64,000 nt of DNA from Spirochaetota bacterium (lineage in GTDB: Bacteria > Spirochaetota > UBA4802 > UBA5550): the NCBI GenBank assembly GCA_963664815.2, contig CAXXHB010000003.1, positions 4,128,001-4,192,000 of the forward strand, in the 5' to 3' direction. The position numbers were made by a program, and so were the translations under genes. This document shows, piece by piece, positions 1 to 64,000 of the stretch. Position 1 is the first letter of the stretch; every line of letters begins with the position of its first letter. The notes under the pieces were generated by a model. That model saw nothing but the letters and a program-made list of their open reading frames with translations, was not told the DNA's origin and searched no databases.

Positions 1-306
1 TATGATGATGCCCTTGACGCATTTGGCGTTCATGGAATAGGTGGAATATGGGGTTCAATGGCTGTCGGTCTTTTTGCTACCCCCGCAGTTCAGGCAGGAT
101 ATAAAGGTTTAATTTTTGGGGAAACCCATCTTCTAAGAGTACAATTCACCGCCGTAGCAGTTACTGCATTATATTCCATGCTGGCTACATATATTCTTTA
201 CAGATTACTGGACTTACTGATGGGCCTCCGGGTTGATGAGTGTGAAGAAGCTGTAGGGCTTGATATAACCGAGCACAATGAACGTGCTTATACAGTAATA
301 GATTAG
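1..306 (+). CDS. amtB: Ammonium transporter, C-terminal part (runs off the 5' edge of the window)
   Basis: Frame 1 from base 1 reads YDDALDAFGVHGIGGIWG... and ends ...GLRV..EE.VGLDITEHNERAY, the Amt C-terminal motifs; a P-II gene follows. Confidence 0.95.
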   Translation, partial: YDDALDAFGVHGIGGIWGSMAVGLFATPAVQAGYKGLIFGETHLLRVQFTAVAVTALYSMLATYILYRLLDLLMGLRVDECEEAVGLDITEHNERAYTVID

Positions 307-316
307 GAGTATATAA

Positions 317-658
317 ATGAAAATGATCATTGCCATAATTCAGCCACACCGTCTTGAGGAGGTAAAGGCTGAGCTTTACAGAGCAAAAGTAAATCTTATG
401 ACCGTAAGCGAGGTGCTGGGACATGGGCGCCAGATGGGAGTGGAAGAGGTATACCGGGGTACAAAGGAAAGCGGTAATCTGATCCGGAAAATCCGTCTTG
501 AAATAGCTGTAAACGAAGATTTCGTTGAACCTACAATTAAAGCAATAGTAACCGGAGGTAAAACAGGTAAAGTTGGAGATGGAAAAATATTTGTATACGA
601 TCTTGACGAGTGTGTACGTATCCGAACAGAAGAGCGCGGGCAAAAGGCAATCGGCTGA
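317..658 (+). CDS. glnK: Nitrogen regulatory protein P-II (GlnK/GlnB family)
   Basis: AIIQP, GHGRQ.G..EVYRG T-loop, TGKVGDGKIFV, IRTEERG motifs; RBS AGGAG; linked to amt. Confidence 0.9.
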   Translation: MKMIIAIIQPHRLEEVKAELYRAKVNLMTVSEVLGHGRQMGVEEVYRGTKESGNLIRKIRLEIAVNEDFVEPTIKAIVTGGKTGKVGDGKIFVYDLDECVRIRTEERGQKAIG

Positions 659-726
659 TATATGAATTAAAGTGTAGCCATCCTCAATCAGAAAATCCCG
701 ATCTTCTGATTCCAATATTATAATAA

Positions 727-759
727 GCGGGCTGGATTAAACACCATCCCGCATTTTTT
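727..759 (+). terminator. Probable intrinsic terminator of amt/P-II
   Basis: GCGGGCTGG...CCATCCCGC stem (one mismatch) followed by a T run. Confidence 0.55.
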
Positions 760-804
760 ACTCTATATCACAAAAACAGATCAATTGATAATCTTACCGG
801 ATTA

Positions 805-1812
805 TCACCCTTTTTTTATACCCAGAATCTCTTCCGCTCTCTGACGTACATATACACTGCTGTCGGTTAAAGCGGTTTCAATGCACTTCTTAGCCTTTAC
901 ACCCCCTATTTTCTCAAGCGTATTCAATGTCTCAATCCGGACGTCATAAAACCTGTCTGATAAGAGTTTCTCCACAACATCAACCGAGGATGGATTCTTA
1001 AAAAGCGCTATCGACTTCAACGCCTGAATCCTTACACCCTTATACTTATCCCTGCATGCCCTGTGCAGCAGCGGTAGTCCTTCCCTGATTCTATCAACAC
1101 CAATTGTGTGTGCTGTCTTTTCACGTACCGGTTCTTTCCCGTTCATATTCTTGACAAGCTGCATGAACGATGCTTCATGAAGTGCCTTTTTAACATAATC
1201 ATCTTCAACCTTTTCAAGATACATTCTTGCTGCAGCATAAACCTCAGGGTGAATATCTGCAAGAAGGCCTACCATGTAATCAATACTTTCTGCTCCGCCT
1301 ATATCGAATAGCGCCTCTGCTGCAAGAAGTCTCTCCTTATGGTGTTTCGCATGCAGCAGCTCGCCAAGATTCGGGACAAGATGACTGCTTTTTATTAATC
1401 CCGCCGATTTTATTGCCTGAAAACGCACCATCTCTTTTTTATCCATCAATCCGATCATTATAACCTGAATTACAGTATCGTTCTCAGAAGCACCCTTCCC
1501 GGCTATAACCCGGAGAAGATCAATTCGCTCCTGGGTCGATCCATTCCTGATAATTTCAAGAATTCCGTCAGATACTGACTTATCCCCCATTCCCGCGAAC
1601 TTCAGCGTAGCTATGGTTTTTACCCACGGATCATGGTCATGAGACATTCCACGCAGTTTATTCAGCTTCTCAACAGGAAGATTCTGCTTTCCGGACAACG
1701 CTACAAAAGCGCCGTAACGGACGGACGATTTTTTACTATCAAGGCATTTCGACAGTTCATCTATATTGTTCTCTTTCTCCAACCTTTTTATATCCGGACC
1801 GAAAATTGTCAT
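805..1812 (-). CDS. HEAT/PBS-lyase repeat protein
   Basis: Repeated L.D....VR..A..AL..IG units; start set at MTIFGP (ATG 1812) after GGAG. Confidence 0.85.
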   Translation of the reverse strand: MTIFGPDIKRLEKENNIDELSKCLDSKKSSVRYGAFVALSGKQNLPVEKLNKLRGMSHDHDPWVKTIATLKFAGMGDKSVSDGILEIIRNGSTQERIDLLRVIAGKGASENDTVIQVIMIGLMDKKEMVRFQAIKSAGLIKSSHLVPNLGELLHAKHHKERLLAAEALFDIGGAESIDYMVGLLADIHPEVYAAARMYLEKVEDDYVKKALHEASFMQLVKNMNGKEPVREKTAHTIGVDRIREGLPLLHRACRDKYKGVRIQALKSIALFKNPSSVDVVEKLLSDRFYDVRIETLNTLEKIGGVKAKKCIETALTDSSVYVRQRAEEILGIKKG

Positions 1813-2102
1813 AAAAATCTCCTTAATGCTGAATTTACAGCCTTTAAAAATCCCGGCTATATAATACAAGATAATATAATTTGTATTATAATGGAGAAAA
1901 ATATTTATTTAATGAATAAAAATTAGAATATAATAACAGTAATCATTTTTTAAAAATCTTTTGCATAAAATAAATCTCCGCCTCAGATATAGTAATAAAA
2001 CGATTTTTACAGATATTAAATTAATCATTTAAAACTTGTTTTTTATTGAATATTACAATAAAATACTGTTAAATTATACATAAAACAGCTGGAGGTCATA
2101 CC

Positions 2103-2435
2103 ATGAAAAACGTTAGACGCGGTCCTGATTTCATGATGAAAATGATAAATCGCATTTCTGTTATTTCCTGGATTGTACTGGCAATTGTAATCAGTATTCT
2201 TATCTTTAATAATCCTGCTTTACGCGGAATGACTCTTGTTAAAATGCCCTCAAGGGAAATATCAACAGGATGGCTTGCTCTTATATATGCAATGTTTATA
2301 TTTTTAATTATTATCAATATTGCCGGAATATTTTTTAATACCCAAAGGCTGAAAAGAAAAACCGACACAATACGGCTGACATTTTTCTTTTCAATCATCT
2401 TTGCGGTGTTAGGCCTGATAATTGGCATAAGATAA
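2103..2435 (+). CDS. Small membrane protein, three hydrophobic segments
   Basis: GGAGG RBS before ATG; three TM-like stretches. Confidence 0.7.
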   Translation: MKNVRRGPDFMMKMINRISVISWIVLAIVISILIFNNPALRGMTLVKMPSREISTGWLALIYAMFIFLIIINIAGIFFNTQRLKRKTDTIRLTFFFSIIFAVLGLIIGIR

Positions 2436-2634
2436 CAAATGTTATATTTATTTTCTGATAGCAGGATTTAAACCGGGATCATCTCCATAAATTTTTTTAT
2501 TCTGTACAAATACTGCTCACATGATAAATTTGCCCTGTTGTATAATAAAATATAAAGAGAATGAAATCATATAGCAGCCAAAGACAAAGTACAACCCGGA
2601 TTCGATCAAACTTAAAATTAAGGAATTAAATCAC

Positions 2635-3339
2635 ATGAAAAAGACAATTGTTCCGGTACTCTGCCTGGCTATGCTTCTTTCTTTAACAATCACAGTAGCA
2701 GCAGAAACAAAAGGCTTTAAAAAATACCAGCTTATGCCGAAGGATGACGCTTCTTCAGATAAAGAATTCTCCCTTTTTATTAAAAATTTTAAAAAAGATG
2801 TAAAAAATAAAAATATTGAATCACTTAGAAAATCAATAACTAAAGATATTGTGTATACCTTTGATAATGGTGATGGCATTAAAGGTTTTATAAAATACTG
2901 GAAGCTTGACAGAAATCCTGAAAAGTCAGTATTCTGGGAAGAGATGGAAAAAGTTCTTTCGCTTGGATCATCATTTTATGACGAAAAAAAAACATCTCAT
3001 GCATACCCCTATCTTTTTGTAACATTCCCTGAAGAATACGACTCCTTTGAATTTTCTGCTGTAACAGGTAAAAAAGTTAATGTAAGAAAAGACCCCTCTT
3101 CAGAATCACCAGTTGTGGAAACACTCGATTACGAAATTGTAAAACCGTTATATACAGACCAGGAACCCAGGAAAGAAAAAATTGACGGAATCAATGGGAA
3201 ATGGATTCAGGTGATGACAAGCAGCGGCAAAGAGGGATATATCTTCAGTCAGTACCTCCATTCACCAATAGGCCACAGGGCAATATTTATTAAAGAGGAT
3301 AAAAGCTGGAAACTAAGTGTATTTGTTTCAGGTGACTGA
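2635..3339 (+). CDS. Secreted protein with bacterial SH3-like domain
   Basis: Signal peptide; VNVRKDPS...W.QV.TSSGKEGYIFSQYL pattern resembling SH3_3. Confidence 0.8.
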   Translation: MKKTIVPVLCLAMLLSLTITVAAETKGFKKYQLMPKDDASSDKEFSLFIKNFKKDVKNKNIESLRKSITKDIVYTFDNGDGIKGFIKYWKLDRNPEKSVFWEEMEKVLSLGSSFYDEKKTSHAYPYLFVTFPEEYDSFEFSAVTGKKVNVRKDPSSESPVVETLDYEIVKPLYTDQEPRKEKIDGINGKWIQVMTSSGKEGYIFSQYLHSPIGHRAIFIKEDKSWKLSVFVSGD

Positions 3340-3512
3340 CAATATAAAATTTTATTGCAATCAAAATATAATCCAGGACAGATTACCCGGCTTTGCCGGA
3401 AGTCGTATTAAACTTTTCCATGATCCCAACTAAAAAAACCTGAATTAAAGAACACAGTTTACAATCTCCGGATAAACAACTCCTGTCTGACAAGCAATAC
3501 AACAGACTCATT

Positions 3513-3836
3513 TTAAAGATCTGAAGATTCACCAAAAAAATAAGGTTCAGCAAAATACACAGCAAGGTACCAGTTCCCATCCTCCAGGCTCAAACGCAAT
3601 ATCTGCCCGAACAATTTCTGTATTGCTAAATTCGGAACTGAGATGTCGAATGATACTTCACCACCTATTTCCAGTAATGGAGGAAGATGCGGGTTACTCA
3701 CTTTTAAATATGCACCATAACTGGACAGATTTTCTATCTGACAGTTAACTGCCTCATTCCGCATATTTAATAATGCATTACCGAATATTTCAAATCGCTC
3801 TTCTCTTCTCTTTTCACTTTTCTTTTCAGCGTCCAT
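3513..3836 (-). CDS. PilZ domain protein
   Basis: RxxxR (EKRREER) and NLSSYGA (D/NxSxxG) motifs; start MDAEKK after GGGAGG. Confidence 0.8.
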   Translation of the reverse strand: MDAEKKSEKRREERFEIFGNALLNMRNEAVNCQIENLSSYGAYLKVSNPHLPPLLEIGGEVSFDISVPNLAIQKLFGQILRLSLEDGNWYLAVYFAEPYFFGESSDL

Positions 3837-4064
3837 AACCCTCCCGCTTTCAAACAGTTTATTTTCATGATCGGCTTTTAAAATTTGCATAAAAAAACTG
3901 ACATCAGATACAGTATAGCTGAGTTAATGTAACAACCCTGAAATGTTTAAATTATTTTAATAATATTGAATGATCAGAAAAAATCAAAAAAAGATGATCT
4001 GTTTTGAGCAGAATAACATAACTACAGACTCTTTTCTGTAACTGTCAGACTATACTCCCCTGTT

Positions 4065-4559
4065 TTATCTCCCCTTCCAAGGTTTAAATACAGAAATAAA
4101 CAGAGTAAAAATAAGCGTAATGTTCATACATAAACCGATTATAAACTGACTTCTATTAATCATTATATAATGGGAGTTATGTAAAACTGCTATTCCATCT
4201 CTCTTTGCCATATTTGCCATTTCTTCTATCCACGGCCCTGTAAAGATAGTTCCAGTAATAATTATTGCAACTGTCACTACCCATTTGAACAGAAGCCATC
4301 GATGTTTGAAGAAACCCCATTTCGTATAAACAGAATAGAGTAATCCAGTCAGCAAAGTGAAAATTGCTGCAGGGACGAGTATCTTCATATCAATAAAATC
4401 TGTAAGATAATTAAGCATATAAAGCTGATCCCCGCTATTAATTTCTGAAGCAATATGCGAAAAAGAGAGCATAACAATTCCACATGTGAGCCATATCGAA
4501 ACAGAGAGAAGATGAAAGCCTTTTAACCACCTCTGTTGTTTTACAGTAAACTGTTTCAT
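4065..4559 (-). CDS. Membrane protein (DUF2269-like)
   Basis: Four TM segments; WGFFKHRWLLFKW and C-terminal ISVFKPW motifs. Confidence 0.75.
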   Translation of the reverse strand: MKQFTVKQQRWLKGFHLLSVSIWLTCGIVMLSFSHIASEINSGDQLYMLNYLTDFIDMKILVPAAIFTLLTGLLYSVYTKWGFFKHRWLLFKWVVTVAIIITGTIFTGPWIEEMANMAKRDGIAVLHNSHYIMINRSQFIIGLCMNITLIFTLFISVFKPWKGR

Positions 4560-4713
4560 TTTTAAATATCCTTAATAAAACGAAATAAAAAATACACCGT
4601 CATATTCTGCCCGAATAATATCTATTCATAATATCAGATTTTCAAACAAAAAATATAAAAATTTAAAACTACATCAATATGTTTCAGTGATAATTCCTTA
4701 AATATATTAGTAT

Positions 4714-4768
4714 AAAATGCTCTATCTCTCTCCGCCGCCCAAGGCGGCGGAGAGAGATAGAGCATTTT
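4714..4768. repeat. Perfect inverted repeat, 26-bp arms with 3-nt loop
   Basis: AAAATGCTCTATCTCTCTCCGCCGCC-CAA-GGCGGCGGAGAGAGATAGAGCATTTT. Confidence 0.95.
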
Positions 4769-4874
4769 CTGTTATAAAAAAATTTTTAAGGAATTATTAT
4801 AAAAAATGTTTTTTATGCAGAATTATATTACATTGGTAAATATGGCAGATGACATAATCCAAAAGGGGGAATGT

Positions 4875-5249
4875 ATGAAAACGTACACAAATCATTTGCA
4901 CAGCGCTTCTTCCATCCTCATTATTTTAATGTCCGGATTGATTATTCCAATGGTGTTTATGACAGGTTGCTATATGGATAAAAAAACTTCCCCATCCGCT
5001 GTTGACATGGTTGTAGTCTTTAAAATTGATGTCCCGATTGAAAAAGCTAGCAGCATTTTGTTTGAACAGGAGTATATTTATCACGAGGGCATGGACAACA
5101 GCAGGGATAAAAAGTATTCCGGAGAAACAGGACCAAAATATATAGTAAAAGTTCCGAAAGAGAAAATTACACTTTTTAATCTTGAGATGAAAAAATTTCC
5201 ACAGATTTACGAAGTCTATCAGGCCGACTGGACAAAACGGAAAGACTGA
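4875..5249 (+). CDS. Hypothetical (lipo)protein
   Basis: GGGGGA RBS before ATG 4875; hydrophobic N-terminus ending in MTGC lipobox-like sequence. Confidence 0.65.
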   Translation: MKTYTNHLHSASSILIILMSGLIIPMVFMTGCYMDKKTSPSAVDMVVVFKIDVPIEKASSILFEQEYIYHEGMDNSRDKKYSGETGPKYIVKVPKEKITLFNLEMKKFPQIYEVYQADWTKRKD

Positions 5250-5585
5250 TTCTATTCCGAACAGCATCTCTTGCAAAGCTAAGGTAACAGTAAAAAATTA
5301 CTTGTAATTCACATATAACCCATTATATATTACTACTGTATTTCATAGATTATCCATTTAGAAACCCTCTCCACGATGATTCTGGAGGTAACCATAAAAA
5401 ACATCTTGCTCAATTAATATAATAAAAAATCTATAACTGTTTTTTCACGAATTTATTAAATACTCATTATTTACCAAAAAACCAAAGAGAAAATTAAAAT
5501 GTTAAACCTGAATATTTATACAGATTTTTTCAGAAATAATACAATTCATAAATCTGCTATTCTATTTAAAAGAATTTTATCTTAT

Positions 5586-6203
5586 ATGAAAAAAATGAGA
5601 ACGTCAGCCATTTTTTTCAGTCTAACTGACAGAGGTGGAGAGAGAAAAAATTCCGCTAAAGAAGATGCCGATTTGATAAATGGGTTTTTAAAAGGCAATG
5701 AGAGGGATTTTGATACTCTTGTAGTAAGGTACAGAGATATGGTTTTTAATCTATGTTTGAATATTATGGGTGACTATGACGAAGCTGTTGACTGCAGTCA
5801 GGAGGCTTTCATTAAAATGTATAAAAACCTTCACAGGTTTGAGTTCAGATCCTCCCTGTCGACATGGCTCTATACCATATCCGTTAATACATGCAGGAAC
5901 GCCATTTCATCCTCATACAGGAAAAAGAGAATGTCTCTTGAAGGCTTTGAAAATACTCAAAGTACCGGAAATGAAAGTGCGCCTGAATTTATTTTTGAAA
6001 GAAGTGAGGGTGAAATTGAAGTCAGGAAGGCAATCACAAGGCTTCCCGAAGAGGAACGTATACTTATTGTAATGAGAGACCTCGAGGAGATGAGTTACGA
6101 AGAGATTACTGAAATAACCGGCGTTAAAGCCGGAACAGTGAAATCAAGAATTTCGCGCGGAAGGCACAGGCTCAGGGGCTTCCTGCAGGAGGTTATGTCA
6201 TGA
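5586..6203 (+). CDS. ECF sigma-70 factor
   Basis: Region 2 D.SQEAFIK...F...SSLSTWLY.I.VN; region 4 SYEEI.EI.G...GTVKSRISRGR; start codon uncertain. Confidence 0.92.
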   Translation: MKKMRTSAIFFSLTDRGGERKNSAKEDADLINGFLKGNERDFDTLVVRYRDMVFNLCLNIMGDYDEAVDCSQEAFIKMYKNLHRFEFRSSLSTWLYTISVNTCRNAISSSYRKKRMSLEGFENTQSTGNESAPEFIFERSEGEIEVRKAITRLPEEERILIVMRDLEEMSYEEITEITGVKAGTVKSRISRGRHRLRGFLQEVMS

Positions 6204-7192
6204 AATGCCGCGACGCCAAAGAAATGCTGCATTCATACTTCGACAATAAAACCGAACCTATGAATGATAAACTCCTCGCAGAACATATTAATTCATGTTC
6301 ACAATGCAGAGAGGAATACCATTTCCTGATCAAATACCGGGATTTGCTTAAAACAGTGAAACCGGTTTCTCCGCCGGGAAATTTCCTGTCTGAACTTCAC
6401 CGCAGGATTGAACTCGAAAAGAATAATAATCCTTTAAAAAAATTTATTACACATATAAAATCTTTTACTGACACATTTCATTTCCCTGTTGAAGCAGCAG
6501 GTGTACTTGCCATAGCCGCAGTTGTCTTTTTCCTCTACAAACCGTTTTTCACCGGGAAAACAGATGAGAGGGCTGCGGAATACAGAATTGAAACCCGCTC
6601 CGGAGAACTCGTATCAAAGAAAAATAAGAAGAACATCCCCGTAGAACCGCTAAGTTCTGTTAGCTTAAAAAAGATTCCGTCAGAAAAACAAGAATCCATA
6701 CTACTTAACGAAAACATAAAAAAAAGCAAAAAAGATAAAGGCCCCCTCTATGATTCAGATGATAATCTTTCAGTCGCAAGAGAAAAATCATATGACACGA
6801 CAAAGATTAATGAGATAAAAAAATCCCGGGAGCCGGAAAGTGAAAAAGAATTTATGAAAAGCAATGAGGAATCATTACCCTCAAAGAGCGTTGACAGCAA
6901 GAGTTTCGCCGGTAAAAGTTCTGCAGCTGCCAAAAAAGATTCAACACCGGTACAGGAGTCTGGTATCGACAGAATATTCAGGGAACACGAAGTTTTTGTT
7001 ATGAAAAAAGATTTATCCCGCGCAGACAGATTCTACTACCATATCAGAGTATATTCTGATAAACATTCACCCCTTATTAAAAACCTTAAAGAGAGTTTTA
7101 CAGTGGAGGAAAAAGTTTTAAAACAGGATAAGCTTTATTATGAAACTGAGCTGATTCTTAAAGAAAAAATAAAAAATGAGAACTTAAAATAA
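6200..7192 (+). CDS. Zinc-binding anti-sigma factor (zf-HC2) with TM helix
   Basis: N-terminal C...HxxxCxxC (EHINSCSQC); one TM; ATGA overlap with the sigma gene. Confidence 0.85.
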   Translation: MKCRDAKEMLHSYFDNKTEPMNDKLLAEHINSCSQCREEYHFLIKYRDLLKTVKPVSPPGNFLSELHRRIELEKNNNPLKKFITHIKSFTDTFHFPVEAAGVLAIAAVVFFLYKPFFTGKTDERAAEYRIETRSGELVSKKNKKNIPVEPLSSVSLKKIPSEKQESILLNENIKKSKKDKGPLYDSDDNLSVAREKSYDTTKINEIKKSREPESEKEFMKSNEESLPSKSVDSKSFAGKSSAAAKKDSTPVQESGIDRIFREHEVFVMKKDLSRADRFYYHIRVYSDKHSPLIKNLKESFTVEEKVLKQDKLYYETELILKEKIKNENLK

Positions 7193-7232
7193 GGCGGCAG
7201 TGTCAAAGAAATAAAATTACAGGAGGATCTCT

Positions 7233-8354
7233 ATGAAGCGTATATTATTAACATTCTGTATACTAATACCTTTAATATCAGCAATTCCTTCATATGCGGC
7301 TTGGGAAAAGGATGGCAAGGCTAAAATTCAGATAGCGCTGCTTCTTGACACAAGCAGCAGCATGGACGGATTGATTGACCAGGCAAGATCGCAGCTGTGG
7401 AAGGTAATTAATGAACTCGCCGTAGCACAGAAAGACGGGAAAGTTCCCTCGCTTGAAGTTTCTCTTTTTGAATACGGCAAAAGCAGCATCCCTTCGGGCG
7501 AAGGGTACCTGAGGATGGTGACATCGTTTACTCATGACCTTGACAGAATTTCATCAGAGCTCTACGCTCTTACTACCAATGGAGGTGATGAATACTGCGG
7601 CATGGTCATAGACTCGGCAACACGGAATCTTCAGTGGGACAGCAATGACAACAATCTTAAACTGATTTTTATCGCCGGCAATGAACCTTTTGACCAGGGA
7701 GAAATTAATTACAGGGAATCAATTCAAAGAGCAAAGAAAAAAGGAATTATTGTTAATACAATATTCTGCGGTGACAGAGAAACCGGTATAAGTTCGTGGT
7801 GGAAGGCAGGAGCAGATATTTCAGGAGGAAATTACATAAGCATCGACCAGAATATTCAGGTGAGGACCATTAACGCTCCCCAGGATGCAGAGCTGACCAG
7901 ACTTGGTGCTGAACTTAACAATACTTATATTTCCTTCGGCAAGGCAGGAGGCGACAAGAAAAAAGAGCAGGAGAAGCAGGATTATAACGCCATGTCAAAA
8001 TCTGCATCTATCGCTGCAGAAAGATCTATATCAAAAGCATCTGTTCATTACGATAATTCAGAATGGGATATAGTAGATGCAGCGTCAAAAGGAACAGTTG
8101 ATCTTAAAAATATGAAAAAGGATCAGCTCCCCTCCGAAATGAAAAGCATGGATTCAAAGGAACGAGAGGTTTACGTTAAAAATATGGAAAGGAAACGTGA
8201 AACAATAAAAGCCAGAATAAATAAACTGAATGCAGAAAGAAAGGCTTATATAGAAAAAATGGAAAGGGAAAATAAAGAGGAAAGTACTTTAGACTCGGCA
8301 ATTATAAAAACTGTACGGAAACAGGCAGAGGAAAAAAGTTTTAATTTTAAATAA
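7233..8354 (+). CDS. Secreted vWA-domain protein
   Basis: Signal peptide; MIDAS DTSSSM; TNGGDEYCG and IFIAGNEPF motifs. Confidence 0.88.
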   Translation: MKRILLTFCILIPLISAIPSYAAWEKDGKAKIQIALLLDTSSSMDGLIDQARSQLWKVINELAVAQKDGKVPSLEVSLFEYGKSSIPSGEGYLRMVTSFTHDLDRISSELYALTTNGGDEYCGMVIDSATRNLQWDSNDNNLKLIFIAGNEPFDQGEINYRESIQRAKKKGIIVNTIFCGDRETGISSWWKAGADISGGNYISIDQNIQVRTINAPQDAELTRLGAELNNTYISFGKAGGDKKKEQEKQDYNAMSKSASIAAERSISKASVHYDNSEWDIVDAASKGTVDLKNMKKDQLPSEMKSMDSKEREVYVKNMERKRETIKARINKLNAERKAYIEKMERENKEESTLDSAIIKTVRKQAEEKSFNFK

Positions 8355-8390
8355 AACTCCCAATCCGGTTCTTCCACGCCAACTTTCATT

Positions 8391-8417
8391 CGAACGCGGG
8401 ATCCATACCCGCATTCG
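8391..8417 (+). terminator. GC-rich hairpin downstream of the vWA gene
   Basis: CGAACGCGGG...CCCGCATTCG imperfect stem; weak U tail. Confidence 0.35.
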
Positions 8418-8528
8418 GTTATTAAAACACGATTATCCCTTATGATTAAATGGAGCAGAGTTTAATGTTTTAAATTCTTTAAGTGAATTTTTATTGCATA
8501 ATTACACCAGATGTAATATTTTCCATTC

Positions 8529-9014
8529 ATGAAAAAATACATTACATTTCCTTTATTCATGCTGATCCTTATCCTGTCCTGCACGGGAAAAGATAGAGCT
8601 AACGACCAGAAAGCCCGTCTGAGATATATAAATAAAAAGTACATGTTCACCCTCCAGTTTCCAGAAAGATGGGGCTATTATATGGATTTCGAAAAAAAAG
8701 AGATAATTGACCCGCAGATTGTTATCCCGATTGTTTTTTTTGCACTCCCCACAAAATCACGGGAGTGGCAACCGTTAAATGTGCCGGCAGGATATAGTGA
8801 ACTTTTTTACGTAAGAATATTCACACACGATCAATGGAAATTATTTCAAGAAAAATATAAATCCGGTGAAGATTTTCCGCAAAACGACAGGCTTTTCACA
8901 ACTGGTAAAAACTTTGTGTATATGATCAGATATCCTGTTTCAATACCGGTTGACCTCTACCACTACATGAAAGAGTCCGAATCTGTTACTGCAACTTTTA
9001 AGATTATTAAATAA
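8529..9014 (+). CDS. Hypothetical lipoprotein
   Basis: MKK-hydrophobic-LILSC lipobox. Confidence 0.75.
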   Translation: MKKYITFPLFMLILILSCTGKDRANDQKARLRYINKKYMFTLQFPERWGYYMDFEKKEIIDPQIVIPIVFFALPTKSREWQPLNVPAGYSELFYVRIFTHDQWKLFQEKYKSGEDFPQNDRLFTTGKNFVYMIRYPVSIPVDLYHYMKESESVTATFKIIK

Positions 9015-9379
9015 CTGAACTGTTAACTTATCCGCCATTTACTATAACTTCAGGCTATTATAAAATATTTTTTAAAAAAGAGTTGAATGGACATAATCAT
9101 CTGTCATTATTGCCAGTGTTCTGATTAGACAGTTTGCAGTCAATACTATGGCAATTAATGAGATTGAGTTAATCTTATATTTTGATTTCGCATTACTTTG
9201 ACATTACTCATCACAGACCGCTCAACAAGCGTTAAAAAAGTTTCCCTGCCTGTATAGCGCCTGTAGAAATCAGCGAAGCCGATTGATACAAGATTTTAAT
9301 TCAGTCATGTAATGCTTTCAATAGTAATTGCTTAATTAATTTTTAAAAATAATTCATTTATAATTCAGGAGACATTATT

Positions 9380-10099
9380 ATGATAAAAAAGATATTCTTT
9401 ACGGGCATATTTTTGATTTTTACGATATCTCTTTACTCTCAGGCCCCGGGGACAAATAAAACCACCGTAACCGAAGATAAAAAAGCCACAACAGATGAAA
9501 AGAAGACTGTTACTGAAGAAAAGAAAAATACTCCTGCGGAAGTCAAAGCTTCATCTAATTCAGCAGCGCATGAATTTATCGGTAAACTTGGAACCGGTTA
9601 TGCTTCAGATCCGGGGAAATTCGGACTTGATTTGAGCCTTAACTACATTTTCAACCTTGATCCTGTTTTTGTTTTCGGATTTGAGGGTGATCTTTTCTGG
9701 ATAAAATGGAACAATGCACTCAGTGATGTTAATGCCGGGGGTTCAGCAAACGGTTCACTCAAGGCGGAAACAAACCTTTACACAATTCCGGTTTTTGCAA
9801 ACGCCCAGATAAGATTTCCTTTTCTCAGGGATAAGATATATGTAATGCCTGCAATAACCGTCGGACTCGGCTACTGTTTTATGGTTCTCGATTATGACTC
9901 TGATACTAACAAAGGAACCGATTTATACAGTGGTTTTGCATGGCAGGTACTCGCTTCTTTTTCCAATAAAATATATAAGGATTCAGCCGTTGAATTCGTA
10001 TTTGATCTGGGGTACAGAGGACTAAGTCCTGACAGAAATAATGTTGAAATAGACATGTCAGGATTCATTACAAGACTCGGCGTAAAAATGAATATGTAA
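9380..10099 (+). CDS. Outer-membrane beta-barrel protein (OmpA/OmpW-like)
   Basis: Signal peptide, low-complexity K/T/E linker, alternating amphipathic strands, terminal strand RLGVKMNM; AGGAG RBS. Confidence 0.7.
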   Translation: MIKKIFFTGIFLIFTISLYSQAPGTNKTTVTEDKKATTDEKKTVTEEKKNTPAEVKASSNSAAHEFIGKLGTGYASDPGKFGLDLSLNYIFNLDPVFVFGFEGDLFWIKWNNALSDVNAGGSANGSLKAETNLYTIPVFANAQIRFPFLRDKIYVMPAITVGLGYCFMVLDYDSDTNKGTDLYSGFAWQVLASFSNKIYKDSAVEFVFDLGYRGLSPDRNNVEIDMSGFITRLGVKMNM

Positions 10100-10109
10100 G
10101 GGAATAGCG

Positions 10110-11045
10110 ATGAAAAGAAAAGTTTTCCTTTTAATCTTAATTGTCTTTCTGTTATCCATCTTCTCATGTAAAGAAGAGAACAGAAAGATCAGGATAGGAA
10201 TTCTTCCGGTCATCGATACCCTTCCTCTTGTTGTTGCCGATTCAGAGGGTCTCTTTAAGAAAGAGGGACTTGATGTTGAACTTATTATATTCAACAGTGC
10301 CCTTGAAAGAGACGCGGCTTTTACTGCAGGAAATCTTGACGGGGCATTTGGAGATCTTATAAATTTCCTTCTCATGATAAAAAATGGTATCGATACACAG
10401 CTCGTCTGCGAATCATACCATACCTCAGATAAGGGAATAATGTTCGGATTGATGGCATCTCCGGGATCACCAATAAAAAACATCAACGAAATTAATAAAG
10501 AACAGATTGCAATATCGCGCGGTTCAATAATTGATTTTTTTCTTGATCAGATTGCTCTTTCTAAAAATGTTTCTCCTGAAAGTCTTAACAAACTTGAAGT
10601 AAAAACCATCCCTGTAAGATATCAGATGCTGATTTCCGGCTCGATTAAACTCGCGCTGCTGCCTGAACCTCTTGTCAGTAAAGGGATAAAAGACGGCGCA
10701 AAGCTTGTTGCTGACGACAGGGGTCTTAATACTACGGCTACAGTAATAATGTTCAGAAATGATTTTCTGGAAAACAACCGCATGCTCATGAAAAAATTTA
10801 TAAAGGCTTACAACGGCAGCGTCAGAAAAATAAACAGCTCCCCGGAAAAATTTAAAAATATTATGACAACCAAACTCCGGTTGCCGGCGGACATTAAAGA
10901 TACTTTTAAAACCCCTGTTTTCCATGAAGCTGTTATTCCCGCAGAAAAAGACGTAATGCTGGTATACAGCTGGATGAAAAAAAACGGTATGATTTCAATA
11001 CCCGTTGAGTATAAAAAACTTATCCGGCCGATTGACGAAAAGTGA
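10110..11045 (+). CDS. ABC transporter substrate-binding lipoprotein (NitT/TauT/SsuA-NMT1 type)
   Basis: Lipobox SIFSC; IRIG.LP..D.LPL.VA...GLF..EGLDVEL; LPEP motif. Confidence 0.9.
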   Translation: MKRKVFLLILIVFLLSIFSCKEENRKIRIGILPVIDTLPLVVADSEGLFKKEGLDVELIIFNSALERDAAFTAGNLDGAFGDLINFLLMIKNGIDTQLVCESYHTSDKGIMFGLMASPGSPIKNINEINKEQIAISRGSIIDFFLDQIALSKNVSPESLNKLEVKTIPVRYQMLISGSIKLALLPEPLVSKGIKDGAKLVADDRGLNTTATVIMFRNDFLENNRMLMKKFIKAYNGSVRKINSSPEKFKNIMTTKLRLPADIKDTFKTPVFHEAVIPAEKDVMLVYSWMKKNGMISIPVEYKKLIRPIDEK

Positions 11046-11773
11046 TCAGGCTAGAATCAGTCAACAAGAGATATTCCGGGACCACTATATTACAGGATAT
11101 CTCATTCAATATTGAGAACGGAAAGTCTCTGTCAATAATAGGGCCTTCCGGCTGCGGCAAAACTACTCTTCTCTACATGATTGCGGGACTGATCCGGCCT
11201 TCAGGCGGAACTATTCTGTTAAATAACAGGGAGATAAAAGCTCCTGATTCAAAAACAGCATTTATACTGCAGGATTACGGTCTCCTGCCATGGAAGAGTG
11301 TAATCCAGAACGTGTCGTTGGGAATGAAAATAAAGAAATATCCGAAAGAGATAATTGCTGCTGTAACAGAAAAAATTCTTCACGATCTCGGAATATACGC
11401 TCACCGGGACAAGTACCCCGCAACTTTAAGCGGCGGAGAGAAGCAGAGAGTTGCCATTGCACGCGCGCTATCAACCGAGCCTGAAATTCTTCTTATGGAT
11501 GAACCTTTCTCATCACTTGATACTCTTACGAGAGAAAAACTCCAGCAGGCAGTTTATGATATACACAGAAAGGGGAATCTTACACTGCTGACTGTAACCC
11601 ATAGTATTGAAGAAGCAGTTTTCCTTGGAGATACTATACTTGTTATGGCCGGTGGACCGGGGAGAATAATTTCCACTATCAGTAATTCTTCACGCAGAAG
11701 AAAAGATTTCAGAAACTCAGTGGAATTTTACTCAACCTGCGGTTCAATAAGAGGTATAATCGGAGATTTATGA
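11042..11773 (+). CDS. ABC transporter ATP-binding protein (NitT/TauT type)
   Basis: Walker A GPSGCGKTT, signature LSGGEKQR, Walker B LLMDEPFSSLD, VTHSIEEA. Confidence 0.95.
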   Translation: MIRLESVNKRYSGTTILQDISFNIENGKSLSIIGPSGCGKTTLLYMIAGLIRPSGGTILLNNREIKAPDSKTAFILQDYGLLPWKSVIQNVSLGMKIKKYPKEIIAAVTEKILHDLGIYAHRDKYPATLSGGEKQRVAIARALSTEPEILLMDEPFSSLDTLTREKLQQAVYDIHRKGNLTLLTVTHSIEEAVFLGDTILVMAGGPGRIISTISNSSRRRKDFRNSVEFYSTCGSIRGIIGDL

Positions 11774-13407
11774 TACAGAGGATCCCCTTTATTAATCTTT
11801 TTATGACTGTTTCAGCTATCTTTATTATATGGAAGATTGCTTCACTGGCAGCTTCTTCCCCCGTTCTGCCGTCTCCGGAAAATGTTTTTATAGCCTTTAT
11901 CAATGAAGCGCGGATGCCGCTGTTCTGGAGTCATTTTGGAATAAGTGCATGGAGGGTATGTGCAAGTATTGCTATTTCATGGATTATTGCATTCCCATTG
12001 GGGGCGGTTCTAGGGTACAGCTCCGCTATGGATAAAATTTTTTCACCGGTTGTTTATCTTGCTTATCCTGTGCCGAAAATGGTTCTGCTGCCGATTGTTG
12101 TTTTGTTTTTTGGTTTAGGGGACATATCAAAGGTTATTCTTATTACGCTTATCCTCTTTTTTCAGATTCTTGTAGCTGTACGTGACGGAGTGCGCTCGGT
12201 CAACTCCAGATATTACGATTCGGTAGAATCAATGGGTGGGAGTATTTACGATATTTTCATGCACGTTGTGATTCCTGCCGCTCTCCCTTATAGTTTCACG
12301 GCAATAAGAATATCTGCGGGGACGGCGATCTCTGTATTATTCTTTGCTGAATCTTTCGCCACATCAAGCGGCCTGGGATATCTTATTATGGACGCATGGG
12401 CGCGGGCAGATTATATTATGATTTTTGTAGGCATAACAGGAATGAGCATCATGGGACTTATCCTGTTTATTATATTCTCTCTGCTTGAGAAAAAATTTTG
12501 TGCATGGAACTTTACAATGGAAAATGATAAATCACCGGCTGAGGGCATCCTCTCCAAAACTGTAACCTATTCAAAAATGATAAAACTATCGCATACACTT
12601 TTTGCTCTCCCCTTTGCCCTGTCGGGCCTGGTGCTTGCACTGCGGGAGCATAATGTTACACTCCCCATGGTATTCTGGATAATTATAGCAATGGTGGGGG
12701 CGCGTTCAGCAGCCATGGGATTTAACCGTATTGCTGATGCCGATATTGATGCAGAAAATCCGCGAACTGCAATACGTGAGATCCCGTCGGGAAATATTTC
12801 AAGAAAAGAAGCCCTCATCTTTACAATATTTTCTTCAGCCCTGCTGGTTTTTTCTGCGGCAATGCTTTCCGAAATCTGTCTGTGGCTTTCATTCCCGCTT
12901 CTCCTCTTTCTTTTTTTCTATTCTTACACAAAGCGCTTTACATGGCTTGCCCATATCTACCTCGGTTTCGCTATAGGGCTTGCGCCAGTGGCTGTATGGA
13001 TTGCTATTGCCGGCATCCCTGAGTTACCGGTTATACTCCTTGCCCTTGTCCTGATGACACACATTGCCGGATTTGACATACTCTATTCATGCCAGGATAT
13101 TGAGTTTGACAGGAAAAAAAATCTTTTTTCCATACCGGCGCGATTCGGCATAAAAAAGGCTTTTTTATTCTCCGCAGCACTTCATATACTGACAACTGCT
13201 CTGCTTTCTCTTCTCTACTTTACTGCAGGATTTGGAATTTACTACTTTATTTTTATAATTGTAATTGCCATACTATATATAATAGAACATAAAATCGTTA
13301 ACCCCGATGATATTTCAAATATCAATATTGCATTTTTTCATATTAACAGTATTATATCTGTAGCTGTATTTGCTGCTGTACTAACAGGATATCTTACAGG
13401 CAGATGA
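11770..13407 (+). CDS. Fusion of ABC permease (N-terminal ~245 aa) and MqnP/UbiA-family polyprenyltransferase
   Basis: Permease EAA-like loop YYDSVESMGGS..IFMHVVIPAALP; then IK.SHTLFALPFA, NRIADADID..NPRT..R.IPSG, YSYTKRFT and FDILYSCQD.EFD motifs; no stop codon between the domains. Confidence 0.88.
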   Translation: MIQRIPFINLFMTVSAIFIIWKIASLAASSPVLPSPENVFIAFINEARMPLFWSHFGISAWRVCASIAISWIIAFPLGAVLGYSSAMDKIFSPVVYLAYPVPKMVLLPIVVLFFGLGDISKVILITLILFFQILVAVRDGVRSVNSRYYDSVESMGGSIYDIFMHVVIPAALPYSFTAIRISAGTAISVLFFAESFATSSGLGYLIMDAWARADYIMIFVGITGMSIMGLILFIIFSLLEKKFCAWNFTMENDKSPAEGILSKTVTYSKMIKLSHTLFALPFALSGLVLALREHNVTLPMVFWIIIAMVGARSAAMGFNRIADADIDAENPRTAIREIPSGNISRKEALIFTIFSSALLVFSAAMLSEICLWLSFPLLLFLFFYSYTKRFTWLAHIYLGFAIGLAPVAVWIAIAGIPELPVILLALVLMTHIAGFDILYSCQDIEFDRKKNLFSIPARFGIKKAFLFSAALHILTTALLSLLYFTAGFGIYYFIFIIVIAILYIIEHKIVNPDDISNINIAFFHINSIISVAVFAAVLTGYLTGR

Positions 13408-13417
13408 AAGAAGGTTT

Positions 13418-14002
13418 ATGAAAAAAACAATAATTACAGGTATAACAGGGGCTTCAGGAAGCATATATGCCCTCAACTTTCTCAGACATGCTTCAGCGCA
13501 TGGAATCGATTTACGTATTATTGTATCATCTAACGGAGAAGCTGTGTTTAAACATGAAACCGGGATGAGTGTATCGGAAGCCATCATGGGACTTGACGTT
13601 TTCCCGAAGGAGACCGGTTCAATAAGACTTTACGATAACAATGACATGTTTGCGGATATAGCAAGCGGCACACATAAGACAGACGGCATGGTTATTGTAC
13701 CATGTTCCATGAAAACACTTTCAGGTATTGCAAACGGCTATTCCTCATCCCTGCTGGAACGCGCAGCAGATGTAATGCTTAAAGAAAGGAGAGACCTTAT
13801 CCTCACTTTAAGAGAGACTCCTCTCAGTCTTGTTCATTTGAGGAACATGGTTCACGCAGCAGAGGCCGGGGCCATAATACTCCCTGCAGCACCCGGGTTA
13901 TATCACAAACCTGAAACAATTGATGACCTTGCAGATTTTATTACCGGGAAAATATTCGATCAGCTTGGAATAGAACACTCTCTGAATACTGTCTGGAGAT
14001 AG
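13418..14002 (+). CDS. ubiX: Flavin prenyltransferase UbiX (MqnM-like)
   Basis: GITGASG, IASG, PCSMKTL, RAADV.LKERR.LIL..RETP motifs. Confidence 0.93.
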   Translation: MKKTIITGITGASGSIYALNFLRHASAHGIDLRIIVSSNGEAVFKHETGMSVSEAIMGLDVFPKETGSIRLYDNNDMFADIASGTHKTDGMVIVPCSMKTLSGIANGYSSSLLERAADVMLKERRDLILTLRETPLSLVHLRNMVHAAEAGAIILPAAPGLYHKPETIDDLADFITGKIFDQLGIEHSLNTVWR

Positions 14003-14057
14003 CCTTTTATTTATAGTTTATATAAATAATAAGAAAATTAAAAACTGGAAATCAAAC

Positions 14058-15896
14058 ATGAAAAAAAACCACAGAAATCTCACCGGCTTTATAAATGAGC
14101 TTGAAAAAGAAAATGAATTAATCCGGTTTAACAAGCCGGTATCAAATATTCTTGAAATCACAGAAATCACAGACCGCATGTCAAAACTCCCCGGAGGAGG
14201 CAAGGCCTTACTATTTGAAAACGTTACCGGGTATGATTATCCCGTTCTTATAAACCAGTTCGGCAGCATCAAACGGATTAACATGGCTTTTGGAAGCGAG
14301 AGCCTCGACCTGCTGGCAGGAAGGCTTCAGAATATAATAAATACAAAGCCGCCAAAAACTTTTATTGAAAAAGTCAGGCTCATCCCTGAACTTATAAAAT
14401 ATTCACAGTTTCTTCCGCGCACAATTAAAGGGAAAGCCCCGTGCCAGGAGATTATACATACCGGGAATGATGTAGATCTCGGCAAGATGCCGGTTCTTTT
14501 CTGCTGGCCCGGTGACGGAGGCCCCTTCATCACACTCCCGGTTGTTTTCACAAAGGGATTTAGCGACGGTAAACACAACGCCGGAATGTACAGGATGCAG
14601 GTTTATGACAGAAACACAACAGGTATGCACTGGCATATACACAAGGACGGGGCACACCATTACCACGAATATCTCAGGGAGGGGAAAAGGATGGAGGTTG
14701 CTGTCGCTATAGGTACTGACCCGGCGGTAACATATTCTGCCACTGCTCCTCTGCCTCGCGGAGTTGATGAAATGCTTCTGGCAGGGTTTATAAGACAAAA
14801 ACCGGTTGAAATGGTAAAATGCATCACTGTTGATATCGAAGTACCTGCTGAATCCGAGTTCATTATTGAGGGATATGTTGATCCCGGTGAATCCAGGATA
14901 GAAGGACCCTTCGGCGATCATACCGGGTATTATTCACTCAAAGGGGATTACCCCGTTTTCCATGTTACAGCCGTTACAAGCAGAAAAAACCCGGTGTACA
15001 GCGCAACAATTGTCGGCAAACCACCGATGGAGGACTGCTACTTGGCTCTCGCCACGGAAAGAATATTTCTACCCATGATAAAAACTGTTCTTCCGGAAAT
15101 TATCGATTATATGCTGCCCTGGGAAGGTGTATTTCACAATATTGCGGTTGTTGCAATTGAAAAGGAATTTCCAGGCCACGCGGTGAAAGTTATGAACGGG
15201 CTGTGGGGTTCCGGTCAGATGAGTTTCGCTAAAATTCTGGTTATGATAGATGAGCCCTCTCTCCTCTCTGACAGAACCGGGCTTATGATGCATATACTAA
15301 ACACTGTGGATTTGTCATCAGACATAATTCTTACAAAAGGGATACTCGATGTGCTTGACCACTCTGCAGACAAACCTCTTTACGGTTCAAAACTCGGGAT
15401 AGATGTGACAAAGCGTATAAAAGGGGAGGATAAAAGATCCGACAACTATATACATGGAAAATCAGATTATAAAAAAATTGAAAGCCTCGCGTTGGCTCTC
15501 GACAGAAAAATTACAGCTTCAAGAACGTTATTTGATGAATGCAGAAACAGGATTGTTATGCTCTCAGTAAAAAAAGATAAAAAAGCAAACTCCCATTATT
15601 TTTTAAAAAAAATCCTCAACTCCTCTCTTGCTCATGAAGGATTAATTATAATATTCAATCATGATATAGATCTGAACAATGATTCTTTTACTCTCTGGAA
15701 AGTATTTAATAATGTCGATCCTGTCCGGGATATTACTCAGGAAAAGGGATGCATGATAATTGACGCTACTAAAAAAGGAATCAGTGACGGGCATACCAGG
15801 GAATGGCCGGATGATATTGAAATGACAAAAGAAGTAATTGAAAAAGTGGATTATATATTAAAAGATGAACCGGAATTTGAACATATTCCTTCGTAA
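14058..15896 (+). CDS. UbiD-family decarboxylase (menaquinone biosynthesis decarboxylase, MqnL-like)
   Basis: N.GMYRMQV, MHWHIHKDGA.H, EGPFGDHTGYY, GKPPMED, DVLDHS motifs; long form with extended C-terminus. Confidence 0.92.
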   Translation: MKKNHRNLTGFINELEKENELIRFNKPVSNILEITEITDRMSKLPGGGKALLFENVTGYDYPVLINQFGSIKRINMAFGSESLDLLAGRLQNIINTKPPKTFIEKVRLIPELIKYSQFLPRTIKGKAPCQEIIHTGNDVDLGKMPVLFCWPGDGGPFITLPVVFTKGFSDGKHNAGMYRMQVYDRNTTGMHWHIHKDGAHHYHEYLREGKRMEVAVAIGTDPAVTYSATAPLPRGVDEMLLAGFIRQKPVEMVKCITVDIEVPAESEFIIEGYVDPGESRIEGPFGDHTGYYSLKGDYPVFHVTAVTSRKNPVYSATIVGKPPMEDCYLALATERIFLPMIKTVLPEIIDYMLPWEGVFHNIAVVAIEKEFPGHAVKVMNGLWGSGQMSFAKILVMIDEPSLLSDRTGLMMHILNTVDLSSDIILTKGILDVLDHSADKPLYGSKLGIDVTKRIKGEDKRSDNYIHGKSDYKKIESLALALDRKITASRTLFDECRNRIVMLSVKKDKKANSHYFLKKILNSSLAHEGLIIIFNHDIDLNNDSFTLWKVFNNVDPVRDITQEKGCMIIDATKKGISDGHTREWPDDIEMTKEVIEKVDYILKDEPEFEHIPS

Positions 15897-16134
15897 TTGT
15901 TTTTTATAACAGTTACATCTGGAAACCCTATTTGGCTGAATTCTCTTTGATCGAGTTTGCATATACGCAGGTAAAAATAATACTGTTATACTGACCGATC
16001 AATGAGCACTTAATATGCAATTTTCTGTTAAGCATACGCAATTTTTTGCATATGGCTACCGTTGTCTCCCTGTTAAATGTGGCACGAATTATACCTGAAT
16101 TATATAAATCGATATCCTCATTATAAAAAAATTA

Positions 16135-16150
16135 TTGACATGAAAGTCAG
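16135..16150 (+). promoter_or_regulatory. Possible repressor operator overlapping a TTGACA -35 box upstream of the SDR gene
   Basis: TGAC-ATGAAA-GTCA dyad. Confidence 0.3.
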
Positions 16151-16288
16151 CAATGGGCATGAAAATAAGTAATTCCACTATGTAATTTCAGATGAAGTTG
16201 TGCAATCTCGATATTTGAGATTTTATAAACTTAATTTTTAGCAGAAATTCATAGAATGAAAAAAATTTCAGATAAAGAGGTATATAAA

Positions 16289-17107
16289 ATGAGCTCATAC
16301 AATTTCAAGGGAAAAATCGCCGTAGTAACCGGCGCTGCTTCAGGTATAGGCCGCGAGCTGGCTCTTCAGCTTTCAAAAGAGGGCTGTATAGTAGCAGCAG
16401 CTGATTATAATAAAAAAGATCTCGAAGAAACAGTAAAAATGGTAAAAGATGCCGGCGGGCAGGCCAGCGCACATGAAGTTGATATTTCCAATGCTGCAGT
16501 TGTAACTAAATTCGCAGCTGATGTTAAGAAAAAATATGGCAGTATTGATATCCTCATTAACAACGCAGGTGTAACACTTTTTGGAAAATTTGACGAACTT
16601 GCTCAAAAAGATATGGAATGGATTATGGATATCAATTACTGGGGTGCAATTTATATGACAAGGGCTTTTATGCCGGAAATTAAGAACAAACCGGAATCAT
16701 ACCTTGTAAACGTCGCAAGTATTTTCAGTGTGGTTGGTACAGGAAACCAGTCTGCCTACAGTGCGACAAAATTTGCCCTCAGAGGATTTACAGAAGCTCT
16801 TACTGATGAACTACAGAAATTTCCCATCACTGTTATGAGTGTTATCCCAGGCGGAATCAAAACCAATCTCGGTAAAAATGCACGTTTTGTTAAAAACGGT
16901 GTAGTATTGAAAGATACAGAAAAACTCGCAAAAAGAATGGAAAAAATCGGAAGAACAACTGGCGCAGAAGCTGCTGCCGCAATAATCAAAGGAATGAAGA
17001 AAAGAAAAGAGCGCATACTTATCGGTTCTGATGCATGGATAATCCAGACAATCCAGAGATTTGCTCCATCCAAATACAACAGGGTTCTTGGAAAAATATT
17101 CGGCTAA
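16289..17107 (+). CDS. Short-chain dehydrogenase/reductase
   Basis: TGAASGIG, NNAG, YSATK; start MSSYNF after GAGG. Confidence 0.93.
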   Translation: MSSYNFKGKIAVVTGAASGIGRELALQLSKEGCIVAAADYNKKDLEETVKMVKDAGGQASAHEVDISNAAVVTKFAADVKKKYGSIDILINNAGVTLFGKFDELAQKDMEWIMDINYWGAIYMTRAFMPEIKNKPESYLVNVASIFSVVGTGNQSAYSATKFALRGFTEALTDELQKFPITVMSVIPGGIKTNLGKNARFVKNGVVLKDTEKLAKRMEKIGRTTGAEAAAAIIKGMKKRKERILIGSDAWIIQTIQRFAPSKYNRVLGKIFG

Positions 17108-17137
17108 TTTTTAGTATAAAATTTTTTAATCAGATAT

Positions 17138-17171
17138 AATAAGCCCCGGTTGAATTCAACCGGGGCTTATT
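17138..17171. terminator. Perfect 34-bp palindrome, probable bidirectional terminator
   Basis: AATAAGCCCCGGTTGAA/TTCAACCGGGGCTTATT between convergent genes. Confidence 0.75.
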
Positions 17172-17339
17172 TGAGTCCTAACCCCCGGCAAACATTTCGT
17201 CTTATTATTTCATCCATGAATTATCTGTTTCAGTCTTATTTGTCAAAGTCAGGATCATAGCATTCATGAATCAGATGCAGTGATTGAAATATGTTCAAAA
17301 CATCACACTGCTCTGAACATATAAGCTTCCCGTAGGTGT

Positions 17340-18785
17340 TTATTGCGCTCCGGATTGTTTCAGTATCTTAACTATTTCATCCTTGCCTTTGGTAGTTGCA
17401 TATATAAGTGCGGTTTTACCCTTTTTGTCTTTCATATTAACATCAGCTCCTTTTTCAAGCAATGCTTTCACGAGATCAGTTCTTCCGAAATAGCAAGCAA
17501 TCATCAGAGAGGTTTGACCTTCTCTGTCTTTCGCGTTAATATCTGCACCTTTTTCAATCAGATATTTCAGTGCTTCAGGTTTTCCGCTAATGATTAGATT
17601 GATCAGGGCGGTTTTACCCTTTTTGTCTTTCACGTTGACATCAGCACCTTTATCCATCAACATCTGCAAAACCTCTGTTTGCATCTTTACTATATCCTGG
17701 TCTACTCCGGGATAGATAATGTAATTTTCGAGTACGAATGCATGTATCAATGCAGTTTGACCGGCAAGGTCTTTCAGCTTGACATCTGCTCCCCTTTCCA
17801 GTAAAATTCTGACAACTGCGGTTTGCATCTTTCTGATTTCTGCATCAATTCCGCCCGGATTCACACTTATCATCAATGCAGTCTGGCCCTTTTTATCTTT
17901 TGTATTTATACCTGCACCTTTATCAAGTAATAGTTTTACAGTTTCGGTCATACCGGCGGCAGCCGCGTAAAACAGAGCGGTTTTCCCTTCATTGTCAATT
18001 GCGTTAATATCGATGCCTCTATCCAGCAGCAGATTTACTGCTTCAGACTGCCCTCTGGAAATTGCAGCCATAAGTGCGTTCTGCCCATCTTTGTCTTTTG
18101 CACTAATATCAGCCCCTTTATCAAGCAACATTTTCACTAAATTATAAGAAATACCTTCCCGATTATTCCGTTGCGCAGCATATAGCAATGGGGTTTTACC
18201 ATATTTGTCTCTTACATTAACATCAACACCTCTATCAAGAAATACTTTAATTGCCTCAGGTTCTCCTCGTCTGGCACATATCACTGTCAATGGAGTTTGA
18301 TCCAATGTATTTTGCACGTTAATATCGGCACCCTTTTCAAGCAGCATGTTGAGAATTTTAGCACCCGCCAGCCTGTCAGCAAGATAATTCCCCCCTGAAA
18401 CACGCAATATTGCAGTCAGGCCATTATTATCTTTTGCGTTAACATCAGCACCTTTATCAAGTAGCCTCTTTACAGCATTAATATTGGTAAAACCGACCGC
18501 AATCATCAATGCAGTATTGCCAGCTTTGTCTTTTGCATTGACATCGGCGCCTTTATCAATTAATATTTTTATAAGTTCATCATCTCCGTAATTACTCATT
18601 GTAATCAATGCTGTCAGCCCATTTCCGTCTCTTGCATTTACATCTGCACCGTTATTCAGTGCTTTAATAATTCCTCCCCTGTTTTCGTTTTCGAACGCTT
18701 TTACTAAATCTTCAGTAGAGCCTGCGTATACAGGCATGAAAGGAATAAGACCAAACAGCAAAAGGCAATTAACTATTCTTTTCAC
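17340..18785 (-). CDS. Secreted ankyrin-repeat protein (~13 repeats)
   Basis: Repeated LL.KGADVN.KD..G.TAL..A units; GTG start at 18785 after GAAGGAG; signal peptide. Confidence 0.92.
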   Translation of the reverse strand: MKRIVNCLLLFGLIPFMPVYAGSTEDLVKAFENENRGGIIKALNNGADVNARDGNGLTALITMSNYGDDELIKILIDKGADVNAKDKAGNTALMIAVGFTNINAVKRLLDKGADVNAKDNNGLTAILRVSGGNYLADRLAGAKILNMLLEKGADINVQNTLDQTPLTVICARRGEPEAIKVFLDRGVDVNVRDKYGKTPLLYAAQRNNREGISYNLVKMLLDKGADISAKDKDGQNALMAAISRGQSEAVNLLLDRGIDINAIDNEGKTALFYAAAAGMTETVKLLLDKGAGINTKDKKGQTALMISVNPGGIDAEIRKMQTAVVRILLERGADVKLKDLAGQTALIHAFVLENYIIYPGVDQDIVKMQTEVLQMLMDKGADVNVKDKKGKTALINLIISGKPEALKYLIEKGADINAKDREGQTSLMIACYFGRTDLVKALLEKGADVNMKDKKGKTALIYATTKGKDEIVKILKQSGAQ

Positions 18786-19403
18786 AATATTCTCTCCTTC
18801 TAATATCCAGTTATCCCGAGAAATGTATAACTTAAAGTCGCTTTGCAAAACCTGGTATCGTCTTTAAACACGACTTCAGTTTTTTTCAGGCATAAATTAT
18901 TTTCTCTTTAAAATAAAAAAAACAATGTTAAAAAAGTGCCTTACCAGAAACAATAGTTATAACAATATAGTTATTGTATATAAACTGCAAATTCAATAAA
19001 AAATATATTCCTGAGCATTGACTCTTTGAACTTTTACTATTTTAATAATCGTCGGCATAACCACATCTTAATTGATTTTCAATATAAAACAAATTACTTT
19101 TAAAATCAGATTAATATTACATCTATCCGGATTTGTTCATAATTTAAAATGATCGGCAGGAAACTGTAGACGGTTTACTGACCCTTTACTGACAGTATAT
19201 TAACAGTAGTTTACTTATGTCTGAAAGGGTGAGCATACTGTTTGAATACTGTCAATAGACTCTCTGTCAAATAATAAGCGTTAAATAACAAACGGTACAT
19301 GTAAAAACATGCACTGATTAAAAACTTGAAAAAAAATAAACATCAATGTTTATATAGAAAACATTTATCATTTCCAGTAAATAATGCAGCAGGAGTTTTC
19401 ATA

Positions 19404-19973
19404 ATGAAAAAACCGTTATTCACAACAGCTATTGTCATATTTTTTACATTTATAGTATTTAACAACTCCGGCGTCAAAGCAGCAGATAAAAATAACATCA
19501 TCTGGATTGTAGAACCGCAATTTGAAAATGTAAATTCGTTTTCAGAAGATCTTATTGCCGTTAAAAAAAATGGCAAATGGGGTTTCATAAACAAAGAAGC
19601 TAAATTCGTAATTGATCCTCAGTTTGATAATTTTTCTAATTTTCAAGAAGGCGTAGCTGCTGTTCAAAAAAATGGCATGTATGGATTAATAAAAAACCCT
19701 ATGGCCGTAAAAAAACAGGAGCAGTCTTTTATAAGTGCTGGTCTTTATATAGGTGATGTAAAATCAGTTTCATCAACAGAGATCATAGTAGGTGGCAAAG
19801 ACATAGCTGAACATGTATATATGGGAGACAAACTCTGTCTTTACTCCGGTGATAAAATAATAATACTCCGTTCTACCTTTCCCATGCAGACAGTAACTAA
19901 ATGTGAAGTGATTTCCGGTCATAGAAAAGATGTTAAGCCCGGCATAAAAGTTTATAAATACTCAGGTAAATAA
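19404..19973 (+). CDS. WG (KWG/Leptospira-type) repeat protein
   Basis: Two PQF....FSE.L.AVK.NGKWGFI units plus an unknown C-terminal domain; AGGAG RBS; signal peptide. Confidence 0.8.
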   Translation: MKKPLFTTAIVIFFTFIVFNNSGVKAADKNNIIWIVEPQFENVNSFSEDLIAVKKNGKWGFINKEAKFVIDPQFDNFSNFQEGVAAVQKNGMYGLIKNPMAVKKQEQSFISAGLYIGDVKSVSSTEIIVGGKDIAEHVYMGDKLCLYSGDKIIILRSTFPMQTVTKCEVISGHRKDVKPGIKVYKYSGK

Positions 19974-20220
19974 CAATGCCTGAACATTAACATAAAAGTA
20001 TTTCATAAGTGACAATAGAAAATCCATTGGTTAATTTTTTTAATTAAGGTTCGTAGCGAGCATTTGAAAGCTTTTGATTTAATTGGAAAAAACATATCGA
20101 CTGCCGGAATTGTATAAACCATTTTCAATGTTGGCAACAGAACTATGTTTTGGTACTATTATAAGTAATAACAGATCCTGAAATGAATTTATACTTGCTG
20201 AAGGCAGGGAAAAGATAAGA

Positions 20221-20243
20221 AAGCCCCGATAAAATCGGGGCTT
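20221..20243 (-). terminator. Terminator of the tRNA operon
   Basis: AAGCCCCGAT-AAA-ATCGGGGCTT; A-rich flank on + gives a U tail on -. Confidence 0.8.
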
Positions 20244-20247
20244 AATG

Positions 20248-20321
20248 CGCGTCTGGAGGGATTCGAACCCCCGACAAACGGATTCGTAGTCCGCTACTCT
20301 ATCCAGCTGAGCTACAGACGC
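20248..20321 (-). tRNA. tRNA-Arg(ACG)
   Basis: Reverse complement GCGTCTGTAGCTCAGCTGGATAGAG...GCGGACTACGAATCCGT...GGTTCGAATCC...CAGACGCG; CCA not encoded. Confidence 0.96.
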
Positions 20322-20324
20322 ATT

Positions 20325-20744
20325 TTATATATTCAGTTTAGAAGTATATTCAGAGATATATTTGCCGATATGAGGAAACTCGTTCTTTTCGTGACTGATG
20401 ATCATCTTTGTCCCCAGATAAGCAATAGCAGCATAAATAATATATAGGATGTAAATAAATATAACAATCATAAATTTTAAAACATCAGCATGTACCGAAA
20501 CAAAAAAAAGTAAAAAATAAAGAAAAGTGCACACTCCTGTAAAGAATACCGCCAGTACAAATCCCTGCTTTGCATGGTACATATAAAATTCGTCATCCTT
20601 TTTTTTAATCATAGGGATAAACCATCCGATAAACGGAAAATATGACAGCAACAGGGGATCAAAGGTTTTTATATGATCGTTGTATATTTTCAGGGAGATA
20701 TCTTTAATTTTATTTATGATTTCTTTAATTTTTATGGAGTTCAT
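20325..20744 (-). CDS. Membrane protein (DUF4870-like)
   Basis: LSY.PFIGW.IP......DEF..YHAKQG motif; three TM segments. Confidence 0.75.
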   Translation of the reverse strand: MNSIKIKEIINKIKDISLKIYNDHIKTFDPLLLSYFPFIGWFIPMIKKKDDEFYMYHAKQGFVLAVFFTGVCTFLYFLLFFVSVHADVLKFMIVIFIYILYIIYAAIAYLGTKMIISHEKNEFPHIGKYISEYTSKLNI

Positions 20745-20762
20745 ATTCTTTTTTTACTTATC

Positions 20763-20848
20763 CGGAGAAGGGGGGATTCGAACCCCCGGTACCTAAACGA
20801 TACAATTGCTTAGCAGGCAACCCCCTTCGGCCACTCGGGCACCTCTCC
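20763..20848 (-). tRNA. tRNA-Ser(GCT)
   Basis: GGAGAGGTGCCCGAGTGGCCGAAGG...GTTGCCTGCTAAGCAAT, long variable arm, GGTTCGAATCC; CCA not encoded. Confidence 0.95.
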
Positions 20849-20887
20849 TGGTTCAGTATCTTTTTCTGGTTTTAAGGGAAAAAAATT

Positions 20888-20971
20888 CGGAGAGTGAGGG
20901 ATTCGAACCCCCGGGGCTATTAACCCAACGGTTTTCAAGACCGCCTCCATAGACCACTCGAACAACTCTCC
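20888..20971 (-). tRNA. tRNA-Ser(TGA)
   Basis: GGAGAGTTGTTCGAGTGGT...GCGGTCTTGAAAACCGT, variable arm, GGTTCGAATCC; CCA not encoded. Confidence 0.93.
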
Positions 20972-20978
20972 GGGAGCA

Positions 20979-21006
20979 AATCTATTTAAATTCAGTTTTG
21001 TGTCAA
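20979..21006 (-). promoter_or_regulatory. Putative sigma70 promoter of the tRNA operon
   Basis: On -: TTGACA-16 nt-TAGATT just upstream of tRNA-Ser(TGA). Confidence 0.5.
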
Positions 21007-21234
21007 ATAAAAAATTTAGTTTACGTTTTTTTATAAAGGTGGCACAAAACTCCACCATTATAACTAATCAAACTCAATTCTGCGCAGATTAGTTATAAAT
21101 GTCAGAATAATAGTCCTTTAACCGCACGATTGTATCTATCAGAAAAGCTGATGAAAATTTGATATTAAAAAAAAGAAGCACGACAATAGCCGTGAGAGAG
21201 TCTATGAGTAATCACATAATCAGAATTAATCCAA

Positions 21235-22152
<918 letters not shown>

Positions 22153-22521
22153 TTACAGCACAAGTCATTTTTAATCTGTATTTATGTATAAGGTATTCTG
22201 ACTTAATCTTATGAATCATTAAATCCTGTTCAAAATTATCTTTACATTTTATTAATCAAAATTTTATATTTTATTACTAATTACCACTTTTAATAAGTTT
22301 AATGATAAAGAATTATTTCAATATCATACATTATAATTGTTTCCGAACTGGCGTTTGTGACTCTCAAGAAATCTTGAGGAGGGCTTTTTTAGGGGCTCTG
22401 CCCCTTATACCTGGTAAAAAATCGGAAAAGGAAACCAGTTTATTATAAAAAAGTTAAAGAATAAATGATGAAATTTTATTATCTTAATATATAACCTGCA
22501 CACAGGCAATCCGGAGGTATC

Positions 22522-23898
22522 ATGGTAAAGTTTGACGGATACGATGACGTTATTGAACGTGTATACAGATTTAATCAGGATCATGTATTTCAGTATTGGG
22601 ATAAGCTTCTCGACTCCGAGAAAACTGAACTGCTTGAAGACCTTTCAGTAATTAACTTCCAGCTGCTTAAACAGATATACTCCCACACTGAGGACGAAGA
22701 AAAAACTGAATTTTTACCTGCACCATTTATTCCTCTACCTGTAAATGAAACCGATAAAAAAATATTCAGAGAAGCGGAGGGGAGAGGAATCGCCCACATA
22801 AAAGATGGAAAAGTTGCCGCATTTCTTGTTGCCGGCGGACAGGGCTCCAGGCTTGGTTTTGACGGACCTAAAGGGAAATTTCCCATAGGACCCGTCTCAG
22901 GAAAAACACTTTTTCACTTTCACGCGGAGAAAATCAAAGCGTCCGAAAAAAAATATGGCACATCAATCCCGTTTCTTGTAATGACTTCACGGGATAATCA
23001 CACTGATACAGAAATCTTTTTTAAAAAACAGAATTTCTTCGGACTTGACCCGGCAAACGTGCATCTTTTCCCGCAGAATATGATACCATCGCTTGACCTC
23101 GATGGAAAACTGATACTCTCTGAGACAAACAGAATATTCATGAATCCCGACGGCCATGGAGGAAGCCTCACTGCCCTCAGAACATCCGGCGCGTTGAGAA
23201 AGCTTCAGGAACTGAAAATCGAAACTCTATCATATTTCCAGGTTGACAACCCACTTGTCAAAATTGTTGACCCGGTGTTCATAGGCTTCCATGTATTGAA
23301 CCAGGCCGATATTTCAAGCAAGGCACTGAAAAAACTTTATCCTGAGGAGAAAACCGGAATCTTTGTCCAGTTTTCAAACTCCACTCTGGGGATAGTCGAG
23401 TATTCTGACATGCCGGAGGAGAAATTAAATGCCAGAGATTCAAGAGGAGACATTCTATATTCAGCGGCAAATCCTGCCATACATCTATTCAGCATATCAT
23501 TTATTTCAGAGCTTACCGACTCAGGGAGCATCTCGCTTCCATTCCATATCGCGAAGAAAAAGATTACAGCCATGGTAGACGGAAAACACAGCGACATATT
23601 CGGTTATAAATTTGAAAAATTTGTGTTTGACGCACTCCCTCTATCAGCAAAAAATGTAATTCTTGAAGTATTAAGAGAAGAAGAGTTTGCTCCAGTTAAA
23701 AATGCTTCCGGGCAGGATTCTGCGGAATCGGCGAAGGAACTGATGACAGCCCTCATCAGGAAGTGGCTGGCGACAAAAGGAATTACCATTCCAGACAGAG
23801 TTAAAGAGATAGAAATATCACCCCTGACTGCCCTTTCACCTGATGATCTCCCGGATAATATTGAAATACCAGACAGGGAAAAAGTTTTGATTACATAA
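22522..23898 (+). CDS. UDP-N-acetylhexosamine pyrophosphorylase (UAP/UDPGP type-1 family)
   Basis: LVAGGQGSRLG..GPKG, PDGHGG, QVDNPL, VEYSD, KFEKFVFD, EFAPVKNA. Confidence 0.92.
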   Translation: MVKFDGYDDVIERVYRFNQDHVFQYWDKLLDSEKTELLEDLSVINFQLLKQIYSHTEDEEKTEFLPAPFIPLPVNETDKKIFREAEGRGIAHIKDGKVAAFLVAGGQGSRLGFDGPKGKFPIGPVSGKTLFHFHAEKIKASEKKYGTSIPFLVMTSRDNHTDTEIFFKKQNFFGLDPANVHLFPQNMIPSLDLDGKLILSETNRIFMNPDGHGGSLTALRTSGALRKLQELKIETLSYFQVDNPLVKIVDPVFIGFHVLNQADISSKALKKLYPEEKTGIFVQFSNSTLGIVEYSDMPEEKLNARDSRGDILYSAANPAIHLFSISFISELTDSGSISLPFHIAKKKITAMVDGKHSDIFGYKFEKFVFDALPLSAKNVILEVLREEEFAPVKNASGQDSAESAKELMTALIRKWLATKGITIPDRVKEIEISPLTALSPDDLPDNIEIPDREKVLIT

Positions 23899-24084
23899 CA
23901 TGAGTTTACTATTGAAAACATTTCTGTTTATTAAATGCACTTACTCACATTCAAAGCAGGTACGAATAAACCGGATGACCAATTCTGATTTATTAAAAAA
24001 TACAATGCCTTCCCTGCATCTATAGAAGACTTTTCAGTTTATAAAAATAAGCTGGATATAGAAGATCAGGAAGCAAGAGGTTAT

Positions 24085-24654
24085 ATGTCATACGTTACAA
24101 TTCTCGGTATTTCGGCAGGGCTGGCTATGGACGCTTTCGCTGTTTCAATATCCTATGGCTGTACACCTAAAAATGTTCCGCTGAAACATATACTTTTAAT
24201 TTCACTGTCTTTCGGGGCTTTCCAGGCTTTTATGCCCGTTATAGGCTGGCAGGCGGGGAGATTTTTCACCGACATGATTAAAGACTATGACCACTGGCTT
24301 GCCTTCGCCCTGCTTGCGTATATTGGGACAAGAATGATACTTGAGGGAATAAAAAGCAGTGAAAGCAACGACTCCTGCACCGATATCAACGAGCAAAGCC
24401 TCGACATCAAAAAGCTCTTTATACTTTCAGTTGCGACCAGTATTGACGCCCTTGCTGTAGGGTTAAGTTTTTCGCTGCTTGGTTATGAAATTATAACACC
24501 CGCTGCAATAATCGGCATTACAACATTTGTTTTCAGCTACATCGGGGTGAAGATGGGATGCAGACTACAGAAAATTCTCGGGAAGAGGGTTGAGGTATTC
24601 GGCGGAGTTATTCTTATCCTTATCGGAGTAAAAATTATTCTGGAGCATATGTAG
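24085..24654 (+). CDS. mntP: Manganese efflux pump MntP
   Basis: LAMDAFAVS, FG.FQ..MP, DHW.AF, ATSIDALAVG. Confidence 0.92.
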   Translation: MSYVTILGISAGLAMDAFAVSISYGCTPKNVPLKHILLISLSFGAFQAFMPVIGWQAGRFFTDMIKDYDHWLAFALLAYIGTRMILEGIKSSESNDSCTDINEQSLDIKKLFILSVATSIDALAVGLSFSLLGYEIITPAAIIGITTFVFSYIGVKMGCRLQKILGKRVEVFGGVILILIGVKIILEHM

Positions 24655-24776
24655 CGATCTATCTCTTTCTACATCTCATTCATATCTCCTTTTTGTATCT
24701 CCTTTTTTCTTACTTGCGTGTTCACAATTTGAACAAATCGTGACCGAAATTTTATAAAGGTTATTTTAATAATTCA

Positions 24777-25592
24777 TTATCGATTTGATGGATAGCGGAA
24801 TAATGGAAGTGTTCCGGTTAGACGATCTCTGAATGACATTTTACCTTTAAACGGAATCCTTTCCCCCAGCGGAATTTCATCCTTTCTTATGCTCAGATGG
24901 GCCGGGTAAAGAAATCTGAAGTTCATCTCCATCAGCCTGTGCGCCGATTCAACCTGTAACTTTCTGTCGTAAAACACCGGCATTACACCAACTGTGTTGT
25001 ATCCGAACATTGAAAGACCGCATCCTGAAAATAGCGACATATTCCTTCTGTATAAAAATGAAGTATGACCGGGAGTATGACCGGGAGTATGTATAAATTC
25101 AATTTCCCAGTCATTCAGCGGACTCTCCTTCATTATTCCGGATAGTTTTACAATTTCGAAATTATCTCCGGATGGAAACATTCCCGGCTTGTGATAAACA
25201 GGGAAACCCAGAGCCGGATGTGATTTTAAAAACTGTCCCCTCTGCTTCATAAAAATCACTGCATCAGCTTCATGCATAAAAATTTTTACAGGACCTCCTC
25301 CGCTCTTCAGGACAAGTGAAATGAGCTCAGCCACACTTCCCGTATGATCCCCATGCCAGTGAGTCAGGGCTATCCCCTTTATATCAGCAGGATTCAATCC
25401 CTGTTTTTTAATAGAATCAAAAATAATCCTGCCACTACCCGGGCCGCAGGTATCAATAACAAGAATACCATGAATGTCATCGTGCTTTAAAATAAATGAA
25501 CGGGTCGGCACTGCCGATACATGCTTAAGCCATGTACCCCGAACAGAATATATCCCTTCATCAAGTTTTATCGTTTTATATATATCCTTCAT
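24777..25592 (-). CDS. MBL-fold metallo-hydrolase
   Basis: LVIDT, THWHGDH (HxHxDH), HTPGHTPGH; start MKDIY after GGAGGAG. Confidence 0.88.
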   Translation of the reverse strand: MKDIYKTIKLDEGIYSVRGTWLKHVSAVPTRSFILKHDDIHGILVIDTCGPGSGRIIFDSIKKQGLNPADIKGIALTHWHGDHTGSVAELISLVLKSGGGPVKIFMHEADAVIFMKQRGQFLKSHPALGFPVYHKPGMFPSGDNFEIVKLSGIMKESPLNDWEIEFIHTPGHTPGHTSFLYRRNMSLFSGCGLSMFGYNTVGVMPVFYDRKLQVESAHRLMEMNFRFLYPAHLSIRKDEIPLGERIPFKGKMSFRDRLTGTLPLFRYPSNR

Positions 25593-25751
25593 GGCATTCT
25601 CCTCCGGATACATTCATCGGACTGCAAATCAGCAGTCAAGAACGTTTTAAAAAATGGAAGTTCCATAAATTTACTCCATTTTTATATTAATAAAATTGTG
25701 GAAATATAATATCCGGTTATTAATGTCTGGTTAAAAATCGTGAGAGTTGCC

Positions 25752-26141
25752 ATGAAAAGACAGAAAATTAAGATTCTCCCCGGAGATTATACTATGCTTA
25801 AACTTCCCTCAGGATCACATGTTCCGGAGTGGGTCGATAAAGACAGATTTTACAGCATAACAGATACAGGGGAGGAGATGTCAGTAATATGCGCAGGAGA
25901 GGGAACACCGGAGAAATACCCACATGAATGCAGTCTGAAAATATTTAAAATTGATTCCGAGCTTGCATTCAGCTTAACCGGCATAATCCATTCCGTCGTT
26001 GCTCCTCTTGCTGAAAAAAATATACCACTATTTACTGTTTCAACTTTCAGTACCGATTATTTCTTTATTAAAATGGAACATGCAAACAAAGCTGTTGAGG
26101 CTCTTGAGCCTTTTCATGACATTGATTATTACGGATGGTAA
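25752..26141 (+). CDS. ACT-domain protein (ACT_7-like)
   Basis: SIT.T.EEMSVIC, F.LTGII..V..PLAE.NI..F.VSTF.TDY. Confidence 0.85.
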   Translation: MKRQKIKILPGDYTMLKLPSGSHVPEWVDKDRFYSITDTGEEMSVICAGEGTPEKYPHECSLKIFKIDSELAFSLTGIIHSVVAPLAEKNIPLFTVSTFSTDYFFIKMEHANKAVEALEPFHDIDYYGW

Positions 26142-26161
26142 CTCTTTCGATGCCCGCGTCT

Positions 26162-26450
26162 TCAAACAGGTTCAGAAGAATTTATTCCCGAATAGATGCA
26201 TGGCTTGAGCGGGTATTTGGCGTAATACTGATATTTTTTGCCGTACGCGTCGATAAAGCAGCTCTTGAATAACATTTCTAAATTTTGTAACCAGTATACC
26301 TCCGTAAATATTTTTACATTCTGGCTGTTTGTTATCACATCACCACTTATTGAACAGAGTTTTATATTAAAATACGCTTTTATTCTTCCAAAAATCTCAA
26401 CCGTACCAAAAAGGTCAAGTGTTTCGAAACAGTCAAACAAAACAGATTGG
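26162..26450 (-). pseudogene. Fragment of a DJ-1/PfpI-family gene
   Basis: VLFDCFETLDLFGTVEIFG...SQNVKI matches the DJ-1/PfpI N-terminus; the rest (PGG loop, nucleophile Cys) and a proper start are missing. Confidence 0.55.
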
Positions 26451-26719
26451 TTTCCTGCTTGATTTAACCTGATAAAATAAACAGATTGTATAAATAATGA
26501 CATTTAAATTGTGTATATGTACCTTCCAGAATTAGTTAATGACTATCACAATAACAAAGTAATTATTTTTAATAATACAGATGGAACCTCCACGGTCTTT
26601 TAAAGGTCTAAAGATTCAGATTGTTTTAATCAGTTTTACTTTCTTAAGAACTGATCACTGATAATGCTTAAAATCAGGTAGCTGCATCTGAATAATATCC
26701 TTTAAACTGAGGAGATTTT

Positions 26720-28411
26720 ATGAAAAAAAACATTAAACTTTTTATATTTTTAGCGACTTTTCTCCTTTTGTCTGCATGCAGCGGTTCATCTGGAGAATCA
26801 GATACTGCAGCTTCCTCTTCATCTTCATCTTCATCTTCATCTTCATCGTCCTCTATAGATTCTTCATCCTATGCAGTATCCGTAGCAAACACAGCCAATA
26901 CATACAATACTGCTGATATTGTCAGCAATACAACCTTCAATTATACCATATATATCGATTTCACTGCTAACACAGTAAAACTTTCCACAGATTCCTCACA
27001 GACTTTATCTGCTACAGCCGTAACTGTTTTAACTGTAGACAGCACAACTGTTACTGTCAGCAAATCCACTACCGGAATTGTAACAATCGCTTCAACAGTT
27101 GCCTCTCCGGTTAAATATGTTCTATCAGGAACACTTACAGGAACGCTTAAGGTATCAAGCAGCAGCGATTCATATCAGTTATATCTTAACGGCCTGACAA
27201 TAAATGGATCGACTATCGGGCCTGCTGTTGATTTAGAAACAACTCAGAAAGTATTTATTGTCACGGCAGATGGAACTTCCAACATTTTAAGCGACACATC
27301 CACCCGCAATACAATAACAAAAAAAGCTGCATTGTATGGAACAGGTACAATGATCTTCAGCGGTACAGGGAATCTTTCTGTTTCCGGTAATTATAAACAT
27401 GGAATTTTCAGCAATGATTATATCCGCATCTGTGAAGGTACTATAAGTGTTTCTGTTACTGCAAAAGATGCAATACGTTCTGTAAATGGATTCATTTTTG
27501 ATTATGGGACACTTACAATAACAGCAACAGGAACCACAGTTGATGACGAGAGTAAAGGAATTAAAGTTGAGGGTATAGACAGTGCCGCTGGTCAGGATAA
27601 AGGATATATTGTTATAAATGGAGGAAATATTACCATCACCTCAGTGAGCAAGGGAATAACAGCTTCATGGGATATAGATGAAGACACAACAACCTATGCC
27701 GATGGAAATCCCGACCCTTTTGTTATAATAAACAATGGTATTATAACAATTACTACGACCGGAACTGTTTATGAATATACATCTGGTAATACCACATACA
27801 GCTGCAGTCCTGAAGGCATTGAAGGGAAGTCAAACCTTACTATTAATAGCGGATATTTAACAATAAAAACCTCTGACGACTGTATTAACGCAGGAGATTC
27901 TGTTGCCATCAATGGAGGGTACATATACGCTGCCAGTTCTGATAATGATGCCATTGATTCCAACGGAACGTTAACCATATCCGGCGGCGTTATTGTAGCT
28001 ATCGGCTCCGAAGTGCCTGAAGAGGCTTTTGACTGTGATACAAACACTTTCACTATTACCGGCGGTACCTTTGTGGGAATCGCCGGCGCGACCAGTACGC
28101 CTACTTCAAGTGTATGTACTCAGAACGCAGTAATCCTCGGAAACGGGACAAAAAATGTTACAATGGCGCTTGCAGCAACCGATGGGACAGTGGCTTTTGC
28201 ATTCACAATACCGCAGAATTATTCAACGATGCTGCTTTCTTCTGCTGATATAAAAACCGGATCAAAATACACAATATATAAAGGGGGAACAGCATCCGGA
28301 ACATCTGTTTTCAATGGGCTCTATCTCGGTACCAAGAGCTATTCCGGCGGAACGGCGGGGAGCAGTTTTACAGTATCATCAACATTGACAAAAATTACAA
28401 CAAGTATATAA
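26720..28411 (+). CDS. Lipoprotein with carbohydrate-binding beta-helix (Cthe_2159/DUF4353-like)
   Basis: Lipobox LSAC, poly-Ser linker, YKHGI.S.DY, EGIE.K, DD.INA, DAIDSNG, FDCD motifs. Confidence 0.85.
   Translation: MKKNIKLFIFLATFLLLSACSGSSGESDTAASSSSSSSSSSSSSSIDSSSYAVSVANTANTYNTADIVSNTTFNYTIYIDFTANTVKLSTDSSQTLSATAVTVLTVDSTTVTVSKSTTGIVTIASTVASPVKYVLSGTLTGTLKVSSSSDSYQLYLNGLTINGSTIGPAVDLETTQKVFIVTADGTSNILSDTSTRNTITKKAALYGTGTMIFSGTGNLSVSGNYKHGIFSNDYIRICEGTISVSVTAKDAIRSVNGFIFDYGTLTITATGTTVDDESKGIKVEGIDSAAGQDKGYIVINGGNITITSVSKGITASWDIDEDTTTYADGNPDPFVIINNGIITITTTGTVYEYTSGNTTYSCSPEGIEGKSNLTINSGYLTIKTSDDCINAGDSVAINGGYIYAASSDNDAIDSNGTLTISGGVIVAIGSEVPEEAFDCDTNTFTITGGTFVGIAGATSTPTSSVCTQNAVILGNGTKNVTMALAATDGTVAFAFTIPQNYSTMLLSSADIKTGSKYTIYKGGTASGTSVFNGLYLGTKSYSGGTAGSSFTVSSTLTKITTSI
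26816..26845 (+). repeat. (TCTTCA)5 microsatellite encoding poly-Ser
   Basis: Five perfect hexamer copies. Confidence 0.9.
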
Positions 28412-28560
28412 ATCATAGTTTTAGGAAATAAAGCTTTAACGGCTTAAAATCAAATTTTCTATTCGATCCGGCCGGCAACTGGAAATGGCTGCCGTGCCGG
28501 AAAGAAAAAACTGATAAACCCGGCAAGATAATTATCCTCAATTTTTTACTCAGGTTCTAT

Positions 28561-29595
28561 TTAATTCCACCATGCGTAGTCCTTATATACCATAAATGGA
28601 ACCGGCGTGTCGGCCATGTCACCCATTCTCCAGCGAGGCCCAAGCTGTTCATTCTTATACATGTCATATATGTTTTTTGATAATTTTGCCTTTTCTATTA
28701 TTGAGAGTTTCAGAAAATTTGCAATATTAATGACTTCACGCCTGTTTATCTCGTCATAAATTTTAATACTCTTAATTGTTTTCCCCATTTCAAATTCATA
28801 CTTTTTCATTCCTGACCAGGGGACATCCTCTTTACCATATTCTATTGTGATGGTTTTTGAAGGTGTAACAGAGAGTTTTTGCAGATCGATATCACATTTC
28901 TGATATACTGTTTTCTGCATATTCTCTGTTGTCCCTTCATATGTATAAGTAGTTGCCTCAACTGCCGGAGGTACAGAGCCGATCTCTTTTTTTACTGCAA
29001 CAGGTCTTTTTTTATCATCCCATGTGACTTTTGTTATGTTACCAACACCCATGTTTAGAAGTAGCGAATCAACATTCATATTGGTTTCTTTTATCTCCGT
29101 AAGTTTCCCCTCCTGATCATATGTATAGCTGAAATCTGTCTTTATATTAAACACCCCAAGTACCGGATACGATGTATATCCACGGGCTAAAACTAATACA
29201 GGATTTTCTTTATCATTGTATTGAACAATACGAACGTTTTTCAATACATACCCATCTTTCTCAATATCAAGCTGAACGTTTGCCTGATCAATTGTATTTT
29301 TTCCAGCCAGCAACTGTTCATATTTCTTCGCCATGGCTGTACCGGCAAAAATGTTAGTCTCTGCTTTTTTCTTTTCTTTCTTATCAACAGCCTCCCAGTA
29401 CTCACCGCGGATTTTCAGTTTTCCTGAGTAGGTGTAAATAACTTTATAAGCCGGTTTACCATCTTTTACTGCTTCAATCATTTCGATATCCCCGGTACGG
29501 GTTGTTTTCAAAGCAGGTTTTGAACCAAACGGCATTGCACCAGTAAAAATAAAGGACAAAACAAAAATTAAAGTTAATAATTTAACCCTTCTCAT
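28561..29595 (-). CDS. Hypothetical secreted protein
   Basis: 344-aa ORF, AGGAG RBS, signal-like N-terminus, a few YD-like beta motifs (YTYDQEGKLTE). Confidence 0.75.
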   Translation of the reverse strand: MRRVKLLTLIFVLSFIFTGAMPFGSKPALKTTRTGDIEMIEAVKDGKPAYKVIYTYSGKLKIRGEYWEAVDKKEKKKAETNIFAGTAMAKKYEQLLAGKNTIDQANVQLDIEKDGYVLKNVRIVQYNDKENPVLVLARGYTSYPVLGVFNIKTDFSYTYDQEGKLTEIKETNMNVDSLLLNMGVGNITKVTWDDKKRPVAVKKEIGSVPPAVEATTYTYEGTTENMQKTVYQKCDIDLQKLSVTPSKTITIEYGKEDVPWSGMKKYEFEMGKTIKSIKIYDEINRREVINIANFLKLSIIEKAKLSKNIYDMYKNEQLGPRWRMGDMADTPVPFMVYKDYAWWN

Positions 29596-29859
29596 ATTAA
29601 AAACTCCTTATGTTTGAACATGATACCATAAATAATTAAAACGTGACAATAATCTGTCAATAAAGTTAATCCTGTTATATTAAACTGATGATCTTTTCTG
29701 AAATTAATCTTTGCTGATAGTATAAATTTTAATCCCTTCATAAGACTTGTTTACATTATATATTCTTAATCTGCTTTACAGGACACCGGCTGATCCATCA
29801 TCTGATTCAATAAGAAATTTTTTATATTAAGTAAATCTTTCACGGTTACTGATAACGAA

Positions 29860-31737
29860 TTATATCTTTCCATGTTCTGATAACAAACTGTAATACCTGT
29901 CTATTACTGACGTCAGCTGCTTTACACTCACAGGTTTTTGCAGATATTCATCAGCTCCGGAACTGAAAAAAGAAGATTTCTCTTCATTTGACGTATATGC
30001 TGAAATTATTGCTATCAGGCATTGTGTGCCTTTTTTTCTCTCCTCACTACGGATTCTTTTCAGCGTCTCAAGCCCATTCATGAAAGGCATCTGTGCGTCA
30101 AGGAATATAACATCATAAGCATTCATCTCCCATAATCTGAAAGCTTCAATTCCGTTATTAACATGCGTTACTTCATTTGATATTTTTTCAAGTATTGTTT
30201 TAATATAAATGGCACTTACCCGGTCATCCTCAGCAAAAAGAATTTTCAGCGGGCTTCTCCCCCTTCCTTCATGATGCGGGGCTTCAATTGAAATCAATTT
30301 TTCTCTATCTATGCAGCCTGGTTCATCACTGCTCTTTTCATAAAAAAGTGTGACCTTGAAAGATGAGCCTTTCCCCTCTTTTGAATCAACCGTAATTACA
30401 CCGCCGGAAAGCTGCACCAGATCTTTGACAATTGCAAGGCCAAGCCCGGTACCTTTTGTATTTCGTAATCCGGAAGAATTTACCTGGTAAAAGTAATCAA
30501 AGATACGGTTAAGACTTTCTTCAGGAATGCCGGCACCTGTATCAGCTATTTCAATTGTCAGGGAGATATTGTCCTCGGACATATTTTCCAGTTTTGTCCA
30601 CAGTCTTATGTTCCCTTTTTCTGTATATTTAACTGCATTTCCCAGGAGATTTGTCACAATATGTCTTAAGACCTTTGGATCACCCGTTACAATGCAGTCA
30701 CTATTTGCCTGATCTTTGCTGTAAACAAAATCCAAACCCTTTTCCCCTGCACTGATTTTAAAAATTCTGACAAGCATATCAAGCACATCTATGGGACTGA
30801 AGGCCTCACTCTCTATTGAATATTTTCCTGCCTCAATCCTTGATATATCGAGAAGCTGATCTATTGTTTCAAGAAGGTACTCCGATGATGATTTTATCAG
30901 TCCGATATATTCCTTTTGTAAATCGCTGCTGCCTGATTTCCCCATGAGATGGGTTATTCCTATTATACCGGTTATCGGTGTCCGGATTTCATGAGTTATG
31001 TTAGCAAGAAATCTGCTTTTTGTTTTATTTGCATCTTCCGCCGCCTCGATAGCTTCATGAAGTTTTTGATTGTTTTTTATTTCATTTTTTTTATCACGAT
31101 ATATTATAACAAAAATGATAATAAGAAGTATTGTGATAACCGAAGAATTCATGATATTCCTGGCAAGATACTCCCGCATTCCATTATGTTCAAGTATTTC
31201 CGGTTCAGGTGTTGATAAACCAATTGTCCATGTATCATCTCCCACCTTTATAGATGACCAGGCAACCCATTCTCTCCCCTTTTCAGGAAGCCACAAATAC
31301 CAGCCTGACCCATCCGTAGCATTGATAACCCCATCAACAAGTTCATCATAATGACTTGCGCCTGATTTTTTCTGAATCTTAAAAATCTCCTTTATTGATT
31401 TATTACGATAAATATCGGGAAAATCTCCGCTCTTATCATATATCACATATCTTCTATTATATATCCACGCATCGCCGCTCCTGAAAAGAAGTACAGGATC
31501 AACAAAATATTTAAAAACTTCATCCTCTACTTCACTTTTATCTCTTCCAAGTTTAAGCAGATTATAACTGAACCATTTATTTGCAGAACGGGCTATTCCA
31601 CTTACAATATATTTTTCCAGTTCAACATGTGTGTTTATTACAAGATTTTTCCTGTCAATAAAACTGTTATACTGAAAAAAAATATTCAGAATAATAAGAA
31701 TTAATATAATAAAACCCGCCCAGAAAACCTGTTTCAT
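29860..31737 (-). CDS. Hybrid sensor histidine kinase/response regulator
   Basis: FLANITHEIRTP H-box, NLLGNAVKYT, DTGAGI, GTGLGL; REC domain with FLDAQMP; two TMs. Confidence 0.95.
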   Translation of the reverse strand: MKQVFWAGFIILILIILNIFFQYNSFIDRKNLVINTHVELEKYIVSGIARSANKWFSYNLLKLGRDKSEVEDEVFKYFVDPVLLFRSGDAWIYNRRYVIYDKSGDFPDIYRNKSIKEIFKIQKKSGASHYDELVDGVINATDGSGWYLWLPEKGREWVAWSSIKVGDDTWTIGLSTPEPEILEHNGMREYLARNIMNSSVITILLIIIFVIIYRDKKNEIKNNQKLHEAIEAAEDANKTKSRFLANITHEIRTPITGIIGITHLMGKSGSSDLQKEYIGLIKSSSEYLLETIDQLLDISRIEAGKYSIESEAFSPIDVLDMLVRIFKISAGEKGLDFVYSKDQANSDCIVTGDPKVLRHIVTNLLGNAVKYTEKGNIRLWTKLENMSEDNISLTIEIADTGAGIPEESLNRIFDYFYQVNSSGLRNTKGTGLGLAIVKDLVQLSGGVITVDSKEGKGSSFKVTLFYEKSSDEPGCIDREKLISIEAPHHEGRGRSPLKILFAEDDRVSAIYIKTILEKISNEVTHVNNGIEAFRLWEMNAYDVIFLDAQMPFMNGLETLKRIRSEERKKGTQCLIAIISAYTSNEEKSSFFSSGADEYLQKPVSVKQLTSVIDRYYSLLSEHGKI

Positions 31738-32084
31738 AAATAACTGTCTCCATATGTATAATATATTTTAACACATAAAATATGTAAATCTTTTACAGGT
31801 TAATTCGCTTTTAATTTTCATTTTAATGGTTACATTCTTAGAACATTACTTGATAATTAACTCTCCACAAATAATATTGTACCCCCTGATAATCATATAA
31901 AACAGTTAAACATGATTACGATCTTAAGCTGCATCTTCCTGTTGTAACAGCAATTGTTTTAATTATTTTATTGACTTTATCTTTAGCCGGACAGAATTAA
32001 ACTTTAATAAAGTTTTTCTTGTTTTTTACAGTTTAGATTTTTTACCGTCTGATCTACAGGAATATCCATTCAGGAAAATAAAAT

Positions 32085-34022
32085 ATGCAGAAAAAATCAA
32101 CATGCAGAATAATAAATCTCTATACAACAGGACTACTGTTAATAACTGCCCTCGCATCCGGGATAGATATCATTGTATGGAAAACGTTACTTGCATATCT
32201 TCATATCAGTTCTCCTTCATTGCCATATGCACTGATTCTGACAATATCCTATTACATGTTGTTAATTGCAATTCTTGTTATTGTTTTTCAGCTGCCATAC
32301 ATGCGGTGGCTGTTTTCAGCGGTTGCAGGAATACATATTGCTGTTTTCGTCTGCAATCATATGTATTTTTTTCAATATGCAGCTTTCATCAACCGGGAGG
32401 GGATTGAACTGTTATTTCAGAGTACCGGAGAAACTTTTACTTATATAAAAAACGGTATCAGTTTTTCACAATTCCTGATTTTCATGGTGATGCTTTCCAC
32501 TTCCGTATTGTGGGTTATACTCCTCCGGATTCTGTTAACTGCCGCATGCCGTTACATTGATATCAACAACAGTTTTCGCTTAAATATCTTAAATACTGTT
32601 TTCCCGGTTATATTTGTTATTACAGCAATCATACTTTATGTAATTGCCGGACTTACCATGTCACAGGAAAAAATACAGCAACTGAGGTCAGGCGGCACAA
32701 TGGCTTCCAATTTTTATCTGGTTCACAGGGGTTTACTCGAGGATGATACCTGTGGTTTTGCAACCGGTGACACCAAATTTCAAAAAACTTTCACCGATCC
32801 GGTTTCCATAGCAAAAAATAATTCCAATATCATATTGATAGTAATGGATTCAATCCGCGCTGATCATCTGCCAGATTACGGTTACAACCGTAATACCACA
32901 CCTTTTATCAAATCCTTGTCTAATGAGCTGATAAAGGTTCAGTACTGTTATTCACAGGCCAACGGTACAACAAAGTCCTTCCCATCCCTGCTTCTCAGCA
33001 GATACCCCTCCATGAAGTCTTCATATACAGACTGGGGGCTTGCAGATGAAATAAGCAGCAAAGGTTACTCTATTGCCATATCGAGCTCTATGGACCTTAA
33101 CTGGGCGGGAATTATTAAAATGTTCAACCACAGTTCAGTAAAAAAAATATTTCATGCCGGCATGATATCAGCCGAAAATCGCATCTGGGGGTTCAACCTG
33201 GCAAACAAGCTTAACTACGGTGTTGATGACGGATTTAATGTAAATGAAGTAAAAAGCTGGATAAATAAACTGCCGCAACCTTTTTTTCTTATCATCCACC
33301 TTCATACAGCTCATTATGCCTACATTGTCCCTCCGCAGTATGAAATTTTCAAACCGGTACCAAGACTCCCTTTCAGAGCCGCGCCACCATGGTCTCCAAT
33401 GCTTAATGCATATGATAATGCCATCTTCAGAGTGGATGATGCGGTTAAAGATCTCTTTTCCATATTTAAAGATGGTCAGTTTCTTGACAACTCGGTCATT
33501 GCCTTGACCTCAGATCACGGAGAGGCTTTTGACGAACATCCCGGTTCATATTATCATCAGACAACCGTATATGAATCACAGGTTCGTGTCCCATTATTTT
33601 TTTACATTGGCCGTAATGCATCAAGGGCCAAACTTCTTATCAGGCAGGGTAACAACAGAGTCACAGGGCTTGTTGACGTTATTCCTACATTGTACAAAGC
33701 GTCCGGACTCGGGTTGCCAGAGGAATTCCAGGGAGTACCTGTTTGGGGGAAAAGCAATAAATCATTTGAAACCATGATATCTTTTCTTGTAAGGAAAGAG
33801 TTCGGGATACGAATGAATAACTGGAAGTATATCCGAAACCTGAATGATTCCAGTTCAAAACTCTTTGATATTAAAGCTGACCCTGGAGAAAAAAATGACA
33901 TCGCCGGACAATACCCTGATGAAATTGAAGGATTCAACTCACTTTACAGATCAATAAGTGCTGCTGATTATAATCCTGGCAATTTCAATAAACTCGCAAT
34001 GCTTAAAATTAAACATGAATAA
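32085..34022 (+). CDS. Membrane-anchored sulfatase-like / LTA-synthase-family protein
   Basis: About five TMs; NIILIVMDSIRADHL, H..Y, YDNAI..VD, TSDHGE; Thr in place of the CxPxR motif. Confidence 0.85.
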   Translation: MQKKSTCRIINLYTTGLLLITALASGIDIIVWKTLLAYLHISSPSLPYALILTISYYMLLIAILVIVFQLPYMRWLFSAVAGIHIAVFVCNHMYFFQYAAFINREGIELLFQSTGETFTYIKNGISFSQFLIFMVMLSTSVLWVILLRILLTAACRYIDINNSFRLNILNTVFPVIFVITAIILYVIAGLTMSQEKIQQLRSGGTMASNFYLVHRGLLEDDTCGFATGDTKFQKTFTDPVSIAKNNSNIILIVMDSIRADHLPDYGYNRNTTPFIKSLSNELIKVQYCYSQANGTTKSFPSLLLSRYPSMKSSYTDWGLADEISSKGYSIAISSSMDLNWAGIIKMFNHSSVKKIFHAGMISAENRIWGFNLANKLNYGVDDGFNVNEVKSWINKLPQPFFLIIHLHTAHYAYIVPPQYEIFKPVPRLPFRAAPPWSPMLNAYDNAIFRVDDAVKDLFSIFKDGQFLDNSVIALTSDHGEAFDEHPGSYYHQTTVYESQVRVPLFFYIGRNASRAKLLIRQGNNRVTGLVDVIPTLYKASGLGLPEEFQGVPVWGKSNKSFETMISFLVRKEFGIRMNNWKYIRNLNDSSSKLFDIKADPGEKNDIAGQYPDEIEGFNSLYRSISAADYNPGNFNKLAMLKIKHE

Positions 34023-34201
34023 ATCTTTAACTCTACCCATAATACAATTATGATTAAAATTTATACTTGAATTTATATCGCTGTAATTAAACTACTATGT
34101 AGTTGACTTATATTGTGCCTTCTTTTATCGGTAGTACAAATTTGTGGGACACAAACCAATATTCAGAAATTTTCGTGATGTCCCTTATATAAGGAAATAT
34201 A

Positions 34202-35557
34202 ATGAGACAGGCAAGATCGCCACATATTCTCGGCACAGAAAATATCGGAAAACTGCTTTTTGAATACTCTCTGCCGGCAATAGTAGCAATGACGGCAACA
34301 TCTTTATATAATATCATAGACAGAATCTTTATCGGGCAGGGAGTGGGTCCTCTTGCTATCTCCGGCCTTGCCCTTACTCTCCCGCTTATGAACCTCGGTG
34401 TAGCTCTTGGTGCCCTTGTCGGTGCCGGGGCGGCAACCCTTGTTTCCATAAGGCTTGGCGAGAGACGCAGTGACGAGGCTTCTCTCATCCTTGGAAACAC
34501 GGTAATTCTTAACCTTATTATCAGCACACTCTACTCAATTTTGACACTCTTATTTCTTGATGAGATACTGTACATTTTCGGTGCAAGTGATGCGACTCTC
34601 CCTTACGCGAAAGAATTTATGCAGATAATACTTGCAGGAAACGTTTTTCTCCATTCTTACATGGGGCTCAACAATATAATGCGTTCATCAGGCTACCCGG
34701 GGAAAGCCATGATCATAACACTGATGACTGTCGGAATAAACATTATCCTCGCGCCGCTTTTTATCTTTATTTTCAAATGGGGAATACGCGGAGCCGCACT
34801 TGCTACAATGTTTGCACAGATCGCAGGGCTTATCGCTGTTGTTGTCCATTTCATTAAAAAAAGCAGCTTTCTGCGTTTTATGAAAGGGCATTTTAAGCTT
34901 AAACCTGAAATTATCCGCGGGATATTTACCATAGGGATGTCTCCATTTGTCATAAACCTCTGTGCCTGCCTTATTGTTATTATCATGAACCTGCAGCTTG
35001 TAAAGTACGGCGGGGATTATGCTGTTGGAGCTTACGGGATTATCAACTCGATACTGATGTGTATAGTGATGATTGTACTCGGACTCACGCAGGGTATGCA
35101 ACCCATCGCCGGTTACAATTACGGCGCCAGGCAGTTTGACAGGGTGAAAGGCGTTTTCAGAAAATCCGTTATAGCCGGGACATGCATAACAACAACAGGT
35201 TTTTTGTTTACAGAAATATTCCCCCGGCAGATAGTTCTTGCGTTTACCAGCAGCAATGATCTTGTGAATATTGCCATCCCCGGAATGCGTATTGCTCTTA
35301 TTATGTTTCCACTCGCGGGCTTTCAGATGGTAACTTCAAATTTTTTTCAGTCTATAGGAAGAGCGAAAATCTCTATATTCCTTACTTTATCGCGACAGGT
35401 AATATTTCTCATACCGGCATTATTAATACTTCCAGGCTTCCTGGGTCTTACAGGCATCTGGGCATCAATACCCTTTGCGGACTTTTTTTCATCTTTTACT
35501 ACATTCTTAATACTTAAAAACCAGTGGCCCGATATAGCTCATAAAAATGAAAAATAA
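34202..35557 (+). CDS. MATE family efflux transporter (MepA-like)
   Basis: LYNIIDRIFIG, GIRGAALAT, QPIAGYNYGA, RQVIFLIP. Confidence 0.93.
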   Translation: MRQARSPHILGTENIGKLLFEYSLPAIVAMTATSLYNIIDRIFIGQGVGPLAISGLALTLPLMNLGVALGALVGAGAATLVSIRLGERRSDEASLILGNTVILNLIISTLYSILTLLFLDEILYIFGASDATLPYAKEFMQIILAGNVFLHSYMGLNNIMRSSGYPGKAMIITLMTVGINIILAPLFIFIFKWGIRGAALATMFAQIAGLIAVVVHFIKKSSFLRFMKGHFKLKPEIIRGIFTIGMSPFVINLCACLIVIIMNLQLVKYGGDYAVGAYGIINSILMCIVMIVLGLTQGMQPIAGYNYGARQFDRVKGVFRKSVIAGTCITTTGFLFTEIFPRQIVLAFTSSNDLVNIAIPGMRIALIMFPLAGFQMVTSNFFQSIGRAKISIFLTLSRQVIFLIPALLILPGFLGLTGIWASIPFADFFSSFTTFLILKNQWPDIAHKNEK

Positions 35558-35690
35558 TTGAATCAATATTTCAGAATAGTCTCAAACCGGCGACTTGATT
35601 AATAAAGCTGACAACAGGTTTTATCAGGCAGATGAATTGCGGGCGGAAATTATAAAATGCTGCTTATAACATCGATTGCCTTATTATTAA

Positions 35691-35885
35691 TTGCTCTCAT
35701 TCTCTTTGTTGCCGGTAAAACTCATTTTCCATTACCGGAATTTACCGGGTCTCTGGCCGACATTCTCTGAGCCGGCCACAGTCATTCTCCAGTTATCTGT
35801 AATTGCCATGATTCTGATGCTGGTTTTCATGCGGAGCAAAGTAAATTTCAGATACTCCCTTGAATGGCTTATGCGCCATTTATAA
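35691..35885 (+). pseudogene. Possible remnant of a DUF418-like membrane protein C-terminus
   Basis: Ends ...FRYSLEWLMRHL, resembling the GPLEWLxR terminus; no RBS; TTG start. Confidence 0.3.
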
Positions 35886-35928
35886 GCAACTAATTAAGAT
35901 TTTTCAAACGCTGAACTTAATTGATTTA

Positions 35929-37701
35929 TTAAATCTTAAAAAATGAAACTCTGCTGTTCAGTGTTTCGGCCATTTTTGACAGATCCCTTGCCGTTGAAGC
36001 CATCTCCTCAGCTCCGGAGGCGCTGGACTGAGTAATTTCACTGATTCTTGTTATCACGTTTACCACATCCTCCATGGCCATTTTCTGCTGCCCGGTTCTT
36101 GATCTTATCTCATCGGCCATGTCACGGAGTTTTTCTGCACCGGAATTTACCTCTTCGTTTGTCCTTACCTGCCCTGTCATTATCTCAGCGAGAGTTTTAA
36201 TCATATCATTTATGGACCCTACTCCATTCACTATATCACCAATACGGTTATTTGCCATCCCGAGTTTCTCAATACCACCGGAAATTTCATTATAGTTTGC
36301 TTTTATTAATCTGTCAATGTCCTTGATGCTGCCCGCTGTCAGATCAGCAAGTTTGGATATCTCATCTGCAACTACGGCAAATCCTCTCCCTGCTTCTCCG
36401 GCCCTCGCAGATTCTATTGCAGCGTTAAGGGACAGAAGATTTATCTTGTCTGATATATCATTTATTATCGATACTATGCCGTCCATCTCCTTCGAGCTTG
36501 CCTGTATCTTTGTCATTGTTTCATTCATTTCATTTAAAGATTTAATGCCGTAATTGCTGTTCTCCGCTATCCTAAGGGTAATATCTCTGGATTCATTAAT
36601 CTTTACCCCCAGATTTGCGACTTCAACTGTAAGTGTTTTAATTTTAGACTGAAGCGCCAGCAAATCAGACGCCTGGTTCGCTGCAAGTGAAGCAACATTG
36701 TCAACCTCTGCAGAAATTTCTTCTACACTTGCGGTCGCCTCCTGAGCTGAGGAAGCCTGGCTTTGACTGTTTCCGGAAAAACCTTCGGCTGAAACCGACA
36801 TTTCTGCTGATGACGCGGAAAGGTTATCGGCTATTGATCTGACATCTTTTATTACACTCGCAATATTTCCTGTAAAACCGTTAAATGCTGCTGACAGCTC
36901 GTACAGTTCATCACGTGAATCAAAATTAATTCTTCTTGTGAGGTCACCCTCCCCTTCAGCAAGGTCCCTGAAAGCAGCAACAAGTCTTCCAACAGGTTTT
37001 GTTATAAACATTCCGGCGTAATGTCTTGCAGTAATCATGGAGAAAAAAACCAGCGCAGCAAATACAACCAGAGATATTAATAGTTTCTCTTTTATATCGT
37101 CCGAATAATATTTCTCCTCCTGAGCTATGGTTGCCTCAATATCATCAAGGTAATTTCCTGTTCCTGTTACCCACTGAAAAGGCTCAAAACTCATGGAATA
37201 TCCCCTCTTTGGGAAAGGAACATTTCCCCCCGCCTTTGTGAAAAAGAAATCGGTGAAACCTCCACCGGGTTTACGGCCATTTTCAATAATTTCTTTTATC
37301 AGAAGCTTGCCTTTAATGTCCTTGGAATCGATTCGGAGCTTCCCTTCGATTTCAGGCTTATAGGCATGCATGACATTTACCCCTTCATATGTATCAATCC
37401 AGAAATATCCCTCCTTACCGTATCGTATATTTCTTACAAGTTCCTTTCCCTGATATTTTGCTTCTTCCAGGGATATCTTTCCAGCTTTGTGGAGCTTATA
37501 TAAACCATCAAGCATACTTACAACATTTTGAACCTGATGTTTTATATCCTCGTCATAACTTGCCATTAATACGCGCCTGAATTCGGCAACGCTTTCATTT
37601 TTCAATCTGTATAGATGGTAGATATAAAATCCCTGATATAAAAAAAGTGATACGAGGCAGCTTGCAGCTGTAATCAGAATTATTTTCTTTTCAATCTTCA
37701 T
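35929..37701 (-). CDS. Methyl-accepting chemotaxis protein (Cache + HAMP)
   Basis: RYGKEGYFW Cache domain, GDLTRRI...[34 protein letters not shown]. Confidence 0.96.
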
Positions 37702-37860
37702 AGCATTTTCCTCTTTTCAGAAAATAAATCTTTTCTGTTATAGACCTTTGAACAGTTAATCATAAAGAATCTGATAAATGTTAAAGGTCAATATCTTTTA
37801 TTATTACAGAATATTTATTTTGCATATAAATTTATAATTTTAAATTTCGCCCCAGATTTT

Positions 37861-39504
37861 TTATATCCTCCTGATAATATCAGATATGTAAGGCATAAGC
37901 TGCTTTTTCCTTGAGAGTACATCTTTAAGAAAATATATATGATCTGAGTACTTTGGGTACTCTATTTTTTTTATAAACTCCTCCCCCCCTTTAATAAAAA
38001 GATAGCTGCTCAGGATATGCAGATCTGTCACAAGAAGTGAGCAGAAAAGATAGCCCTTCTGTTCAGAAAGATCCTCCATGCAGGATAGTATAGACTCAGC
38101 TCTCTCCATAATCTCGTCAGGATCATTTACCTCAACCTGACTTACAGTGAAAGAGTACACTCCTTCACTGTATATCTTCATATCCATGTTGATGATCTCT
38201 TCAACAGGCTTTACACTTATCAGTGACGAAGATTCAACTATCTCCCTTCCGAATTCATCAATATCCAGATCAGTTATATTAGATAAAAGCTCGGCAGTAT
38301 CCCTGTCAATGTCCGTTGTTGTAGATGACCTTAGAATAAGCGTATCAGACAGTATACCTCCAAGCAGAATTGATGCTATATCCTTTTTTACAGGAATCAT
38401 ACAATCTCTGTAAAGATTAGCGATTATTGTCGAAGTGGAACCCACAGGTTTGTTGATAAATGTAATAGGATAGTTTGTTGGTGGATTTCCAAGCCTGTGG
38501 TGATCTATAATTTCAAGAATTCGTATACTTTTAATTCCATCAATCCCCTGAGACAGTTCATTATGATCAACAAGAATAACTCCCACATTCGGTTCCTTCA
38601 TTAAATCACTCTGGGAAATTACTCCGATAACCTTCATCTCCTCATCAACAACAGGGAGAGACCTGGAGACAGAGTCCTGAAATCTCTCCCTTATATTTCT
38701 GATATATTCATCAGCATCAACCGGCTTAAGTGTCATATCGCCTACGTGCTTCACCGGGATGGAATGAAGTGCCAGCCATGATGTGCTCGCGCTGTTAAAT
38801 GGAGTAATAATCACAGCCACTCCGTGTCTGGTGGCAAGCTCCTTCATTTCCTTAGTTATCATTTTCCCAGCTGTTACAATCAGCACCCTGACACCTTTAT
38901 CTATTACATATCTCTGAATATCCTGCCGGTCTCCCACTATGACAATTGAATTTTCCGCCGGCATAACATCAACAAACTCTCTCAGGGTTTCAATCTCCGA
39001 AGCTGCCACAACAATCTGCGCGCTGAAAATCTCACTTCTATTATTTTCCACAACCTGCTGAGCCCTCAGTGTCCTGACAAGATTAGCTTCAGATGTGAAA
39101 ATTATGCTGTTCTTCTGTGGATCAATTTTTTTTAGTATATTCTCCGCGAATGTATTAAAATGAAGAGTTGACACATATTTATTCTCTTCATCTATAAGCG
39201 GAATCATCCTGAACTTGTTTGCTGTGAGTATCTGCATGGCGTCCCATAGTGGAGTATCAAGAGGAAGAGTGACAGGCTCTTCGCTCATATGATTTTTTAC
39301 TTTCGGGATCAGATTGCTTAAAAATTCAGGCTGCGGAATTTTAAACCGATTCAGGATATACTCAGTCTGGAGATTCATTTTGCCTCCCCTGGCAGGAAAT
39401 ACATTGTCTTCACCAAGCGCCCGCTTTAATTCGGCATAAGCAATTGCCGATACAACCGAATCTGTATCCGGATTTTTATGCCCTATTACATAAATTCTTT
39501 TCAT
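37861..39504 (-). CDS. ppaC: Mn-dependent inorganic pyrophosphatase (family II) with CBS/DRTGG insert
   Basis: GHKNPDTDS, LVDHNE, IIDHHR, ILSDTL, SRKKQ; VGDR and CBS segments. Confidence 0.93.
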   Translation of the reverse strand: MKRIYVIGHKNPDTDSVVSAIAYAELKRALGEDNVFPARGGKMNLQTEYILNRFKIPQPEFLSNLIPKVKNHMSEEPVTLPLDTPLWDAMQILTANKFRMIPLIDEENKYVSTLHFNTFAENILKKIDPQKNSIIFTSEANLVRTLRAQQVVENNRSEIFSAQIVVAASEIETLREFVDVMPAENSIVIVGDRQDIQRYVIDKGVRVLIVTAGKMITKEMKELATRHGVAVIITPFNSASTSWLALHSIPVKHVGDMTLKPVDADEYIRNIRERFQDSVSRSLPVVDEEMKVIGVISQSDLMKEPNVGVILVDHNELSQGIDGIKSIRILEIIDHHRLGNPPTNYPITFINKPVGSTSTIIANLYRDCMIPVKKDIASILLGGILSDTLILRSSTTTDIDRDTAELLSNITDLDIDEFGREIVESSSLISVKPVEEIINMDMKIYSEGVYSFTVSQVEVNDPDEIMERAESILSCMEDLSEQKGYLFCSLLVTDLHILSSYLFIKGGEEFIKKIEYPKYSDHIYFLKDVLSRKKQLMPYISDIIRRI

Positions 39505-39829
39505 TTCCGTCTGTCTCCTGCCAGCTGGTTTACTACACCCTATATAATATAGTTAAAATATTTGTAAATACTATATAATGGCATGAAAGCTGATAAGCCC
39601 TTTTACAAATTTCACCATGTACTATAAAAATATATTTGCGAAATATAGACTTCCAGCTATATTGTAACTGTAAACATATGCTGATAATATAATTAATTTT
39701 CATAATGTAGATGTTTCAACAATGATATCTGCCTGCAAATCCCTGCTGGCAGAAATTTAATACAACTCTTATTGACAAAAAATGAATGTTTTTTATTATA
39801 CTCAATGATTTTAAGATACAGGAATTAAC

Positions 39830-40120
39830 ATGAGACAAAAATACGAACTTAAACTTAAACCGATCGATACTGCAAACGCCGATAACCTTCGTATTTATGA
39901 GATGCTGAAAAAATCGTGCGATGGACTTAACAGCTACCTTGCTGATTTTTTTGAAACCATAGAAATATTGAGAGAAAAAAAAGATAAAACCTCATCTGAG
40001 CAGATGGAAACCGAATCAAGCATAGAATTTGTCCTGGCTAAAATAGATGAGGTCACATCTTCCATGAAAACAATTGCGGAGGATATGCCTTCGCTGATTG
40101 AACTGAAAGAATATGAATAG
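39830..40120 (+). CDS. Hypothetical helical protein
   Basis: AGGA RBS; upstream TTGACA-16 nt-TATTAT. Confidence 0.65.
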   Translation: MRQKYELKLKPIDTANADNLRIYEMLKKSCDGLNSYLADFFETIEILREKKDKTSSEQMETESSIEFVLAKIDEVTSSMKTIAEDMPSLIELKEYE

Positions 40121-40122
40121 TT

Positions 40123-40680
40123 TTATTCAATATTAAAAGTTCCACCACTCCATTTAATTCTCAGAAGAATTTTACCACTCTCTTCATCGGCAATATTAAT
40201 TCCCTTTCCATCTTCCGGAAGGACAAATTCATACCCGTCACTAACACCTGCAGCTTTTTCTATTTCTTCGGATGAAGGAAAAAGGCCATCTCCGTCATTT
40301 TTCATAATCCTGCCATCATTTACAAAAAAGAAATCCAGTCTTCTGCACATACATCCAGCACTGCATCTTACGTTTACTGCGAAAACCGAGATACCCATAT
40401 ATTCATCGGTAAAGAGTACTGTCTCTATCGGAATATTTCCATCCATTGTTGTTGCATGAATATATCCCTTTTTCAAATCCTTCTTTTTAATTCTTGATAA
40501 CTTATCCTTCTGCTTCAGAATATTTTCTGTCTCACATTGAAAATACTCGTCAGGAAGCTGAAGATAGTAATCAAGTACTGTTTTCTCCATAGCTGCTGCT
40601 GTAACCGGAACAGTTTCAATGAATGAAAAATAACCTGTTACTATTAATGCTGACAAAATAAAACCAAGAAACTTTTTCAT
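40123..40680 (-). CDS. Hypothetical secreted protein
   Basis: GGGGGA RBS, signal peptide, VLDYYLQLP and CxxxCxC motifs. Confidence 0.75.
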   Translation of the reverse strand: MKKFLGFILSALIVTGYFSFIETVPVTAAAMEKTVLDYYLQLPDEYFQCETENILKQKDKLSRIKKKDLKKGYIHATTMDGNIPIETVLFTDEYMGISVFAVNVRCSAGCMCRRLDFFFVNDGRIMKNDGDGLFPSSEEIEKAAGVSDGYEFVLPEDGKGINIADEESGKILLRIKWSGGTFNIE

Positions 40681-40762
40681 AAAATCCCCCTTTAATAATG
40701 AAGGTGCCCTCAGTCATATGTGGCAGAGATAAATATATTTTACAAATCAACTTTGCCCGTTC

Positions 40763-42052
40763 TTATAAAATTTCTGTCAAAGATGCTTCAATCGCCTTAA
40801 TTGTTTTTTCTATATCATCTTCTGAATGTGATGATGACAGGAATCCGACTTCGTATCCTGATGGAGAAAGATAAACACCTTTTTTAAGCATTGCGGCATG
40901 GAACTCTCCGAAAAGTTTCATGTTGCACTCTCTAACATGGTCAACGGTTGTAAGGTTATTATTGCCGGTGAAATAGAGGCAGAAAATTGACTCAATACTC
41001 CGGAACTGTACCCTGTCGCTGAACCTGCCAATTACTGATGAAATTTTATCACAGAATATTTTTCCTTTAACAGAAAGTTCATTATAGAAATTTTTTTCGT
41101 TGAGTCTCTTCATTGTTGCAATACCTGCTGCCATCGCAAGCGGATTGCCCGAAAGAGTTCCCGCCTGATACACAGGACCCTCGGGAGCAATTTTTGCCAT
41201 TATATCTTTTCTCCCGCCGTATGCACCCACAGGTAAACCGCCGCCGAGTATTTTCCCAAGCGTTGTGAGGTCAGGCTTAATATCGAAGTACTCCTGCGCT
41301 CCGCCACTCGCAAGCCTGAAACCGGTAATAACTTCGTCAAATATCAATACCACATCGTATTTATCACAGAGTGCCCTCACACCTTTAAGATATCCTTCAT
41401 TGGGGAGGATAAGACCGTAATTGCACGGCACCGGTTCAAGTATAATGGCCGCAACATTTCCCTTCTCTCTCTCCAGTAAGGCTTCAAGGGCTTCCGGATT
41501 ATTATACGGAATAACCATTGTATCCTTCGCGTTTCCCTTAGTCACCCCTGCCGAATCGGGGGTACCGAAAGTAGCAAGACCTGATCCAGCCGCAACAAGG
41601 AGAAAATCTGCATGACCATGATAACACCCGTCGAGTTTAATTATTTTATCCCTTCCGGTAAAACCCCGCGCAAGTCTTATCGCGCTCATTGTTGCTTCTG
41701 TTCCAGAACTGACGAAACGGACCTTCTCTATCGATGGAACCATCGATATAACCAGCTCCGCCAGCTCAATCTCAAACCTGTGAGGAGTCCCAAAACTTGT
41801 GCCATGTTTCGCAGTACTGCACACTGTGTCGACAATATCAGAGTCGGCATGACCCAGTATAAGTGGCCCCCATGACATGCAGTAGTCTATATATTCATTT
41901 CCATCTTCGTCCACAATATGGCTCCCCTTTCCCTCTTTCATGAAAAGAGGTGTACCGCCAACAGATTTAAAAGCCCTGACCGGAGAATCAACACCGCCGG
42001 GAAGAAGTTCCAACGCCTTTTTAAAAAGATTTTCTGAATTCTGTTTTTGCAT
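40763..42052 (-). CDS. hemL: Glutamate-1-semialdehyde 2,1-aminomutase
   Basis: PGGVDSPVRAF, SWGPLILGH, SGTEATMSAIR, DEVITGFR, YQAGTLSGNP. Confidence 0.97.
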   Translation of the reverse strand: MQKQNSENLFKKALELLPGGVDSPVRAFKSVGGTPLFMKEGKGSHIVDEDGNEYIDYCMSWGPLILGHADSDIVDTVCSTAKHGTSFGTPHRFEIELAELVISMVPSIEKVRFVSSGTEATMSAIRLARGFTGRDKIIKLDGCYHGHADFLLVAAGSGLATFGTPDSAGVTKGNAKDTMVIPYNNPEALEALLEREKGNVAAIILEPVPCNYGLILPNEGYLKGVRALCDKYDVVLIFDEVITGFRLASGGAQEYFDIKPDLTTLGKILGGGLPVGAYGGRKDIMAKIAPEGPVYQAGTLSGNPLAMAAGIATMKRLNEKNFYNELSVKGKIFCDKISSVIGRFSDRVQFRSIESIFCLYFTGNNNLTTVDHVRECNMKLFGEFHAAMLKKGVYLSPSGYEVGFLSSSHSEDDIEKTIKAIEASLTEIL

Positions 42053-42071
42053 TAAAATGTACCTCTTGAAT

Positions 42072-43061
42072 TTAAAACCAATCGTTTTTCAGTATATCAC
42101 GCGTATGATAGGAGATCACCATGTCAGACCCGGCCCTGAAAAATGAAGTCATTATTTCTGTAACCATTTTTCTCTCGTCAATAAATCCCTTCTCAGCCGC
42201 AGCCTTGACCATAGAATATTCACCACTAACATTGTAAGCGCATACCGGCAAAGATGATATCTGTTTTGCCCTGTAAATAATATCCATGTAGGAAAGTGCC
42301 GGTTTCACCATAACAATGTCGGCTCCCTCATCAATATCATACGCAATCTCCTTCTCTGCCTCCCGAGCATTTCTGAAATCCATCTGATAGCTTCTCCTGT
42401 CGCCGAACTGTGGAGCGCTCCCGGCTATATCGCGGAACGGGCCATAAAATGCCGAACAGAATTTCGCCGAATATGCCATTATCGCCGTATCATAGAAGCC
42501 CTGTTCTTCAAGAAGATCTCTTATTGCCGCTACCCTGCCATCCATCATGTCGGAAGGAGCAACAATATCAGCCCCTGCTTTGGCGTGGCTGAGAGCCGTA
42601 CGCGCCAGTAGTTCAATCGTCGGATCATTCAGTACTCGCCCCCTCTCCACGATTCCGCAATGTCCATGATCAGTAAATTCACAGAGGCATACGTCAGTTA
42701 TAACAAGAAGCCGGCCTTCGAATTCCTTCCTTATTTTACGAATTGCCTTCTGTACTATCCCGTTTTCAGAATAAGCTTCCGAACCAACGGCATCTTTATG
42801 GTCTGGAATTCCAAAAAGAAGAATGGATCTTACTCCCGATTTTATATCTGTATCAAGATCCCTCATAAGGTTATCAATACTGACTCTCTCAATCCCGGGC
42901 ATTGAGTCAAATCCGTCACGAATACCTGTTCCCTCAGTAACAAAATACGGCATAATAAGCTTATTGCTGTCAGGGCGCGTTTCTGAAACGAGATCTCTTA
43001 TAATGTCACCTGTTCTAAGACGTCTTGCTCTCTCTATCATTCTTCTGCTCCATTTTTCCAT
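42072..43061 (-). CDS. hemB: Porphobilinogen synthase
   Basis: DVCLCEFTDHGHCG, APSDMMDG, FYGPFRD, MVKP, YNVSGEY; start may be 43040. Confidence 0.97.
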   Translation of the reverse strand: MEKWSRRMIERARRLRTGDIIRDLVSETRPDSNKLIMPYFVTEGTGIRDGFDSMPGIERVSIDNLMRDLDTDIKSGVRSILLFGIPDHKDAVGSEAYSENGIVQKAIRKIRKEFEGRLLVITDVCLCEFTDHGHCGIVERGRVLNDPTIELLARTALSHAKAGADIVAPSDMMDGRVAAIRDLLEEQGFYDTAIMAYSAKFCSAFYGPFRDIAGSAPQFGDRRSYQMDFRNAREAEKEIAYDIDEGADIVMVKPALSYMDIIYRAKQISSLPVCAYNVSGEYSMVKAAAEKGFIDERKMVTEIMTSFFRAGSDMVISYHTRDILKNDWF

Positions 43062-43189
43062 AATAATAGGATGTAATATGGAAAGTTATTTCATTTATTC
43101 TTTTTAAAACCTGCAGGTATATACTAAATTAAAGCTGATTTTATTACAAATATTTTTTAACAGGATGAGGGGTGAGATTTACAGGTAAC

Positions 43190-44374
43190 TTATGCTTCTT
43201 CCGGCTGAGAAACAACCATAAAAATAGAATCTCCGTCGTTCAGTCTTGTCTTTTCAGTAAAATATTGTTCGGCTGATTCAGGTGCCACATAGCAGGCAGC
43301 CCCGATAAAAATATTTTCCTTTATATAATTATTTTTTCCTATAAGAGTGATACTTGAATTAAGTATATTCGGGAAATCATTATTTTTTATAAACTTCTCT
43401 TCGTTGCCGATTCTGCAATTTTTCCCCACATTATAACGTTTAGCATCGACTATAGTGGTCTCATCAACTATGGAGTTAATAATTCTTGCACCGGAACCAA
43501 TCTTCACAAATGGCAGAATTATTGAGTCAATAACAACTGCACCCTCATCAATATCAACACAGGGGAATATAATGCTGTTTTCAACCTTCCCGTTGATATA
43601 ACAATAGTCGGAGATAAATGAATTTTTTACCGAGCATTTTTCATCAAGCAAGGCAAAGCGGTTTGATTTAATGTTGCTCTTAATAATTTTTTCCCTGATC
43701 AGAGCATCAGAAATTTCTTTGTTCCAGACTATCTCTCTGTTAAGTGCATAATATTCAGTAACACTATTAATCGGCCAGTAATATGCATCAAGTGTTGTTG
43801 AATTGATTCCTGTATGAATTAAAGCATTTATCATCATTTCAAAAATATTTAGTGACCGGCTTTTTTCCCTGATGGCTTTTTTAATAAGGGAGATCAGTGT
43901 CTTTTTATCGCATATTAAAACCTTATATGCCATGGAAGCTTTATCATTAATTTTAAGCTTAACGAGCAATGCTTTTTTTCTTGATGCTTTGAATTTTTCA
44001 AACACTGCAGACAGGTTAATTATAGATGGATTATCACCATTATATAAAACGAAATATGAAGTTTCAGTGCCGATTAATACCTCCAGTATCGATTCTAGCC
44101 TGGAGGTATTAAAAGGGTAAACTGAAATTTTATGAGAATTACTACCGGCTGACTCAGTAGTATATTCGTCGAGATATTTCTGCAGCTCCTCTTCATCTGT
44201 GCTGAAAATTATCGTTTCTTTTGCATGAGAGGATACTGAATTCCGGATAGTAAAATCTACAACTCTGAATCTGCCACCTATAGGGAGCATATACCTCGAT
44301 CTTGAATCTGTTAGAGACAGCAGATTATCGCTCTTTGGTGTTGGATAAGATAATATTGTAAATCCGCTCATCAT
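43190..44374 (-). CDS. GlgC/GlgD-like protein (ADP-glucose pyrophosphorylase-like)
   Basis: LT..R....LPIGGRFRVVDF...N and a C-terminal hexapeptide beta-helix; lacks GGxGxRL. Confidence 0.7.
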   Translation of the reverse strand: MMSGFTILSYPTPKSDNLLSLTDSRSRYMLPIGGRFRVVDFTIRNSVSSHAKETIIFSTDEEELQKYLDEYTTESAGSNSHKISVYPFNTSRLESILEVLIGTETSYFVLYNGDNPSIINLSAVFEKFKASRKKALLVKLKINDKASMAYKVLICDKKTLISLIKKAIREKSRSLNIFEMMINALIHTGINSTTLDAYYWPINSVTEYYALNREIVWNKEISDALIREKIIKSNIKSNRFALLDEKCSVKNSFISDYCYINGKVENSIIFPCVDIDEGAVVIDSIILPFVKIGSGARIINSIVDETTIVDAKRYNVGKNCRIGNEEKFIKNNDFPNILNSSITLIGKNNYIKENIFIGAACYVAPESAEQYFTEKTRLNDGDSIFMVVSQPEEA

Positions 44375-44664
44375 TACTTCCGTGACAAAATATTTTCAGT
44401 CTTTATTCCTTAACTTTTGATAAAAAACATTTACTACTCCGAAAATTATTTCAACGGGGTAATACAATATTTTTAAAATTAAAATATGTTTTTAAGCTTT
44501 TTTTAATATACCGAAAAAATCAATTAAAAAAAATCAAATATAAATTTAAGGATATACCAACCACCTCTGTGCAATTAACCCATACATTTCACGACATATT
44601 GTACAGTTTATACCAGCAAATGAAGAACATATGGGAAAATATAAATCGAACCCAGTTTAAAAAT

Positions 44665-45660
44665 TTAATACTTCCTGAAAGAAGAGGATTTTTTAAAAAA
44701 CTCATGAAAAAGATTTTTTTCAAGCTGAAGAAGCCTGTTCTTTATCTGGTCGCTGTTTTCCTTGTTTATAATCTGATGTTCATAATAATCATAAAGCCAG
44801 AGGTATTTATTAATAATACGGGGGAGGATATTCGTGGCTTCAATATCATCGCTGTTCATCCTGCGAAAACTGTTTTCAAGATTGAAAACTTCCCGTTTAA
44901 GCGATTCAATCTGGTGCTTGTTCAGGTTTCTTCTTACATAAAAAATATCGGTTAGAAAACCGTACACTGGAATCCATTCCCTTACATCCCTGACATTTCT
45001 GCCGCTATCCCTTATGACTTCAATGATATCAATTATCGGTTTGGCCTCAATCAACATCAGATCAATCTGCGAGGGATCAATCTGGAACGCCTCCCTCATA
45101 TACAAAAGACATTTGGGAATATCATCCAAGTGATAATAGGATTCACCGAGTATAAAAAGAAGTTTAGCGTTGCTCTGATACGAGGTCATCGCATATTCTA
45201 ATGTTTCTATCGCAAACTTATATTCTTTCAACCTCAGAAAACATTCACCAAGATTTATCAGGAGGTCAAATTTATTATTGGTATCCTCATTATGTTGGAA
45301 AGCTAACTTGTAATGTTCGGCAGCCTTGAAGAATATATACTTCATCGCCGACCTGTACGCCGAGGAGGACTTCATTTCTTTATAAGAGGCATAATCCTCA
45401 AACGAATTCCATTCCTCCATAAGGAAATCAGCCGCCTTCTTCCCCTCGCTGGTTTTCTTTATCGCCTTTTCTCTGTTTGCCCAGAACTTGGCAGTTCTGT
45501 ATGCCTCAATTATACCAGGGTAATCAGGATTTAAATTCATCAGTTGATCTGATTTTTGTATTGCTTCCCCGAATTTTCCTTCGGAGATTAACTGGTATAT
45601 CTCGGCGCTTTCACGCATCAGTGGATCATCGGGGAATGTCATCTGTCCGTTATTATCCAT
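44665..45660 (-). CDS. Tetratricopeptide-repeat protein
   Basis: TPR-like helices (LLINLGECFL...AIETLEYA; LLFILGESYY...REAFQIDP). Confidence 0.8.
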   Translation of the reverse strand: MDNNGQMTFPDDPLMRESAEIYQLISEGKFGEAIQKSDQLMNLNPDYPGIIEAYRTAKFWANREKAIKKTSEGKKAADFLMEEWNSFEDYASYKEMKSSSAYRSAMKYIFFKAAEHYKLAFQHNEDTNNKFDLLINLGECFLRLKEYKFAIETLEYAMTSYQSNAKLLFILGESYYHLDDIPKCLLYMREAFQIDPSQIDLMLIEAKPIIDIIEVIRDSGRNVRDVREWIPVYGFLTDIFYVRRNLNKHQIESLKREVFNLENSFRRMNSDDIEATNILPRIINKYLWLYDYYEHQIINKENSDQIKNRLLQLEKNLFHEFFKKSSSFRKY

Positions 45661-45664
45661 GGCA

Positions 45665-47689
45665 TTAGAGAGTAATCAGGTTTCCTTTAATATCCGGCGC
45701 GTCACCGGGAACTATTAATACAACCTGCCTTCCGTTGAAAAATTCAGGTAATAATTTTTTCATATTCTCCGCAAATTCATTATCAGAAGAAAAAGGATCA
45801 ATTAAAAAAAACGGCGGGATGTAATCTCCTGAAAGCATTTCAGAGAATGCCGCTTTTATTGAAAAAGATATATATTTTTTTATTTCTTTATGTTCATTTT
45901 TTAAATTTCCATTCTCCAGTATAAGGATATTAATTGCGTTTTCAATATCATCCTTTATAAATGAATCACCTGTTAGCTTTAAAAATTTTTCATAAGTCAG
46001 ACGGGAAAGCTTCATAAGTTTTTCTCTGCTCCACTCTTCAGTGGTTTCTTCAAAAACAGTATTCAGAAATTTAATATGCTCTATCCTTTCGCAGCACATG
46101 TCGATCTGCTTTAATGTCTCTTCGAGTTTCAGTTCCACGGAGGAGGAGCTGTTTTCCTGTTTATCAAATTCTTCAATTTCCGCTTCAAATTTTTCTATCA
46201 GGGATTTTTTTTCATTTATTTCAGCATTGTTCTCATCAAAGAGTTCATCAATGTCATGAACTGTCCTGCTTATAGAATTAAGCTCTGGGCGAGGATGTAT
46301 AGAAAGATCAAGATTTTCAATCGCTACCCTGATACTGTTGTCAATACTTTCAATCTCGTCATTGATCTGGCCAAGCTTCTTTTCTTTTTCAATTAACGTA
46401 GTGGAGTTGGCTATTTTCTTTTTCAGATCCATCAGTTCATAAGTGATGTCCCTGTAATTTATAAAATCCTCAAAATACTGAAACAGGATTTCGTAAAGTT
46501 CACCTGTTTTATAATCATCAACCGAGAAACTGTTTTTTTTAAAAAGGTCAATAAGATCATTTTCCATTTTCTTTTTCTGCTCAAGAAGTTCGGCAGGCTG
46601 TATATTCCTGAATTTGAAATAATACAGTAAAGAGGTTAATCCAGCAATAGCAGCTGCCACTCCGGCAGTCATTCCAAGAGTATATGACGCAGTCGATGTA
46701 AACAACAGAAATAAAAAAGCCGTGAAGGAAAAAATTATCATAGAAACTATTATTTTTATAATCCAGCCTTTGTAATTCTTTTTTTTAAGATTGTATTTAT
46801 CAAGTTTTTCATTAATATCCCTGAATGCATTAAAAGATTCCTGTATCTGTTCCAGATCCGGGATTTGATCGTTACCCTTCCCGGAAAAATGTGAGAATTT
46901 TTCTTTTAATACTTTTTCAACAGATGTTATTTTTTCTTTAATTTCCCTTAATTCAATTAAGTCTTTTTTCAGATTGTTGATTTTTGAAGACAACTTGTTT
47001 CTGTTATCGATTTGCATATTAATTTCATCAAGTGACATTTTATACTTATTAATGGATTCTTTTCTTTTTTCAAGTTTATGAACAATACGATCTGTTAAGT
47101 GAATCTCTTTTTGCAGTTTCACTTTTTTCATCTTTTTTAATTCCAGCAGCTGTTTCTCCCTATTAATATCCGTCAGCACTTTTTCCTGATTTTGCAGCAA
47201 TATCTCTCTATTCTCAAAATAAGGAAACCCGATATTGTGGATTTCATTATTAATTAATAGAGTTTTCAGTCTTTTATTTAAAAAGACAGGATCTTCATCT
47301 TTATGAATCAGCACGGGATAATAATATGACGAGGTCATGAAATCAGCATAATTACAGATTTTCCGGCTTTTCAGTGAATCTGATATTTCATCTATTTTCA
47401 GATGATCAATGGATGTTTCTAAATCAGCATCTGTCGGAATGCCGCTCGCGGAATTCAATCTGTTTTTATTTACCGGCGTATCAGGTGAAAAGTTTATTTT
47501 GCATGAAATATTTTTTGTTATGTAATCAGTCTTATCATACTCCAGCTTGTAAATTCCAAGTTCGGGAATCTGTTTAAAAACATTAAAAAGTTCCATATCC
47601 TGTATTGATATGATATTTAGATCTTCACTGAATTCAATTTTCAGGCTTTCAATTTCGGAAGAAGAGATCTCAAGATTTAAAAGTCGCAA
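45665..47689 (-). CDS. Rad50/SbcC/YhaN-like coiled-coil protein with central TM hairpin; ATPase motifs degenerate
   Basis: N-terminus MRLLNLEI...IEFSEDLNII, long coiled coils, two TMs, C-terminal PPFFLIDPF...RQVVL; no GKS/T. Confidence 0.7.
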   Translation of the reverse strand: MRLLNLEISSSEIESLKIEFSEDLNIISIQDMELFNVFKQIPELGIYKLEYDKTDYITKNISCKINFSPDTPVNKNRLNSASGIPTDADLETSIDHLKIDEISDSLKSRKICNYADFMTSSYYYPVLIHKDEDPVFLNKRLKTLLINNEIHNIGFPYFENREILLQNQEKVLTDINREKQLLELKKMKKVKLQKEIHLTDRIVHKLEKRKESINKYKMSLDEINMQIDNRNKLSSKINNLKKDLIELREIKEKITSVEKVLKEKFSHFSGKGNDQIPDLEQIQESFNAFRDINEKLDKYNLKKKNYKGWIIKIIVSMIIFSFTAFLFLLFTSTASYTLGMTAGVAAAIAGLTSLLYYFKFRNIQPAELLEQKKKMENDLIDLFKKNSFSVDDYKTGELYEILFQYFEDFINYRDITYELMDLKKKIANSTTLIEKEKKLGQINDEIESIDNSIRVAIENLDLSIHPRPELNSISRTVHDIDELFDENNAEINEKKSLIEKFEAEIEEFDKQENSSSSVELKLEETLKQIDMCCERIEHIKFLNTVFEETTEEWSREKLMKLSRLTYEKFLKLTGDSFIKDDIENAINILILENGNLKNEHKEIKKYISFSIKAAFSEMLSGDYIPPFFLIDPFSSDNEFAENMKKLLPEFFNGRQVVLIVPGDAPDIKGNLITL

Positions 47690-48786
47690 AGTACAACCTC
47701 CTCTTTCTTCCCGTTCGATTTTTTTTGAGACAGCACATCTGCAATTATTTCTCTTCTGATTTTCTCATCAGGCATAACGCTTATCCGTTCACTCAATATC
47801 CGAAAAAAAGAACCTTTCAATGAATCGTTCTTTATATTCTCTTCTATCATTACCTTCAGAGAAGAGGAAGATGTATCGATGATTTTCAATCCTCTGAGGT
47901 AACCAGCTAGTTCGGTTTTAAAATTATTCTCTATAATAAAATCCCGTTCACCTGTAAGAGTTATAAATACAATACTTTGATTGGGATAAGTTGATCTGAT
48001 TTTTTCATTAAGGCTATTCTCATTAATAAGCGTACCACAATCAATCTCATCACTAAGTATTTTACCGGTATTTACAGCAATTCTTTTAAAATTATTAAGT
48101 GTATTTTCCTCCACTTCAAAAGATACAACAAACCTGTCACCACTTTCGTTAATTGAACATGGCTCCGGACTCCCCGGGTATGCTCCGAGAATCTTATTTG
48201 CTAACCTGAATAACTTAAAATTATGATTTTTACCCAGGGCGTAAAAATCAAGATTCATCTTTTTAATATCATCTTTTTTTATACAATTTCTGTCAGGTTT
48301 TCCTCCATTCTGCGGATTAAAATCCGTATAAAACAAACCTATATGAAAACCACTGCTATCTGCCCGTTCAATATTCCATTCTTTATTTGAACTGTTGCTC
48401 TGTAGACCGTAAATATAAATATCACCCAGGGAAGATTTAACATAATATTGACTTTTATCATCAGAGAATACAAACGTTGCGCCTATATCCTTTATCTCCG
48501 GGTTTACCCTGTTACTGGGTGTTAATTCTCCCAAACCGGGTGTATAAAATATCTCCTTGCCAGCTTCCTTTAAAGCAGAAAACTCTTCTTTCAGCTCCTT
48601 ATAATATTTTCCTTCGATATTTTCATCTTGAATTAAATCCCCGGCAATAAGCAGGATATCATGTTTATGCGCAAGAGAAAATATTCTCTTTAATGTATTC
48701 AGTCTCTCATCTCCGGAAATCAATGAATTTAATCTTTCCATTCCTAAATGAATATCTGAGATAAGAAGTATTTTTATTTTTCCCAT
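47677..48786 (-). CDS. Mre11/SbcD/YhaO-like metallophosphoesterase (degenerate)
   Basis: SDIHLG, IAGDL, DFYALG..H, YPGSPE motifs; GNHD replaced by GLGE. Confidence 0.8.
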   Translation of the reverse strand: MGKIKILLISDIHLGMERLNSLISGDERLNTLKRIFSLAHKHDILLIAGDLIQDENIEGKYYKELKEEFSALKEAGKEIFYTPGLGELTPSNRVNPEIKDIGATFVFSDDKSQYYVKSSLGDIYIYGLQSNSSNKEWNIERADSSGFHIGLFYTDFNPQNGGKPDRNCIKKDDIKKMNLDFYALGKNHNFKLFRLANKILGAYPGSPEPCSINESGDRFVVSFEVEENTLNNFKRIAVNTGKILSDEIDCGTLINENSLNEKIRSTYPNQSIVFITLTGERDFIIENNFKTELAGYLRGLKIIDTSSSSLKVMIEENIKNDSLKGSFFRILSERISVMPDEKIRREIIADVLSQKKSNGKKEEVVLCDF

Positions 48787-49026
48787 GTAAGATTTATGCT
48801 CTCAATAGTGTTTATAAAAATTTTTACATTTCTGTGTATAGTATAATTTATAATTTGTCGATAAAAAAAAACAATTACCTGATATAAAGATAATAAATTC
48901 AATCTGTTTCAAAAGCCAGCAGCAAACCTGTACATAAAATTTATTTTATAAACTATCTGTGTTATTTTATTGACAAATACAGTAAAAAAGCAAGGTTACT
49001 TAAAATTATAATACTTTTTATTAACC

Positions 49027-49154
49027 ATTAGTATTTTCAGCAGCCCTAAAAAAGACAGTGTTTTCGCATCTGCCGGACACCCGTTACGACGTGTTCAATG
49101 CATCGCCGTAGCACTTATAAAGGGATTTATAAGCCTTGGTCCTGTAAAACTGAT
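49027..49154. ncRNA. Candidate structured RNA (6S-like long irregular hairpin)
   Basis: Pairings by eye: 49027-40 with 49142-54, 49057-62 with 49110-15, 49075-80 with 49091-96, with a central unpaired region. Confidence 0.3.
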
Positions 49155-49298
49155 TTATTGATACTACCTAATAATAGATCAAATACAGAGGGTAATTATT
49201 CCAAAGTTCCTTATAGAATAGCGGAAATTAATGAATTGATTTTAAAATATTGTTAACTGATTAACAATATAATATTATATTTTAGTATGTGAGTATAT

Positions 49299-50330
49299 AT
49301 GAATAGTGATAAAGACAATAACAAGATTAATGAAGAGGTTGAATTTACATATTTTAAGCCTGTAAAGAGACTCGTTCTTATTTTTTTCATAGGTTTTTCT
49401 GTTTACCTTTTCATTTCCACCATGATGCTTATTTTTTTGACAAAGTCTTCTCCTGAGGTAAAAATACCGGATATTATCGGTAAAAGATTTGTTGATGTAA
49501 GCAACAGCTTAACAAGAAAAGGTCTCCGTACAGAGCTTAAATTTGTTGATGTTTATGATATAGAAGATGGAGTAATCCTCAATCAGTATCCCGAAAGCGG
49601 GAGAATAGCACTTGAGGATAGTAAAATAACACTTACCATAAGCAGAAGCAAATTCTTTATAGATGTTCCAAATCTCATCGGTTCACAACTCCCTATAGCC
49701 ATTAACAAACTTAAAAATCTTCACTATCAGGATAAATCTGTATCAATAAGTACTGGAGTTATCTCTTATATTCCTTCTGATAAAACAGCATCAAATGTAA
49801 TAATTGACCAGTCTCCAAAAGCGGGAACAAAAATCTCTCCCGAGGTTAAGATAAATTTTCTTGTTTCAAGCGGTCCTACTGGAGCTGATAAAAATATGCC
49901 GGATATTACAGGTCAGTCTATTGATCTATGTTATGACCTTCTCCTGTCAAAAGGTGTAGTGGTTAACCAGGATATTGTTAAAACAGACGATATAAATAAA
50001 AGCGGGCTTATAAACACTCAAAGCATTCCTGCAGGAACATTGCTCAAGGATAGCGATATTGTAACTATATCTGTTAATTATTATACACTTACTGAGCATC
50101 CTTACACTGCATACGAACTTATTGAGTATATAATTCCCTCTGATCAGGCACAAGGTCTTTATGAAGTTTATATTGAAGATAACCACTCAAAACGTATAAG
50201 ATTCTCATCACCTTCTGGTCCCGGACAGAAGATAAGATTTCTCTTCCAGAGAATTGGCAACGCAAAGATTTATATTAACAGGGATAAAAAAAATATCAGG
50301 GTGTTGAGTATTAATGCCAACAGGTTCTAA
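49299..50330 (+). CDS. PASTA domain protein
   Basis: N-terminal TM, three VP.LIG....A...L / V..Q.P..G repeats. Confidence 0.88.
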   Translation: MNSDKDNNKINEEVEFTYFKPVKRLVLIFFIGFSVYLFISTMMLIFLTKSSPEVKIPDIIGKRFVDVSNSLTRKGLRTELKFVDVYDIEDGVILNQYPESGRIALEDSKITLTISRSKFFIDVPNLIGSQLPIAINKLKNLHYQDKSVSISTGVISYIPSDKTASNVIIDQSPKAGTKISPEVKINFLVSSGPTGADKNMPDITGQSIDLCYDLLLSKGVVVNQDIVKTDDINKSGLINTQSIPAGTLLKDSDIVTISVNYYTLTEHPYTAYELIEYIIPSDQAQGLYEVYIEDNHSKRIRFSSPSGPGQKIRFLFQRIGNAKIYINRDKKNIRVLSINANRF

Positions 50331-50991
50331 AAATATAATAATATCACCCTCCATTATTGCGGGTGACCTTTCTACAATTGGAAAAGACGTAGCAGGTTTT
50401 GATCCATTAACAATAGACTTACTTCATATGGATGTTATGGATGGTAATTTTGTTCCAAATCTTACATTTGGCCCAGGTTTTATTAACGACTTAAAAAAAC
50501 ATACAGATATTCCTCTGGATATTCATCTTATGATTGAAAAACCGGAGAATTCCCTGGAGCGATATATTGAACTTTTACCTGAATATATTGTTATACATTA
50601 CGAAAGCACAAGGTTCCCAGCAAGAAGTCTGAAGCTCATAAGTGAAAACGGGATTAAACCAGGCATAGCATTAAATCCTGCCACTCCGATTGAAGCTGTT
50701 TTTGATCTTATTGAATATTGCAATATGATACTTATTATGTCAGTCGATCCCGGTTTTTATGGCCAGTCCTTCATGAAAGGTTCCATTTCTAGAATTGAAA
50801 AACTGAAAGAATGTCTTGTTTCATCCGACTATACCAATATAAAAATACAGGTTGACGGGGGGATTAGTGAATTAAATATTAGAGATGTTGTCTCCGCCGG
50901 AGCGGATGTTATTGTTGCCGGAAGCTCACTCTTTAAAGGAGGAGATGTTAACGGGAATGCTGTAAAGTTAAAAAATGTAGCAGCCGGATAA
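50314..50991 (+). CDS. rpe: Ribulose-phosphate 3-epimerase
   Basis: HMDVMDGNFVPNLTFG, DIHLM, MSVDPGF.GQ, VDGG. Confidence 0.96.
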   Translation: MPTGSKNIIISPSIIAGDLSTIGKDVAGFDPLTIDLLHMDVMDGNFVPNLTFGPGFINDLKKHTDIPLDIHLMIEKPENSLERYIELLPEYIVIHYESTRFPARSLKLISENGIKPGIALNPATPIEAVFDLIEYCNMILIMSVDPGFYGQSFMKGSISRIEKLKECLVSSDYTNIKIQVDGGISELNIRDVVSAGADVIVAGSSLFKGGDVNGNAVKLKNVAAG

Positions 50992-51060
50992 TTAATGTTG
51001 ACAAAAAAATAAGGGTTAAAAATAATTTACACCCTAACTATATCAAAAGAGGTGGGTTAA

Positions 51061-51324
51061 GTGTCGGTTAAAATTCGATTACAGAGAGTAGGAACAAAGA
51101 AAAAACCATTCTATAGAGTGGCTGCTACAGATAGCAGAAAAAAGAGAGATGGTGATGTGATAGAGTACATAGGGAAATATCAGCCGATTATTACCGATAA
51201 ACAATTTGTTGTTGACGAAGAAAAAGTATTAAAATGGCTCAATCTGGGCGCACAACCTACAGATACTATTAAAGAACTGCTGAAAAAAGAAGGGATCTGG
51301 CAAAAGTTTACAAGCACTAAATAA
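51061..51324 (+). CDS. rpsP: 30S ribosomal protein S16
   Basis: [16 protein letters not shown]...DSR..RDG; GAQPTDT. Confidence 0.97.
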
Positions 51325-51341
51325 ACTATCAGGAGACGCTA

Positions 51342-51578
51342 ATGAATTACAGTGAGCTTGTAGGTTATATGGTAAAATCTCTTGTGGATCATCCCGATCA
51401 GGTTGAAATAAGAGAAATTGAAGGCGAAAAATCAACAATTCTTGAACTGAAAGTGATAAAAGAGGATATTGGAAAAGTTATAGGAAAGCATGGAAGAATT
51501 GCCCGAGCTATAAGAACAATTATAAATGCCTCTGCCACAAAATCCGGGAAAAGAGTTGTACTGGAAATTCTTGATTGA
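51342..51578 (+). CDS. khpA: KH-domain RNA-binding protein KhpA
   Basis: LVD.PD.V, DIGKVIGKHGRIARAIR; between rpsP and rimM. Confidence 0.92.
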   Translation: MNYSELVGYMVKSLVDHPDQVEIREIEGEKSTILELKVIKEDIGKVIGKHGRIARAIRTIINASATKSGKRVVLEILD

Positions 51579-52108
51579 TCCCTGAAAATAATTATCTGAG
51601 AATAGCTAAAATTAAAAGTGCCCATAGCCTTGACGGGAAACTTAAAATTTATGTCATATCCGATATTGCTGAAAGGTTTAAAGAAGGAAACTCTGTTTTT
51701 CTGAAAATTAAAGAAGAATACAGAAAATTTAAAATACTCAGTTTCAACCCCGTGAAGAAAAGAATTGCCCTAATTAAACTTGAGGGTATAAACGACAGGA
51801 ATAGTGCGGAATTATTCAATGGTGTTGAAATTTATATTGATAAAACTACTGCCGAAAGTATCAGACCTGAACTTGATAATGATACTTTCTTTTATCAGGA
51901 TATCATTGGTTGCAAAGTGACGTATAACGGCAGTGATTTTGGTACAGTTGCAGATATATTTGAAGGTGGTTCAGGCGACCTTCTTGTAATTGATGATAAA
52001 AAAGGGGAAACTGTTCTCATCCCGTTTGTTGAAGAGATGGTTAATACATCTAAAATTGCGGATAAGATTATTGAGATAACACCCGTCGAGGGATTGCTTG
52101 ATTATTAG
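51575..52108 (+). CDS. rimM: Ribosome maturation factor RimM
   Basis: H.L.G.LK, GI.DR..AE, FF..DIIG, LIPFV; gene context. Confidence 0.92.
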   Translation: MIPENNYLRIAKIKSAHSLDGKLKIYVISDIAERFKEGNSVFLKIKEEYRKFKILSFNPVKKRIALIKLEGINDRNSAELFNGVEIYIDKTTAESIRPELDNDTFFYQDIIGCKVTYNGSDFGTVADIFEGGSGDLLVIDDKKGETVLIPFVEEMVNTSKIADKIIEITPVEGLLDY

Positions 52109-52796
52109 GATTTATACGCTTTTCCCGGATTTCTTCCATTCACCTTTTAAATCAGGGTTAATGGGAAAAGCTGTTGAGTCTGGAATAATAGAATTTAATA
52201 TCATTGATATAAGGAATTATTCGAAAGACAAATTCAAAAGATGTGATGATTATCCTTATGGCGGCGGATCGGGGATGGTACTGATGCCATCTCCACTTTT
52301 TGAAGCAATTGAGGCAAATGAATCCGGGGAATCATGTATTTTATACACCTCCCCTTCAGGAACTACTCTTACACAGAATATTGTTAAGGAACTCGGAACC
52401 AGTGCAGAGATTTCAATAATCTGCGGACATTATGAAGGGATTGACCAGAGAGTAATTGATAAGTTTGCCAATAAAGAAATTTCAATTGGAGATTATGTTT
52501 TATCCGGCGGTGAATTTGCCGCTTTAGTAATTACGGATGCTGTCGCAAGGTATATACCAGGATTTATGTCCAATAAAGATTCACTTCTTGAAGAAAGCTT
52601 TGAATCTGATCTTCTGGAATATTCTCATTATACCAGGCCCTCACAATTCAGAGGAATGAGAGTACCTGAAGTTTTAATTGAAGGTGATCATAAAAAAATT
52701 GCAGATTGGCGGCATCAGATGAGAGTGAAAAAGACTAAGGGCGTCAGGCCTGATCTTTATAAAAAATATCTTATGAGATTAATATTAGGGGAGTGA
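52098..52796 (+). CDS. trmD: tRNA (guanine37-N1)-methyltransferase
   Basis: [36 protein letters not shown]. Confidence 0.97.
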
Positions 52797-52801
52797 CCGA
52801 A

Positions 52802-53206
52802 ATGGATATAATGCAGGCAATAGAAAAGGATATAAAACCTGTTGAAAGAACCGTAGACTTTGAGATTGGTGATACAATCCGCGTTCATTACAAAATCATT
52901 GAAGGCAACAGAGAAAGAATTCAGGTTTATGAGGGTATTGTAATAGCAATTGATAATAAAGGAATCAGTAAAACTTTTACTGTTAGAAAAATATCATTTG
53001 ATGTTGGAGTAGAAAGGATTTTTCCTGTATTCTCACCGAGAATAGCTAAAATCGAGATTGTAAGAAAAGGTAAGGTAAGAAGAGCTAAACTTTATTTCCT
53101 CCGAGACCTTAAGGGTAAAGCAGCCAAGATTAAAGAGAAGAGAAAATCTTCAAAAAAAGATAAAAAAGGCACTGTTCCCGCTACAAATGACACAGTTGTT
53201 AAATAG
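52802..53206 (+). CDS. rplS: 50S ribosomal protein L19
   Basis: [34 protein letters not shown]. Confidence 0.97.
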
Positions 53207-53262
53207 AATTATCTTTCTAAATTGCGGTTGTTTTTATAATGCCGCTCAGGTAATTAAAGGGG

Positions 53263-53961
53263 TTGACAGTTATGTCACCCCTTTCTGATTTTAAGTATAT
53301 TTTACCTGATTTCTCAATAGAGAAAGATCTTTTTTCAAATGGATATAAAATAATTGCCGGAATTGATGAGGCTGGGAGAGGGGCTCTTGCAGGACCTCTT
53401 TCTCTCGGAATGGTTATTTATCCGGTTTCTATTTTTTCAGAAATACCGAAACCTATTTTTGAATCAATTGCTGATTCAAAAAAACTCACCGCAAAAAAAA
53501 GAGAAAGAGCCATCCTTGTAATTAAGGATTATTCACTTACTTCCTCATCAGCATTTATCTCTCATACCACAATTGACAGAACAAACATTAATATTGCAAC
53601 AGAAACAGGCATAAATAAACTCCTTGCAAAATCAGAAATTAAACCTGATGTTATTATTATGGACGGTAGTTTTAAATTCAAATTAAATATCCCATTCATG
53701 TCAGTAATTAAAGGTGACAACAGATCTATATCAATTGCTTCAGCATCTATAATTGCAAAAGTATCAAGAGACCAGCTAATGAATAAAATTGACCGTAAAT
53801 ATCCAGGATATGGATTTTGCAGTCATAAAGGTTATGGTACAAAATATCACATGACTATGCTGGCAGAAAAAGGTTTTTCTCCAATTCACCGGCAAACATA
53901 TGAACCTATAAAAAGTATAATTGAGAGTCAAAGATTACTATTCGATGAAAATAACAGGTAA
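53263..53961 (+). CDS. rnhB: Ribonuclease HII
   Basis: GIDEAGRG.LAGP, DSKKL, KGD....IA.ASI.AKV.RD, HKGYGT. Confidence 0.96.
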   Translation: MTVMSPLSDFKYILPDFSIEKDLFSNGYKIIAGIDEAGRGALAGPLSLGMVIYPVSIFSEIPKPIFESIADSKKLTAKKRERAILVIKDYSLTSSSAFISHTTIDRTNINIATETGINKLLAKSEIKPDVIIMDGSFKFKLNIPFMSVIKGDNRSISIASASIIAKVSRDQLMNKIDRKYPGYGFCSHKGYGTKYHMTMLAEKGFSPIHRQTYEPIKSIIESQRLLFDENNR

Positions 53962-54997
53962 CCAGGGAAATTTGATAAATTTATCTTCCGCAAAGGAACC
54001 AGATGCTTTAATAAAAAATATGAATCCTGGCGATTCAATAACAGCTTCTGTAATTCGCAGTGAAGGAAATAAAGCGTTACTTGATATTGGAGGCAGGATA
54101 ATTAAAGCTGATTTCACAAATGGAGTCCCGAAGGAAAACAGTTTAGTTCTTGTTCTCACTTCAAAAACTCATGAAAATATACAGTTTTCTCTTAAGGATA
54201 ATGATAATTCAGAAAAAATATTCAGAATATTATCCCCCTTCTCCATATTAAATGATGATGCGGCTAAAAATATTTCATTACAGAATTTAGGCAGATTCAT
54301 CAATAATTCCAAACCTGATATGATGGATATAAACCTGTTTCTATTGGGATTTAAAAAAGATGAGCAGAAAGGTAAAAGTAATACTTTACTTTTTAATCAT
54401 CTGTTGCAGAAAGGAATTTCATTTCAGACATTAATAGATCTGAGTTATATTATTTATAGTAAATATAATCCTGTTCTCTTTATGTCATACCAATTCATGC
54501 TTGCCATGGCTGGTAAAAAAGCGCTGGATTCCTTTAAAAAAAGTTCTCTTATGCTTGAAAATACCTTAGACCATCTCTGTAAAATTCTCAAAGACGACAC
54601 TTCCTATTTTTCTCTAATGTTTGATCTCTTGTTTGACGAAACTAAAACCAGAGAGATATATGGAGAGATGGTTTTCCCGGATGATGGGTATTTTTCCAGT
54701 ATTGAATATATTTTAAACGGTAATTCGGTTTTTTTAAAATTTAATCTCTCGGCAACCGGCATTCTTGAAGTTCTTATTAAATCTGACTTTGAAACTGTAT
54801 TAATTAATTTTTTAACTGTAAAAGAAGATCTCATTCCCTATCTGAAAGAGAATGAAGGAGTTTTAAAAAACATGCTTAAACAAAATAGTGTAAAAAAAAG
54901 TGTTATCGGCTATTTTGACTCTAAAAAAATAGTTGAAAAAATAGAAATATGGAGTCTCGACTTTAATACAAAAAGCGAATTTAATATAAAAGCTTAA
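53945..54997 (+). CDS. Hypothetical protein (YlqG/FliK-like position and features)
   Basis: Between rnhB and the FlhB-like gene; L...G.L.V.I segment and ...FNIKA end recall FliK C-termini. Confidence 0.55.
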   Translation: MKITGNQGNLINLSSAKEPDALIKNMNPGDSITASVIRSEGNKALLDIGGRIIKADFTNGVPKENSLVLVLTSKTHENIQFSLKDNDNSEKIFRILSPFSILNDDAAKNISLQNLGRFINNSKPDMMDINLFLLGFKKDEQKGKSNTLLFNHLLQKGISFQTLIDLSYIIYSKYNPVLFMSYQFMLAMAGKKALDSFKKSSLMLENTLDHLCKILKDDTSYFSLMFDLLFDETKTREIYGEMVFPDDGYFSSIEYILNGNSVFLKFNLSATGILEVLIKSDFETVLINFLTVKEDLIPYLKENEGVLKNMLKQNSVKKSVIGYFDSKKIVEKIEIWSLDFNTKSEFNIKA

Positions 54998-55016
54998 ATT
55001 AACATAGTGAATATTT

Positions 55017-55295
55017 ATGAACAAGAGTGTAGCTCTGCAATATGATAAAGAAGCTCCCAGGATAATTGCCTCCGCAAGAGGTATACTGGCTGATAAAATG
55101 ATAAAAATTGCGATGGAAAAAGAAATTACTATTTACAAGGATGAAAACCTTGTCGAAATATTATCGAAATTTGAAGCGGGTGAAGTGATTCCGGAAACTC
55201 TGTTTGGAGCTGTATCAGCTGTAATGGCATACTGTTATCGTGTTAATTCTGACTTCAGACAGAAATTAAATAGTTCAGGATTATTGAATGGCTGA
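55017..55295 (+). CDS. FlhB C-terminal-like export switch protein (EscU/YscU/HrcU family)
   Basis: VAL.YD..APRIIA...G.LA..MI..A.E..I, IPE.LF.AV. Confidence 0.88.
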   Translation: MNKSVALQYDKEAPRIIASARGILADKMIKIAMEKEITIYKDENLVEILSKFEAGEVIPETLFGAVSAVMAYCYRVNSDFRQKLNSSGLLNG

Positions 55296-56469
55296 AATGA
55301 AGAAAATATCAGTTGAAGAACTGAAACCGGGAATGGTTTTCAGTAAAACTGTCTATATAGATAGCGAAAATGTTCTGCTTGCACCTAGTGTTCCCCTGAA
55401 GGAAGAAGATATAAAAAAACTCATGAAATGGGGGGTAACAATTGTAGAAACGGCTGGTGATCTGATTCAGCCCGGTTCGGATATTGGAGCAAACGCATCT
55501 CTTAAAAGCGGACAGGTTCTTGAAAGATACGAGCAGCTCCTGACTATGAGAAAAAGGCTTATTGAAATTCACGGTAACGCCTGTTTCCTTATTGAACAGG
55601 TTTATACTGCTATAAGGAAGGATCACTCCATTGAGCTCCCGGCAGTACAGAAAACTGTAAATGATATTATTGGTCTGCTGAAAGAAAACAGCAATGTTTT
55701 TCTTTTTCTTAACGGTTTTGACGATGTTGAAAGAAACTATCTTGTTACACATTCCGTCAACGTTACCTTTTACAGCCTTATCATTGGCCAGGCAATGAAT
55801 TATAACGAGAAACAGATGCTTGAACTTGGAACAGGTACAATCCTTATTGATGCCGGGATGACAAAGGTTCCAGTTTATATAGTGCATAAGCAGTCAAATC
55901 TTACTGACAGTGAATATCAGATGATAAAAGCTCACCCTGTTCATGGATATAAATCACTCCGAAGTTATCCTGATGTTAATGACAGAATAGCCAATATATC
56001 TCTTCAGCATCATGAACAGTTTGACGGAAAAGGTTATCCCAGAGGTTTAAAAGGAAAAGAGATTGATGAATACGCCCGAATTGCGTCTATAGCAGACAGT
56101 TACGAATCCCAGATATCAAACAGAAGCTACAGGGAAAAAGTCGGAGCATATCATGCGATGAAGAATCTCCTTGCAAGTGGTGTTAATAAGTTTGACCCTG
56201 AAATATTGAAAATATTTTTATCACGAATGTCCGTATATCCCATAGGTTCACTGGTTGAATTAAATGATCAGACTACCGGGCTTGTAATAGGCTCCATAAC
56301 TGAAAAGCCTCTGAGACCGATCATCAGACTGGTTTTCAATTCCAAACATGAGAAGATTGCCGATACGCAGATTATAAACCTGCTTGAAGATACAACAAAG
56401 TATATAACTAAAGTCCTCAATGAAAAAGAAGCGGGGATAAACCTTTTTGATGTTCTCTGGGGTTACTAG
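55288..56469 (+). CDS. HD-GYP domain protein
   Basis: L.PGM N-terminus; HP..GY; HHEQFDGKGYPRGL; YP.GSLVEL C-terminus; HD dyad appears as ID. Confidence 0.88.
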   Translation: MAEMKKISVEELKPGMVFSKTVYIDSENVLLAPSVPLKEEDIKKLMKWGVTIVETAGDLIQPGSDIGANASLKSGQVLERYEQLLTMRKRLIEIHGNACFLIEQVYTAIRKDHSIELPAVQKTVNDIIGLLKENSNVFLFLNGFDDVERNYLVTHSVNVTFYSLIIGQAMNYNEKQMLELGTGTILIDAGMTKVPVYIVHKQSNLTDSEYQMIKAHPVHGYKSLRSYPDVNDRIANISLQHHEQFDGKGYPRGLKGKEIDEYARIASIADSYESQISNRSYREKVGAYHAMKNLLASGVNKFDPEILKIFLSRMSVYPIGSLVELNDQTTGLVIGSITEKPLRPIIRLVFNSKHEKIADTQIINLLEDTTKYITKVLNEKEAGINLFDVLWGY

Positions 56470-56831
56470 TGCCTCAGGGTTACAGGAAGGTTTTAGGTGC
56501 CGGAGGTGAATCTGCCGCCTGTGGATTCCTTGAATCTCAAGGTTTTTTAATAATTGATAAAAATTTTTATGCCGGTCGAAGTGGTGAAATTGATCTGATT
56601 GCCACAAAGGATAAACTCCTTATTTTTGTTGAGGTTAAAGCAAGGAATTCTGATGTGTTTGGCGGCGGTATTTATTCTATAACTGAAAGCAAGAAAAAAA
56701 AACTCAGAACATCCGCGAAGTATTATCTTTTAAAAAATCCGGAATATAATTCGCCAGAATATAATATCCGGTTCGACCTTATTATTGTTAACAACAGTAA
56801 AATTGAGTGGATTGATGATATAATACGATAA
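56469..56831 (+). CDS. yraN: YraN-family endonuclease-like protein
   Basis: G..GE..A..FL, GEIDLIA, FVEVKAR, RFD. Confidence 0.92.
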   Translation: MPQGYRKVLGAGGESAACGFLESQGFLIIDKNFYAGRSGEIDLIATKDKLLIFVEVKARNSDVFGGGIYSITESKKKKLRTSAKYYLLKNPEYNSPEYNIRFDLIIVNNSKIEWIDDIIR

Positions 56832-56832
56832 T

Positions 56833-57282
56833 TTAAAGAATCTTACTGCTATCAAGTATAATAGTTACCGGGCCTGAATTTACGATGGATATTTCCATAT
56901 CTGCACCAAAAATTCCACATTTGAATGAACTGAAACTCTCCCTGAATTGTTTTATGAAAGTATCATAAAACAATTCAGCTTCAGCAGATGGCATAGATGT
57001 GGAAAAAGAGGGTCTTTTCCCCCTTCTTGTATCGCCATAAAGAGTAAACTGTGAAACTACAAGGATTTCAGCACCAGCATCAGAAACTGACAGATTCATC
57101 AATCTTTCACTATCCTCAAAAATTCGAAGTCCTATACTTTTACTGATAATATAGTCTGAATCAGCAATAGAATCATTTTTATGAAATCCCACGAAAATAA
57201 GCAAACCTCTTCCTATTGATGAAACAGTATCTCCATCAACCGATACTGAGGCTCTGCTGACTCTTTGTATTACCGCTCTCAC
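56833..57282 (-). CDS. dtd: D-aminoacyl-tRNA deacylase
   Basis: RAVIQRV, LRIFED, SQFTLY, G.RPSF, GIFGA.M, N.GPVT. Confidence 0.96.
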   Translation of the reverse strand: MRAVIQRVSRASVSVDGDTVSSIGRGLLIFVGFHKNDSIADSDYIISKSIGLRIFEDSERLMNLSVSDAGAEILVVSQFTLYGDTRRGKRPSFSTSMPSAEAELFYDTFIKQFRESFSSFKCGIFGADMEISIVNSGPVTIILDSSKIL

Positions 57283-57285
57283 GAA

Positions 57286-57600
57286 TTAACTTAACTTTAG
57301 CTTGAGGATATTTTCCGGCTGTACTCCAACAAATCTTTCAACCTCATTACCATTTTCAAAAAGAATGAGTGTGGGAATTGAAACAATGCCATATTGTTGC
57401 GCAATAGAACTGTTTTCATCAGTATTAAGTTTTACTATTTTCGCTTTTATCTCCCCTGCCGAGGCCAGCTTTTCAAGAATGGGAGTCTGCATTCTACATG
57501 GACCACACCATGGCGCCCAGAAATCAACGAGTACCTTCCCTGATGCCTTTATAACCTCTTTATCAAAACTCTCTGTAGTTGCTTCTGGTAAACTTGCCAT
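57286..57600 (-). CDS. trxA: Thioredoxin
   Basis: VDFWAPWCGPC, SIPTL; start MASLP after AGGAGG. Confidence 0.95.
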   Translation of the reverse strand: MASLPEATTESFDKEVIKASGKVLVDFWAPWCGPCRMQTPILEKLASAGEIKAKIVKLNTDENSSIAQQYGIVSIPTLILFENGNEVERFVGVQPENILKLKLS

Positions 57601-57893
57601 ATAAACCTCCTGTAGTATTATTTCATTTTTAGTTGAAAATGATATTAAAGACAACCTTTTTTTAACCAGCATTTTAAATAGCAATAAATAATTAATAACA
57701 TGTTATTTAAGTAATATTTAATATACTTAATTACTTGTCACCTAAAACTTCTTTTTGTTTCAAATTTTCTCGGATTCAATAAAAAAATCGAACCGATTGT
57801 GATTGTTTTTTAATTATAAAGTGCCGAGTTATTCATAATAACAATTCTTTTCCAAAGGATAACAGAAAAAATCAATCATAGAAAACAGGCAAT

Positions 57894-59459
57894 TTATCTG
57901 TTCCTTATAATTGCATCAGCACACCTGATACCATCAACGGCAGAGCTTACAATTCCCCCTGCATAACCGGCACCCTCACCAGCCGGGTACAGCCCTTTTA
58001 CAGATATAGACTGCAAACTATTATCTCTTGTGATTCTAACAGGTGAAGATGTCCTTGTCTCGGCTCCGATAAGAACTCCCTTGGATGAAATGAATCCCGG
58101 CATTTTTTTATTAAAAAAAACCAAAGCGATACGTATCTCTTCAGTAATCCATCCGGGAAGAAAATTTTCAAGCCGTGTTGGAGTTACTCCGTTTTTATAT
58201 GATGTCTCTTTAATACTTTTATCAAGTTTATCCCGGAGAAAAGAGTTAATTGACTGAGCTGGTGCTTTAAATCCTCCTCCTCCTGATAAATAAGCGTTTC
58301 TCTCAATTTCACGCTGAAAGTATATTCCGGAAATAGGGTTATCTTCCAAATCATCTTTTTTTACTGTTACAACTATCGCTGAATTTGAATATTTTTGATT
58401 TCTTCCTGATAGACTCATACCGTTTACACAAAGTTCACCTTCCTGCGATGATGAGTTTATCACTGAACCGCCAGGACACATGCAGAAGGAGTATACTCCG
58501 CGTCCCGTGAAGTCATTGTTATAGGCAAGTGAATACTCAGCGGCTGGAAGACGTTTTATATGCGGGCTTTTTCCATACTGAATTTTATTTATTTCATCTT
58601 TTGTATGTTCTACTCTTACACCTACTGCAAATCCCTTTTTTTCCAGAGCAATCTCTTTCTGCTTAAGAAGTTCATATATATCACGAGATGAATGGCCGGA
58701 TGCTAATATCACATTTTTTGCGAAAAATTCATTCCCGGAAGATGTAGTAACTCCGGTAATTTTTCCATCTTTTACAAACAGATCTTTTACTCTCTCCCTG
58801 AATTTTATTTCTGAACCTGAGGCGATTATAGATCTTCGTATATTTTTTATAATTTCCTGGAGTCGATCCGTACCTATATGAGGTTTTGATTCATAGGTAA
58901 TGGCTGCTGGTGCACCGTTTTCGATAAGCTTTTTATAGAACCAGAGAATTTCTGGCCTGTTTATTCTTGTTGTCAGTTTACCATCTGAGTATGTTCCAGC
59001 ACCACCCTCGCCAAAAAGTGTATTACTCTCTGAATTGAGTATTCCATCCTTTTCAAGGGCTTCAATATCCTTCATTCTTTCTTCAACAGGTTTCCCCCGT
59101 TCAAGAACAATCACATGGGCACCCGATTCAATCAATCGGAGTGCTGCGAAAAGCCCGGCAGGACCGGCCCCTACTATTATTATGTTTTCAGAAAAGTCCC
59201 GTTTAATTGTCTCGGCAACAACAGCCGGACTATATTCTTCAATATCATCATATCTTAAAAGTTCATAAGCAGAAGTTCTTTCAACTTCTACCAGTACTTT
59301 AAAGTTATAGTGAATATCATTTTTATTTCTTGCATCAAGCGATCTCTTAAGTATTATGAAAGAGTCTATCTCCAGATTATACTTTGAATTAATGAAGGGA
59401 ATTATTTCATTTTCAGACTGTGTGGGATTAAGTCTGATGTTGCTTATTTGAAGATTCAT
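57894..59459 (-). CDS. NAD(P)/FAD-dependent oxidoreductase (uncharacterised FAD-dependent dehydrogenase family)
   Basis: GAGPAG, FGEGGAGTYSDGKL, FCMCPGG, ETRTSSPVR, GEGAGYAGGI.S.AVDG. Confidence 0.9.
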   Translation of the reverse strand: MNLQISNIRLNPTQSENEIIPFINSKYNLEIDSFIILKRSLDARNKNDIHYNFKVLVEVERTSAYELLRYDDIEEYSPAVVAETIKRDFSENIIIVGAGPAGLFAALRLIESGAHVIVLERGKPVEERMKDIEALEKDGILNSESNTLFGEGGAGTYSDGKLTTRINRPEILWFYKKLIENGAPAAITYESKPHIGTDRLQEIIKNIRRSIIASGSEIKFRERVKDLFVKDGKITGVTTSSGNEFFAKNVILASGHSSRDIYELLKQKEIALEKKGFAVGVRVEHTKDEINKIQYGKSPHIKRLPAAEYSLAYNNDFTGRGVYSFCMCPGGSVINSSSQEGELCVNGMSLSGRNQKYSNSAIVVTVKKDDLEDNPISGIYFQREIERNAYLSGGGGFKAPAQSINSFLRDKLDKSIKETSYKNGVTPTRLENFLPGWITEEIRIALVFFNKKMPGFISSKGVLIGAETRTSSPVRITRDNSLQSISVKGLYPAGEGAGYAGGIVSSAVDGIRCADAIIRNR

Positions 59460-59461
59460 TT

Positions 59462-59752
59462 TCAGGCTAGCGCATCAAAGAACGAGCCAGGCTTAATAAA
59501 AGATTTTCGGTCATCTGTTTTACCATAAGAATCATATTCCTTTTCAGAATTAAACATCATTCCTATTAATTTTTCTTTCTCAGCCATTGTTGGTTTATAA
59601 TAAACAGGTTCTCCATCATGCGGGCCGGTATTCTTTACCTTCTGAACTTTCCCTTCATGATAGTTAGGCCAGATATAATTTTTCCCTGATACCGGTGAAT
59701 TTGCACCTGTTCTGCTTAAATTAATTTCTGATATACCTGAAGAAATATTCAT
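59462..59752 (-). CDS. Hypothetical protein
   Basis: Stop 2 nt before the oxidoreductase start; C-terminal PGSFFDALA. Confidence 0.55.
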   Translation of the reverse strand: MNISSGISEINLSRTGANSPVSGKNYIWPNYHEGKVQKVKNTGPHDGEPVYYKPTMAEKEKLIGMMFNSEKEYDSYGKTDDRKSFIKPGSFFDALA

Positions 59753-59851
59753 ATATAAACAATCGGCAGGTCTGATGTAAATCTTTAACAATGTATAAAA
59801 AAATTAAATGCTTTCCAATAAGAATATATACCCAATACAAGACTTATTTTA

Positions 59852-59880
59852 TTGACACATGCCAAGTATTAAAATATATT
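59852..59880 (+). promoter_or_regulatory. Putative sigma70 promoter of the lipopeptide/radical SAM pair
   Basis: TTGACA-17 nt-TATATT. Confidence 0.55.
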
Positions 59881-59970
59881 ATTATTCAACAATTATTTTT
59901 AACGTAAATATTACATTTTATCACTGAAGAGAACTGTAAAAACTTATAGTATTTAAAAAGGAGCTCTTTT

Positions 59971-60159
59971 ATGAAAATTAAATATTTCCTGCTCTGGATT
60001 TTATGCGGTTCAGCCAGTTTCATCCTTACTGCATGTTACGGTGGTCCTGTTCGAATTAAGCCTGAACAGCATTTTATTAAAATAAATAATGATACCATTA
60101 AAGGTCTTGACTATCAGGCATTTGAAAATAATAATAAATCTATTAAAGATTGTCTTTAA
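59971..60159 (+). CDS. Small lipoprotein, putative radical SAM partner/substrate (ACYG motif)
   Basis: AGGAG RBS; signal peptide ending LTA-C followed by YGGP; 14 nt upstream of the rSAM ATG. Confidence 0.7.
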   Translation: MKIKYFLLWILCGSASFILTACYGGPVRIKPEQHFIKINNDTIKGLDYQAFENNNKSIKDCL

Positions 60160-60173
60160 CATCTTCTTTCAAT

Positions 60174-61241
60174 ATGATTGACTATTTCCTGCAAAAAATT
60201 CACAGGCTCTATAAATATCTTGAAACACGGGATCATGAACTTCGTTATCTCTTTCTTGAAATAACAAAACGCTGCAACCTTAGATGCCGGCATTGCGGAT
60301 CGGACTGCTGTTCTTCGATATCCGCTAAAGAACTGACGACAGACAGTTGGCTTAAAATCATTGATTATGTAAAAGATACATTCGGTCAAAACGTTGCATT
60401 TATTATTACAGGCGGTGAACCTCTTATCCATCCGGAACTTGAGAGGATAGGGAAACATATAACTATGAACAACATGCGGTGGGGTATAGTTACAAACGGG
60501 ATGTCTCTGACTGAAAAGAAGCTCGGCAATCTTATTGATATTGGTATTTACTCTGTTACTGTAAGCTACGACGGCAACAAAAAATCTCACAACTACCTCC
60601 GTGGTGTATATAACGCTCATGAGAGAGCGTCAGCCGCTGTAAGACTTATTGCCAAATCTTCAATAGAAATGAAGGATGTGGTAACATGTGTCTACCCACA
60701 GAATCTGGAAGAGCTTGATGAAATTGCAGATTTTTTTCTGCAGTACGGAATAACGGCATGGAGATTATTCCGTATTTTCCCGAATGGCCGTGCCGCTGAC
60801 AATCCTGAACTTCTAATGGATCATGAACAGACATGGAGAATGCTTAACTGGATAAGCGAGAAAAAAGATTACTACAAAAACAAAGGACTTTATATTAACG
60901 CAAGTTGTGAAGGATGGATCCCGTTTAATATTGACAGAAAGGTTCGTGATATGCCGTTTTTCTGCAGGGCCGGAATCAATATCGCAGCGATTTTATCTGA
61001 CGGGACAATTACAGGATGTACAAATAACCATACTGCATTCCATCAGGGATCAATTATTACAGAAAGCTTCTCTAATATATGGGAGAATAAATTTTCAGAC
61101 TATCGCACAAGAGAATGGATTAAAGATACTGGCTGTGCCAGATGTAAGTATATTAAAAATTGCCAGGGTGGATCATTACATTTATGGAAAAGCAAAACCA
61201 GAAATCCGGAATTCTGTTATATGAATAACATTCGGTTTTGA
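60174..61241 (+). CDS. Radical SAM/SPASM protein (rSAM/lipoprotein-system type)
   Basis: CNLRCRHCGSDC, TGGEP, WRLF.IFP.GRA, FFCRAGI...ILSDG.I.GC, C..C.....C.GG.LH. Confidence 0.9.
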   Translation: MIDYFLQKIHRLYKYLETRDHELRYLFLEITKRCNLRCRHCGSDCCSSISAKELTTDSWLKIIDYVKDTFGQNVAFIITGGEPLIHPELERIGKHITMNNMRWGIVTNGMSLTEKKLGNLIDIGIYSVTVSYDGNKKSHNYLRGVYNAHERASAAVRLIAKSSIEMKDVVTCVYPQNLEELDEIADFFLQYGITAWRLFRIFPNGRAADNPELLMDHEQTWRMLNWISEKKDYYKNKGLYINASCEGWIPFNIDRKVRDMPFFCRAGINIAAILSDGTITGCTNNHTAFHQGSIITESFSNIWENKFSDYRTREWIKDTGCARCKYIKNCQGGSLHLWKSKTRNPEFCYMNNIRF

Positions 61242-61369
61242 TGAAATCTTATCTTCCTGTTCCTTGGATTAGTTTCACAGTTTACCTGATTTTAAATTAT
61301 TTCTTGACTATAGTAATCTGTTAAAAAAATACTGCAGACAAAATATCTTTAATTAACTACGGAGGGAAA

Positions 61370-63307
61370 ATGGGATTATCCGTAACATATAAAATTCTGA
61401 AAGAACACCTTGTCGAAGGAACACTCTCCCCAGGAGAAGATATTGGAATAAGAATTGATCAGACTCTTACCCAGGATGCAACCGGGACAATGGCATATCT
61501 TCAGTTTGAAGCGATGAATATTCCCGTCGTTAAGACAGAGATATCAGTATCATATGTAGATCACAACACCCTCCAGATGGGTTTTGAAAATGCCGATGAT
61601 CACAAGTACCTCCAGACAATGAATTCTAATTACGGGGTACACTATTCAAAGGCCGGAAATGGCATTTGCCACCAGGTACATCTTGAACGCTTCGGCAGAC
61701 CTGGTGCCACACTTCTCGGTTCTGACAGCCATACTCCCACCGGTGGAGGAATTGGAATGATAGCGATAGGAGCTGGCGGAATTGATGTTGCAGTTGCTAT
61801 GGGAGGAGGACCGTTCTATCTTTCATGTCCGAAGGTTATAAATGTAAGGTTAACAGGAAAATTGCGACCATGGGTATCAGCGAAGGATGTAATTTTAAAA
61901 GTGCTGGAAATCCTTACCACTAAAGGGAATGTTGGGTATGTAGTAGAGTATACCGGTCCGGGAATTGATACTCTTTCTGTTCCGGAACGTGCCACTATTG
62001 CAAACATGGGTGCAGAACTCGGGGTTACAACTTCACTCTTTCCTGGCGATAGTATCACAGAAGAATTTCTTGCAGCACAGGGTCGGGCTGATGCATTTCG
62101 TGAAATTCTTCCAGATGCAGATGCAGTGTACGAAAAAATTATTGATATAGATTTAGGCATTCTCGTACCAATGGTTGCTTGCCCACATTCTCCTGATAAT
62201 ATTAAAGAAATAAAAGATATAAAAGGAATGAAAGTTGACCAGGTGGCGATTGGAAGCTGCACCAATTCATCATACAAAGACCTGATGACTGTCGCTGAAA
62301 TTCTCAATGGAAAAAAAATTCATCCCGATGTGAGTTTTATAGTTGCACCAGGATCAAAACAGGTTTTTGAGATGATCGCGGTTAACGGAGCCCTTGCTCA
62401 AATCATTTCATCCGGAGCCAGAATTATGGAGTCCGCCTGCGGATTCTGCATTGGTTCGGGACAGGCGCCGGTTACTAAAGGAATCTCCATCCGGACAAAC
62501 AACAGAAATTTCGAAGGGAGATCCGGAACCGAAAACGGTCAAATATATCTTGTGAGCCCTGAGACAGCTGCATTATCTGCACTCGAAGGAAAACTTGTCA
62601 ATCCGCTTGATTACAACCCCTCTCTCTATCCGAAGATTAAAATTCCCGAAAAATTTATAATAGATGATTCACTTATTATTCCTCCTTCTTCTGTGAAAAC
62701 TGAAATTTTTAGAGGACCTAATATCGGCGAGCCTCCATATACTGACCCGCTGTTCGATGAAATAAACGGAGTAATTGGCATTAAAGTCGGCGATAAAATT
62801 ACAACCGATCATATAATGCCAGCCGGGCAGAGGCTTAAATACAGATCAAATATTCCTGAATATTCAAAATATGTATTTGAAAATATTGATGCAGAGTTCT
62901 CTTCAAGGTCGCTGAAAAACAAAAGTAACGGAATTTATACTGCCATAACAGCCGGGGAGAGTTATGGTCAGGGTTCAAGCAGAGAACATGCGGCAATATG
63001 TCCCATGTATCTTGGAGTGAGAATTGTAATTGCAAAATCTTTCGAGAGAATACACTCCGGCAATCTGGTAAATTTTGGATTAATTCCACTCCTGTTTCAG
63101 AATCCGTGTGATTATGACAATATAAAACAGGGGGACAGTTTCAAAGTTTCCGGTGTTATGGAATCTGTCAGAAAAGGAAATAATCTGAAATTAGAAATTG
63201 CAGGATCAGTATATGAATTGAGACTACTTGCAACGGAAAGACAGAGAAAAATACTGCTTTCCGGAGGTCTGCTGAATTACACAAGAGAGAGCATGATAAA
63301 AAAATGA
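61370..63307 (+). CDS. Aconitate hydratase (short, ~645-aa type)
   Basis: TQDATG, GNGICHQV, GSDSHT, GSCTN, CGFCIG, NRNFEGRSG, TTDHI, YGQGSSREHA. Confidence 0.94.
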   Translation: MGLSVTYKILKEHLVEGTLSPGEDIGIRIDQTLTQDATGTMAYLQFEAMNIPVVKTEISVSYVDHNTLQMGFENADDHKYLQTMNSNYGVHYSKAGNGICHQVHLERFGRPGATLLGSDSHTPTGGGIGMIAIGAGGIDVAVAMGGGPFYLSCPKVINVRLTGKLRPWVSAKDVILKVLEILTTKGNVGYVVEYTGPGIDTLSVPERATIANMGAELGVTTSLFPGDSITEEFLAAQGRADAFREILPDADAVYEKIIDIDLGILVPMVACPHSPDNIKEIKDIKGMKVDQVAIGSCTNSSYKDLMTVAEILNGKKIHPDVSFIVAPGSKQVFEMIAVNGALAQIISSGARIMESACGFCIGSGQAPVTKGISIRTNNRNFEGRSGTENGQIYLVSPETAALSALEGKLVNPLDYNPSLYPKIKIPEKFIIDDSLIIPPSSVKTEIFRGPNIGEPPYTDPLFDEINGVIGIKVGDKITTDHIMPAGQRLKYRSNIPEYSKYVFENIDAEFSSRSLKNKSNGIYTAITAGESYGQGSSREHAAICPMYLGVRIVIAKSFERIHSGNLVNFGLIPLLFQNPCDYDNIKQGDSFKVSGVMESVRKGNNLKLEIAGSVYELRLLATERQRKILLSGGLLNYTRESMIKK

Positions 63308-63984
63308 ATTTATCGACTAACTCAGATATTGCTCTCTGTCAGCCTGATAATACCAAAGGCTGCAGTCTTTGCTGTGGCCTTTTTAATTTTATCGATATAT
63401 CCCCCTGTTTTCTTTCTGGTTTTCTTGAAAAGGGTAAATCCAGGGAAAAAAATTTTTCTACTCACGATGAATATACAATTTCAGATTCTACCAGGGATAA
63501 ATTCTCACACATATGCCCTTATCAGGGATTTTTGAAGACCGGCAAACCGGGATGTCTAGTACATCCATTGTCATCCGGTGCAGATGGAAGAGACAGGTCG
63601 CTCTTCGCAAGTAAAATATGTGATAAATTCTTCTGCCCGGCACATACAATTCTTACCTCCGAAGAGAAGTTTTTTCTAATTGAAAGCGTCTCAAACTGGC
63701 ATCTATATTCCGCAGCAATTGCTGATCCTGAAAGCTATTCATTCATTTATAATTACGTAAAAAACAATTTCAATTTTTCAGAAAATAATAATTTATTCCG
63801 GTTTCTGGTGAATGAAGGCTTATCTGCTCATGTCAAGAATCTTGAAACCTACGAAGGAATTTTATTCTGTTACTCAATCCCCGAGTACAATATACACAAA
63901 AAAAATTTCTGTATCAGATACATAGATAAAAAAACTAACCTCGTAACATCACATATTAACAAATCAGCAGCATTATTTAAATAA
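63304..63984 (+). CDS. Cysteine-rich hypothetical protein (possible Fe-S/Zn binding)
   Basis: CQP...GCSLCCG, CPY.GF, GC.VHP, C..FFCP; ATGA overlap with aconitase. Confidence 0.75.
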   Translation: MNLSTNSDIALCQPDNTKGCSLCCGLFNFIDISPCFLSGFLEKGKSREKNFSTHDEYTISDSTRDKFSHICPYQGFLKTGKPGCLVHPLSSGADGRDRSLFASKICDKFFCPAHTILTSEEKFFLIESVSNWHLYSAAIADPESYSFIYNYVKNNFNFSENNNLFRFLVNEGLSAHVKNLETYEGILFCYSIPEYNIHKKNFCIRYIDKKTNLVTSHINKSAALFK

Positions 63985-64000
63985 TTAAGAAGTTCTCTAC

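Follow-up and report, generated by a model that had tools for sequence, protein, structure and literature searches.

Some bacteria finish menaquinone (vitamin K2) from a naphthoate ring that they do not make. Streptococci without ring synthesis use exogenous DHNA via MenA, and DHNA cross-feeding likewise extends to other MenA-only bacteria, such as lactic acid bacteria and Porphyromonas; no importer is named in these known cases. P. gingivalis is reported to be stimulated by DHNA (PMC12502741), and a paper on L. plantarum describes the uptake pathways as “yet to be identified” (PMC10746273). Ravcheev & Thiele (2016, PMC4746308) predicted importers for soluble menaquinone precursors without identifying any. 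Our full-text literature searches found no published importer of the kind described here.

Described ABC importers provide the closest comparisons. SsuABC and TauABC, of the NitT/TauT type, have a three-part architecture and folds that recur in the present locus. The closest analogue in logic is ThiXYZ, whose binding protein ThiY belongs, with Thi5/NMT1, to the NMT1 family: ThiY scavenges the thiamine pyrimidine precursor, a building block from which the cell completes the vitamin. Its ligand class differs from the one considered here, and the ThiXYZ transporter is not fused to the consuming enzyme. PqqT is reported to bind PQQ, a polycyclic quinone carboxylate, from the environment (PMC11331073); PQQ is a finished cofactor rather than a precursor, and PqqT is not known to be linked to a prenyltransferase. 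On the enzyme side, the relevant comparison is with the late futalosine steps of MqnP, MqnL and MqnM, as described by Ravcheev & Thiele (PMC4746308).

We analyzed a 64,000-nucleotide stretch of a spirochaete genome (C3:4128001-4192000 of the contig), hereafter the window. Its plus strand carries six co-oriented genes, all real open reading frames, at 9380-15896 (Table 1), in the order barrel, substrate-binding protein (SBP), ABC ATPase, permease-MqnP fusion, UbiX, and MqnL/UbiD. The gaps barrel-SBP, fusion-UbiX, and UbiX-MqnL measure 10, 10, and 55 nt, respectively, and the ATPase gene overlaps each of its two neighbors by 4 nt; the ORF coordinates thus bear out the operon described in a first-pass annotation. 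Its statement that the window lacks ring-building genes also holds, as the PF02621 and MqnC/E-type matches of the genome all lie outside. From sequence and predicted structure, we consider it fairly probable that the operon serves ATP-driven uptake of a soluble menaquinone head-group precursor, physically coupled to the enzymes that finish it. The candidate ligand is most likely 1,4-dihydroxy-6-naphthoate, and possibly also its 2-carboxy isomer, DHNA.

Table 1. Features of the operon, in positions of the window.
Feature	Position	Strand	Size and basis
ORF1 small outer-membrane protein	9380..10099	+	239 aa; AF2 + Foldseek
ORF2 substrate-binding lipoprotein	10110..11045	+	311 aa; Pfam NMT1_2/NMT1
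ORF3 ABC ATPase subunit	11042..11773	+	243 aa, GTG start; ABC_tran
ORF4 permease-prenyltransferase fusion	11770..13407	+	545 aa; BPD_transp_1 + UbiA, one frame
Permease domain, fusion residues 1-250	11770..12519	+	PF00528 + hydropathy
MqnP-type UbiA domain, fusion residues 262-545	12553..13407	+	PF01040, TIGR01475
ORF5 UbiX/MqnM flavin prenyltransferase	13418..14002	+	194 aa; TIGR00421, NF004685
ORF6 MqnL (UbiD-family) decarboxylase	14058..15896	+	612 aa; TIGR03701

Unlike the usual MqnP, the MqnP of the window forms the C-terminal half of a polypeptide that starts with an ABC permease: BPD_transp_1 (PF00528) covers residues 75-239 and UbiA (PF01040) residues 279-528 (184.6 bits). The permease domain is a TauC/SsuC-like membrane domain of type I importers with approximately six hydrophobic segments by hydropathy, and its coupling-loop region is conserved in a 17-sequence alignment. 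The MqnP domain reaches 285.8 bits on TIGR01475 (cut-off 180.8) and falls under the cut-offs of three specific MqnP models (267 versus 430, 229 versus 420, and 222 versus 375). Both of its Asp-rich motifs, NRIADADID and YSCQDIEFD, are intact and invariant in the alignment. The nearest unfused relatives of this domain share 59-60% identity with it and belong to complete mqn clusters, of which mqnE-mqnA/D-mqnC-mqnA/D-mqnB-mqnP-ubiX-ubiD (locus L085) is one example. The fusion is no assembly artefact, since PF00528 and PF01040 occur together in 118 of the best 120 database relatives, at a length of about 545 aa. It is conserved down to about 50% identity, and the order SBP-ATPase-fusion is kept in 6/6 fused metagenome loci. 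The source names of its relatives include Spirochaetota, Thermodesulfobacteriota, Syntrophorhabdaceae, Pseudomonadota, and Methanomassiliicoccales, the last assigned from database source names alone.

The SBP is a lipoprotein with an NMT1/THI5/SsuA-type class II fold: its N-terminus is a hydrophobic segment ending in SIFSC, and it matches NMT1_2 (55 bits; cut-off 24.7) and NMT1 (48.9 bits). An AlphaFold2 (AF2) model (pLDDT 93.4) is closest to SsuA 2x26 (TM 0.80) and 3un6 (TM 0.75), with lower scores for TauA 6ssy (TM 0.71), PqqT 9b1u (TM 0.70), ThiY 3ix1 (TM 0.67), and Thi5 4h6d (TM 0.67). The fold matches include binders of thiamine, pyrimidine, sulfonate, bicarbonate, and PQQ. We propose the SBP as a predicted binder of the naphthoate precursor; that its fold is nearest to sulfonate binders counts against this reading. 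The ATPase (PF00005, 115.5 bits) contains GPSGCGKT, LSGGEKQR, and ILLMDEP, which we take to be the Walker A, signature, and Walker B motifs. Among named NCBIfam families, taurine/sulfonate models top the matches of the transporter parts, with TauB/TauC/SsuC first for the ATPase and permease, but all score far under cut-off (SsuA_fam 92.6 versus 163.5; TauC 104 versus 342). The locus further differs from SsuABC/TauABC in that its permease is fused to a prenyltransferase and in that the genomic partners of the family are quinone enzymes, not sulfonate monooxygenases.

Downstream, UbiX carries a Flavoprotein domain and passes TIGR00421 (199.6 bits; cut-off 108.9) and NF004685 (208.1 bits; cut-off 188); UbiX/MqnM makes prFMN for the decarboxylase. 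That decarboxylase, MqnL, has UbiD_N, UbiD, and UbiD_C domains, matches the equivalog TIGR03701, “menaquinone biosynthesis decarboxylase”, over residues 11-445 of 612 (632.9 bits; cut-off 495.9), and has about 160 extra C-terminal residues. The UbiA, UbiD, and UbiX homologues of the window are thus of the late futalosine type.

In the product of the first gene, a signal peptide is followed by a disordered linker rich in K, T, and E (about residues 22-62), and residues 64-238 form an 8-stranded beta-barrel. Although ORF1 itself has no Pfam or NCBIfam match, its annotation as a barrel stands: the AF2 model has eight long strands with pLDDT >90 across the barrel part, Foldseek matches it to NspA, the OmpA transmembrane domain, OmpX, Ail, and OmpW, and PF13505 is present in 9/89 homologues. 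In spirochaete relatives, the barrel lies directly upstream of the operon even where the ABC genes (G003, G007) or MqnP (G011) are missing; outside that family, no barrel was found beside the cassette in the fused metagenome, Desulfobacterota, and Dehalococcoidia loci examined. Its membership in the functional unit is uncertain, and a role in uptake, for which adjacency within one spirochaete family is the sole argument, is unsupported.

The spirochaete makes its own ring. Elsewhere on the same contig (C3:~997300-1001900) lies a full futalosine cluster of mqnE, mqnA/D, mqnC, nucleosidase, and mqnA/D, with the sole PF02621 (MqnA/D) matches of the genome at C3:998409-999164 and C3:1001098-1001868 and MqnC/E-type matches at C3:997390-1000378; no MenB or MenD match in the genome reaches cut-off. 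Two genomes of the same genus, G003 and G007, lack the ABC genes and keep barrel-MqnP-UbiX-UbiD in a locus otherwise visibly unchanged. Import is therefore an add-on here, and uptake in this spirochaete is an optional supplement, not a replacement. Among 61 relatives, MqnA/D is present in 6/11 ABC-carrying genomes; an anti-correlation with de novo synthesis is absent in this lineage. Home production of the precursor and the loci of G003 and G007 weigh against the proposed function. Two members of the spirochaete family speak for it. G011 (98% complete) keeps the barrel and ABC genes and has two MenA-type genes; MqnP, MqnL, MqnA-E, MenB, and MenD were all not found in it. In G025 (95% complete), a search found MqnP and MqnL along with a distant ABC, and no MqnA/C/D/E. 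G016 carries the fusion, and MqnL, MqnA/D, and MqnC/E were not found in this assembly (91% complete, 450 contigs); it would make a prenylated acid without a decarboxylase or harbor a decaying pathway, and counts against uptake coupled to finishing.

Beyond this genome, SBP and permease homologues are repeatedly linked to late menaquinone genes, in 6/6 fused metagenome loci, in Desulfobacterota, and in 19/19 Dehalococcoidia loci. The order MqnL-MqnP-SBP-ATPase-permease occurs in seven Desulfobacterota loci and in L155 (MqnL 636 bits). In 11 further Desulfobacterota loci, (TetR)-SBP-ATPase-permease is followed by MenG and/or MenA (MenA-like in 10, MenG in 7, TetR in 7); three MenA genes scanned reach 103-120 bits on TIGR00751 (cut-off 102), one MenG gene scanned reaches 225 bits on TIGR01934 (cut-off 158), and four genomes with this layout have no MenB or MenD over cut-off. 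The MenA/MenG cassette fits the lifestyle of bacteria cross-fed with DHNA. The Dehalococcoidia loci comprise 13 with MqnL-MqnP-UbiX-SBP-ATPase-permease (TetR upstream in 7), two with MqnL-MqnP-SBP-ATPase-permease-MenG, and four partial versions. The SBP has 650 representative relatives at E<=1e-30. Across all three layouts, 23 SBP positions, including one Arg and several aromatics, are conserved; positions 36 and 37 are the sole two that separate MqnP-linked from MenA-linked types, which is thin support for different isomers as ligands. In a quick tree, ABC-linked MqnPs are scattered among those of de novo clusters; the sequences of the SBP and of the permease cluster according to layout. The pairing therefore has more than one origin. 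Counting against the proposed function, two genomes, G243 and G273, carry ABC and de novo genes together. In G243 no late menaquinone gene was found in the ~5-7 kb that flank the ABC genes on each side; the G273 stretch stops at a contig end just past the permease.

Carriage of the permease is also anti-correlated with de novo ring synthesis. Among 301 Desulfobacterota genomes, a de novo ring pathway is present in 5/43 carriers (MqnA/D 5/43, MenB 0/43) versus 160 of the 258 non-carriers (MqnA/D in 148, MenB in 12); the nominal Fisher p of 3e-10 overstates the case, because related genomes are non-independent and completeness is not given for this sample. Of the 19 Dehalococcoidia carriers (completeness not given), one has MqnA/D, none has MenB, and 16 have no MqnC/E-type match; in seven of the 19, a single contig has roughly the length of the entire genome. 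Judged by gene content, a related cassette appears to be the sole ring source in many Desulfobacterota and Dehalococcoidia. The first-pass annotation had suggested that the cell may scavenge an aromatic acid from neighbors and finish it, and had held against this a complete pathway elsewhere combined with SBP homologues never linked to mqn genes. The pathway was found; the lack of linkage was not. Scavenging thus holds up for the module, given the recurrent linkage and the carriers mostly without ring synthesis, and fails as a replacement route in this cell.

The operon suggests the following sequence of events. The periplasmic lipoprotein would bind the aromatic acid, which would cross the inner membrane through a permease-domain homodimer driven by the ATPase, as in type I ABC importers. 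Each permease domain would carry an MqnP domain at its cytoplasmic C-terminus, so that substrate would emerge beside the active site of the prenyltransferase and could be prenylated instantly; the fusion and a self-consistent topology point this way. UbiX would supply prFMN to MqnL, which would remove the carboxyl before or after prenylation; the completion of menaquinone would fall to a UbiE/MenG-like methyltransferase encoded elsewhere. In this spirochaete, the fused protein must also take precursor from the cell's own futalosine pathway, as it is the sole MqnP-type match in the genome; import would accordingly be a supplement, either scavenging from neighbors or recapture of leaked intermediate.

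Other readings share parts of this evidence. It is unlikely that the transporter imports another small molecule of the late pathway, be it a 4-hydroxybenzoate-like aromatic acid or a flavin or dimethylallyl precursor for prFMN, even though NMT1-type binding proteins take very diverse ligands, the prenyltransferase domain stays under the three specific MqnP cut-offs, and UbiX and UbiD adjoin here. The MenA/MenG layout has neither UbiX nor UbiD, so a prFMN-precursor role cannot explain all linkages; moreover, MenA and MqnL pass cut-off as naphthoate-pathway equivalogs, and the UbiA domain has its nearest unfused relatives in complete mqn clusters. Import of 4-hydroxybenzoate would yield a different prenylated product. 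Distinctly unlikely is that the system in this genome mainly recaptures its own leaked, oxidation-prone precursor from the periplasm, by the same chemistry and without cross-feeding. The de novo pathway here and in the six relatives, the dispensability of the ABC genes in G003 and G007, and a fusion that would favor immediate capture all agree with recapture; most carriers in other phyla, however, cannot make the ring, which makes uptake of foreign precursor the commoner use in the family.

Movement in the opposite direction, with the ABC system taking menaquinone or prenylated intermediates out of the inner membrane and passing them via the lipoprotein to the periplasm or outer membrane, would suit a transporter that is fused to the enzyme for the first lipid-anchored intermediate and has a lipoprotein as partner and an outer-membrane protein next to it. 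We regard it as very unlikely: to our knowledge, BPD_transp_1 permeases that work with a binding protein are importers only, de novo producers would need export equally yet are depleted among carriers, and the barrel is missing from the cassette outside one spirochaete family. Most improbable, and already disfavored, is that adjacency and fusion are functionally meaningless and an ordinary sulfonate/taurine-type importer has been fused to MqnP. The best NCBIfam matches and the SsuA-like fold speak for such an importer, but those matches are far under cut-off, the linkage recurs in four layouts, three phyla, and unrelated MqnP lineages as well as MenA, and the fusion persists over wide sequence divergence.

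The operon couples ABC uptake directly with the enzymes that complete vitamin K2, and its relatives in other bacteria mark genomes mostly without ring synthesis. Through this cassette, microbes probably acquire a ring precursor produced by neighboring cells and finish it themselves, which would make it the importer that has long been sought.

The plus-strand operon of this 5.2-Mb, 96% complete spirochaete genome places the genes of a predicted ABC importer beside those for late steps of menaquinone synthesis (see table). The window spans C3:4128001-4192000. The six open reading frames are spaced, in order, by 10, -4, -4, 10, and 55 nt, exactly the gaps given for six co-oriented genes by the first-pass annotation. 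The fourth gene encodes a single protein in which a profile search finds a BPD_transp_1 domain (residues 75-239) followed by a UbiA domain (residues 279-528). The first of these is a type I ABC importer permease domain (PF00528, 70.2 bits; cut-off 26.4). An alignment of 17 fusion proteins contains a conserved D-S-x-x-S-M-G...PAALP stretch, which we take to be the cytoplasmic coupling (EAA-type) loop of the permease. The ATPase is of ABC type (PF00005, 115.5 bits), with nucleotide-binding motifs readable in the sequence. UbiX lies over its family cut-offs (TIGR00421, 199.6 vs 108.9; NF004685, 208.1 vs 188), and the UbiD protein lies over that of the MqnL equivalog, TIGR03701 (menaquinone biosynthesis decarboxylase; 632.9 vs 495.9 bits).

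Features of the window, in window coordinates
Feature	Position	Strand	Length (aa)
ECF-type sigma factor	5499-6203	+	
zf-HC2 anti-sigma-like protein	6200-7192	+	
VWA-domain protein	7233-8354	+	
Predicted lipoprotein	8529-9014		161
Barrel protein	9380-10099	+	
Substrate-binding protein (SBP)	10110-11045	+	
ABC ATPase	11042-11773	+	
Permease-UbiA fusion	11770-13407	+	545
UbiX	13418-14002	+	
UbiD/MqnL	14058-15896	+	612
MqnL C-terminal extension (residues ~455-612)	15420-15896	+	
Ankyrin-repeat protein	17340-18848	-	502

MqnL runs about 160 residues beyond its TIGR03701 match, which covers residues 11-445, and the profile search assigned no domain to this extension. De novo clusters also contain long MqnL proteins (600-633 aa); those of the Desulfobacterota and Dehalococcoidia cassettes are short (~490 aa). 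An Rfam scan of window positions 8400-16400 gave two sub-threshold chance matches only, with no riboswitch in the 365-nt upstream spacer. Scans for promoter-like sites (22 vs 20.1 +/- 3.6 in shuffles) and terminator-like sites (13 vs 6.2 +/- 2.7, none inside the gaps among the six genes) were uninformative. Elsewhere in the window, the sigma factor, anti-sigma-like, and VWA-domain genes upstream showed no link to the operon in relatives. The ankyrin-repeat protein consists almost entirely of such repeats (Ank_2, 308.7 bits), which is unusual in a free-living bacterium.

The SBP begins with a hydrophobic segment (residues 1-25) ending at Cys-20, as expected of a lipoprotein with an export signal, which it is predicted to be. 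Its AF2 model has the two-lobe class II fold of extracytoplasmic binding proteins (pLDDT 93.4) and is closest to SsuA (TM 0.80); Thi5, ThiY, TauA, and PqqT, a PQQ binder, were also matched in the fold search. The protein scores below the cut-off of the sulfonate-binding SsuA/TauA family (TIGR01728 SsuA_fam, 92.6 vs 163.5 bits), as does a Dehalococcoidia homologue (104.3 bits), and a PDB sequence search returned a single weak match (3qsl, E 6.6e-4). We considered whether the SBP could be a disguised MqnA/MqnD-type enzyme and rejected this: the only PF02621 matches of the genome are two genes at ~1.0 Mb, and AF1704 (1zbm) and the 7ahr/7an7 entries (the latter presumably MqnA, though listed in the fold search only as "Enzyme of biosynthetic pathway") reach TM 0.62-0.65 against 0.80 for SsuA.

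The UbiA domain falls under all three MqnP cut-offs (MqnP_DT, 267.1 vs 430; MqnP_SCO4491, 229 vs 420; MqnP_Cj_Hp, 222 vs 375) and over that of a broader UbiA-like model (TIGR01475, 285.8 vs 180.8). Despite the missed narrow cut-offs, we assign it to MqnP on genomic context and descent rather than on model score. Its closest unfused relatives (59-60% identity) lie within complete mqn clusters, such as the locus L085 (mqnE-mqnA/D-mqnC-mqnA/D-mqnB-mqnP-ubiX-ubiD). N319-D323-D327 and D443-D447, which we read as the two Asp-rich motifs of UbiA-superfamily catalysis, are invariant across the 17 aligned fusions. The fused protein also adjoins UbiX and MqnL, and it is the sole MqnP-type match in this genome, whose upper futalosine pathway is complete.

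The product of the first gene matches neither a Pfam nor an NCBIfam family (E<=0.001), and a PDB sequence search found nothing for it either. It carries a signal peptide, then a low-complexity linker and eight long strands that fold with confidence into an antiparallel barrel in the AF2 model. Foldseek matches this fold to NspA (E 1.7e-7), the OmpA transmembrane domain, OmpX, Ail, and OmpW; PF13505 occurs in 9/89 homologues, and those with a named source are all spirochaetes. On this evidence it is a genuine 8-stranded outer-membrane protein. In the spirochaete family the barrel gene always lies immediately upstream of the operon and is retained where the transporter or MqnP is gone; it is not in the cassettes at the loci examined from other phyla. 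OmpW-like barrels pass small hydrophobic molecules, and by analogy a part in uptake is possible. The same genome holds a barrel paralogue on another contig (C2:259522-260010; 37% identity over 169 residues). The predicted lipoprotein upstream of the barrel gene has no family match and is kept in that position in 8/14 relatives' loci, ~0.15-3.3 kb away, at 38-67% identity.

Beyond this genome, the transporter recurs beside late menaquinone genes in three layouts. The fused layout is the one described here: both domains (~545 aa) are present in 118 of the best 120 relatives of the fusion, down to ~50% identity, with source names that include Thermodesulfobacteriota, Syntrophorhabdaceae, Pseudomonadota, and Methanomassiliicoccales (the archaeal assignment by database names alone). 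The SBP-ATPase-fusion order is kept in 6/6 fused metagenome loci and is followed by UbiX-UbiD in 2/6. A permease of the subfamily occurs in 43/301 sampled Desulfobacterota genomes. Among the loci fetched there, seven, plus the metagenome locus L155, read MqnL-MqnP-SBP-ATPase-permease. Another 11 read (TetR)-SBP-ATPase-permease, then MenG and/or MenA, with a MenA-like gene in 10, MenG in 7, and TetR in 7; representative MenA and MenG/UbiE genes pass the cut-offs of TIGR00751 and TIGR01934, respectively. In Dehalococcoidia, the permease occurs in 19/251 sampled genomes, with late menaquinone genes linked to it at all 19 loci. Thirteen read MqnL-MqnP-UbiX-SBP-ATPase-permease (TetR upstream in 7), two read TetR-MqnL-MqnP-SBP-ATPase-permease-MenG, and four are incomplete or truncated at the end of a contig. 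The enzymes match either isomer of the proposed substrate: MqnP and MqnL (with UbiX or MenG in some) for the 6-carboxy form, MenA and MenG for the 2-carboxy form. Each cassette therefore comprises a transporter and most or all of the enzymes leading from dihydroxynaphthoate to (demethyl)menaquinone. The SBP family numbers 650 representatives at E<=1e-30. Five of these relatives (P0332, P0335, P0349, P0354, and P0361), of 607-657 aa, contain two matched stretches, which suggests a tandem duplication of the binding protein within a single chain. MqnP matches in open frames of 566-821 aa in Desulfobacterota (G349, G321, G133, G262, G201, G168, and other genomes) hint at other MqnP fusions with a further partner.

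The SBP and permease trees, midpoint-rooted only because this genome has no paralogous permease or SBP to serve as outgroup, cluster by layout. The MenA-linked type forms one clade (100/99); the fused type forms another, with the unfused copy of G011, a relative of the window's genome, inside it; the MqnL-MqnP-linked type falls into two or three basal groups. In the MqnP tree, which like the permease tree comes from a quick search, cassette-linked genes are dispersed among the MqnPs of de novo clusters. The transporter was therefore joined several times to different prenyltransferase lineages and to the distantly related MenA; chance adjacency does not produce such repeated pairing.

Carriers of the transporter tend to lack the ring-building genes. 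Across the 301 Desulfobacterota genomes, MqnA/D is found in 153 and MenB over cut-off in 12; among the 43 carriers the counts are 5 and 0, and 160/258 non-carriers have one or the other (nominal Fisher p 3e-10, a value too strong for a set of related genomes of unreported completeness). Among the first 10 genomes in which MqnP and permease proved to be neighbours, 1 has MqnA/D, and in four genomes of the MenA layout neither MenB nor MenD exceeds its cut-off. In Dehalococcoidia, 18/19 carriers lack MqnA/D, 19/19 lack MenB, and 16/19 lack an MqnC/E-type match at E<=1e-40. Assembly gaps are an unlikely cause, because in seven of these carriers a single contig roughly equals the genome in length. 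The background rate of MqnA/D in this class is low (15/251); the argument here is not one of enrichment but that genomes without ring synthesis retain a complete late-step cassette centred on the transporter.

The first-pass annotation had proposed that the cell may scavenge a naphthoate or other aromatic acid from neighbours and finish it into menaquinone. This reading is supported in part: it is right for the module and the family but was overstated for the window's own genome, where a complete upper futalosine pathway lies ~3.1 Mb away on the same contig: MqnE-like and MqnC-like radical SAM enzymes, two PF02621 (MqnA/MqnD) proteins, and a nucleosidase. The presence of these ring genes speaks against salvage as the cell's sole source of the ring, and since the fused protein is the only MqnP-type match, it must process home-made precursor too. 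Profile searches of the genome found no MenB or MenD over cut-off. It does hold a MenA-type gene (C3:464180-465067), 56% identical to a G011 gene that passes TIGR00751; with this orphan DHNA prenyltransferase, a futalosine organism could draw on imported DHNA too.

Among 61 relatives, the fusion occurs in 7 and the SBP in 11, with MqnA/D in 6/11 SBP carriers and 30/50 others. Two members of the same genus (G003 and G007) read barrel-MqnP-UbiX-UbiD with the three transporter parts cleanly absent, a secondary loss because their MqnP nests within the fused clade of the quick tree. G011 (98% complete) has a barrel-SBP-ATPase-permease locus without MqnP; its transporter is accompanied in the genome by two MenA-type genes, and no MqnP, MqnL, MqnA-E, MenB, or MenD was found there. 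G016 (91% complete, fragmented) has a fused operon without UbiX/UbiD and no detectable MqnL or ring pathway. From the variants in these four genomes, the importer is dispensable and supplementary in the spirochaete lineage. In a further relative, G025 (95% complete), MqnP and MqnL occur together with a distant transporter copy, and no MqnA/C/D/E was found. The G011 locus (L072, C21 2414-9184) continues past the transporter with a QueE-like radical SAM gene, a molybdopterin oxidoreductase split between two frames of 153 and 609 aa (perhaps by a selenocysteine codon), and then a 4Fe-4S protein with NuoL/NuoH-like subunits, a set that looks formate hydrogenlyase-like. We treated the radical SAM gene as unrelated, given its QueE-like character and the formate-dehydrogenase/hydrogenlyase-type genes after it.

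BPD_transp_1 systems with a binding protein import their substrates, through two membrane domains and two ATPases, and UbiX supplies prFMN to UbiD-type decarboxylases. We propose that the importer would bring in a dihydroxynaphthoate head-group precursor and hand it to the prenyltransferase; for the last methylation the candidate is a UbiE-like gene at C3:595549-596229, whose product is 34% identical to a cassette MenG. Hydropathy gives six hydrophobic segments upstream of the linker of the fusion, a topology that would place the coupling loop and the permease domain's C-terminus in the cytoplasm, together with the Asp-rich loops of UbiA. With one permease gene, the permease would be a homodimer, and each transporter would hence bear two MqnP domains. 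The fusion would let a scarce, oxidation-prone substrate be captured at once. A complex prediction of the permease domain with the MqnP domain scored 0.00, was run without controls, and counts neither for nor against contact.

Several observations bear on this proposal. Across all three layouts, 23 SBP positions are conserved in alignment (G30, P33, L38, P39, F49, F61, A64, A70, D82, F112, S136, E163, R170, Q172, L174, A182, P187, L188, G196, D203, P259, P277, and W288), and MqnP-linked and MenA-linked SBPs differ consistently at positions 36 and 37 only, a pattern that fits one ligand class. Against dihydroxynaphthoate as the ligand, the nearest folds of the SBP model bind sulfonates. Against salvage as the main use here, ring synthesis is encoded in this genome and in most of its relatives that have the ABC genes. 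Also against the proposed reading stand the G016 fusion, in a genome with no detectable MqnL or ring pathway, and two genomes (G243 and G273) in which the transporter co-occurs with de novo genes and no late gene is linked to it in the fetched stretches, that of G273 stopping at a contig end just beyond the permease.

Anaerobes rely on menaquinone as their main respiratory quinone. Pathways reduced to the last steps have long been noted, and exchange of precursors has been proposed; to our knowledge, no menaquinone-precursor importer has been named so far. A passage of PMC4746308 explicitly asks for such an importer and states that it is unidentified, and a passage of PMC10746273 describes the uptake routes as still to be identified. 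By term search, the main text of a 2026 quinone-pathway survey (PMC13386864) makes no mention of salvage or MqnP. Our full-text literature search, whose scope stopped short of subscription journals and supplements, returned no description of a naphthoate or menaquinone-precursor ABC importer or of a permease-MqnP fusion. The cassette follows the vitamin-precursor salvage logic of ThiXYZ and other NMT1-type importers, and its parts come from known families; the substrate class, the recurrent cassette, and the covalent permease-prenyltransferase fusion appear to be new. In our judgment the chances are even that this is the first recognisable family of dihydroxynaphthoate importers, carried in portable import-prenylate-(decarboxylate)-(methylate) cassettes whose fused version unites transport and the first committed lipid-anchoring step in one vectorial machine.

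The finding is of interest because it makes the open importer question directly testable: the family supplies concrete candidate genes, and the SBP is small, soluble, and suited to binding assays and crystallography. The fusion would link a primary transporter to the enzyme using up its cargo, an unusual arrangement. The cassette would also allow quinone-ring auxotrophy to be recognised from the genomes of uncultured lineages, which could account for cultivation failures and point to medium supplements. If the reading is true, dependence on a ring precursor made by neighbours and completed in the cell would extend to many Dehalococcoidia, Desulfobacterota, and, going by source names, methanogenic Methanomassiliicoccales, all of them ring auxotrophs, and trade in the quinone ring would be a routine dependency in anoxic communities.
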